Origin: Eledone cirrhosa
Lineage: Eukaryota
Direction of reading: 5' to 3'
Length of the DNA stretch: 64,000 bases
Assembly (NCBI GenBank): GCA_964016885.1
Contig: OZ024748.1
Coordinates: forward strand, 18,600,001-18,664,000
In this document: piece by piece, positions 1 to 64,000 of the stretch
Layout: each line of letters begins with the position of its first letter
Numbering within the stretch: the stretch's first letter is position 1
Made by a program: the position numbers and the translations under genes
The notes under the pieces: model-generated
Told to the model about the DNA's origin: nothing
Databases searched by the model: none
What the model saw: only the letters and a program-made list of their open reading frames with translations

Positions 1-473
1 TAGAAAGAAAAAAATATAAATATAAAAAGAAGAAAATGTATTGGTTGTGATGAAGAAGACTAAGAAATAATATAAACAGACCGATAGACAGACTAACAAA
101 AGACAGAACGTTATATATATATATATATATATATATAGTGACCAAGGGAATGGTCCCCCAGAAAATATTAAACGACGGACGGTTTGTAGTTTGTAGTTTG
201 TACGAACCGAGTGAAGCTAGCATACTAATTACAGTAGCAAATGGCAGCTACCAAAATAGTCATATCTGCAGCAAAGACACACAGACACATACACACACGA
301 ACATAACCGAGATAGATAGAGTGGTAGATAAATAAATAAATATTGTATATAGGTATATAGATATATGTACTGTAGCTAGATAGATAGATATTAATAGGTA
401 CATAGGGATATGTTAAATATGTACTGTAAGCTAGACAGAAACACACGGATATGGCAGAGATAGATAAATGAAT

Positions 474-557
474 GCCTTTCATCCTTACGGGGTCGATAAA
501 ATAAAGTACCAGTAATGCACTGAGTAATTGCTGGCCTTGTGTCAAAAATAGAAACAA
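474..557 (+). mobile_element. SINE family B, 3' fragment
   Basis: GCCTTTCATCCTTACGGGGTCGATAAAATAAAGTACCAGTAATGCACTG...GCTGGCCTTGTG matches the full copies at 40302 and 58822. Confidence 0.85.
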
Positions 558-1947
558 TGAGATTTTGATACATAGATGACAGTTAAATATGTACTGTAGA
601 TATATAGCTAGATAAAAAGACATACAGCAGATATATGTGTAAATAGGTAGATAGACACACCAGCCAAATATATAGCTTAAATAGATGTCTAAATAGGCGC
701 ACACGATAGATATGTATAATTAACACAATGAAAAAAAAAAGCTAGGTAGGTAGGTAGGTAGGCAGGTGTTTTAATGCGATTAGTAAGTAAAAAGTCGGAA
801 GATTTGGTCAAAAATCCATCAGAATGCTCAGTTACAATGTACATATATATATATATATAAAATATATACTTATATATAGTCTGATCATATAAATAAGAAT
901 CGGAGTAAGTGAAAAATACGAGGGTAGGAGAGGAAAAACAGTTGGACTATGTATGGTGGTGGTGTTGATAGTAGTGGTGGTTGTGATAGTAGTTGTGGTA
1001 TTGAAGGTGGTGGTGGTGGTTGATATAGTAGAGGCTGTGGGTAAATGGTGATGGTAGTAGTGGTGTGTTGTTATTGATGATGCTGATAGAGGAGGTAGCT
1101 GTATTGATAATTATATTAGCGGTTATAGTGTGGTGGTGGTAGTGGTGATGGTTTTAGTGACAGTAGTAGTGGTGATGGTTTTAGTGGCAGTAGTAGTGGT
1201 GATGGTTTTAGTGGCAGTAGTAGTGGGGGTATAATCATTTGGTTCATAGAGGGTTGGCTGTACATTTTTTTTTTCAACTTAAACCCTAAGACATCATCAT
1301 TATCATCTTTGAAAAATAAAAAATAATTACAATGATTATCATTACCACCACCACCACCACTATTACAACTCAGATGCCGCAGCGCAGTGGTTAAATTCTC
1401 GGTGATCCGAGTGAGATTCACAAACACGGTTTCGCTTTCAAGTACACTTCATTCCATTCCACTTCACTTCTAAGAAATGCAAATTCCATCCCCTTATAAA
1501 AAATATTTCTCAGGCACCACGACCCTATAACAAACAACCGCCCCCCCCCCCCCCCCATTCCGTTTCATCATATCTCCGCGGTGGGGAACTCACATACATC
1601 AACACCAGACACGATTTAATCGACTACTAATACACCATCAGTAGTAATAATAATAACGATTTCTACTATAGGCACAGGCCCAGCAATTTTGGGAGAGGGG
1701 AAATTCGACTAAATCGACCCCAGTGCGTTAATTCGTAGCCATTATTATTAGTGTTTTAAAAGGATTATTATTTTAAAATGATACAAATTGAAGTGACAAA
1801 CTACATGGGAGAGAAAGAGGGGATAAATATTACAATGGGAAGGGGGGGGGGGGGGTGACGGAAGGATACACAACAAAATTTAAAGGGCAATCACAAGAGT
1901 ATATTACATATGTATATATATATATCTTTATTTTTATTCTTCTTATG

Positions 1948-1990
1948 ACAGCTGAATGAGTTGGGGTACAGAACCCAACGAAACGTAAGC
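1948..1990 (+). ncRNA. Degenerate minimal hammerhead motif in a TA-flanked element
   Basis: CTGAATGA (one extra base) - GTTGGG/CCCAAC stem II - GAAAC - GTA; stem I is weak. Confidence 0.5.
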
Positions 1991-2225
1991 ACCTGTTTAT
2001 GACACTTGTAATTATATATATACACATACATGGAGAGAGAGAGGTTTAAAGGGTTCTTCAGGGAGGGTGCGTGTGTTATATGTATGTAGATGTAATGAAA
2101 ACCATTACCAGTAGTATTATTACTTAATGAGATAATGATGATAACGATGAATGAGGTGATGATAATGACGATGATGTTGGTGATGATGATAGTGGCGATG
2201 GTAATTACATTTTTTTTTAAGAAAA

Positions 2226-2265
<40 letters not shown>

Positions 2266-2661
2266 TATCACCACGAAAATCATTACCCCACCATCACTAC
2301 ACACCAGGGCTTTAAACGACAAAAGTGGTTTTCAACTGGTACCTAGACCCAGGGTGTAAACGACAACTATAAATATTCCTATAATTATAATAAATTAATT
2401 AAGAAATCAAGAAAGACAGTCGAGTTCCATCAGAGAAATAAAACCGTAGAACAGCTGTAATGGAAGGAATAAAATAGAGATGATGATGACAATGATGATA
2501 TTAATGGAAAAGGTCCCGATGAATAGGGACAGACAGATTAAATCAAAAAATGAGTTTTACAATAGGTTGGAAGCACTCAATATATAGTTCAAGGAGACAG
2601 CAAACAGAAGTAGAAAAAGTGTTATTAATTTCACACATTGTATTGCAAAGAGGAAAGAAAG

Positions 2662-2695
2662 TTCGACGTGTCGGGCTTAAGCCCTTCTTCAGGAG
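2662..2695 (-). ncRNA. Degenerate minimal hammerhead motif
   Basis: Reverse strand reads CTGAAGA-A-GGGC-TTAA-GCCC-GACAC-GTC; one substitution in GAAAC. Confidence 0.6.
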
Positions 2696-3578
2696 TACAC
2701 ATAGAGACAGGATCACAATGGAGAAACAGAAAGAATGTCCAGTAAAGGCACACACACACATATATATATATATACACGTCTGTCTGTGTGTTTCTTCTGC
2801 TGCTATTCTGCCACTGTCATTTATTTCAAAGATGTTTTGGTAGTCGATTTATTTTGGCTTGTTATTAAACCCATGACCATCTCTCTCGACATTCATTTTA
2901 TTTATATCATCTCATTATTAGAAAACGACACATAGATCTACGGGCCAGATAGGGGAGTAGGCAAGCGTAAACAGATAAATTGGATAATTAGATAAACACA
3001 GATAGATACGTAATTTTCGGGGTTTTTTTTTTCATATTTTCTTGACTTAAATTTCAAGATGAATCGTAAAAAGAGAAGCAATAGAAAGATAAAAGAGAAA
3101 ACGCATATATACAAACATATATATATTATAAACATTATTCTTCTTCTTATTATTATTATTGGTACCAGTGACATTCTAAAAAGGGACAATCAACTGGCAA
3201 AATGATTGCTATCTGAGCTATTAAGTGGTAGCTTTATCAAATGCACGCACTCTACCTCAAAATATTTATATCAAATATATGTGTCTATATACATTGTCTA
3301 TCTCTATCTATCTATATGTATATCTATTTCAAACAGGCAATGACAACCAAAGTGAGAGAAAGAGAAAACGAGCTAGAGAGAGAGTGGTGTCTTGACGTAA
3401 TGAACATATATATACATGTATTCAATTTGTTAAAAATACAGGCAATCGGTAGACAAATATCGACATTATTTTAACACCGATTGTTTAAATGTGTGAAATG
3501 ATAACGATAATGACAATTTTAATTGAATATATCGATGAGAATTGTATATTTGAGTGAAACGAAAATGATATTTCTTAC

Positions 3579-3614
3579 CTGAGTCGCCTCCACAACTCTC
3601 GCCAAAGCAACCAT
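3579..3614 (-). CDS. Candidate first coding exon of a host gene running off the left edge (MVALARVVEATQ)
   Basis: Minus strand ATG at 3614, 12 codons, then CAG|GTAAGA consensus donor, in non-repetitive sequence. No homology recognised and no downstream exon found. Confidence 0.4.
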
Positions 3615-3633
3615 TAAAACTTACTCCTTCCTG

Positions 3634-3997
3634 TGACGTCAAACATTTGTGTGTAAAACTTTCAGCTTTTGTTGTTTTTTATTTTCTCTTTCAAAATATA
3701 TATTTATTCCTGTTTTTTTTATTTTATTATAAATAAAATACAAATGAAAATTTCTCTTCTCGAAACGGAACGTTGGTAATTAATTTAATCTGTATGTAAA
3801 TTTATTGAAAAAAAAACCTCAACAAAATGTAGAAAATTGTATGACTACGAAAAAAAGTATGAAGGTTTGAAAATATCCTACAGCTTATCACCATTGTACG
3901 TCAACAAAACATGTTAACTTCTGTAAGGTTGACACGCATAACCGGAGGTGAACTTTGGCGAGCTGTATGAGGTCAAGGGGCAGATCAGTTGAGGTCA
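3634..3997. promoter_or_regulatory. Candidate promoter/enhancer motif cluster
   Basis: Full CRE TGACGTCA (3634-3641), TGAACTTTG (3949-3957), DR1-like AGGTCA-A-GGGGCA (3970-3982), AGGTCA (3992-3997). Confidence 0.35.
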
Positions 3998-4514
3998 CAG
4001 CATCTCTTATTTTTCCAGTTTTTACCATTATTAACCTGACTAACATAACGCAAACAACTATATTTACGCAGCAGCCACTTATTACAGAAAGACGACGGAA
4101 AGGAACTTAATTAACAAACACACAATCCAAAGAAAGAAAAGGGTGGGTGAAAAAAACCCCATCAAAACCAAGCGAAGTTTGGAAAAATGTTTTATAGTAT
4201 TATATTTTACACTTGAAATCTAAAGAAAGTTGATATCTACTTTGCATCTTTCAGTAGAAAGAACCAGTTATATAGTTCGCCACCATCACATCGCTACTTG
4301 TAAGTACCAAGATCACCATCGTTACCGCTACTACCAGCGCCAATCGGGGAATTATTTAAATATATATATATATTATTAAAACACCTTGTACATTTTACAC
4401 ACGCAACATACAGACGTATATATATATGCACTCGCGCATTAGGCACACACTTGTGCATACTTAATTCTTGGTTATAAAAGCTACGTCGGTCTTTTACTCA
4501 TGCCAGTATTTCCT

Positions 4515-4567
<53 letters not shown>

Positions 4568-5080
4568 CACACACACACAAACAAGCTTGTGAAAAAAAAA
4601 AATATCTTATCACCAACGCCACCACCACCATCATCATCATTGACACTGTAACTCTAACCTATAATATGATAATAATCATTAGCGGTGTACAACATCCAAC
4701 ATTATTTTGATCAGAAGAAATTAACTTATCTAAATTCTAGGTAAGCCTAGCTTTTCTTTTCCTTTTTACTTCTAAATATCCTCCTTCTCACTTTTTTCTT
4801 ATTTTGTAAAAGAATAAAATTAGATTAAAATAAAATCTCTCGAAATCTTCTATTTAGTAATTATGTGATCTCATCCAACCCACTTTAACTTTATTATATT
4901 ATATATATATGAGATCACACTGATGGTAAAAACTATGCACATATTTAATATAATGTAGTTAATCACTGTTCCATTACAGGATATTTCGATTAAATTATCT
5001 TATAAGTATATATATATATATAAAGTACTCACATATATACATATATTATTGATATGCATACATTATATATATATATATAA

Positions 5081-5153
5081 AAGGTACCCCAGAAAATGTA
5101 TACTCAATTCAACAGCATTCTAATCAAAGTGTATATACATTTTTAGGGGACAT
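5081..5153. mobile_element. Possible miniature Tc1/mariner-type MITE remnant
   Basis: Imperfect inverted ends CCCCAGAAAATGTATA / TATACATTTTTAGGGG next to TA repeats. Confidence 0.35.
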
Positions 5154-6121
5154 ACACACACACTCTCTCTCTTTCTCTCTCTCTATATATATATATGTAT
5201 ATGCATACACACGCCCACACTCTCACATATATATATATATATATATATATAGTATCAAATCCCTTGGTTATTTCAGTTTAGCTTGTTGCTTACGGTGTTT
5301 CTATTTTCTCGTTGCTATATGCACATTTACTTATGCACGCCTACACACATATATTTATATGCCATTTACACACGCATGTATATATATATATATATATAAA
5401 CACACAAACATTACGTGCCTTTATCACACTTGTTATTTATAGCACACAGATACACATACATTCACAAATACCATATAGGTATTCATAACACACAGAGACA
5501 CCATCTAATAAGGTGCACTCTATTGCATGATATGCAATACTTATTATACTCTTACACAACACCTATGTGTTTATAATACTCTTACACAATACACACATGC
5601 AACAGCTTTTGTCTTCGTTCATCGAATGAAAAATGTTGGAATCGCACTTACACATAATACCACTTTCTATGTATTTACCACACACACTGACGTACGTATT
5701 CTCGTCACTTTAGTTCCTGTAATTAAATAAACCAACTCGCACACAGATCGATTTTGGAAATCTGTTGAAAACAAATCAATTAACAATCATTCCAATATAA
5801 TTCGTTAAGTATTAACAACTTTATATATATATTTATTTATATTTCATTATAATTATTATTTTACCGAATTTAAAATGTTATAAGTAGTTGTGGCAGTATA
5901 AGTTGCGTGAGGTGGTTGTGTGCTGTCAGGGATTCCACAGTGTTTAAAGGGGCACCAATATAAGGGCCTTCGAAAAAAATTTCAACCAGGAACCCCATAA
6001 CCAGCTTACTCTGATCCTAGTTATGGGGACAGGAAGTATGAGAGGTGACTGATTGACAAACTTCAATAAGACCCACAACGAATTTAACTTTTAAAAAATC
6101 TGCTCAAAATAATAATAATAA

Positions 6122-6575
6122 TAGTTTCTATATTTAGCACAAGGCCATCAATTTGAAGGGAAGTGGAGAGTCGATTAAATCAATCACAGTATGTTACTGG
6201 TACTTTATTCCATCGATCCCGTAAGGATGAAAGGTAAAGCTATAAGACCCGGGAGATATTTTGTGGGCGGGAGGATCGTATTTTCTCTCCATCTTACATG
6301 GATGCCAAAAGTGACTTGCCTACGCAAGGACATTATTTCAGCTTTGTTGTTAGTTGTTTTGATAACAATAATAATGGTTTCTGATTTAGGAACAAGGCCA
6401 GCAATTTTTAGTGGGAGGTGAAAGTCGATTAAATCGAGTGTGTTACTGGTGTTTTCTTTTATCGACCCCGTAAGGATGAAAGGCAAAGCTAACCTCAGCG
6501 GAATTTGAACGCAAAACGGAAATGGACATAATTATATGCCGCAAAGCATGTTTTTCGGCTCTTTACCGATTATTG
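6122..6575 (-). mobile_element. Two SINE family B copies with an intervening ~90-bp repeat
   Basis: CACAAGGCCA...TACTGGTACTTTATT...GACCCCGTAAGGATGAAAGGCAAAG occurs twice; 6275-6362 matches 40941-41031. Confidence 0.8.
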
Positions 6576-8051
6576 CCCATCAAAAAAATAATGTCTAAAA
6601 GTTCTTAAAACAGAAAAAGAAACTACAAAAATATTTTTAATTTTAAATAAATAAGCCCCCCCCCCCCCCCCCCCCCACACACACACTAAACATATAAGAT
6701 CCCAACCCTCATTTCAGCAGGGAATATAAAAAAATAAAATAAATAAATAAAAATAAAATACACTAAGAAGCAAGCATTAGTCTACCAGACGTCTCAACTT
6801 CGAATATAAGACCAAGTGATATTTGTGGGGAGGAAGAATCTTATATGATATGAAATACGATAATAACCTGAGAGTCATTGTCAGAAAATTAGCCTAATAA
6901 CTTCTTTAGTTCCTTTTACTCTTTTTGGAACATTGGATGACAAGAGGTCTCTCTCCATACAGTAGGTTTGCTAAATCTGTTATGGGACTGATCCCAGACT
7001 AGGGCCCATATCTGCCAGATGTTCCCTTCACAGACCCCCTGTCATGTGACTGCTCACAGTTTACTGGGTTCATTTTATCATGGCACCAATTGATGTCTTT
7101 AAATATATGTCTTTGGTTTAATCTTGATCTATTTACATTCCATTTAAGGCAATTGGTATACTATCATCATCATCTCTCTCTGTGTTGGCAGTCGCTCATA
7201 ATTAAATATGACTTTGTAGCAGAAAAGATTTTTATTTTGATAAAATATGTACCAGACTTAAAAATTAGTATTTGGGTTTGATCTGATTAATAAAATACTT
7301 TTACAAATACAGACGCACACACACACACATATATATATATGTATATATAAATATATGCTAGCGTAGAAAACCAGACATAAAATGATGATGAGCTCTAATG
7401 GGTCTCTGCACAGTTTCCATTTACCAAATTTTACTTACAAGGCACTGATTAATTGGTTAACGTGAAGCTATAGTAGAAGACACTTGCCCAAGGTACCATA
7501 TAGGTAATTATGCAAATGGTAGCATTATAACTGCAAACCTCATTACTATTTCCCAGACAAATATCTAGACATGGTTTGACAAAAGAAAATGTCAAAGCCT
7601 TAGACTTCAACAATCTTTTTGTTTCCCTACCATGTGATTTTGGATTGAGTTCCACTCTGTGGCACCTTGAGCTAGTGTCTTCTATAGCTTTGGATTGAAA
7701 TTTCGTAGATGGTGTCAGAGAGGGGAGACTGGCTTGCATGGGTGACTGCTGGTCTTTTACAAAAACACCTTGCCTGAACTTGTGCTCAGAGGGGAACTTT
7801 GTAGATCCAAAACCCATGGACATTTGTGACCAAAGGAGGTCTTTTAAATATGTATATATATGAAAGTAGTAATAGATTAAAGAATATAAGAGTATCATTA
7901 GAAACTGTTTACTCCATCACTACTCTGAGTTTCTGGCAAGCTATCTATACATTGGTTCAGATGATGCAACAATGAATCATAAGCTTCATCATCATCATCG
8001 TTCTCATTATCATCATCTTAGTTTTCCATAAATAATCTCTACAGGTCCTGG

Positions 8052-8189
8052 ATATTTTTCTTCATTTGTTCATGTGAACACACACTGATATACATACAAA
8101 TATACACACACATACATACATGTATGTATGTGTGTGTGTGTTTGTATGTATATCAGTGTGTGTTCACATGAACAAATGAAGAAAAATAT
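8052..8189. repeat. 138-bp spacerless palindrome
   Basis: ATATTTTTCTTCATTTGTTCATGTGAACACACACTGATA... is mirrored about CATACA|TGTATG (8120/8121) with about 2 mismatches. Confidence 0.9.
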
Positions 8190-8555
8190 GTGTATGTACA
8201 ACTGAGAGTTCTAAAATATTCTGTGGTTGCATCTGACACTGTTTTTTTTTTTTGTGCATGTAGGAATGTGTGTTTATGAATATATATCATTTACCATTTG
8301 TTTTCCCTGATAGCATACATATATATATATCTTTATATATATATATGTGTGTGTGTGTATACATACATATATGGGCACAGATGGAAGCTAAAGCATACAT
8401 ATATAGTATGCACCCCTCATCCTCTCATACATCTCTCACGAGGACAGACTGTAGCATACATCCAGGGAAGCCTCCAGCTCACACTGTAAAGTGGTCTTCA
8501 TGGCGACATGACAAAAAGCACCCAGTCAACAGTGCAACAGTGTAAAATGATGACG

Positions 8556-8599
<44 letters not shown>

Positions 8600-8601
<2 letters not shown>

Positions 8602-8900
8602 CATCTCAGTTTAGCGTCCATTTTCCAAGCTATGCTAGCATAGGTCAGGTGGGTTGTCCCATTGTGAGACAAGTTAGGCCAGATGACCATGTCTTGCTCA
8701 CACACACCTTTACCTGGCTTGGTTTCTATGGCTGGATGCCCTTTCTAATGCCAACCACGTCAGTGAGGGCTGGGTGATTTTTGTTGTGCCACCACTTTAC
8801 AGAATGGACTGGGTAATTTTTGTTGCGCCACCTACACAACCACTATATAGAATGAACCGGGTGCTTTTGTCATGTCTCCAACACAACCACTTTACAGAGT
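8600..8900 (-). mobile_element. RTE-related SINE-like family C
   Basis: Carries TTTCTA..GCTGGATGCCCTT and the family C tail; has internal ~47-bp repeats. Confidence 0.7.
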
Positions 8901-9411
8901 GGGCTGTGTGTTCATTGTAATGAGGTGTCACTGACAGGACCACCCTATATGTATATATATATGCACACATACACACATGTATATACACACATACACACAT
9001 GTATATGTATATATATACACATACACACATGTATGTGTATATCGTTCTGTTGAACATAATGACTCTCTTAAGTTTCATTGTTTTCTATAATTATATTTCC
9101 TCCTGATATTTTATACTCATCTCACCCAATTATAAGCCATTGTTATTTATAGTACCATCATTTCTTTATTGAAATATTTCACTGAGATATTCACAATAGC
9201 TCTACTACATCACATCTCTGCTTTGTTGTCCATCTTAATATCATTATTATGCTGTTACATACAGCATCTTTCTAAAATATAAATGTCTCTCGCTCCTAAA
9301 TTTCTTTCCTTCATGACTGTCAAAACACACTCAACAATCATACTTTCTATATACAGTTTTATTCAATTAAAATTGTCTCATAAAATATCTGTGTGTGTGT
9401 GTGTGTATATA

Positions 9412-9559
9412 TATTCATTTTGTAAGACTAAATAGTGAATCTTGTTACTCTGGGGTTTCACCTGCTTCTCACAGGGTCATCAGACGCTTATGACCTTGTG
9501 AGAAACCGGTGAAAGTCCAGAGTTACAAGACTCACTGTTTAGCCTTAATAAAATGAATA
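9412..9559. repeat. Imperfect inverted repeat holding back-to-back hammerhead-like cores
   Basis: Minus: CTGATGA-CCCTG..CAGGT-GAAAC (9483-9455). Plus: CTTATGA..GAAAG (9487-9515). Confidence 0.7.
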
Positions 9560-9659
9560 GTTAAACTCTACTCCTGTATTGAGTAGTCTTTTCTCTTGTT
9601 TGTCAACTATATATGGACACACATACACACACACACATATATATATATACATATATACT

Positions 9660-9912
9660 GAGCTCCTCTAAAGACTTGATCGACGACTTCGAGGATGTGT
9701 TTCACATGAGAAGCATGCGCTGGATCAGCAAGGTGATGAATGGGTGAAGGAGGCAGTAGAGGCTCAAAAGGACTTGCATGGAGGATGACAGTTGGGATCA
9801 AGTAAGACCAATGGACAGAAACACATGGAGCAGGATGCTAAGGAGCACTGTCAGGCAAGACCCACCCTTACTTAAGGATTAATTGTGTCCTGGATGATGA
9901 TGATGATGATGA
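9660..9912 (+). mobile_element. Degraded RTE-like LINE 3' fragment
   Basis: Starts after (TA)n, has an RRLR-like remnant and AGACCCACCCTT, and ends in (GAT)n. Confidence 0.5.
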
Positions 9913-9949
9913 CATCTATACAATAAAAGTACTGTTTTCCTGCTGTCAT

Positions 9950-10345
9950 TATCATCGTCACCGTTTTACGTCCATTCTTCCACGCTAGCATTGGTTAGAC
10001 GGGTTGTTCTATTGTGGGCAATAACGGGTCAGGTGACAATGTCTTGCTCATACAGAACTGATTCTGGCTTGATTTCTACAGCTGGATGCCCTTCCTAACA
10101 CCAACCTCATTTACAGTGAGTGCTGGGTGCTTTTACTGTGGCACGAGCACAAGCACTTTACAGTGTGGACTGGATGCTTTTTTGTTGTCATCTACACGAA
10201 CACTTAATAGTGGGAGGGGGTGGGAGCATACTGTCTATATGCTTCAGTGCCGGCTTGTATCCACGGGAAGGCTTTCTTCTGTATTACTGTGTAACGCCAG
10301 AAGTCTTGGTCCTGCGTCATCGCCTTTGAGAGATTCAGCTGGATT
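9950..10345 (-). mobile_element. RTE-related SINE-like family C
   Basis: (CAT)n tail, CCGTTTTACGTCC, and GATTTCTACAGCTGGATGCCCTTCCTAACACCAACC. Related copies at 12540, 16277, 19787, 38820, 43545 and 50515. Confidence 0.8.
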
Positions 10346-10368
10346 CAAAACATTTTTCCCACCCCTCA

Positions 10369-10399
<31 letters not shown>

Positions 10400-10400
<1 letters not shown>

Positions 10401-10772
10401 TTAAAGGTTAAACAAGGTTCAATGAATAAATCAAAGAATGAGTTTTACAATAGATTGAAAGCACTCAACAGAGTGGTTTTCCGGAGTTATTAATATTAAT
10501 TCAAAATATTAACAAAATAGATATTCTTGTGATCAAGTATATTTTATTATATGGTAGTGAGTAATATATGACAAAATCCAGGTATATAAATATTGGATTT
10601 TGTCATATATTACTCACTACCATTACTGAATCTTAACCATCTACTATATCAGGGTATGTCATGCATCATCTTATTTTATCTGATGAGGACGTACTGTTGA
10701 AGTTAACTCTCTGAAATATGTATAATAAAATATACTTGATCACAAGAATATCTATTTTGTTAATATTTTGAA

Positions 10773-10779
<7 letters not shown>
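10400..10779 (+). mobile_element. TA-flanked hammerhead-bearing element with nested inverted repeats (Penelope pLTR/retrozyme-like)
   Basis: Outer arms 10493-10550 / 10721-10779, inner arms 10551-10580 / 10594-10623; homologous to 19133-19340. Confidence 0.7.
10673..10731 (+). ncRNA. Minimal type I hammerhead motif (stem II degraded)
   Basis: ATTTTAT-CTGATGA-...-GAAAT-ATGT-ATA-ATAAAAT: 7-bp stem I and an AUA triplet. Confidence 0.65.
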
Positions 10780-10809
<30 letters not shown>

Positions 10810-11083
10810 TGTATGTATATGCACAAATATAATTAGACCTTATGTTTTATATCACAGACTTACGCACACACATGAATATATATATATTTGTAGTAGTTGT
10901 TCGTATTCAACAAGTGAGTTAATCTAATATGTGTTGAAAAACTGCAACAATTACGCTGGGGTAGTGACAACAAAACAACTAAACAACAATATGTCATAAT
11001 AGTCACTTTTGTTTGATTTCCTAATGGAATTACATATCGTATTAAGTACTAAAGTCATGACTACCATCTCACCGCCCCCACTT

Positions 11084-11132
<49 letters not shown>

Positions 11133-11157
11133 ATGATATATACTGTATATATGTCTG

Positions 11158-11193
<36 letters not shown>

Positions 11194-11201
11194 CACACAT
11201 A

Positions 11202-12429
11202 CGTCGACTTGGAGAAAGCCTTCGACAGAGTCCCCCGTTCCATTATCTGGTGGTCTCTTAGAAAACTAGGTGTTGATGAATGGCTTGTGAGAGCTATACA
11301 AGCCATGTATAAAGAAACAGTCAGTAAGGTTAGAATTAACAACGAATATAGTGAAGAGTTTAGCGTAAAAGTTGGTGTCCATCAGGGCTCTGTTCTTAGC
11401 CCCCTACTATTTATTATTGCCCTTCAGGCTATAACAGAGGAGTTCAAGACCGGCTGCCCATGGGAACTCCTATACGCAGATGATCTAACGCTCATAGCTG
11501 AATCAATGACCGAACTAGAGAAGAAATTCCAAACATGGAAGCACGGCCTAGAATCAAAAGGCCTTAAAGTTAACCTGGCTAAGACTAAAGTTCTAGTTTG
11601 TAGGAAAGAAAATAAGGCGACGGTCCCATCTGGGAAATGGCCATGCTCAGTGTGTAGGAAAGGCGTAGGTAGAAACTCCATTTTATGTCCCAAATGCAAA
11701 GTATGGGTGCATAAAAGATGTAGTGGGATCACAGGTAAGCTAACTAAGAACATAGATTTTACATGTGGCCGGTGCTCTGGTGCAATAAGTAGCAGCAAGT
11801 GCCCACAAAATACTAGCTCCTTCAACTGCGCAGAGGGTTCTATAGAAATAGTGGACAGCTTCCGTTACCTGGGTGACAAAATCAGCAGTGGGGGAGGGTG
11901 CTCTGAAAGTACAGTAGCTAGAGTCAGAACTGGATGGAAAAAGTTCAGAGAGCTTATACCACTATTAGCCGCTAGAGGGTTCTCCCTAAAAATGAAAGGC
12001 AGGTTATACGATGCCTGCATACGAACAGCAATGCTGCATGGCAGTGAGACCTGGGCATTGTGTGCAGAAGATATACGCAGACTAGAGAGGAACGAAGCTT
12101 GCATGCTCCGCTGGATGTGCAATAGTAATATACATGAACGGCAAAGCATAAACGAACTAAGGAAAAAATTAGAAATAAGAGGGATCAGATGTTGTTTACT
12201 CGAGAGAAGGCTACGTTGGTACGGTCACGTGATGCGCATGAAAGACGACAGCTGTATAACAAAGTGCAGGGCAATAAAGATAGACGGTAGCCACGAAGTA
12301 GGCAGACCCAGAAAAACATGGGACGAGCTGATAAATTCCGACCTCACACGCTTACACCTCTCCAAGACAATGTCACTGGACCGAGACCTTTGGCGGTACT
12401 CAGTAATAGAGAAGACCCGCCTTACCTAA
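11202..12429 (+). mobile_element. 5'-truncated RTE-clade LINE, RT C-terminal half with PHD-type finger, open frame
   Basis: DLEKAFD, GVHQGSVLSPLLF, LYADD, FRYLG and ERRLRWYGHVMR motifs; starts directly after a TA-rich tract. Confidence 0.95.
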
Positions 12430-12539
12430 ATACAAAGTAAAAACCTACTACAGTCAGTAGGCATCTCTATCAAAACACACCCCCGTCCCACCACCTCCAC
12501 CCCATCCACACCGCCCCTTTCAATGTAAAGTTATGTTGG

Positions 12540-12933
12540 TCCCACAACATCCAGGCCGAAACAAATGAGATCGTGTAGGTGTCACGACAAAAAAAAAACA
12601 CACAGTCCACGCTGTAAATGTGGCCGTGTAGGCAACACGGAAAAAACCTCCCAGCCCCACACTGTAAATGTGGTTGGTGTTAGGAAGGGCATCCAGCTGT
12701 AGAAAACCCGTCAGACAGTCCACGCTGTAATGTGGCCGTGTAGGCAACACGGTAAAAACCTCCCAGCCCCACACTGTAAATGTGGTTGGTGTTAGGAAGG
12801 GCATCCAACTGTAGAAAACCCGCCAGACAGTCCTATGCGAGCAAGACAACCACTCTTGCCTCAAGTGAGAAAACCCCCGTCCAAACCCATGCAAGCGTGG
12901 AACACGGACGCTAAACCTGATGATGATGATGAT
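12540..12933 (+). mobile_element. Family C element with internal ~118-bp duplication
   Basis: GTGGTTGGTGTTAGGAAGGGCATCCA occurs twice; (GAT)n tail; closely matches 43545-43738. Confidence 0.8.
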
Positions 12934-13014
12934 ACATATGTGTGTCTGAGCATATATATATATATACATACACACATATACATATGTGTCTATATATATA
13001 TATATATATATAAA

Positions 13015-13587
13015 CTCGAGTGCTACTGGTAACGTGTAACCCAGTACAACCTGTTATGTGGTCGGGTCGTCGGCGACTAAACCGGCAACCCCACCAAGTT
13101 TACTTGGTGAGGAGGAGGATTTTGGACACCCTGCAGGACAAAAAGACAAAATCTGACAAAGGACGGAAGAACTCATAATAGTCAACGGCCATCCAAAAAT
13201 GTGTAAATATGTATATATATATGCATGTGTGCATATGAGTGTATATGTGCGGGGACATAGAAATAATTGGGCTGGATATACGATCACTTGGTTAAAAAAA
13301 ATGGGAGTGAAGAACCCCTAGCCTTTGTCAGGGCATTCTTCTAAGAGAAGGCCACTCAGGAAACTGGGATAACTCCGACATAAAACCTGCGGCTCAGTAG
13401 TTACCGATGATGTTGATCTTTTCTTCTTTTCGGATTATAGTTACTGTCGCTCAGAGAGTGGGATTGGCTCAGTGCACAGTCTTTCCTCACTTTAAAGAAA
13501 ATCTTCATGTACAGGCATTGCGAGATAGAATTAATTAATAATTATTAATAATGTTATATTGTGCAATGGCCATACTCGCTAACAAGT
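13015..13587 (+). mobile_element. TA-flanked non-coding element resembling an RTE 5' UTR
   Basis: GC-richer island between TA tracts with GTCGTCGGCGACTAAA and TCTAAGAGAAGG motifs. The family resemblance is from memory. Confidence 0.4.
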
Positions 13588-13696
13588 ATATGTATATATA
13601 TATATATACACATGCATATACATATGTGTGTCTGTGTATAGATATAAATATATACATGCATATACATATGTGTGCCTGTGTATATATGTATATATA

Positions 13697-13746
<50 letters not shown>

Positions 13747-13805
13747 CATCCCTTGCAAGCAGGGAAAAGCGGACGTAAAATGATGATGATGATGATATGT
13801 GTGTC

Positions 13806-13854
<49 letters not shown>

Positions 13855-13903
13855 GTGTGTCTATGTGTATATATATATATATATATATATACATATGTGT
13901 GTC

Positions 13904-13942
<39 letters not shown>

Positions 13943-13949
13943 GTGTGTC

Positions 13950-14036
<87 letters not shown>

Positions 14037-14836
14037 GTGTCTGTATATATATATATACATATGTGTCTGTATATATATATATACATATGTGTCTGTATAT
14101 ATACATATATGTGTCTGTATATATATATATACATATGTGTCTGTATATATATATATACATATGTGTCTGTATATATACATATATGTGTCTGTATATATAT
14201 ATATACATATGTGTCTGTATATATATATATACATATGTGTCTGTATATATATATATACATATGTGTCTGTATATATACATATACATATGTGTGTCTGTAT
14301 ATATATATATATATATACATACATATGTGTGTCTGTATATATATATATATACATATGTGTGTCTGTATGTATATATATATATATATATACATATGTGTGT
14401 CTGTATATATATACATATGTGTGTCTGTCTGTATGTATATATATATATATATATACATATGTGTGTCTGTATGTATATATATATATATATACACATATGT
14501 GTGTCTGTATGTATATATATATATACATATGTGTGTCTGTATGTATATATATATATACATATGTGTGTCTATATATATGTATATATATATACATATGTGT
14601 GTCTGTATATATATATATATATATACATATACATATGTGTGTCTGTATATATATAGATACATATGTGTGTCTGTATATATATATATAGATACAAATACAT
14701 ATGTGTGTCTGTATATATATATATATATACATATGTGTGTCTGTATATATATATATATATACATATGTGTGTCTGTATATATATATATATATACATATAC
14801 ATATACATATGTGTGTCTGTATATATATAGATCTAT

Positions 14837-14867
<31 letters not shown>

Positions 14868-14877
14868 CATATGTGTG

Positions 14878-14925
<48 letters not shown>

Positions 14926-15016
14926 CATATGTGTGTCTGTATATATGAGGGCAATACCAAAAGTAAGGTCTCCAAAGCGATGGGGACGCATATATATATA
15001 TACATATACATGTGTG

Positions 15017-15054
<38 letters not shown>

Positions 15055-15132
15055 CATATGTGTCTGTATATATATATATACATATACATATGTGTGTCTG
15101 TATATATATATACATATGTGTGTCTGTATATA
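13588..15132. repeat. Compound (TA)n minisatellite with ACATATGTGTGTCTGT spacers
   Basis: Read directly from the sequence. Confidence 0.95.
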
Positions 15133-15821
15133 CGAGGGCAATACCAAAAGTAAGGTCTCCAAAGCGATGGGACGCAGAGAAACTGTTCATACGGCTGTTG
15201 GCAACACTGTTGCGATTGGGGCTTCCTTCACTCCCAAACAAGCATTAATGCGCTTCACTGGGATGCTCAATCTTGGCTTGGCAGCCGTTGGGAATGGAGC
15301 TCCCGTTGAACGCTACTGCCAAGTGCGAAGTTTGCGCAGTTATTCGTTTTTTGAACACAAAAGGCGTTGAACCGATTGAAATTCATCGGCAATTGATGGA
15401 AGTATATGGACAGTCGTGCATGGATGTCAAAAACGTTCGCAAGTGGTGTAGAGAGTTTACAGCCGGTCGTACAGAAATTCACAACGAACAAAGGAGCGGG
15501 AGGATGTCAATTTCTGACGAGACAGTCGCAATTTTTCCGTTTAAATCCTGTGGATGGTGCTTCGGGAAACGTCAGGAACCAAAATGCAGAGAGCATCCAG
15601 ATGAATCAACCGATCTTTACGCATGTTTTCCTCAACCTTTCCTCAACCTGGAGGTCACTTCTCAACGGCTGCCAAGCCAAGATTGAGCATCTCAGCGAAG
15701 CGCGCGCATGCTTGTTTGGGAGTGAAGGCAGCACCAATCACAACAGTGTTGCCAACAGCCGTACGAACAGTTTCTCTGCGTCCCCATCGCTTTGGAGACC
15801 TTACTTTTGGGATTGCCCTCA
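15133..15821 (+). mobile_element. Non-autonomous mariner derivative with ~160-bp inverted arms and a transposase N-terminal remnant
   Basis: TA|CGAGGGCAATACCAAAAG...CTTTTGGGATTGCCCTCA|TA. ATG at 15294 encodes a mariner HTH: [35 protein letters not shown]. Confidence 0.92.
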
Positions 15822-16276
15822 TATATATATATATATATTTATCATCATTGCTTTCATCATCATCACCGTTTTACGTCCACCACAACCATAAGTTCCATTT
15901 TTTTTTTATATGGTTTCTCCATTTAAATGTCTTTCCTATCAACAACCACATTACAGAATGTATAAAACAAAAAGAAGCAGGACTTAGTCTTACAGTTCTC
16001 CTTATAAGGCCTTATATACGTTATCATTAGTTCATCATTTTACATCCTTTATTCACACAGTCATCTATATCATGGCTGTTACAGTTTGTTATCATCATCA
16101 TCATCCTTGCAAGCAGGGAAAAGCGGATGTAAAATGATGATGATCATCATTATTCACACAAATGATGATGATCAACCTTTATTCACACAGACATCCATAT
16201 AATGGCTGTTACAGTTTGTGTTATCATCATCATCATCCTTGCAAGCAGGGAAAAGGGGATGTAAAATGATGATGAT

Positions 16277-16672
16277 CATCATTGTTTAACGTCCATTTTC
16301 CACGCTAGCATTGATTAGACGGGTTTGTCACATTGGAGGCAAGTTGGGTCAGGTGACTGTGTCTTTTTCATATAGGACTGCTTCTGGCTGTTTTCTACAA
16401 CTGGATGCCCTTCTTAATGCTAACCACACTTACAGTGTGTGCTGGGTGCTTTTTGCCGTGTCTCCTACATGACCACTGTACAGTGTGGGCTGGGTACTTT
16501 TTGTCGTGACACCTACACAACCTCTTTATAGTGTGGGCTGGGTACTTTTTGTCGTGACACCTACACAACCTCTTTATAGTGTGGGCTGGGTACTTTTTGT
16601 CGTGACACCTACACAACCTCTTTATAGTGTGGTATTGGTGCATTTTGTCATGACACCTTCACGACCACTTTA
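16277..16672 (-). mobile_element. Family C element with a 48-bp internal tandem repeat
   Basis: AGTGTGGGCTGGGTACTTTTTGTCGTGACACCTACACAACCTCTTTAT x3 plus diverged flanking units. Confidence 0.8.
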
Positions 16673-17707
16673 TTTTATTTTTTTAAAGCTACTGTCTTGA
16701 TAAACAGTCATGAGGCCTACACATAATAATTTCCAATGTAGTTTCTACAACTGAGTGTTTTTACTAAAACCAATCACTTTACAAGGTGTATACAATAACA
16801 ACAAGCATTTTAATGTCATTTTCTCTGCTGAAGCAAAGTTTTACCTTCTACCGGCCCATGTTAGTCTTCATGTATATCATGGGCATACATAAGGTATGGC
16901 AAGAATGGCACATGCCATGAAAGCCACTTGGACTAGGAGCACTTTCTATTAAAGTGTATCTTTGGCCACATTATAAACAAATTTACATAAGTAAAAGCAA
17001 GGAAGATGCAGTTGTAAGTTTCATGTATTGTTTTAAATTAAAAATTAATGAACAAGATGCGTACTTTTGAGCTAATTTTATGGGTATTTCAAAGATGGGT
17101 GTCAAACGTTTGGACAAGGGTGCAATTTCTCTGCTTGCCATAGGTGCTAATTTTCCCTAATTATGCCTCTGATCATGGGGTCCTTTTTGAGACAATGTTT
17201 TACAATTTGATACCCTTCCTGCTGCCAAGCCTTCTTTAGCTGTTTCTTCTGGTAGTAGACATATATGCAGCAATATGCTATGGCTGTTCTACACATGTAA
17301 AACTTTACAGACTGTTTATCTGTGTGTATATCTGTGCATATATGTGTGTATATCTGTGCATATATGTGTGTATATCTGTGCATATGATGGGGGGGGGGGG
17401 GGGACAATATCAACATGGTCCATCTCATAGGTTCATATTTTACAATGTATAACATGTGTTCCTGACCCACAAAAACCCTGCACACAGGGAGCTGGAACAA
17501 TACTGCAGCCATCACCATCACCATCACCACTGTCTCCACCACCACCACCATCAACACAACAATGCCAGCAACTTAGTCACCACATGCTTCCCCTTAGATA
17601 TGTGGTCAACTGTGAAAGTGCATCCTGCCAACCATAGAAAAAATTAATTACTCTGGTTCATATGCAAATATATATATGTGTGTATGTATATATAGTGTGT
17701 ATAATTG

Positions 17708-17738
<31 letters not shown>

Positions 17739-17775
17739 ATGTCTGGTGTGTATGTGTCTGTCTGTCTGGTGTGTG

Positions 17776-17823
<48 letters not shown>

Positions 17824-18289
17824 ATACAATGAAAAAGACTAGCAATAACCTTTATAACCACCCCACATGGAATAAATAGATAAATAAATAAATAAATAAA
17901 AATGAGAAGTAATGTTTTTGCTGTGTTCAGATGTTAACTTTTGCCCATCACAGTTGAGTGGTTGTCTTTTGGGAGATAACATTGACCTGTTAACAACAGC
18001 AGTTAATGTCATAATTGAATTGTTCACAGAATAAATAAAATGGCCATATTTACTTATTTAGACATCCAAATAGAAAGTCTTTTATTAACAAACCTGTTAG
18101 CAAATATCAACAAGAAAAACAATTGGTGGTAAGGGAACAACAGATTTGTTAGATTAACAGTTTCACTAACATAGTTTGGTTCATTATAGGGATTTACATG
18201 AAGACATATATATATATATATATATAAAATATTAAAAAAATAATGAATAAAACAATGAAACAGTTCCTTATATTAAACAAAAAAAGTTC

Positions 18290-18438
18290 ATTATTTAACG
18301 ATCGTTTCTAGGATATATATGTGTTAGAATTGGCATGCATATTCAACAGATCTATGTACAAAATTATACAAAATTATACAAACTATCAAAATTAAATATA
18401 CATACCAAACACATATATATGCCGTCTTCAGAAATAAT
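18290..18438 (-). ncRNA. Type I hammerhead motif with long stem II (minus-strand twin)
   Basis: Mirror image of 18458-18596; TCTTCAG at 18425-18431 and GTTTC at 18304-18308. Confidence 0.7.
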
Positions 18439-18457
18439 AATTATTTCTGAAATAATA

Positions 18458-18596
18458 ATTATTTCTGAAGACGGCATATATATGTGTTTGGTATGTATAT
18501 TTAATTTTGATAGTTTGTATAATTTTGTACATAGATCTGTTGAATATGCATGCCAATTCTAACACATATATATCCTAGAAACGATCGTTAAATAAT
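18458..18596 (+). ncRNA. Type I hammerhead motif with long stem II
   Basis: ATTATTT-CTGAAGA-CGGC-ATATATATGTGTT...AACACATATATAT-CCTA-GAAAC-GATC-GTT-AAATAAT: 7-bp stem I and palindromic AACGATCGTT stem III. Confidence 0.7.
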
Positions 18597-18885
18597 GAAC
18601 TTTTTTTGTTTAATATAAGGAACTGTTTCATTGTTTTATTCATTATTTTTTTAATATTTTATCTTGACTCTGTATTCCGTTTATCTTTCACCGAAAGCGA
18701 TTTTTCATTGCATCTCTTCTTTCCATGATATCCGGATTACATTGAGTTCTTCATACGGATTGGACACTACCGTAAACTCTTGGTAGATTTATCTACATAT
18801 ATATATATATATATATATTATCTAAAGACATTTTTTTCCAATTCCAACCTGCGCGTCCCCTCAATCTATCTTATTTTTCATTCTT

Positions 18886-18921
18886 TCTTCTGATGAAGGA
18901 TTAGCGTCCGAAACGTTAAGA
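18886..18921 (+). ncRNA. Minimal type I hammerhead motif
   Basis: TCTT-CTGATGA-A-GGA-TTAGCG-TCC-GAAAC-GTT-AAGA; palindromic AACGTT. Confidence 0.75.
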
Positions 18922-19004
18922 CCCTCTTCCTGCTATATCAAGCGTTAACCTAATATATCCCTTCCATATACTGTACTGATTGTGTTGTTATTTCTGTTTA
19001 CTTT

Positions 19005-19043
<39 letters not shown>

Positions 19044-19175
19044 GTTTCTACTTTTGGCACAAGGCCAGCAATTAACCAGTACATTACTGGTACTTTATTT
19101 TATTGACCCCGTAAGGATGAAAGGCAAAGTTAAAAATATTAATAAATGAAAAATATTCTCATAACCAAAATATAT

Positions 19176-19236
19176 ATTTTATTATACATATTTCAAAGGT
19201 ACGATGGTGTTTCAGTACATTTTCATCAGATAAAAT
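19176..19236 (-). ncRNA. Minimal type I hammerhead motif
   Basis: Reverse strand reads ATTTTAT-CTGATGA-AAATGTAC..GTACCTTT-GAAAT-ATGT-ATA-ATAAAAT. Confidence 0.75.
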
Positions 19237-19350
19237 ATATAAGAGATTGGATATGTGACATACCGCTATGGTTTTGAATATTCAAAATTTCTGTCGAGTG
19301 CTTCTAATCTATTGTAAAACGAACCATATAAACTCTTGGTTATATATATA

Positions 19351-19669
19351 TATAAACGTTTGAATATGTATAATAAAGCCAAAACAATGCAGGTATGGAC
19401 ATAGAAAAAAGAATGCAATTGCAAAAGATATTGTTGACAATTCGTCTTTTACCTTAGATTTATTTTAAACGTCCTTAATTTTCGAGATAATATCTCTTCT
19501 TCAGAGGGAAATAAAGGTCTCAAACCACCGTTCTAAATATCTTGCCAACAATATCTTTTGCAATTGCATTCTTTTTTCTATGTCCATACCTGCATTGTTT
19601 TGGCTTTATTATACATATTCAAACGTTTATACCTCATTACACAATGCTTCAAGTGAACTATAACCTCCT

Positions 19670-19671
<2 letters not shown>
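19351..19671. mobile_element. TA-flanked hammerhead element with partial inverted duplication (motif at 19472-19510, minus strand)
   Basis: CTGAAGA-A-GAGAT-ATT-ATCTC-GAAA-ATT; same family as 42375-42601; ~90-bp arms at 19351-19440 / 19542-19631. Confidence 0.75.
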
Positions 19672-19722
<51 letters not shown>

Positions 19723-20057
19723 GCTCTGTACAATACATAGAGCACACTTCTTTTCTATGGAAATACTTTCCATATATATATATATATCATCACTGTTTAA
19801 TGTACATTTTTCCATGCTGGCATGGGTTAGACGAGTTATCCTGTTGTGAACAATGCTAGGTCCGGTGGCCATGTCAAGGTCATACAGAATCAATTTGGGC
19901 TTGATTTCTACAGGTGGATGCCCTTCCTATTGTCAACCTCCTTTACACTGTGGATTGGGTGCTTTTTGCCGTGATACCTACACAACCACTTTACAGTGTG
20001 GGCTGGAGACTTCACTGTATATATATATATATATATATACCATATGTTTATATGTTT

Positions 20058-20368
20058 ATACACCATATATTTATGAATAATAAACATACAAGAGTCTCGC
20101 TATGAATATTTTAAGCTGTGATCATGTCACATCTATGTCAGTAGCCATGCAAGACTATCAGACATATGTTTCTGGATGTTTATCTGTTATCTGTGATAGT
20201 TACTCTCTTGGTATTAAGTAAACGTCACCAATGATGGATCAGATAAAAATCCAGTAACATTCCTTAGATTTTCTCATATGGCTGCTGAGATCGATGTGAC
20301 ATGATCACAGCTTAAAATATTCATAGTGAGACTCTTGTATGTATATTATACATAAACATATTGTATAT
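20058..20368. repeat. Diverged inverted repeat with complementary hammerhead remnants
   Basis: Left arm (minus): ATCCA-GAAAC-ATAT-GTC-TGA. Right arm: TCA-CCAATGA-TGGAT..ATCCA-GTAAC. Confidence 0.65.
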
Positions 20369-21122
20369 ATGCCTTCATATAGGTAGATCACTATTAGATT
20401 TGGTAATTAGTGACAAAAATACCTTGTGGTAATTGTTTGCATCCCTCTATGTTCTGAGTTAGTTCAATTTCTGCCACAATCAACTTTGTCTTTCAGCTTT
20501 CTGAGTTTCATAAAATAAGTACCAGTCATATACTGGGGTTTGATATAATTGACTGTACTCTTGATGGTAGTGCTCCAGTCTAATGACTGAAACCTGTTAA
20601 AGACTACATAAATGATACCAGCCTGCCTATATGGGGTTACTCATCCAACTTAAAACAAAGAGACAATATCTTGGCCTTACAAGCATTTTCAGGATATTTC
20701 CCTTACTAAATCACAGATTAACCATGTGTATCAAATGGCAGCTTTTGTATGCATCATGGAGTCCCTTTTGAGGCAATATTTTACGGTTGGACACCCTTCC
20801 TGGTGTTAACCCTGTTATCACCTCTTAAAACATGCAGGGATATGGCATACTTATTCTAAATCAGATACATAAACACATAAGACTTGATAGGTAGGTAGAT
20901 AAGTGGATAGATATGAAGGTAGGTAGATAGATATGAAGGTGGGAAGGTAGGTAGATTTTATTTATAGGAACAAAGAGAAAATTGTTTGGTGTTGGGAATT
21001 AGAAATAATAACTGACCCATAACTAAGATTTGTGCTTCTGAATCCAGTTAGTCATTATAGTGATACAAAAACTAGAGATTCACTATGATACACACCAACA
21101 CAGACTATTAGCTTTACACTGA

Positions 21123-21153
<31 letters not shown>

Positions 21154-21559
21154 GTCTGTGCGTTTAATTATTGTGGGTATATATATGTGTGTGTTTGAGA
21201 AGCTGGCTATGATGCACACGAACGCAGACAATTACCTTTATACTGATGTATATATATTGTGGGTGTGTATCTGTTTTTAAGTATGATAGGTATATATATA
21301 TATATGTGTGTGTGTGTGAGGAGCTCAGACCTTTCAAAGTTATTGAGTTATTGTGCTTTGTTCTATATACATCCTCTGCTAATGTATATATGTATGTTTG
21401 AAAATGTGTGCATATGTATGGTTGGGTATTTGGGGATGTGTGTGTATATATATATGTGTGTGTGTGTGTGTGTCAAATAATGCTTGGCCTGGCAATGGGC
21501 TCTACTCCCCTTCCTCATCCTCCCTCACTACATTGCCCAGTTAAGGAGAAGAAAGACCT

Positions 21560-21770
21560 CCAGCTATAAAAATAACTACCTTATAAAATCTCTTGTCATT
21601 AAAATATCCAGATTTCTGGCAATAAACTTCCTATATAAAAACCTCTTGTCATTAAAATATCCAGATTTCTCATCATAAACTACCATATAATATCTCTTGA
21701 CATTACAATATTCAGATTTTTGGTAATAAACTACCATATAAAACCTCTTGTTACTACAATGTCCAAATAT
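21560..21770. repeat. ~50-bp minisatellite, about 4 copies
   Basis: ATAAACTACCATATAAAACCTCTTGTCATTAAAATATCCAGATTTCT repeated. Confidence 0.8.
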
Positions 21771-21971
21771 AAATGTTTAATATATATAAACTCAAGTTAG
21801 AATGAATCATTAGAAAACAGTAGCATATGTCAAATTTATTTTTTTTTTATTTAGGATCTTTACTTCTCATTCAAGCAGTTCTGGGTTTTTATGGCTTGGG
21901 ATCTACCTGATTTCCTACAATTAATCATCAATGAGCTGACCTCTACATGGTTCACGGTTGTTTGGCTTATA

Positions 21972-22410
21972 TCTTCTTCACCCATTTATTGCTGAGAGAG
22001 TCATGGGGGCAGAGTCCTCAAATACTCCTTCCAGCGGGTCCTTTCAGAAGCAACTGTCTCCAATTCAACCAGCTGGATCCCCACGCTAGACCAGCCAAGT
22101 TCATGGATGTTATCCAATCATTATGCTCAGGGTCTATCCCTCGGCCTCCTGCCAGTTGGTTTTGTCTATAAAATTTGTCCAGTTATTCTTTCCTGTGACA
22201 TTCTAACATGTCCGTAGTATTGGAGCTGTGGTTTCTCAATTCGGAGAAGTAGTGGCTCTGCCTGGAGTGACTCTGATCTCTGAGCTACACACTCTATCAA
22301 GTAATGTTACTCCAAAAACCCTTCGGAGGAACCCCATTTCAACCATTTGTATTCACAATTGTATTCTTTTGGACACACCCTAGATTCATGACCATAGGTA
22401 AGGGTTTCCA
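21972..22410 (-). mobile_element. Old RTE-clade LINE 3' fragment (second family)
   Basis: Reverse translation gives LTYGHES, EMGFLRRVFGVTLLDRV, EPLLLRIEK.QLQYYGHV and GRRPR; homologous to 63330-63606. Confidence 0.85.
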
Positions 22411-22919
22411 CGAATACCCTTGTTTTATATATTTATCTAAAAACCATCCATCATAGTTTTACCTGAGAACCTTTATAAAATTATGTTCCAAACCACCTGA
22501 AACTACCCTTGGTTCTACAATACAAAACAGTTTATTTTAAAGTGTTTATATTTATCTAAAACCTTCCATCATAATTTTATGTAAGAACCTTTGTGAAGTT
22601 ATATTCCAAATATCAACCTGATAATGAGATAGTTAAGTAGTATATTACTAAATCTCTTATAATTCTTCATTATTTTCAAAATGATTTGGAAATCATAAGC
22701 AGTGTCTTTCATAAGGAACATATTGCAATGAAAGGATTAAAGATGATAAAATAAATAGTAAGAAAAATCCAAGAAGTTGGTGTTATTAGCAAGATATATG
22801 TAGACATTATAAATCATAAACTAACATGAATGTTAAGAGAGGAGATGGCCTGAGGTATTTTGTCAAACAATCAAGTAATGGACTGATCTGATACTTGAGA
22901 TATCTTCTGTGTTTGTCTA

Positions 22920-22950
<31 letters not shown>

Positions 22951-23342
22951 GTGTATGTATGTTTATATATATATAAAACAAGAGGAGGCCAGGAAGACCA
23001 AGAACAAGGAAGGAATCCTCAAGATTGTTATCACTGAAGTGTTTATTAATGTCTTGAAACATGAGGGAGAGAGGGGAGGTGAGAGCAGAAGGTGGGTACT
23101 GAGAGAGAGAGAAGGAGAACATGGGTATGGAGGATAAGAGAGGAAGTAAGAGAGAGAGAGGAGTGTAGAGCAGAAGATGAGTACAGATAGAGAGGGGGAG
23201 AGAAGGACGTGTGTTGTGAGGAGAAAGTAGAAGTTGAATATGGAGTGTAACAGAGGAAGAGAGAGAGAATCATACTTCAATATAGAAATTATTTCATCTT
23301 TGCTAAGTGATCTAAGAAGTTGGCACCTGGTAACAGTCAAAC

Positions 23343-23373
<31 letters not shown>

Positions 23374-24014
23374 GTATATAGACACACACACACACACACA
23401 CATATATATAGTGCTACCATAATTTCTGGAAGAAAATATCTAGAATATGTGTGTACATACACATATATATATATGTGTGTATGCATATATATATATATAT
23501 ATATAAACTGGTTGCTGCAGAAATAATTGTCAACAACCAATTAATTAGGAACCTATTTTGGGTGACCTCTCACCAAAATAAGAAATATCTTCTTTAATTT
23601 CTTTAAAAATTCTCTCTTTCTCTCTCTCTCTTGACTTTTTATTTATTCTTAATGGTTTTTATATCCGTTGTTAGTCCATGATTGTGCCAACCTCTTGTTC
23701 CTTCAAGTTTTTTTTTAAATGTTATCATTATAATCTTTCTTAGAACATTTGCTTATAAAAAAAACATAATGCTGTGTGTATTTGGTTTAGAACCTGCGGG
23801 TTGTATGAGGTAACTAAAAGTGTTTGTCCCTTAGAAAATGGGCATTCAGCTGTTGTATATTGTCTTTGACTCCCTTGCGGGTTGTAAAAGGCAACTAAAA
23901 GGATTGATACTTAGGAACAGCATCCTGATATGAAATATGGCCTCAAAAAGGACCAGACCAGTTTCTACTATACCACACTAATTATCTTTAGTTAGTTGTG
24001 AGGTTCATCTAACA

Positions 24015-25044
24015 GGAGCTTATCCTGGTTTCATCAGGTGTTGTGACTGAGAGTACAAGACTAGCCTGGATGGGATGCATGTCCAGCAAACTGGAGCTTA
24101 TCCTGGTTTCATCAGGTGTTGTGTGACTGAGAGTACAAGACTAGCCTGGATGGGATGCATGTCCAGCAAACTGGAGCTTATCCTGGTTTCATCAGGTGTT
24201 GTGTGACTGAGAGTACAAGACTAGCCTGGATGGGATGCATGTCCAGCAAACTGGAGCTTATCCTGGTTTCATCAGGTGTTGTGACTGAGAGTACAAGACT
24301 AGCCTGGATGGGATGCCTGTCCATCAAACTGGAGCTTATCCTGGTTTCATCAGGTGTTGTGTGACTGAGAGTACAAGACTAGCCTGGATGGGATGCATGT
24401 CCAGCAAACTGGAGCTTATCCTGGTTTCATCAGGTGTTGTGTGACTGAGAGTACAAGACTAGCCTGGATGGGATGCATGTCCAGCAAACTGGAGCTTATC
24501 CTGGTTTCATCAGGTGTTGTGTGACTGAGAGTACAAGACTAGCCTGGATGGGATGCCTGTCCATCAAACTGGAGCTTATCCTGGTTTCATGAGGTGTTGT
24601 GTGACTGAGAGTACAAGACTAGCCTGGATGGGATGCCTGTCCATCAAACTGGAGCTTATCCTGGTTTCATGAGGTGTTGTGTGACTGAGAGTACAAGACT
24701 AGCCTGGATGGGATGCCTGTCCATCAAACTGGAGCTTATCCTGGTTTCATGAGGTGTTGTGTGACTGAGAGTACACGACTAGCCTGGATGGGATGCATGT
24801 CCAGCAAACTGGAGCTTATCCTGGTTTCATCAGGTGTTGTGACTGAGAGTACAAGACTAGCCTGGATGGGATGCCTGTCCATCAAACTGGAGCTTATCCT
24901 GGTTTCATCAGGTGTTGTGTGAATGAGAGTACATGACTAGCCTGGATGGGATGCCTGTCCATCAAACTGGAGCTTATCCTGGCTTCATCAGGTGTTGTGT
25001 GACTGAGAGTACAAGACTAGCCTGGATGGGATGCCTGTCCATCA
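24015..25044. repeat. 78-80-bp tandem repeat, about 13 near-identical copies
   Basis: Unit GGAGCTTATCCTGGTTTCATCAGGTGTTGTGTGACTGAGAGTACAAGACTAGCCTGGATGGGATGCATGTCCAGCAAACT. Confidence 0.95.
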
Positions 25045-25074
25045 CAATTTAGTATGTCCAGTATATAGGGTAAG

Positions 25075-25378
25075 CGTAATGACTCCTTCAGTCATAAATG
25101 ACCATGGGATTTGCACTTAGAAAGTTTCTCCTCTGAGGCACAAGTCCAGGCAAGGTGTTTTTGTGGAAGACCAGCAGTCACTCATACATACCAGTCTCCC
25201 CTCTCAATGTGATTTGGCACCAGTGACATTGTAACTCACTTCTACAGCTGAGTAAACTGGAGCAATGTGAAATAAAATGTCTTGTTGAAGAACACAATGC
25301 ATCACCCAGTCCAGGAATCAAACTCACAACCTCTTGATTGTGAGTCTGATGCTCTAACCACCAAGCCATGCAGCTGCA
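25075..25378 (-). mobile_element. tRNA-derived CORE-like SINE (family A variant)
   Basis: Reverse strand TGGCTTGGTGGTTAGAGC A box, GAGTTTGATTCC B box, and ..CACATTGCTCCAGTTTACTCAGCTGTAGAA. Confidence 0.8.
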
Positions 25379-25778
25379 CATTTTTATAGTTAAAGTCTGT
25401 CCCAAGCCAAGAAGCTCATGAGGCTGGAGTTTAACCTATTCCATGAGTCAGTAAGCAATGAAGAGTACAAGACTCATCCCTGAACAAAACACCACACCAT
25501 TCATTACATGTTGAAACTCCAGCAGCGACTGATACTAATTCCTTTCAGATGAAGTATCTTGCTCTAGGACACTACATGCTGCCTGCTCTAGAAATCAAGC
25601 CTACAATCTTCTGCTCCATGAGGCCAGCCAGGCCACATGCCTTCACATCTCTAGTTGAGAATTTAGTTCCTTTAGGTCAGGCAGTAAACTGGAATTCTTC
25701 ACTGATATAGCTTTACTTGTTATACTTCCCCATATGTGTTGATATATGCAAGCAGGGAAAAGCGGACGTAAAATGATC

Positions 25779-25779
25779 C

Positions 25780-25810
<31 letters not shown>

Positions 25811-25879
25811 ATATATAATGGTGTGTGTGTGTATGTATATATATATGTGTGTGTGTGTGTATGTATATATATGTGTGTG

Positions 25880-25918
<39 letters not shown>

Positions 25919-26177
25919 ATATATATATGTAATATGTATATATATGTGTGTGTGTATATATATATATATATATGTGTGTATATATATATGTAATATGTAT
26001 ATATATGTGTGTGTGTATATATATATATATGTGATATGTGTATACATGTGTGTGTGTGTATTTATATATAATATATTGTGTGTGTGTATATGTGTGTGTA
26101 AGTATATATATATATATGTGATATGTGTATACATGTGTGTGTGTGTATTTATATATAATATATTGTGTGTGTGTATA

Positions 26178-26208
<31 letters not shown>

Positions 26209-26272
26209 GTGATATGTGTGTGTGTGTGTATGTATTTATATATAATATATTGTGTGTGTGTATATGTGTATG
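25779..26272. repeat. (TA)/(TG) compound microsatellite
   Basis: Read directly from the sequence. Confidence 0.95.
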
Positions 26273-26724
26273 TGAGGGGGGGGGGGGGGGTTGTATGATG
26301 TAGAGAGCAGTTTACAGGTAAAGAATACCATTGATATCTACTGACACCTATTGTTCCTTTTATCTATTCCCAATCTCACTGGAATGTTAAGAGTGTGTGA
26401 AAGATAAGGTCTCCACCACCCTGTCTCTGCACCTCCCACCCAGCAGTATTTAGATTCAGGTGGTAAAGAGATGTAAGGAAATATTGTTATGAGTAAGGTA
26501 CAAAGATTGCCTGCCAGTTTAGAGAATAGCTAGAGTCAGTTAAATTCACCACCCCGCCATTGCAATCTCTTAACTGGTCTTTTATTTAATTAATTGTTGA
26601 TGAAAGACAAAGTTGACCTCAGTTGGATTTGAACCCAGTACAGTAAAAGATCAGATGTGAGGAATGTAAATATGATGTAATACAATATGGCAAATGATTT
26701 CCATTGGTTTACAGGTTCTAAGGT

Positions 26725-27230
26725 TGTTGGTGTCATGATATAATGCACCCAGTACACTCTGTAAAGTGGTTGGTGTTAGGAAGGACTTCCAACCTGTAGA
26801 AACTACAATAATCTCTCTAGTGCTGGTGTCGTGATATAATACACCCAGTACACTCTGTAAAGTGGTTGATGTTAGGAAGGACTTACAGCCATAGAAACTA
26901 CAATAACTTCTCTAGTGCTGGGGTCATGATATAATACACCCAGTACACTTTGTAAAGTGGTTGGTGTTAGGAAGGACTTCTAGCTGTAGAAACCATAACA
27001 ACCTCTAGTTCTGGTGCAACACAATATACTCTTAGTATACCCTCTAAGGTGGTTGGTGATAGTAAAGGCATTCAGCTGTAGAAACCATGGCTCAAAAAGG
27101 GTTGAAAAGACTCTTCAGTTACGTCAATGACTTGACAAACTCTCTGGGGTTGGTAACAATAAATACATCCAGTAGATTCTGTAAAGTGATTGGTGAAAAG
27201 AAGGGCTTTCCAGCTGTAGAAACCATGTAA
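26725..27230 (+). repeat. ~90-bp tandem repeat of the SINE A/C shared domain, about 5 copies
   Basis: CACCCAGTACACTCTGTAAAGTGGTTGGTGTTAGGAAGG..CAGCTGTAGAAAC repeated. Confidence 0.8.
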
Positions 27231-27344
27231 AAAAAGTGTTGAGATGCCTTTCGTTCTTCAAGGACAGTAAAACAAGTACCAGTCCATTACTGGGATCAAT
27301 TCTTCTTCTATATCCCTTTTCATTCCTTTGTATTACTCTGTCTT

Positions 27345-27519
27345 TGCTATCGGTAGAGGGTCGGACGCCATGCTTTCCAGCATAGTTACGTCCCTTTACG
27401 ATCTGAGTTCAAATCCCGCCGAGGTTGACTTTGCCTTTCATCCTTACGGGGTCGATAAAATAAAGTACCAGTAATGTACTGGATAATTGCTGGCCTTGTG
27501 CCTAAAGTAGAAACAATTA
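27345..27519 (+). mobile_element. SINE family B, young copy
   Basis: Near-identical to 40302-40485 and 58822-59003. Confidence 0.9.
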
Positions 27520-27659
27520 CTGTCTTTGTCTGTGGAAGAAATCATCTGTGTTCAGACCTGGAGAGAGATAAGTTCCACCAGGTTTAAAGTACTAAAGACA
27601 TGCTGTATGTCAATGCAGGGCCCCCACCCAACAACAGATCTATCAGGAGTTATTGATCC

Positions 27660-28392
<733 letters not shown>

Positions 28393-28548
28393 TGTTATAC
28401 TTTGGGAGGGTCATGTTGCCAATAAGAAACACACGCACCAGTTGCTTTCACTTCAATTTAATTTATTATATATTTTTAAAATTTACAAATTTATAAATTT
28501 CTGGTTGGTTGGTTGGTTCCACAACCAGATAGTTGTTTATATATATAT

Positions 28549-28593
28549 AGTCATAGTTCTTTCGTCACACACTCTGTGACCTCTTCAGTGACT
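28549..28593 (-). ncRNA. Intact-looking minimal type I hammerhead motif
   Basis: Reverse strand reads AGTCA-CTGAAGA-G-GTCAC-AGAGTGT-GTGAC-GAAA-G-AA-CTA-TGACT: perfect 5-bp stems I and II, CUA triplet. Confidence 0.8.
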
Positions 28594-28935
28594 GGGGATT
28601 TCTTTCTTCGTTTCTGTGCCTTTCCTTTCTTCTATCCTACGCCATTTTGTTTGTGTGTGGGTTGCGTGCTCAGTTTGCGCATGCGCCACATCCGGGTGTC
28701 TGTGTGTGTTTATATATATATCGTCCCACCCTTGCAAGCAGGGAAAAGCGGACGTAAAATGATGATGATGATGATATATATATACACACATATATATACA
28801 CATATATATATACACATATATATATATATGCACACATACATATACACATATATATATATATATATGCACACCTATATATATATATATGCACACATATATA
28901 TACACATATATATATATACACATATATATATACAC

Positions 28936-29005
<70 letters not shown>

Positions 29006-29183
29006 TAAAATAACAGATTAAAGTTTAAGCAAAGAATCGCTGCTTTCACCCTTAACGGGATCTTCTGAAACTAACAAAGTCAATCTGTAAACGCAGAAGT
29101 GGATATTTCAAAAAATGTTGCAACCGGAGGAAGACAGGAAGACGATACTTTGGTTCGTGGAAACGTTACACATACATACACAT

Positions 29184-29524
29184 GAAGGCACATGGCTTAG
29201 TGGTTAGAGCATTGGCCTTGCAATTGGAAGGTTGTGAGTTCAATTCTCAGACCGGGTGATGTGTTGTTTCCTTGAGCAAGACACTTTATTTCACATTGCT
29301 CCAGTTTACTCAGCTGTAGAAATGAGATGATAGGGACTGGGGTCCATATCATTACACTGCAAAGTGGTCATGGAGGTGCCATGGCAAAAAAAGCACCCAG
29401 CACCCACTGTAAATGAGGTTGGTGTTAGGAAGGGCATCCAGCTGTAGAAATCAAGCCAGAATCAGTTCCCGTCCCACCCTTGCAAGCAGGGAAAAGCAGA
29501 CATAAAATGATGATGATGATGATG

Positions 29525-29526
<2 letters not shown>
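29184..29526 (+). mobile_element. Full-length tRNA-head/CORE-like SINE (family A) with RTE 3' tail
   Basis: A box TGGCTTAGTGG, B box GAGTTCAATTC, CCTTGAGCAAGACACTT..CAGTTTACTCAGCTGTAGAAATG; tail matches the LINE end at 57977-58030. Confidence 0.9.
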
Positions 29527-29558
<32 letters not shown>

Positions 29559-29563
<5 letters not shown>

Positions 29564-29689
29564 AACCAGTAAGACCCCGACAGCTGAGCTCAAGCCGTTT
29601 CGACGGCTAATTCTGGACTAAATCATTTAGTCCAGAATTAGCCGTCGAAACGGCTTGAGCTCATCTGTCGGGGTCTTACTGGTTCCTAT
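29559..29689. repeat. 131-bp palindrome at the edge of a TA tract
   Basis: Centre at 29624, one mismatch; contains GTTTC-GACGGC...GCCGTC-GAAAC. Confidence 0.9.
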
Positions 29690-29765
29690 TACCCACTCTA
29701 CTACCTCAAGTATTGAGTACTTTGGTGCGTTATGGTCCACCTGGTTCCTTACCACATTTCCTTCG

Positions 29766-29811
<46 letters not shown>

Positions 29812-30054
29812 ATATATATATATATCATAAAACTAAGAGAACTTCAGGTAGATTGCCGTCTACAGGATTAATGGGGAGCAAGCTAATATGGCCACACCCT
29901 ACTTTTTGCAACGAGAGTATGTCTTTGAAGAATGAAAATATAGTTCTAAAGTTCCCCATGTGAGCTAGTTGTCGAGTGGCTTATTAGGACTTACAATCCT
30001 ATATTGCTATTAAAAATAACCCCATCCCCTCTCAGTAAAGTAGAAAATAACTTC

Positions 30055-30275
30055 TGTGGACTACTTATAACAGACATTTTGTGCTGCATAGACCTCATTA
30101 TAGTAGACCACGAGAGTCGTGACATTAACTTGGATGTGTACTTTTGGACAATACTTCAACTGTGTTAGTATCGGAAGCTCTCTGATAGGTTTGTGGTAGA
30201 GCCAGTGGCAGTGGAGACTTCTGGCGTCCTTGGACCCCAGACCACTCCTCTGTTCACTGCTATCAGGGCGGAGCA
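30055..30275 (+). pseudogene. Degraded restriction-like endonuclease region of an early-branching (CRE-like) non-LTR retrotransposon
   Basis: 30169-30249 translates as YRKLSDRFVVEPVAVETSGVLGPQTTP, resembling the KY..L...F.P.A.ET.G..G motif. Confidence 0.55.
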
Positions 30276-31079
30276 AGCTTTGTGAAAAGAAGGGTAGTAT
30301 TTATAACTATTTTCTACTTTAAATGGTTTCTGAAACTGATGGGAAGAATAGAGGACTGGTCCTTTTCTTTTTAGTGGCTTTGTGGAAAAAAGGAAGGACA
30401 ATATTTATGGCTATTTTAAAAGATTTCTGGGACTGACGGCAGTAATAAAATATCTTCATACAAGAGTTGGTCTTGTTTGGCAGGGAGTGAACTCTGCTAA
30501 AGACACTGAAGTATCAAGTGGTGGTATTGAGTTGCGTGGATTAAGACTACCACTCAAGAACAGGAATGGTATCTCCAGTGTACTTCCGGCTACCAAATTT
30601 CAGCTTCTACGACACCACTTTGTTTGACTGTAGTAGGAGATACACAGCGAGGTTGAATGTAAAATCACATGGTTACACAGCAGACTTCATAATAACCTAT
30701 GGCAGCTTGAAACAAATTGAAAATTAAAACAGAAATCCACCACCACCACCATCATCATTGTTTAATGTCCATTTTTCCATGTTAGCATAGGTTGGGCAAG
30801 ATGTTACAAAGCAAGTCAGCACTCAGCCACAGCCATTGTCCTTATAGACAAGCTGGAGTCATGCATCTTGATTAAGTACTGTCTTATATTTTACTGTGTG
30901 TAATGGGTTCATTTTATTCTGAGACCAGGACCAAGATTGTTGTGCCTTTCACACAACTGAACACTTCTCTTGATCTCATGTTTGACAGGATTTCTATGGC
31001 TGCATGCCTTTCCTAACATCAAGCATTTAACCATATGTACTGGGTGCATTTTATTGTGACTCCACCACGAGGAAGGTAT

Positions 31080-31115
<36 letters not shown>

Positions 31116-31175
31116 CACAGAGAGAATAGAAATAGAAGCTATGCTGTAATATTTTTTACTATAATATAGTCTAAT

Positions 31176-31385
31176 AATTGTTTCTACTTTCGGCACAAGG
31201 CCAGCAATTACCCAGTACATTACTGGTACTTTATTTTATCGACCTCCTAAGGATGAAAGGCAAAGTTAACCTTGGCGGGATTTGAGTCTAATAATGGGGC
31301 GTATAAACCCACTGAATGGAAAAAGATGGGTATAAAAAATATTGCAGTGTAGCTTCTATTTTTATTTCAATTCTAAACATATTTC

Positions 31386-31431
<46 letters not shown>

Positions 31432-31672
31432 AAACAGTTTAAGTTTGGCCATCAGGTATACATGTATCAAATAATAGCAATAATAATGATTTCTAGTATA
31501 GGCACAAGGCCAGTAATTTGGGGGGAGGGGAAAGTCGATTAAATCGACCTCAGTGTATTACTGGTGCTTTATGTTATTGACCCTGTAAGGATGAAAGGCA
31601 AAGTTAACCTCAGCAGGATTTGAACTCAGACCATAAATGGGCGTAATCCTCTGCTGCAAAGCATGGCGTCCA
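31176..31672 (-). mobile_element. Two SINE family B copies (31176-31286, 31489-31672)
   Basis: GGCACAAGGCCAG..TACTGGT..GGATGAAAGGCAAAGTTAACC. Confidence 0.85.
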
Positions 31673-32519
31673 ATGATATATGTGTGTATATATATATATA
31701 TACATATGTATACAGACATGCACAAACACACACAGACTTGCATGTGTGTATGTATGTATATACTTGAATGAATGTTTGTATATATATATAGATGTATGTC
31801 AGTTCCTTTTAAGAAGTGTTTTAAGAGGAAGTATATTTATTTTTTCTATATAATTCCATCTTTTCTCCTTATTTTTTTAATGTTTATATATATATATTTT
31901 ATTTTTTTTAATGATATTATTATTGTTGTTATTTTATTTATTCACTTTTACTTTTCCTTCTGAAATTAGAAAGGAAACTTGCGCTTGAATAATGAAGTGG
32001 TTAGTTATTTTTTACAACCAATCAGATGAAGTACTCCACCGAAATCAACGAATCGGTGGAGACTTAACAGCTAGGCTGTCATTTGAGTCTCACTTCCTAT
32101 ACTATGTTGACAATCTAATATAGCAAGAGGCTAGAGAAAGACCAAGGGAGTTCTTTACTAACAGGATTGTCTGGCCTCATTAGCAGCTAAAAACAGCCAC
32201 AATCACCACATCACCAGAAGAACTACAAATGGCTAATGGAGAAATAAAAAAAATAAATAGCAATAAAAAAAAAAAAAGAATAAATAAAATAAAGTCAAAC
32301 AGCAATAGATCTAATAAGTAAAACCTGACCCTCCAAACCTCCCGCCCTCCCACCTTCGAAAAAAAAACAAAAACAATTTAAATTTAAAAAAAAAAGTGAA
32401 AACAAAAAAAACAATCTAGAATACTTTTGAAAATTCAAATTACTGTTATATAAATATCTTGGTATATAATTAAAAGGGTGTGTATGTATATGTGTGTGTA
32501 TGTGTGAGTATATGACTGT

Positions 32520-32599
<80 letters not shown>

Positions 32600-33121
32600 T
32601 TTAGTATTCTTGAATGTATGTGTTTATAAATATGGAGAGACTGATATTAGTTTCAGGAAACATTTTTGTCGACATCAGAATTGAATAGAAAAGTGAAAGT
32701 TTTGTTTATTTATTCAAAAAATTTTTGACATTTTCTCAGTTACAGTCTTCCTATTAGGTTTGAATAAATTTGTGTGTGTGTATGTATATATATATATATA
32801 TATATCCTGGTTTCAAGAAAGCCTGCAGCAAAGAAATACACTTTCATATTTTGTATCTTCATCCTCATTCCCCCTTTTGCTCAACTATATTTCTAATGAA
32901 AGACTTCCCTATGATTTTCAAATCATTTTCAAAAATAATCAAGTATTTAGAAGGATTTGATTAAACAACTAACTTTCTCATTATTAACTCTTAACATCCT
33001 TAACAGGATTATGAATTCAAATGTTTACAGTATCTTTACTAGTGGAGATATTGTTGTGAAAATTTGCTGTATTAGACTAAAGACTTTAATTTTTAATGTG
33101 ATTCCAACTCGGTGTAAATAG

Positions 33122-33375
33122 TGGAGGTGCATGGCTTACTGGTAAGGGTGTTGGATTTATAATCATAATGTATTGGGTTCGATTTCTGAACTGGGTTGAG
33201 TGTTGTGTTCTTGAGCAAAACACTTCTTTTCACCTTGCGCCAGTATACTCAACAGAAAATGAGTTCCAGCAACAGCTGGAGGTTTAACCCTGCGATGGAC
33301 TTGTCTAGCAGTAACTTAATGCAACAAAAACTGGGATAAGTACCAACCTGATGACACTCCGAGCTTGTGACAGAC
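33122..33375 (+). mobile_element. tRNA/CORE-like SINE with a different 3' part
   Basis: TGGCTTACTGG, GGTTCGATTTC, TTCTTGAGCAAAACACTT, then CCCTGCGATGGAC..ACTGGGATAAG. Confidence 0.7.
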
Positions 33376-34839
33376 TTTAGAAACTAGGTGTAAATGGTTG
33401 CTGGGACATCAAGAAAGACAGTTTCAATAACTAGGTCAAATTAGAAAGTTAGTTTTGTTGAACACCCTGCCTAGAACAGAGATTGATGAAAGAATATTTT
33501 GAATAAGGTGGGCTACTGTGTATGCTGATTTTTAGGATTAGTACACCATATGTATGTCTGTATCGTAAAAGGTGAATAAAAGTGGCAGCAGGAATTGCAT
33601 CTGGCTGTAAAAAAAAGTCTTGTCCAACCCATGCCAACATAAAAATTCAGAGAAAAACCTTGATGATAATGCTTAGATCTGACATTCACAACTATAAAAA
33701 GATATTTAGCTGATGCAAAGTGTTTGCACCAACAGTTCAAAACAGAAATTTTAAAATTTGCACAACTATCCAACTCTTGAGCCAACTAACCAACCAACCA
33801 TATGTAAAGACATTAGATTTCTTCTTTTTTTTTTTAAGAAGAAAAGCTGGTTTAAAAATAACATTGTATTAGTATCATCTCTTCATTGACTGGAAAAAAT
33901 GTTTGCAATTACTCACATCTGAAAGAATTTATGATTTCAAGCAGAATACTTCATTAAAATGTAATTTTATAATTTTGTTTTTATACTCTTCCAAACAGAT
34001 AAAAATATTTTGTGATTTAAAAAAAAAAATGTTTGTATTCTTTCTACAGTGTACCACCTCACCCTAGTAAAGTCTTATATTAAATAGATGAGAGATGATG
34101 ATGAAGGGGGTGGAAATGGTAGAGGAAGGAAGTGGGTGGAAGAAAAAGAAGGGTTCTAAGGAAAAGCAGCAACAGCAGTAGTAATTACCATTCTATATTT
34201 GTTAAGGATTCTTTCTATCTGTGTTATTTCAGATATTTCTCAGTGACATACATACCTACCTACAAGATGGTGCTCCGAACTCACACCAGACACAAACTAC
34301 CATTTGCATATGAAAGGACTCAGTTTTTATCCATAATGGCAGTATAAATCTCTGCTAGATATATTATTTCTACCAAGTTCAACATTATTCCATTATTAAC
34401 CACTTCCAGGTAAACATATTTATTATTTTTACGTTTATAGAATTCTTCAGTTTTAATGTTTTATTTAATTTTTAGTAATTTGTTTTTATTGTTGTTGTTT
34501 AATCAAAGGAAGGAATGTAGTATTCAATAACCTTTTTCAGGGCCTCCTAGACTGCTGGGTGGAAGTGCTTTGACACTTTTCAAGACCTTGTAGGCTGCTG
34601 GGTAAAAGGGTAGTGTCTGAGACACTTTTCAGAGCCTCCAAGAATGCTGGGTGGAAGCAGTGTCTGTGACAATTTTCAGGGTCTCTGAAATTGGTGGGTG
34701 GAAGGGCACTTTTCATGCCTCTGTGACTGATGAAAGTACAGGGCCTATGGCTCTTATCTGGGGCCTCCGAGATTGCTGGGCAGAAGGTCAGCATACTGAC
34801 ATTCTCCACCCTGGCATAAGTGTGGACAGGGTGGGATGG

Positions 34840-35060
34840 GGGGCATGTTGTGACCTTGAGCAAGACACTTACTTCACATTGTCCCAGTCCACTCTACTGA
34901 CAAAAAAGTTTTACCAGTCTTGTCAGACACTTGGTCATGCTGAATCTCCCTGAGGGCATTAAGGGTACACATGTCTGTGGAATATTCAGCCACTTGTATA
35001 TTAATCTCATGTGCAGGCTGTTCCTTTTTAAACAACTCGAACACTCGTCGTTACAATTGG
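34840..35060 (+). mobile_element. CORE-like SINE body running into a satellite
   Basis: GTGACCTTGAGCAAGACACTT; its 3' part is also seen at 54395-54500 and 61575-61660. Confidence 0.65.
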
Positions 35061-36316
35061 TGGAGGTAGAACACACAACACATCCCTAACCATCTCACAA
35101 CTGATGGAGGTAGAACACACAACACATCTCGAACCATCTCACAACTGACGTAGGTAGAACACAACACATCTCTAACACATCTTACAACTGACAGAGGTAG
35201 AACACAACACATCTTATAACTGACGGAGGTGGAACACACAACACATCTCACAACTGACGGAGGTGGAACACACAACACATCGTACACCTGACAGAGGTGG
35301 AACACACAACACATCTTATAATTGACGGAGGTGGAACACACAACACATCTCTAACACATCTTACAACTGACAGAGGTAGAACACACAACAGATCTTACAA
35401 CTGACAGAGGTAGAACACACAACAGATCTTACAACTGACAGAGGTGGAACACACAACACATCTTACAACTGACAGAGGTGGAACACACAACACATCTCTA
35501 ACACATCTTACAACTGACAGAGGTGGAACACACAACACATTTCTAACACATCTCTAACAATCTCACAACTGACTGAGGTAGAACACACAACACATCTTAC
35601 ACCTGACAGAGGTGGAACACACAACACATCTCTAACCATCTCACAACTGACAGAGGTGGAACACACAACACATCTCTAACCATCTCACAACTGACAGGTG
35701 TGGAACACACAACACATTTCAAACCATCTCACAACTGACGTAGGTAGAACACAACACATCTCTAACCATCTTACAACTGATAGAGGTGGAACACACAACA
35801 CATTTCTAACACATCTCTAACAATCTCACAATTGACTGAGGTAGAACACACAACACATCTTACACCTGACAGAGGTGGAACACACAACACATCTTACAAC
35901 TGACGGAAGTGGAACACACAACACATCTCTAACCATCTCACAACTGACAGAGGTGGAACACAACAAATCTCTAACCATCTCACAACTGACAGAGGTGGAA
36001 CACACAACACATCTCTAACCATCTCACAACTGACAGAGGTGGAACACACACCACATTTCTAATACGTCTCTAACCATCTCACAACTGACAGAGGTAGAAC
36101 ACACAACACATCTTACAACTGACAGGGTGGAACACACAACACATCTCTAACAAATCTTACAACTGACGGAGGTGGAACACACAAATCTTACAACTGACGG
36201 AGGTGGAACACATCTCACAACTGACAGAGGTGGAACACACAACACATTTCTAATACATTTCTAACCATCTCACAACTGACAGAGGTGGAACACACAACAC
36301 ATCTCTAACACATCTT
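35053..36316. repeat. Variable 33-55-bp minisatellite, about 30 units
   Basis: Core ACAACTGACAGAGGTGGAACACACAACACATCT with optional CTAACCATCT blocks. Confidence 0.95.
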
Positions 36317-37320
36317 TTGTTTTTACTCTCCCAGACAATTGATTTTTTTTTTTTGTTGTTTTTACAAGGTCAACATTTTTATTTCATATTTTATCTTTTT
36401 TGATTCAGACAAAACTGATGATAATAATAATAATATTTTTTTTTATTAGCCACAAGGGTGCATATTGCTGGGGACTACAAGAATAAGAAACATGTGGGGT
36501 TTCCATCGACTAGTGGAAATGGGAAATGAACCAAGCAGAAAGTAGATATGACAAATAATGAAGATTTCTTGACTACTAATAATAATATTATTAATAATAT
36601 TATTAATGGTTTATTTATTAACTGTGACGGTTTACATAAAGTACAAGGCAATTAACTATTATTAATAATAATAATAATGATTTCTTTATTGGCCATATTA
36701 ATGCACAAGGGCTTGAACATAGAATACAGTAGACATAAACATAGTATGACTAATAATAATACTAGCAGTAGTAGTAGTAGTGTTAATGATGATGATGATG
36801 ATGATGTGTGTTCATTAATAGTAAAATGTCAGACAACAATTTTCAAGTTAACATATATCACTATGGTTTCTAACAACATGGCTGGACTGATTGATTGGTG
36901 GTTATTAAATAGTTGATGATGATGGCAGTAACTATATTACTGTTGATTATGGTGATCATATTAACGATTTAAATATTGATGATGATGTTGGTGATGGTGG
37001 TAACAATGTTGATGATGACGACGACCAGGGTGAGGATGATAATGTTGATGATGATGATGATAGTACTGTTGAGGTTGTTTAACTCCTAAGTTAATTTTGA
37101 TTAATTAAAAACATTCCAGTTATATCCATCTTTTCTCTTCTTTTGTCTTAGTAGACCTAGGACTACAGGGCAGGGAATTAACAGAGTTGTTAGAACGTCG
37201 GGTAAAATGTTTTGTTATGGCTCTCTACATTCTGAGTTCCAATCCCACTGAGGTTAACACTTTGCCTTTCGTCCCTTCAAGGTTGATAAAGTACCTGTCA
37301 AATACTGGGTTGATTCTTCA

Positions 37321-37355
<35 letters not shown>

Positions 37356-38527
37356 ACGTCCCCCTTTGTATTTGTCCCCTTCTTTTGTGCCCCTGTGGCT
37401 AATAAAGAAACATATCTATCTATATATATATCCTTCTCTGGAAGAAATCTACCATGTTTAGATCAGGAGAGGGTATGGGCTCTACCAGGTTTTAAAATTG
37501 CTCAAGACATGTTATATGTCATGACCGTGCCTCCTACGACGCCATCAGGAGTTACAGATCTATACATAAATACACACATATACCTAAGACTACATTATTC
37601 GATGTGCCCTGTCTTTGTTTAAAATAGTGTGTGTGGGGGAAGAAATATTTAGCTGCTATTTCTAGCACCTCCAACGACTATATATAGTTCGTGATAAGCT
37701 TATTGAGGTTGTTGTTGTTTAGCCCCTGGTCAACCCTGATCCATCAGACCTATGGTCAAAGACATTCCACTCATGGACATCCCATAAAATTTTTTTTTAC
37801 TTTTCTCATGGTAAGCAGGATTACATTATTTTATGTGTCTTTTCTTTGATTTGAGGGGAATTTAGTTGCTATTTCTAGCAGCTCTGACTACCATATTCTG
37901 TTCCTTCATTGGATCATTGATGTTGAGGTTGTTGTTGTTTAACCCCAGGTCAATCCTGAGTGAGCAGATTTATGATAAAAAACATTCCTGCTATAAATAT
38001 GTTATTTTCTTTCAGTGTAACCATGGTTACAGGGTTGCTAATGGTTCCTTCCTTTTTTAACATGGTAGAATGTGTTTTGATATAGATTTGATTCCTATTT
38101 CTAGCTGATTGAGTGACCACTTAGAGGCTCTCTTGTTAGCTCATGTAATTACTTGTAGTTTGGTAATGTACTGATTGACCCAATAACATCATTACCATCA
38201 TCATCATCATCATCATTATATAGAATCTTGAGGATTAGAAAAAGAAAGTGAGAGAGCAGAGAGAGAGAAAGAAAGGAATACAACCTAAGAAAGAGAGAGA
38301 GAGGGGGTGGATGAAAAGAGAGAGAAGAGGAGATAGTAATTAGGGAAAGAGATATAGTGATAGGTGATTAAACAGAAGCTGAGTGGGGCGGGGCACTGAT
38401 GAAAAACATAGAAAGATAAAGATATAGAAAGGAACATAAGGGAGAAAGAGTATGTGAGATAGAAAAGAATAGAAAAGAGGAGAGAGAAAGGAAGAGTGAG
38501 TGTGAGATAAAGGAAGAGAAAGAGAGA

Positions 38528-38575
<48 letters not shown>

Positions 38576-38819
38576 TTGAGATTTAATAACAGTAATGTGT
38601 CTAATTTGTATAATTATTACAGGTAGTAGATTGTTATTTGCACTCTTACCTGGTGAGTGATATAAAACAACCGCAACAACAATGAAACAACACATTGCTA
38701 TTGTTGGTTCATTGTCTAAAGGGTAAACTAACAAAACCTTAGCATTCTAATTTTAGATTTATGAGAGACAAACAAAGGGATTTTTTAGTGAGCTTTCACT
38801 TCTTTATGTGGTAGGTAGT

Positions 38820-39405
38820 GCTGATGTCATGAAAGAATCACCTTGTCCACCCTGTCTGATGGTGGTGGTACCATGAAAGAATCACCCAGTTCACCCTGTC
38901 AGGTGGTAGTGGCGGTGCCACAAAAGAATCACCTAGTCCACCTTGTCAGGTGGTAGTGCTGGTGCTAACAAAAAAAAGCATCCAGTCCACACTGTCATGT
39001 GGTAGTGGTGGTACCACGAGAAACCTCCACCTGCCCTTCCTGGTCTGATACTTTCCATGAAGTGGTTGGCATTAGGAAGGGCATCCATGTATAGAAACTC
39101 TGCCAAAATAGAATGTATGAGCAAGTCACAGTTGTCTGACCTGTTATGTCTAGCCTCTGTGAGACAACCCATCTGTCTAACCCAAGCAAGCATGTAAAAT
39201 AGATGTAAAACGTTGATAATGATGATAATAATTGTTTCTACTTTTGGCACAAGGCCAGCAATTACCCAGTACATTACTGGTACTTTATTTTATCGACCCC
39301 TTAAGGATGAAAGGCAAAGTTAACCTCGGCGGGATTTGAACTCAGAATGGCAAGGGCCGTAACTCTATGCGTCCGACCCTCTACCGACACTGCCAAGCCA
39401 CCAAT
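38820..39405. mobile_element. Family C (+) tail-to-tail with SINE B (-)
   Basis: GTGGTTGGCATTAGGAAGGGCATCC and a (GAT) tail, then the reverse complement of family B from 39229. Confidence 0.75.
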
Positions 39406-39799
39406 TTGATGATAATAATGCTGGTGTTTCTGCAGGGATTTCAGCCCCAGTATGTAGAGCTAGTAGTCACCCGCTTTTGATACCAAACCACCTAAAACCT
39501 ACCATATAGAAAAATTTCATTTATAAAATGTTTTTATTTATCTAAAAAAGGTGACAAATTGACTGCATATATTCTTACACATTTATATATTTACATATAC
39601 AGATTTCTCAAATACCTGTATATCTTCCAAGATTCCATAGAATTTATATTTTAAAGAATTTCTAACCTATTTAGCTTGGATGAGTTTCAGATAACTGAAT
39701 TAATTTAATTTATTATTCAGTAACGTTTCTATTGCATCTTGTCATTGCATTATTGAGCAATGTAACATATGTGTGCAGTGCCTAATAGTACTATTATTA

Positions 39800-41650
39800 T
39801 TGCAGTGGTTTGCCTTTCATCCTTATGGGGTCGATAAAATAAAGTACCAGTAATGTACTGGGTATTTGCTGGCCTTGTGCCAAAAGTAGAAACAATTATT
39901 GCAGTGGTTTGGCTGTATCGGTGGAGCGTCAGACACCATGCTTTGCAGCATAGTTATGGCCCTTTACGTTCTGAGTTCAAATCCCGCTGAGGTTAACTTT
40001 GCCTTTCATCCTTACAGGGTTGATAAAATAAAGTACCAGTAATGCACTGGGTAGTTGCTGGCCTTGTGCCAAAAGTAGAAACAATTATTGCAGTGGTTTG
40101 GCTGTATCGGTGGAGCGTCAGACACCATGCTTTGCAGCATAGTTATGGCCCTTTGCGTTCTGAGTTCAAATCCCGCTGAGGTTAACTTTGCCTTTCATCC
40201 TTACAGGGTCGATAAAATAAAGTACCAGTAATACACTGGGTTAATTGCTCGCCTTGTGCCAAAAATAGAAGCATTATTATTATTATTATTATTAGGGTGG
40301 TGGATTGGCAGTATCGGTAGAGGGTCGGACGCCATGCTTTCCAGCATAGTTACGTCCCTTTACGATCTGAGTTCAAATCCCGCCGAGGTTGACTTTGCCT
40401 TTCATCCTTACGGGGTCAATAAAATAAAGTACCAGTAATGCACTGGGTAATTGCTGGCCTTGTGCCTAAAGTAGAAACAATTATTATTATTATTATTATT
40501 ATTATTAAATTGCTGGTTTTGTGGCTAAATTAGAAATTGGTTGAATCGATAGAGCACCAGACAACATGCTGTGCAGCAAAGAGTTCAGCTCTTTATATTG
40601 TGAGTTTAAACCCTGCCGAGGTTAGCTTTGCCTCTAATCCTTACAGGGTGGATAAAATCAAATCCCAGTAATGCACTGGAATTGATTTAACCCCCCCCCC
40701 CCCCCAAGAATGTTGGCCTTGTGCCTCAATCAGAACCGGACACGATGCTTTGCAGCTGAGAGTTATGGCCCTTTACGTTCTGAGTTCAAATCCCGCTAAG
40801 GTTAGCTTTGCCGCCTTTCATCCTTACGGGGTCGATAAAATAAAGCACCAGTAAGACACTGGGGTCGATTTAATCGACTTTCCCCCTCCCCCTAAAAATT
40901 GCTGACCTTGTTCCTATAGTAGGAACTATTATTGTTGCTATCAAAACACCACTAACAACAAAGCTGAAATAATGTCCTTCGAGCTATCAAGTCATTTTTG
41001 GCATCCATATAAGATGGAGAGAAAATACGATGAGGAAATGCAATGACATGTCATATAAATATATAACTTAACACTCTGAAAATATATTAATAGATACTTA
41101 TTTCCAATATGCTAATGGATTTTCATTTTCAACCTATTATGAAAATCGTTAAATTAAAGAAATTTAAAAAAACAATCAACATCAACAATAATGATGATGA
41201 TGATGATGCTGATTTCTACTTTTGGCACAAGGCCAGCAATTTAGATGAAGGGGGGAAAGTTGATTAAATCGACCCCAGTACTTGATTGGTACTTTAATAA
41301 TGACAATAATAATTGTTCCTACTTTTGGCACAAGGCCAGCAATTTCCCCAGTGCATTACTGGTACTTTATTTTATCGACCCCCGTAAGGATGAACGGCAA
41401 AGTTAACCACGACAGGATTTGAACTCGGATCATAAAGGGCCGTTTCTATGCTACAAAGCATGGCGTTTGACCCACTACCGATATTGCCAACCCACCACCC
41501 TGATAATAATAATAATAATAATAATAATAATAGCTTCTACTTTTGGCTCAAGGCCAGCAATTTAGAAGGGAGGGAAGAGTGGATTAAATCAATCCCAGTG
41601 TGTTACTGGGACTTTTTTTATCGACCCCACAAGGGTGAATGCCAAACTTA
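39800..41650. mobile_element. Cluster of SINE B copies: about 6 head-to-tail on + (39800-40930), about 3 on - (41212-41650)
   Basis: The B consensus is repeated; 39900-40088 and 40089-40272 are near-identical tandem units. Confidence 0.9.
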
Positions 41651-42374
41651 ATGAAAAGCAAACCCTAGCACTTACATATATATACAACAGAGAGAATAAC
41701 ACATCCTATAAAAAGTACTTTCAATGTAATAGAACCAACACTGCACTTAGTCAAGGCTCACAAAGCTATGCTCGATAATGCACTGACAGCATGAAGTGAA
41801 AGTAATGTTAATAATAACAATGACAATAATAATGTTTGTTTACTTTCTTGCTTGGCAACAGTTGCCATAGTTGTTGTTGTTGATGATAATGAATGATAAT
41901 TAGAATGGTGAAGTAAAAATAACCAAATATAGTGAGACATAATGATTGAGTGAGGAAGAAAAACCCCAGAAATTATATTTATTATTTAAAAGATAATTAA
42001 AACTAGGTTAATGTCAGGGCCATGCCCAACTTATGATACTAAATATTATTTGTATAGCTAGTAGTTAGAAGTATATAAATATATAAAGTAAATACTGCCA
42101 GTGTACTAAAACATATTTATATATAAGTATGTATATGTACATACATATATGTATACAGAAATACAGTAGTATGTATATATATATATATACATACATGCAC
42201 ACATATATATATGTATGTATGGATTCACCGAACATTTATTATAATACTTGGTTTGTTTGTAAACAAACATCCCGAATTAGTACACTGACAAAGGAACGCT
42301 GTACTAGTTTCAAGCTTATTAGCTTCTGAAAGTATATACTTTCCTTATGCATATTAGTCATGACTTGGCAAGCT

Positions 42375-42601
42375 ATTTAGAACACTGGTTTAACCGCTTT
42401 ACTTCCCTCTGAAGAAGAGATATTATCTCGAAAATTAAGGACATTTAAATAAATCTAAGGTAAAAGACTAATTGTCAACAATATCTTTTGCATTTGCATT
42501 CTTTATTCTATGTCCATACCTGCATTGTTTTGGCTTTATTATACATATCCAAACGTTTATACCTCATTACACAATGCTTCAAGTGAACTATAACCTCCTC
42601 C
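42375..42601 (+). mobile_element. Hammerhead element, collinear form (motif at 42404-42441)
   Basis: CCCT-CTGAAGA-A-GAGAT-ATT-ATCTC-GAAA-ATT-AAGG; ends in ..AACCTCCTCC followed by (TA)n, as at 19671. Confidence 0.75.
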
Positions 42602-43250
42602 ATATATATGTGTATATGTATATATATATATATGTGTATATGTATATATATATATATATGTGTATATGTATATATATATATATGTGTATATGTATATATA
42701 TATATATGGGTATATGTATATATATATATATGGGTATATGTATATATATATATATGTGTATATGTATATATATATGTGTATATGTATATATATATGTGTA
42801 TATGTATATATATGTGTATATGTATATATATATGTGTATATGTATATATATATGGGTATATGTATATATATATATATATGGGTATATGTATATATATATA
42901 TATGGGTATATGTATATATATATATATGGGTATATATATATATATGGGTATATGTATATATATATATATGGGTATATGTATATATATATATATGGGTATA
43001 TGTATATATATATATATGGGTATATGTATATATATATATATATATGGGTATATGTATATATATATATATATGGGTATATGTATATATATATATATGGGTA
43101 TATGTATATATATATATATATGGGTATATGTATATATATATATATGTGTATATGTATATATATATATATGTGTATATGTATATATATATATATGTGTATA
43201 TGAATATATATATATATGTGTATATGTATATATATATATATGTGTATATG

Positions 43251-43303
<53 letters not shown>

Positions 43304-43312
43304 GTGTATATG

Positions 43313-43346
<34 letters not shown>

Positions 43347-43424
43347 TATATGTGTGTATATATATGTGTATATATATATATGTGTATATGTATATATATA
43401 TATATGTGTATATATATATATATA

Positions 43425-43487
<63 letters not shown>

Positions 43488-43529
43488 ATATATATATATA
43501 TGTGTATATATATATATGTGTATATATAT
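42602..43529. repeat. (TA)n array with TGTG/TGGG variant units
   Basis: Read directly from the sequence. Confidence 0.95.
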
Positions 43530-43544
43530 GAAAAGCAAACCCTA

Positions 43545-43738
43545 GCCGTGTAGGCAACACGGTAAAAACCTCCCAGACCCACACTGTAAATGTGGTTGGT
43601 GTTAGGAAGGGCATCCAACTGTAGAAAACCTGCCAGACAGTCCTATGCGAGCAAGAAAATCACTCTTGCCTCAAGTGGGACTACCCCCGTCCAAACCCAT
43701 GCAAGCATGGAACACGGACGTTAAGCGTTGATGATGAT
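43545..43738 (+). mobile_element. Family C 3' part between TA arrays
   Basis: Matches 12735-12930. Confidence 0.85.
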
Positions 43739-50060
<6,322 letters not shown>

Positions 50061-50264
50061 TTAAACAATTAAGTTAAAAGTGTACATCTACATATGTATA
50101 CGGAAATATTAGTATGCATATAAATACACACATGTATACATATGTACATGTACTGAGTTTTTCACTGGACACTTTACTGTGAGTGTCCAGCTAGTCTGTA
50201 TTTATATGCATACTAATATTTCTGTAGACATATGTAGATGTACACTTTTAACTTAATTGTTTAA
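50061..50264. repeat. Inverted repeat (~70-bp arms) with a hairpin in the spacer
   Basis: TTAAACAATTAAGTTAAAAGTGTACATC.. / ..GATGTACACTTTTAACTTAATTGTTTAA; inner CTGGACACT/AGTGTCCAG. Confidence 0.85.
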
Positions 50265-50689
50265 GCGACAGTCATACAAAAGTGAGTTAGAAGCGAAACA
50301 AAATTTAATTTCGTTTCGTTATTTGTTTTTATATACATATTTATATATGTATATACATATATGTGTGTGTATATATGTATATGTGTGTATATATATTTAT
50401 ATGCGTATATATATATATATATGTATATGTGTGTATATATATTTATGTGTGTATATATGTGTATATATATATTTGTGTGTATATATATATACATATGTCT
50501 GATATATATATATATCATCATCACCGTTTTACGTCCGTTCTTCCACGCTAGCATGGGTTAGACGGGTTGTCCTGTTGTGGGCAGTGTCTGGTCGGCTGAC
50601 CATGCCTTGCTCATACAGGAACTGATCTGGCTTATATATATGGCATATATATATATATATATATATTTGTGTGTGTATATATATATATA

Positions 50690-51048
50690 TGGGTTAGTGG
50701 TTAGAGCATTGGCACATGGCTTAGTGGTTAGAGCATTGGCCTTGCAATCGAAAGGTTGTGAGTTCAATTCTCAGACCGGCTGATGTGTTATTTCCTTGAG
50801 CAAGACGCTTTATATCACATTGCTCCAGTTTACTCAGCTGTAGAAATGAGATGATAGGGACTGGGGTCCCTATCATCCCACTGCAAAGTGGTCGTGGAGG
50901 TGCCACGGCACAAAAGCACCCATCACTCACTGTAAATGAGGTTGGTGTTAGGAAGGGCATCCAGCTGTAGAAATCAAGCCAGAATCAGTTCCCGTCCCAC
51001 CCTTGCAAGCAGGGAAAAGCGGGCGTGAAATGAAATGATGAAAATGAT
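50690..51048 (+). mobile_element. SINE family A with a duplicated A-box region
   Basis: TTAGTGGTTAGAGCATTGGC occurs twice; the body matches 29184 and 58286. Confidence 0.9.
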
Positions 51049-51291
51049 TATATTTATATGCGTATGTATATGTGTATATATGTATATGTGTGTGTATGTG
51101 TGTATATATATATATATATATAATCTGTGTACTCCCCGCTGTCCCTCCAATACTGTTTTGATGTCTTTTCCATTCATCTTTCCAGTGTCTGTTCATTGAT
51201 GGAAATAATAATTACAGCTGACACATTGTCTCTTCTGAAATAACAAACTGTTTAATTGAAGCAGTGTGTGAGGGGGGGGGGGTATCTATAG

Positions 51292-51328
<37 letters not shown>

Positions 51329-51894
51329 AGTGAAAGTGTGTGTCTATGTATATATATAAATGTGTGTTTGTGTTGAAGATATTAAGTGACAATCCAATTG
51401 ATTAGATTTCACTCTTGTATGTATGTATGTGTGTGTCAGTGTATATATGTGTCAGTGTAGGTGTGTGTGTCAGTGAAGGTGTGTGTAGGTATAGGTTCAT
51501 CTGTGTGTATTTTGGTGTATATATATCTGTGTGTGTTAAAAATGTTTGTTAAAAATATTGACCAGATCCCTTACTGTATGTATGTGTGTGTGTAGGTTCG
51601 TGTGTGTGTGTGTGTGTGTATGTGTGTTGTTGAAGATATTAAATGACAATTTATCTGATTTCCCACTCCCTCCTGTTTATATCAAATCAAATATCAAATG
51701 TTGTCTACACTATCTGCTGCTGATGGTCTATTTATAAACTCTGCTATCTCTCAATCAGTAATTAACTTTATTGACATTCTCATTGAAGAGAAAAGCGTGA
51801 ATTGGAAAGGTTACTACTGTGAAGAATCAAATCTAACTCTTATGTCCACTCTACCTATGAAATCATAAATGAAATGAAATTTACAGCTCACACC

Positions 51895-52860
51895 TATATA
51901 CAGGTTTAGCTAGCCTACTATCAGGCTCTGTCATATAGGAACTTTCTCTGGGGTTTTAATGATAGGGGCCCCAGTATTATCATATATACACATATATGCT
52001 GTTATATATACAGGTTTAGCTGGCCTCCTATGAACTTTCTCCGGGGTTTTAGTGATAGGGGCCCCAGTATTATCATATATACACATATATGCTGTTATAT
52101 ATACAGGTTTAGCTGGCCTCCTATGAGGCTGTATCTCATAGGAACTTTCTCCAGGGTTTTAGTGATAAGGGCCCCAGTATTATCATATAAACACATATAT
52201 GCTGTTATATATACAGGTTTAGCTGGCTTCCTATGAGGCTGTATTTCATAGGAACTTTCTCCGGGGTTTTAGTGATAGGGGCCCCAGTATTATCATATAA
52301 ACACATATATGCTGTTATATATACAGGTTTAGCTGGCCTCCTATGAGGCTGTATCTCATAGGAACTTTTTCTGGGGTTTTAATGATAGGGGCCTCAGTAT
52401 TATCATATATACACATAGATACTGTTATATATACAGGTTTAGCTGGCCTCCTATGAGGCTGTATTTCATAGGAACTTTTTCTGGGGTTTTAATGATAGGG
52501 GCCTCAGTGTTATCATACATGTATATCTGCTGTTGTTACAGCTTACACCTATATGCAAGTTTATCTGGCCTCCTATGAAGTATCTTGTAGGATGTTTCTT
52601 GAATATTTTGATGATAGGGGCTGCTATACAATCACACACACACTTACTTATGTTCAAGACTATCTGGCCTCCTGTGAAGTTGTATCTTGTAGGGGGTTTC
52701 TCTGGTGTTTTAATGTTCACAATACTATCATACACACATAGACATCGATGTTGTTACAACTCACACCTTTATGCAAGTTTAGCTGGCTTTCCATGAGGTT
52801 GCGTTTCATAGAAGGTTTCTTCAATGTTTTAATGTTAGGAAGCCCAGGTCTTATCATGGG
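51895..52860. repeat. 110-bp tandem repeat: 6 conserved plus about 3 degenerate units
   Basis: CAGGTTTAGC at 51901, 52011, 52104, 52214, 52324 and 52434. Confidence 0.9.
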
Positions 52861-53817
52861 AAGCAATGCACAATGAAGCACCTTGCTCATGAAACCTCTG
52901 TATATGATAATTACAGTTGTCAGCTGCTGATATGCCAACCAGTCACAATTTCAATAGCAGACACCATACAGTCTATTTCTAAAAGATACGACCTATATAT
53001 GGCAATTCCAATAACAGACACCATACAGTCTATTTCTAACAGATACCACCTATATATGGCAATTACAGGTTTCCAGTGCAGATATGTCAGCCAGTCACAA
53101 TTCCAACAGCAGATACCATATATGCAAACACCAGATTTTAGACTGAAGATCTGAATTGATCGTGCCAGTACATGCTTTCAACTGTACACCACATCATTAT
53201 TTACACTATCCTGAGAGGAGCTCTGATGCAGCTGGATCACAGTTGAGTTCACCTCATGGAGAGTGGGACCAACTCAACGGAGGGGCCTTTTGAGTAGGAG
53301 CTGTTGTTGGAGGAGAAATTCAGTGTTGGCCATGGTTACAACACCAATCAAACATATCTGATTATTTAATCTTCATGTTATAGCTTTCCTCAAACTCAGC
53401 TTATCAATAATACTCAACAACAACTACAACAAAAAAAAATTCAAAAATAATTTTAACCAGATAATGACTTGATTGTCAAAGGTGGAATTTTTCTTTATTT
53501 TTTATCTCAACAATCTTTTATTCAATTGCTATGGCTGTAAAATATTGATGAGAGAGAAGGTGGTGTGTGTATATGTGGTGTAATGAGGGTGGGGGTGGGG
53601 AGTCAATTCTATTGACTATACAGCCCCACCATCAATGCCACCATCATCACCTCAACACTCCTTGGAAAGATGTGAAGTTGAAATAATAATAATTGCTGTG
53701 GTGAATAATTAATTAAAAGTTGACAGTTCATTGTTAATTAGCAAATTAATAAACACGACCACACCAAAATACACAATAGTTGTAAAACTATTACAAAGAT
53801 AACAAAAATCAAAGAGG

Positions 53818-53851
<34 letters not shown>

Positions 53852-54187
53852 ATGTATTATTTTTATCATCATTTTTTTTTATCTCTTTCTTCCATGATGG
53901 CCTGGACTGGACAAATACTTGAAAGGTTTTCAGTAAGTCCATCCCACACCTCCCAAGACAGGTTGTAGGCCCATTGCCAGTTTTTACAGTTTTAGATAGA
54001 CTGCAATATATATTTCAAAGTGGTCTCTCTAACTAAGACCTGAATATATCCCTTGTTAACCCACATGAAGGATGATTGTGGTCATGGTTGCTTTTATTGA
54101 ATCTGACCATCACTGCAAGTTTTGGTCGTCTTATTTGTGCGAGTCACCAATTTGCTGATTTTTCTCAGACAATTAGAACTATGTTAA

Positions 54188-54392
54188 CCCTTTAGCATAT
54201 CCGGCCAGAATTCTCTCACCTCTTTCTGTTGAAACTGGCTGTAACCAGTTACTCATACCTATTTTAAGGTATTGTTCTCAAAATAGATATCAAAATCACG
54301 TAGATTCGATATTATATGAGATAATTATGTGAGGTAAAGCCTTTACTGTGAAAATACAATAGTAAATATAGAGTAATGTGAATACTAAAGGA
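54188..54392. mobile_element. TTAA-flanked MITE (piggyBac-like)
   Basis: TTAA|CCCTTTAG...CTAAAGGA|TTAA; reverse complement of 61196-61392. Confidence 0.75.
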
Positions 54393-55151
54393 TTAAAGAT
54401 ATACATGTGTCGCCTGTGGAGTGCTTAGCCACTTACCCATTAATTTCACAAGCAGGTTGTCCCATACAACTAGGACACTCATTGTCAGAATCTATGGGGA
54501 TCTAACGGCTACAATAACAACAACAGCAACAACAATTGTACAAATGTAATTATGTGGAAGACTTTGAAACTGATAGTGGCCCAAATGGATAGCTTTGTTG
54601 TTATAGTTAGTGACCTTAAGAAAACACTAGAATTGTTCAAACCCCTCTCTCACTCTTGTGGCTTTGAGGTGTCTGGTCATGTCTCTGGTGAGGTTTCACT
54701 ACTACTACTACTACTACCAGCACACCATCACTCCACCACCACAACCCGCCATCATAACCCTCCACCACAACACACTACCACACCACAACACCACACTACA
54801 AACACACACACACACACACCTTATCATCATCAACACGACCACCAGAGCTCCACCACCACCAAACACAGACCAAAATAAAAGCAAACCAATGTGAAAATTA
54901 ACCTGTTATATAAAGAAATATCTATCTATCTGTCTATCTATCAATTTATCTATCTATCTGTCTATTTTCTAATTTATCTATCTATCTATTATTAAACTTT
55001 ATTTTATTCTGAGTTTGAATTATTTTCCCATATCTTACGTTAATTATTTTCCATTTTGACGTTATAGTCACTTATATATTATGAAATACTGTTGGCTTCT
55101 TGCTCACATTAATTTCTATATTTTCATTTATATCTATTATATATATATATA

Positions 55152-58014
55152 GGGGGAGTAGGCATTTTCCTGGCTGAGAAATGGATCAATAAGACAATAG
55201 AGGTAGTTCGAGTTAGTAATCAAATAATTAAGCTTAGATTAGTTGTAGGTAGGAGACTACTGACAATCATCTCGGTCTATGCTCCCCAAGCAGGCCTAGG
55301 CAAAGATGAGAAAGACTGCTTTTATGAGCAACTTTTGCAAACAACCACAATGACAGAGGACGGAGACATCGTTATGCTAGCAGGAGACTTCAATGGTCAT
55401 GTTGGACAGCTCCAGGATGGTTACACTGGGGTACATGGTGGGCATGGTTACGGTTCAAGAAATGAAGAAGGAGTGAGACTTCTTGAATTTTGTGATGCAA
55501 GTACATTGACTATTTGCAACACAAACTTCCAGAAACCTGCCAATCACCTAATAACCTACAAATCTGGTGAGCACATAAGCCAGATTGACTTCCTGCTAGT
55601 TAGGCAGCGGGACAGGCAGATAGTGTCTAATACCAAGGCATACCCTGGGGAAGAATGTACCCCACAGCATAGGTTAGTTGTTAGTGATATCTCAGTAAGC
55701 AAGAGATGGAATGAGCCATATAGGAAGGTGTGGAGAAGAAAGGTCTGGAAGCTAAAAGACCTTTCACTAAAATTCAAATTTAGGAAAGCCCTTCAAGATG
55801 TATATGACGAAAAAGAAGACGATTTAGAGACGTATGACATAGATAATAACTGGAAGTTCTTACGTGACAACTTGCTGAAGGCTACTGATGAAACCTGTGG
55901 CTGGAGCAGAGCTCCAACCAGACAGAGAGTGACCTGGTGGTGGAACAGCAGTGTAGATAAGGCTATTAGAGACAAAAGACTAGCATGGAAGGCTTGGAAT
56001 AAGGGTGGGAGTAGGGAAGAATATACAGCCACTAAGAGAGAAGCTAGACGTCAGGTGTACTTAGCACGCAGGGAGGCAGAGAGTAGGAGGTTTGCCAATG
56101 TTCTGCGACGGGAAGATCAGAGGCGTGCGGTGTTCCACATTGCAAGGCAGTGTGTCAATGCAAATCAGGATGTTGTTGGAGATAAATGTGTCCGGGATGA
56201 TGCCGGTACTTAGTGTCACGAATGACCAGAAAAAGGAGGCCTGGAAATGTCATTATGAGAGACTGATGAATGTGGAGAACGAATGGGAGAGAGAGAAATT
56301 ACCCTTGGTAGATCCGACAGAGGGACCAGCTATTGAGATTGACGAATATAGGGTCCAAGAGGCGATTAGGGAAATGAAAAATGGTAAGGCGGCCGGACCA
56401 TCGGGAATAGTTGCTGAGATGCTGAAGGCATCAGGGGACGTAGGCACTAAACTGGTTGCACGCATAATCAATCAGGCTATATATGGTGGTGTCACACCCA
56501 AAGACTGGTGCAGCAGTATTCTCATAAATTGCTACAAAGGTAAAGGGGATGCTTTGGAGAGGAGCAATTATAGGGGTATAAAACTGATAGATCAGGTTAT
56601 GAAAGTGGCAGAAAGGATTTTAGCACAACTAATTAGAGAAAGGGTCAAACTAGATGAGATGCAGTTTGGTTTTGTGCCTGGGAAGAGTACAACAGATGCC
56701 CTCTTCTTGGTGAGACAAATGCAAGAGAGGTTCTTAGAGAAGAATAAGCCACTATACTTGGCCTTTGTTGACCTAGAGAAGGCCTTTGATAGGGTACCCC
56801 GATCTGTCATCTGGTGGTCCCTAAGGAAGCTGGGTGTTGAGGAATGGCTTGTAAGGACAGTGCAAACTTTGTACAGAGGTACTCTCAGTAAAGTCAGGGT
56901 AGGAATGGAGTTTAGTGAGGAATTCCAGATACAAGTAGGAGTACATCAGGGTTCGGTCCTCAGCCCGCTCTTGTTCATTATAGTCCTCCAAGCCATAACA
57001 GAGGAGTTTAAGACTGGCTGTCCATGGGAACTTCTCTATGCTGACGATCTGGCTCTTATGGCAGAATCAGTAGAGGAGCTAGAGAATAAATTCCGGCTAT
57101 GGAAACAGCAGTTGGAAGCAAGAGGACTGAGAGTAAATCTAGCTAAGACAAAAGTGTTGATGAGTAGAAAAGAGGACAAAACCCTGATTCCGTCAGGGAA
57201 ATGGCCATGTTCGATATGCAGAAAAGGAACTGGCATAAATTCTATAAAATGCACACAATGTAGGTCCTGGGTACACAAGAGATGTAGCGGGATAGCAGGC
57301 AAACTAACAGGTAGGGAGAAATATGTATGCAGTAGATGTACAGGGAAATTAGACAGTAGAAGTCGCACTGATAGACACATTTTTCAAATGCGAGAGGGCG
57401 CTATAGAAGTGGTGGATAGCTTCCGGTACCTAGGAGATCAGATTAGCATGGGAGGAGGGTGTTCCGAGGCCATAGTATCTAGAATAAGGACGGGTTGGAA
57501 GAAGTTTAGGGAGCTGCTTCCTCTGTTGACGAAGAAGGGTTTCTCCCTGCGTACGAAAGGCCGGTTGTATGATGCCTGTGTGAGGAGCGCGATGCTGCAT
57601 GGTAGTGAGACATGGGCAGCTACCGCAGAAGATATGCGACGGCTGGAGAGAAATGAGGCAAGCATGCTCCGTTGGATGTGCAGTGTAAATGTGCGTGAAC
57701 GACCCAGCATAAATGTGTTGAGAGAGAAACTGTGTCTGAGAGGGATAGAATGTAGTGTACGGGAGAGGAGACTGAGGTGGTATGGACATGTGATGCGCAT
57801 GGAGGATGACCGATGGGTGAAGAAGTGCCAGGAAATGCCAGTTGAAGGAAGATGTAGTAGAGGTAGACCACGAAAAACATGGGCGGAGGTGGTGAGAACA
57901 GACCTCAGATCATTGAAGCTCACGGTGGAGATGACGAGGGACCGTGACGAGTGGAGAGATGCTGTGCTGAATAAGACCCGTCCCACCCTTGCAAGCAGGG
58001 AAAAGCGGACGTAA
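55152..58014 (+). pseudogene. APE-RT polyprotein with a single frameshift near 56205-56213
   Basis: The frame is open 55152-56213 (..VRDDAGT*) and continues in the +1 frame (LSVTNDQKKEAW..) to TAA at 58014. Confidence 0.9.
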
Positions 58015-58030
58015 AATGATGATGATGATA
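55152..58030 (+). mobile_element. RTE-clade LINE, 5'-truncated within the endonuclease, (ATG)n tail, TA tracts on both sides
   Basis: APE motifs ISVYAPQ, GDFNGHVG, IDFLL, PQHRLV; RT motifs KAAGPSG, NYRGIKL, QFGF, DLEKAFD, QGSVLSP, YADD, YLG. Confidence 0.97.
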
Positions 58031-58285
58031 TATATATATATATATATATCATCATCATCATACGCCCGCCCTTCCCTGCTTGCAGGGAAGAGCGGATGTA
58101 AAATGTATAGTTATTATGTATAGTTATTATAATGTATAATTATTAATATATATATGTATATATATATATATATATATATAATGTATAGTTATTAATATAT
58201 ATATATATATAATGTATAGTTATTAATATATATATATATAATGTATAGTTATTAATATATATATATATAATGTATAGTTATTAAT

Positions 58286-58613
58286 GGAGGCACATGGCTT
58301 AGTGGTTAAAGCATTGGCCTTGCAATCGAAAGGTTGTGAGTTCAATTCTCAGACCGAGTGATGTGTTGTTTCCTTGAGCAAGACACTTTATTTCACATTG
58401 CTCCAGTTTTCTCAGCTGTAGAAATGGGGTCCCTATCATTCCACTGCAAAGTGGTCGTGGAGGTGCCACGACAAAAAAGCACCCAGCACTCACTGTAAAT
58501 GAGGTTGGTGTTAGGAAGGGCATCCAGCTGTAGAAATCAAGCCAGAATCAGTTCCCGTCCCACCCTTGCAAGCAGGGAAAAGTGGACGTAAAATGAAATG
58601 ATGAAATGATGAT
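58286..58613 (+). mobile_element. SINE family A
   Basis: Same head, body and RTE tail as 29184. Confidence 0.9.
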
Positions 58614-58821
58614 ATATATATATACATATCTCATGGTGTTGACCTACAGCAATCCTTTCATACATCTAAAGTAACTCACTTTAGATATATTGAAATATAT
58701 TGACTATATAGATTTATAACAGACTTTTACTGTTGCTTGAAATAAAAATACTTAACTCGTGGGAACCAGTTGATTTCTTCTCATCAATATATTATTATCA
58801 TTATTATAGTTATTGACAGTT

Positions 58822-59003
58822 GATTGGCAGTATCGGTAGAGGGTCGGACGCCATGCTTTCCAGCATAGTTACGTCCCTTTACGATCTGAGTTCAAATCCC
58901 GCCGAGGTTGACTTTGCCTTTCATCCTTACGGGGTCGATAAAATAAAGTACCAGTAATGCACTGGGTAATTGCTGGCCTTGTGCCTAAAGTAGAAACAAT
59001 TAT
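58822..59003 (+). mobile_element. Full-length SINE family B
   Basis: TGGCAGTATCGG A-box-like and GAGTTCAAATCCC B box; ATT tail. Confidence 0.9.
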
Positions 59004-59129
59004 TTACAATCCACACTGTATCATCCTGTACCATTTCCTTAATATGAGCCCTGTGTGACTAATAAAGAAATTATCATTATTATCATAGTTATTATTATCA
59101 TTATTAATGTTGTAGTTATTATTATTATT

Positions 59130-59545
59130 GGATTAGCAGAAATGTTAGCACGTCAGACAAATTACTTCTGGTCCTTTACATTCTGAGTACAAATCTCACC
59201 AAGATTAACTTTGCCTTTCATTCTTACAAGGTCAATAAAATATGATACCAATAATACACTGGGACTGATAAAATATAGTACCAGTAATACACTAGGATTG
59301 ATAAAATATAGTACCAGTAATACACTAGGATTGATAAAATATAGTACCAGTAATACACTAGGACTGATAAAATATAGTTCCAATAATACACTAGGATTGA
59401 TAAAATATAGTACCAGTAATACACTAGGATTGATAAAATATAGTACCAGTAATACACTAGGATTGATAAAATATAGTACCAGTAATACACTAGGATTGAT
59501 AAAATATAGTTCCAATAATACACTAGGATTGATAAAATATAGTAT
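59130..59545 (+). repeat. SINE B head running into a 33-bp tandem repeat (about 9 copies)
   Basis: Unit GATAAAATATAGTACCAGTAATACACTAGGATT. Confidence 0.9.
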
Positions 59546-60270
59546 TGTTGAGTGTTTAACAAAATGCTTTATTTAGTTTTGTGCTACACTTAACCACTAA
59601 CCACTCCCATCCATACCACCACCACCACCACCACCACCACCAGCCAGTCCATACTGCCACCACCATCACTGCCAGCCAGTCCATACCGCCACCACCACCA
59701 CTGCCAACCAGTCCATACCACCACCAACCAGTCCCTATCACCACCACCACCACTACTGCCAGCCAGTCCTAACTACCATTACCCAGTCGAGTCCATACCA
59801 CCACCACATACAAAGGCTAAACATTGATCTCTGTTCTGTTATGTTTAGTTAGTGTTCCATTGAAAATGAACTGTAGTATAAATCTGGCAGTATGATATTG
59901 GATGTTCTACATTTTCTCTCTCCCTCCTCTCACGCTCTCTTTCACCCTCACTCACTGCCCCCCCCCCCCTCCTGTTGTACACTTGGAACTGTTTATATTC
60001 TGTTTTACCTTCACTTGCTTTTTACAAGTTTTACAGGATTAGCCAGAGAGGACTTGGTGTGGTGCAGTAACACTTTTCAAACAACTACCGTGTTACTAGC
60101 ATCTCTGTGCGTGTGTGCGCACACACATCTACAGAACCATGTGTTTACAAAGATACATCTTTTCATAAATACACATGCATACAAGCACACACGCACACAA
60201 GCATATATATATACATACATACACACCATCATTATCTTACATCCAATTTTCAAGATGTGTAAATAAACAT

Positions 60271-60305
<35 letters not shown>

Positions 60306-60343
60306 AACCCATGCTAGCGTGGAAAATGGATGTTAAATGATGA

Positions 60344-60382
<39 letters not shown>

Positions 60383-60989
60383 GTACACATACTTGCTTGT
60401 TTGTATGTATGTTTGTATTTATATATAAATGTACATACACATGACTGAATGTGTCTGTATATTCATATGTTTGGGTTACTATTACTTACCCTTCTTTTTC
60501 CAAAACAATTCATTTGATGTCATTGATTTTTATATATACTTCTCTCTCTTCCATTCCATTTCATTTCATTCTTATTGTTATCATTCAAAGTTATATTAAG
60601 ACTACATATAACATTCTGATAGAATGATCTGGAACTTGGCTATTGATAATGTTCGTGTTTTTGTTTTTGGTGAGAGGTGGGAGAGAACCATTATTGAATG
60701 TTTGACACAGAGGTCCCATTTAGGCCTGTATTTATTGCAGCAGTTAAGTCGTTAATGTTTGTGGACAAATGACCTGAGGTCATTGGATTGAAAATATTTT
60801 TATAGCATTTCATTGTGGCCGCAGCATGACTTCAAAATCAATCACAATATTCCCAGATTCAATCTCACACTGTGATATTATTAATAATCAATTGTAAGTT
60901 ATCTAATGTTAGACTTTCTAGTTGTTTACTGGTTAAGATAGTTTTGTAAGGACACACTGGCTGTATTTTACACAACATGGCTGAATGGG

Positions 60990-61475
60990 TGTGTTTGTTA
61001 TGATGGTTATAAAGTTTCATAGTTAACCATTGGACAGGCCCTGTCATGATGACTATAATGTCTCATGTTTAACCCTACTGTGTGTGAGATAATGGGTATG
61101 ATTGTTATGATGGTTATACAATCTCATGATTAACCACACTGTGTGTGAGATCTTGGACAGGACATGTTATGATGACTATAAAGTCTCATGTTTAACCCTT
61201 TAGGATTTACATTACTCTATATTTACTATTGTATTTTCACAGTAAAGGCTTTACCTCACATAATATTGAATCTGATATTTTGATGATGTTATTTTATATT
61301 TTGAGAAAAATACCTTAACATTAGTATGAGCAACTGGTTTGAAAGAGATGAGAGAGTTCTGGTTGGATATGGCTAGTTTAAATGCTAAAGGGTTAACCCC
61401 ACTGTGTATGAGATCTTGGACAGGACATGTTATGATGACTGTAAAGTCTCATGGTGGGAGATCTTGTACAGGACA
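60990..61475. repeat. ~55-60-bp minisatellite interrupted by a MITE
   Basis: GTTATGATGACTATAAAGTCTCATGTTTAACCC.ACTGTGTGTGAGAT units. Confidence 0.75.
61196..61392. mobile_element. TTAA-flanked MITE (piggyBac-like)
   Basis: TTAA|CCCTTTAG...CTAAAGGG|TTAA; neighbouring repeat units show the empty site. Confidence 0.85.
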
Positions 61476-61662
61476 GTGTCATCTGTTACAGCTGCAAGTC
61501 AATACATGCCTAATGAGCGAAATTTGGTAGAAATTGTATAGAAGCCTGTCATATTGATTATAGCTGAAGGTCAGCTTTGACACACACTGTGTCATACTGA
61601 ATCTCCCTGAGAATTACATTAAGGTGCATGTGTCTGTCAAATGCCTCAGTCACTTATACTAT

Positions 61663-61845
61663 AATTGTTTCTACATTTGGCACAAGGCCATCATTTACCC
61701 CAGTGCATTACTGGTACCTTATTTTATCGACCCTGTAAAGATGAAAGGCAAAGCTAACCTCGGTGGAATTTGAACTCAGATCGTAAAGGGCCGTAACTCT
61801 ATGCTGCAAAGCATGGTGTCCGACTCTCTACCGATGCTGCCAATC
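61663..61845 (-). mobile_element. SINE family B
   Basis: Reverse complement of the consensus, full length. Confidence 0.85.
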
Positions 61846-61968
61846 ATACTATAATACAAGATGGACTGTACCAGTAATTCAAAGGGTCAACCTTGACACT
61901 GTGTCACAGCACTTTCCCTTCAACTAAACATGTACAAGTGTGAACCATCACAACACAATCCCATAGAG

Positions 61969-62660
61969 CAAAGGTTCTCAACGGAGGGCATATGCACCCG
62001 GGGGGGGGGGGGGCGTTTCGGAACTCCAGGGGGGCGTTTGGGAGCAAGGTCACGTTAGGGGGGAGGGTTGAAGCTGGGAGAGGGGGGTTGAGGGGGCGCT
62101 GGAAGGCTCTTTATTTTGGTAAGTTTTATAAGCCATATTTGTATGTCTTTGAGACAGCCAGTCTGAATGCATTTGAATGAGCTTGCAGACAGCATGACTA
62201 TAGTCTGACCGCAGCTGTGAGCAGGTGTGTCCGGTAATTGAGATCCTAAAAATGGAAAAACTCACAGTCAACTGGGTCAAAGACACTTTGAGTGCAACCA
62301 GTTAGAATCTTATCTTTCCTTCACCGATAACAATGTATTTCATGTCTGAAATTATTGACTCAACCGTAACGAGTTAACACTATGTAGATCTATTTTATTC
62401 CCTATTGTATAAATAATATTACAAATAAAAAAAGAAAAGAAAAAACAGAAACGAGTAGCACACACATCTAGGATCACATGCAACACATAATCAGATAATA
62501 CACACATCTAGAACCACATACAACACAATCAGATAATACACACATCTTTGGAATATTGTTAATCAATTTTTTAGTAATCTACTGATACAAAAATCAGTAG
62601 TTTCATGATTTCGAGGGACAAAAGGGGGGGCGTTTGGCCTAAATGGGTTGAGAACCTGTG
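61969..62660. mobile_element. Non-autonomous hAT (Charlie-like) element
   Basis: TIRs CAAAGGTTCTCAAC / GTTGAGAACCTGTG; perfect 8-bp TSD CCATAGAG (61961-61968, 62661-62668). Confidence 0.92.
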
Positions 62661-63329
62661 CCATAGAGTACAACTATATATAAATTTCTGCGATTCTGTC
62701 ACATGTAAAGAGAGAGGAGTAGTTTGATTCTCTCTTTACGTCCACTGCCTGTGTGAATGTGTGTGTGTGTAAAAGGAAAGAAGGGGCTGGTGAAAAAACT
62801 ATGCTGTGTGTGAGTGTGTGTGTGTTTGTATGGATGTATGTGTGTGTTTATTTTTGTACGTTTATATTTATATACTCATACATATAAATGTATGCATATG
62901 CACACACACACACATACACACACACATATGCGTCAGCGTATGTAAAAAAATTCCAGTACAACAAAATTATATAAGACATTAATTGATAACAATATAATCT
63001 TCTATATAGAATTGCACATGAAGCAAGACAAACAATTATGGAGGCTCTACTGATATCAGAAAATAAAGCAAAACTGAACACAGATAATAAACATATGGCT
63101 TACGGAGCCCACACACACATACATATACATATGGGTGGTTTTGTTGCATAGAACCAGAGCTGGGTTTGATCAGGTTGGCATCAAAATTATTAATGGCTCC
63201 CTCTATCATGATTTATGAACATGTGTGTACATGTTATGTTAGAAATTATTATTTTAAACAAACAAAGGGAAGAGGGTAATGCTGGGGGTGAGATTTGGAG
63301 TAGAGTTGCAGTAGGGTGTTGATTAGAAA

Positions 63330-63606
63330 GTTTGAGATCACAGCTCTGATATTACAAACATGTGATTAGAATGTCTCAGGAAAGAATTGCTGGACAGATT
63401 TTGCAGGCAAAATCAAATGGTAGGAGACCCAGTGGTTGACCACAAGCAAGGTGGTTGGCTAACATCTATAAGCTCCACTGGTCTCCTTTGGGAATCCAGC
63501 TGTATTAATTGGAGACAGTTGCTTCTGACAGGACCCACTGGAAGGTGTATTTGAGGACTTTTGCCCCCTTGACCCTCTCAGGAATAAGTGGGTGAAGAAG
63601 AAGAAA
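63330..63606 (+). mobile_element. Old RTE-clade 3' fragment with (GAA)n tail
   Basis: HVIRMSQERIAGQIL..GRRP remnant; homologous to 21972-22250. Confidence 0.8.
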
Positions 63607-64000
63607 AAAAACAGTTCCGTGTTCAACTCCTGCTAAAGTTTGACTTTGCCTTTCATTCCTTTGGGAAGTTCTATAAATAAGTACCAATGATGTACTGGAG
63701 AGGGGCTGGGATTGGTTTATTAAATTGACTACACCTGCTCCCAGTTCCTTTCTAACAAAACATTGTGGCAATGTGCCAAATTAAGATATTATTCTTTAAC
63801 AAATGGGAATTAAAAAAACATGTGATCCCTATCTACTTCTTTATAATGGTGAAGAGAGCAGAGAGGGGGAGTAATTATTATTATTTACTACTACTACTAA
63901 TTATCATTTATAGTTGTTATTGTTATTTATTACTATTGTTAACATCATTATTATTATTATTATTGAATGCCATGGTTGACGGAGGCTCGGCTCTATAAGG

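What the first reader, a model, noticed from the sequence alone, without database searches (positions are those of the whole stretch)
18224..18662. 439-bp palindrome with an enlarged hammerhead on each strand
Seen: near-perfect arms, with both CTGAAGA cores starting back-to-back at the centre. Each has a 7-bp stem I, GAAAC-GATC-GTT, and about 105-115 nt between the core halves closed by a 13-bp ATATATATGTGTT/AACACATATATAT helix. Such a large stem II domain is unusual for minimal hammerheads. Inference: a transcript from either strand could fold as a ~200-bp dsRNA rod or as the ribozyme, and the two folds exclude each other. The rod would be a plausible ADAR/Dicer substrate. The base of stem II (CGGC/CCTA) pairs imperfectly, so activity is uncertain.
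Basis: partly seen in the sequence, partly recalled or inferred. Interest (0 to 1): 0.75.

Follow-up and report, generated by a model that had tools for sequence, protein, structure and literature searches.

The report
Mirror-joined starts of a Penelope retrotransposon
This palindrome is real but is one of hundreds of similar mirror-image stubs left by an abundant Penelope-like jumping gene, likely made when two short copies of the front end of its RNA, which carries an unusually large predicted self-cutting motif, are joined back to back.

Summary
The palindrome and both hammerhead motifs are real, but the unit runs 137 bp further (18224-18799) and sits in (TA)n. It is a head-to-head pair of pLTR fragments with a one-sided tail from a young Hydra-clade Penelope-like element: about 9,700 motif copies, at least 658 such junctions, and parents with intact RT/GIY-YIG ORFs. 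That layout is published, and this scan noted it, the long/short-arm rule and edited copies before on other DNA.

What the family adds:
- 45 of 51 palindromes pair one short and one long arm.
- 35 of 91 sampled copies stop about 7 nt before the ribozyme core, at an initiator-like site, often with an extra G. This likely marks a capped RNA start.
- The 99-116-nt stem II domain covaries across subfamilies, and its C-A base is conserved, not decay.
- Two A>G changes at the core reach 15-18% in one run of unrecorded type against about 0.2% of genomic copies, and one genomic copy looks hyper-edited.

Cleavage is untested. The dsRNA rod excludes the ribozyme fold but looks like a by-product, not a switch.

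The parts
18206..18225 (.). left (TA)n target tract
   Evidence: sequence
18224..18438 (-). short arm: inverted copy of the element's pLTR, from +1 (18438) to the first fixed 3' end ('+205' site)
   Evidence: an exact copy of these 215 nt lies in 13 held loci, some overlapping
18290..18438 (-). type I hammerhead motif, left: stem I 18438-18432 with 18296-18290, core 18431-18425, 116-nt stem II domain, predicted cut between 18297 and 18296
   Evidence: cleavage is predicted only
18439..18457 (.). junction filler; with its edges an 18-bp unit written twice, templated from the arm ends
   Evidence: comparable iterated fillers at other loci
18458..18662 (+). long arm, first part: pLTR from +1 (18458, inferred capped RNA start) to the '+205' site
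18458..18596 (+). type I hammerhead motif, right: stem I 18458-18464 with 18590-18596, core 18465-18471, 106-nt stem II domain 18472-18577, GAAA 18578-18581, palindromic stem III, predicted cut after 18589
   Evidence: cleavage is predicted only
18577..18581 (+). A11.1 (18577, UAG, opposite C) and A15.1 (18581): candidate A-to-I sites of the family's RNA
   Evidence: not shown for this locus itself
18663..18799 (+). 137-bp one-sided tail up to the second fixed 3' end ('+342' site); in full-length copies this is the 5' UTR leading to the ORF
18797..18818 (.). right (TA)n target tract
   Evidence: sequence

Best explanation
The palindrome is a head-to-head insertion of two short pLTR copies of a young, abundant Hydra-clade Penelope-like retrotransposon into a (TA)n tract, likely made by two priming events on one RNA. 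Shown: the family, its RT/GIY-YIG parent, two fixed 3' ends 137 bp apart, the short-arm/long-arm pairing and the pile-up of 5' ends at +1. Inferred, step by step: (1) a promoter in the pLTR starts a capped RNA at +1, 7 nt before the hammerhead core; (2) the element protein cuts both strands of (TA)n and primes on the uncleaved RNA internally, once at +205 and once at +342; (3) both cDNAs run off the nearby 5' end, often adding a C opposite the cap; (4) their AT-rich 3' ends are joined head-to-head by microhomology and short templated repeats. The product is a non-coding stub. A read-through transcript would fold as a rod that locks out the ribozyme and would be an incidental ADAR substrate. 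The enlarged hammerhead is a conserved feature of the parent RNA, predicted to cleave weakly, probably as a dimer or with protein help.
For: Family size 9,661 exact 19-mers, control 0. Of 99 neighbouring pairs among the first 100 places, 16 are head-to-head within 400 bp and 0 tail-to-tail. 658 exact junctions with varied centres. Parent L054: pLTR-tail, 813-aa ORF, pLTR, (TA)n, with Hydra-clade motifs. Two 3' ends in both subfamilies. 45 of 51 junctions are short+long; arms differ by a mean of 0.47 mismatches within a locus against 4.1 between loci (subfamily A), and 2.4 against 9.5 (B). L208 and L221 carry the same rare change in both arms. 35 of 91 copies end near +1, against 14 spread over the next ~140 nt; 42 continue upstream. 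G precedes +1 in 16 of 53 arms against 5 of 229 filler bases at -2 to -6; untemplated 5' G is attributed to cap copying for L1/SVA (PMC3287187, passages). Internal initiation at two sites defining the tail, extension of both strands, a predicted dimer and use of uncleaved RNA are shown in vitro for the anole PLE (PMC11167929).
Against: No RNA start was mapped: no listed run is on record as RNA, and contigs cannot show ends. No DPE-like motif at +28 to +32 (read from the sequence; consensus recalled). Some G's at -1 can be templated, from the native C mirrored in the other arm or from CAG of the opposite core. A conserved AATAAA lies 14-9 nt before +1, so a 3'-processing cut could make the same end. 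Near-identical arms fit single-cDNA snap-back or later homogenisation equally well. 6 of 51 junctions break the short/long rule; L002 joins two subfamilies, both long. The junctions were largely selected by a pattern that demands a centre near the core, and the sample covers contig C1 only, apart from L001 and L002.
Confidence: 0.65

Rival explanations
1. Same element, but the inverted arm arises by self-priming: one cDNA primed at +342 reaches the RNA end, snaps back and copies itself, and the returning strand is joined to the target at the TTTTAT microhomology at +205.
For: Arms are nearly identical within loci; iterated fillers look like snap-back; self-priming was proposed for head-to-head PLE junctions (PMC3846280, passages).
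Against: +205 is also the ordinary 3' end of solo and full-length copies, which suggests a priming site. The short/long pairing also holds in kilobase-long inverted insertions (L047-L050). L002 has arms from two subfamilies (12 mismatches, 3 gaps), and L067 differs at 8 places.
Confidence: 0.17
2. The +1 end is not a transcription start but the downstream product of cleavage after the upstream AATAAA in read-through RNA, or a fixed RT stop.
For: AATAAA at the same spacing in subfamilies A and B and present, slightly further upstream, in D; 42 of 91 copies read through +1.
Against: The spacing is shorter than usual for poly(A) cleavage (recalled). The +1 A is kept after non-native G, whereas a cut after CA would remove it. 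G is enriched only at -1.
Confidence: 0.14
3. The locus is a selected rod/ribozyme RNA switch or small-RNA source.
For: Mutually exclusive folds; signs of editing in family RNA.
Against: Hundreds of equivalent independent insertions; a very young copy; no host exon recognised among the window's ORFs by eye; the rod wins by about 150 kcal/mol, so there is no balance to switch.
Confidence: 0.03
4. Fold-back chimera or assembly artefact.
For: Palindromes are a known artefact class; no contig spans this locus.
Against: Unequal arms ending at two fixed sites, a templated centre and (TA)n on both sides. The same head-to-head junction shows as a loose end in a run of another organism and study (X6).
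Confidence: 0.01

Closest known systems
Hydra-clade C-terminal EN+ Penelope-like elements, e.g. Hydra-1_Obim and Penelope-13_HM (PMC8557442: passages, section 11, supplement parts 1-2 and one supplement search)
   Same: RT plus C-terminal GIY-YIG, DKT, RW(K/R), CxCX5C linker, CxxC and CxH around E and N, no CCHH, (TA)n targets, sense hammerhead, inverted 5'-truncated copy, one-sided tail. The N-terminal half of the Hydra-1_Obim ORF matches motif by motif by eye.
   Different: Subfamily A is about 7 kb with a ~4-kb microsatellite-rich 3' UTR (published Hydra elements mostly <3 kb). The tail is 137 bp (published 30-40). The stem II domain is 99-116 nt in most copies (File S2 Hydra loops 3-11 nt on 3-7-bp stems). 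A fixed 5' end at +1 is not described in what I read.
Inverted-pLTR insertions of Adineta vaga Penelope (Pen2a_Av; PMC3846280, passages)
   Same: Head-to-head inverted pLTR, palindrome at the junction, optional tail on one arm, Inr-like sequence inside the pLTR.
   Different: That paper favours self-priming on an antisense template; here the arm ends and edited copies point to sense RNA and two priming sites.
PAc, Poseidon of Anolis carolinensis (PMC11167929, parts 1-2 of 4 read)
   Same: Two internal RT start sites define the tail; AT-rich targets; the hammerhead lies just upstream of the priming sites; uncleaved RNA is the main template.
   Different: Other clade; small hammerhead overlapping the ORF start; the paper assumes a multi-copy mRNA and does not explain head-to-head joining.
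Minimal PLE hammerheads (PMC4209133, parts 1-2 of 4 read)
   Same: Type I, extra base after A9, tiny palindromic stem III implying dimers, and opposite-strand pairs 100-700 bp apart already noted in Schistosoma.
   Different: Helix II there is 7-8 bp with G10.1-C11.1; here about 30 bp with C-A next to the core.
Metazoan non-LTR retrozymes (10.64898/2026.07.22.740005, part 1 of 5 read)
   Same: Non-coding PLE-derived sequence carrying a type I hammerhead.
   Different: Retrozymes are head-to-tail tandem arrays; this is a single inverted pair and has an autonomous parent.

Membership tests
EN+ Penelope-like element | single ORF with PLE-type RT and GIY-YIG endonuclease in the parent | tested here: met
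   813-aa ORF with YRDD and IVYKC...YIGAT; 118 homologues (unnamed); no Pfam hit, so the assignment rests on motifs and on the by-eye match to Hydra-1_Obim
EN+ Penelope-like element | pLTRs from partial tandems, inverted 5'-truncated copy, one-sided tail | tested here: met
Hydra clade | DKT, RWK-like motif, CxCX5C linker, CxxC/CxH around E and N, no CCHH | tested here: met
   read against PMC8557442 section 11; RWR instead of RWK
Hydra clade | insertion into (TA)n | tested here: met
   nearly all 3' ends, apart from those running into the ORF, are followed by (TA)n
Hydra clade | placement in the clade on an RT tree | not tested
   reference sequences were seen only in a supplement and were not used in tools
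Hydra clade | short element (<3 kb, 'generally') | tested here: not met
   L054 spans about 7.3 kb pLTR to pLTR because of a microsatellite-rich 3' UTR; a tendency in the paper, not a diagnostic
Type I hammerhead ribozyme | core CUGANGA, GAAA, NUH, stems I-III in order | tested here: met
   186 of 192 copies keep CTGAAGA; GUU or GUA at the site (copies found by a pattern allowing one change per core half); 96.7% of cells paired
Type I hammerhead ribozyme | G10.1-C11.1 pair next to the core | tested here: not met
   C faces A in most copies; Hydra-clade motifs often have T-T there
Type I hammerhead ribozyme | self-cleavage | not testable with these tools
   the genomic footprint of cleavage was inconclusive
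Non-LTR retrozyme | head-to-tail tandem non-coding units each with a hammerhead | tested here: not met
   no same-strand +/+ pair under 400 bp and one -/- pair among the first 100 places; direct repeats flank an ORF

The most novel reading that the evidence does not exclude
These palindromes are trapped 'strong-stop' products. The element's RNA starts capped 7 nt before its hammerhead and ends just after the AATAAA that precedes the same site in the downstream pLTR. Full-length Penelope copies would then need a retrovirus-like jump of the short cDNA from the RNA's 5' end to its 3' end, and failed jumps would be joined head-to-head. The 30-bp stem II would recruit ADAR to edit the ribozyme's own core (A11.1 to I closing a C-I pair, A15.1 to I altering stem III), so that host editing tunes self-cleavage of a retrotransposon RNA.
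Probability: 0.18. Interest if true: 0.75.

Novelty: new variant of a known kind. Interest (0 to 1): 0.42.

Why it matters
The locus itself is retrotransposon debris. The family is useful because how PLEs make inverted and partial-tandem insertions, and what their hammerheads do, are open questions (PMC8557442, PMC11167929, PMC2377424). Thousands of young copies with single-nucleotide ends give an exact prediction: capped start at +1, priming at +205 and +342, one on each target strand. It can be tested with an element whose ORF is intact. A natural PLE hammerhead with a ~30-bp stem II and possible editing in its core would link ADAR to ribozyme control.

Tried and rejected
- Rfam, gathering threshold: no hammerhead hit. 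Pfam: no significant hit for two ORFs.
- RNA expression: no RNA holder listed. All runs laid were contigs, so no starts, ends, introns or levels could be read, and the depth profile of X4 was not used.
- Footprint of self-cleavage: 32 palindromes have arms starting within 30 nt upstream of the predicted cut, 8 of them with a 0-1-nt spacer, including 5 blunt subfamily-B joints in different flanks. Nine sit on the natural stem III dyad, and the neighbouring downstream window holds 105. No enrichment is shown, so this is inconclusive.
- Stem I swaps: 19 matches. Of 10 fetched, 2 were native sequence of another subfamily, and such joints do not need cleavage.
- Family-wide editing scar: none. A>G against T>C per 1000 sites was 4.5 vs 4.7 (150 A copies) and 3.4 vs 5.4 (73 B copies); a few misaligned loci inflate T>C.
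- Editing as a folding switch: reading A11.1 as G changes the gap to the hammerhead fold only from 3.9 to 3.6 kcal/mol.
- Propagation of one master palindrome: rejected because the centres differ and both subfamilies make them.
- Host gene: none recognised among window ORFs by eye; no family scan was run on them.
- No hammerhead was found behind the 48%-identical ORF in L200.

Full report
Observation. The arms 18224-18438 (minus) and 18458-18662 (plus) match base for base except for a 10-bp tandem unit, present twice on the left and once on the right. The centre is an 18-bp unit written twice. The right arm goes on for 137 bp beyond the palindrome, and (TA)n lies on both sides. The host is an animal genome of 3.0 Gb; earlier notes call it octopus-type, which I did not check.

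It is a repeat family. One 19-mer of the motif has 9,661 exact matches, control 0. Among the first 100 places, 16 neighbouring pairs are head-to-head within 400 bp and none tail-to-tail; 13 more are head-to-head at 0.4-15 kb. An exact pattern for back-to-back cores with up to 30 nt between them finds 658 loci with varied centres in two subfamilies. The window's own spacer is 33 nt and is not counted, so 658 is a floor.

The parent. I fetched 14 longer regions. L054 reads pLTR plus tail, ORF, ~4 kb microsatellite-rich UTR, pLTR, (TA)n; L057 also holds a complete ORF. The 813-aa protein has YRDD, a C-terminal GIY-YIG, DKT, RWR, CxCX5C, CxxC and CxH around E and N, and no CCHH. These are the features given for the Hydra clade (PMC8557442 section 11), and the N-terminal half of Hydra-1_Obim matches by eye. 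Pfam is silent and I built no tree. The window's left arm is identical to copies in 13 held loci, some overlapping, so the insertion is very young.

Ends. Numbering from the A of ATTATTT as +1, copies end 3' at +205 or +342 (subfamily A) and +196 or +328 (B), followed by (TA)n. Of 51 head-to-head junctions held, 45 pair a short with a long arm, 3 a short with an unclassified arm, 2 are short-short and 1 long-long; most were picked by the pattern. Arms within a locus differ by a mean of 0.47 mismatches (32 A loci) against 4.1 between loci, and 2.4 (14 B loci) against 9.5. In 91 copies sampled by an anchor downstream of the ribozyme (loci covering the first 100 places), 35 stop at or near +1, 14 stop inside the next ~140 nt and 42 continue into native upstream sequence. 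Genome-wide, the base before +1 is the native C in 3,969 and another base in 2,212 matches; the latter include a subfamily whose native base is A.

Why +1. The site reads TC-A-TT, an initiator-like sequence (consensus recalled), kept in subfamilies A, B and D. In palindromic junctions G precedes +1 in 16 of 53 arms, but makes up 5 of 229 filler bases at -2 to -6. Untemplated 5' G on full-length L1 and SVA copies is attributed to copying of the cap (PMC3287187, passages). Against this: some of these G's can be templated from the other arm, few solo junctions were held, an AATAAA lies 14-9 nt upstream, and no RNA start could be mapped. A pLTR-internal promoter is shown for Drosophila Penelope (PMC2377424, passages), and an Inr-like site was noted in Adineta pLTRs (PMC3846280, passages).

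Mechanism. The anole PLE protein cuts and extends both target strands, starts reverse transcription at two internal sites that define the tail, is predicted to be a dimer, and uses uncleaved RNA (PMC11167929, parts 1-2 of 4). Carried over here by inference: two primings at +205 and +342 on an RNA that begins at +1 give two short cDNAs with the same 3' end, which are then joined by microhomology and short templated repeats. Single-cDNA snap-back remains a rival. The inverted copy and one-sided tail are published PLE features, and opposite-strand hammerhead pairs 100-700 bp apart were noted in 2014 (PMC4209133). A search for Penelope with twin priming, inverted and both strands found no paper; that library lacks most subscription papers.

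The hammerhead. In 30 diverse copies the named structure is 96.7% paired, with 6 pairs changed on both sides (15 cells; 0 of 500 shuffles reach that). The sequences are related and the structure came from one of them, so this is support, not a probability. The pair one step from the core is A-U, G-U or G-C, and C faces A at the core junction in most of 192 copies. A separate family in this genome, with a ~50-nt domain, has the same C-A (L053, L067), and many Hydra-clade motifs have T-T there (File S2). No Hydra motif in that table has a loop II over 11 nt, though a descriptor search would miss large ones. The isolated motif lies 3.9 kcal/mol above an inactive fold, and 10.3 with the tail; a read-through transcript prefers the rod by about 150. 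Stem III is palindromic, which suggests dimer cleavage as for other PLE motifs, and the second motif of the palindrome is antisense and cannot be the partner. The genomic trace of cleavage is inconclusive; at most a small minority of copies start at the cut site.

Editing. In run X4 (88 Mb of contigs, type not on record, a different sample from X1/X2), A>G stands at window 18577 in 358 of 2,354 depth units (18 contigs) and at 18581 in 464 of 2,514 (19 contigs); X1 shows 0 and X2 about 0.01%. The assembly has 17 copies with G at the first site and 21 at the second (20 plus one double) beside 9,661 unchanged. Three other TAG sites in the arm were not listed at 3%. The double copy, L202, has 9 A>G among 12 differences at otherwise invariant columns (2 of the 9 selected by the pattern), some beyond the ribozyme, whereas no unselected copy has more than 2. 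That is the pattern of an edited RNA written back into DNA. Against: X4 is not known to be RNA, no matched DNA exists, a few expressed variant loci such as L202 could contribute, and there is no family-wide A>G excess. Searches for hammerhead with A-to-I editing and Penelope found no paper, and a broader one found two unrelated reviews (listing only).

Verdict. A real, young but ordinary type of PLE insertion, which this scan has reported before on other DNA together with the short/long rule and edited copies. The enlarged conserved hammerhead, the fixed and probably capped 5' end and the possible core editing make it a new variant with a testable mechanism. Supplements were read only for PMC8557442 (parts 1-2 of 57 and one search); those of PMC11167929 and PMC4209133 were not seen and may show larger motifs or 5' ends.

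Noticed in passing
window 18880-18925 (+): Minimal PLE-type hammerhead (CTGATGA-A-GGA...TCC-GAAACGTT) of another element, starting right after the (TA)n that ends this insertion.
   Followed up: no
window 19351-19631, 20057-20369, 29559-29689, 10493-10779, 8052-8189: Five more inverted repeats. Three of them (19351, 29559, 10493) lie beside (TA)n with hammerhead-like core pieces and are probably stubs of other PLE families.
   Followed up: partly
window ~24020-25010 (-): Tandem array of about twelve 78-80-bp units, each with CTGATGAAAC or CTCATGAAAC; not a canonical hammerhead order, nature unknown.
   Followed up: no
L053 (+123), L063, L067, L144: Second family with an enlarged (~50-nt) stem II and C-A next to the core; parent not identified.
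   Followed up: partly
L202 = G000:C3:125969000-125970300: Subfamily-B copy with 9 sense-strand A>G changes and two more just upstream: a likely ADAR-edited RNA fixed in DNA.
   Followed up: yes
L002 = G000:C20:30822338-30825548: 818-bp palindrome whose arms come from subfamilies A and B, both ending at the long site: two RNAs or two events.
   Followed up: partly
L019, L029, L031, L032, L106, L110: Subfamily in which the pLTR from +1 is fused to the end of a SINE-like repeat (label recalled; the same repeat lies at window 19040-19130) and has been amplified as a chimera.
   Followed up: partly
L200 7388-9738 (-): A more distant Hydra-type ORF, 36-51% identical to P0001, in three pieces.
   Followed up: partly
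window 11137-12426, 55113-58011, 15249-15683, 58295-58352: RT-like ORFs of LINE type and a mariner-like fragment (labels recalled, not scanned); a tRNA-like match at Rfam threshold.
   Followed up: no
window ~43000-50000: Several kb of TA-rich microsatellite with extreme G skew.
   Followed up: no
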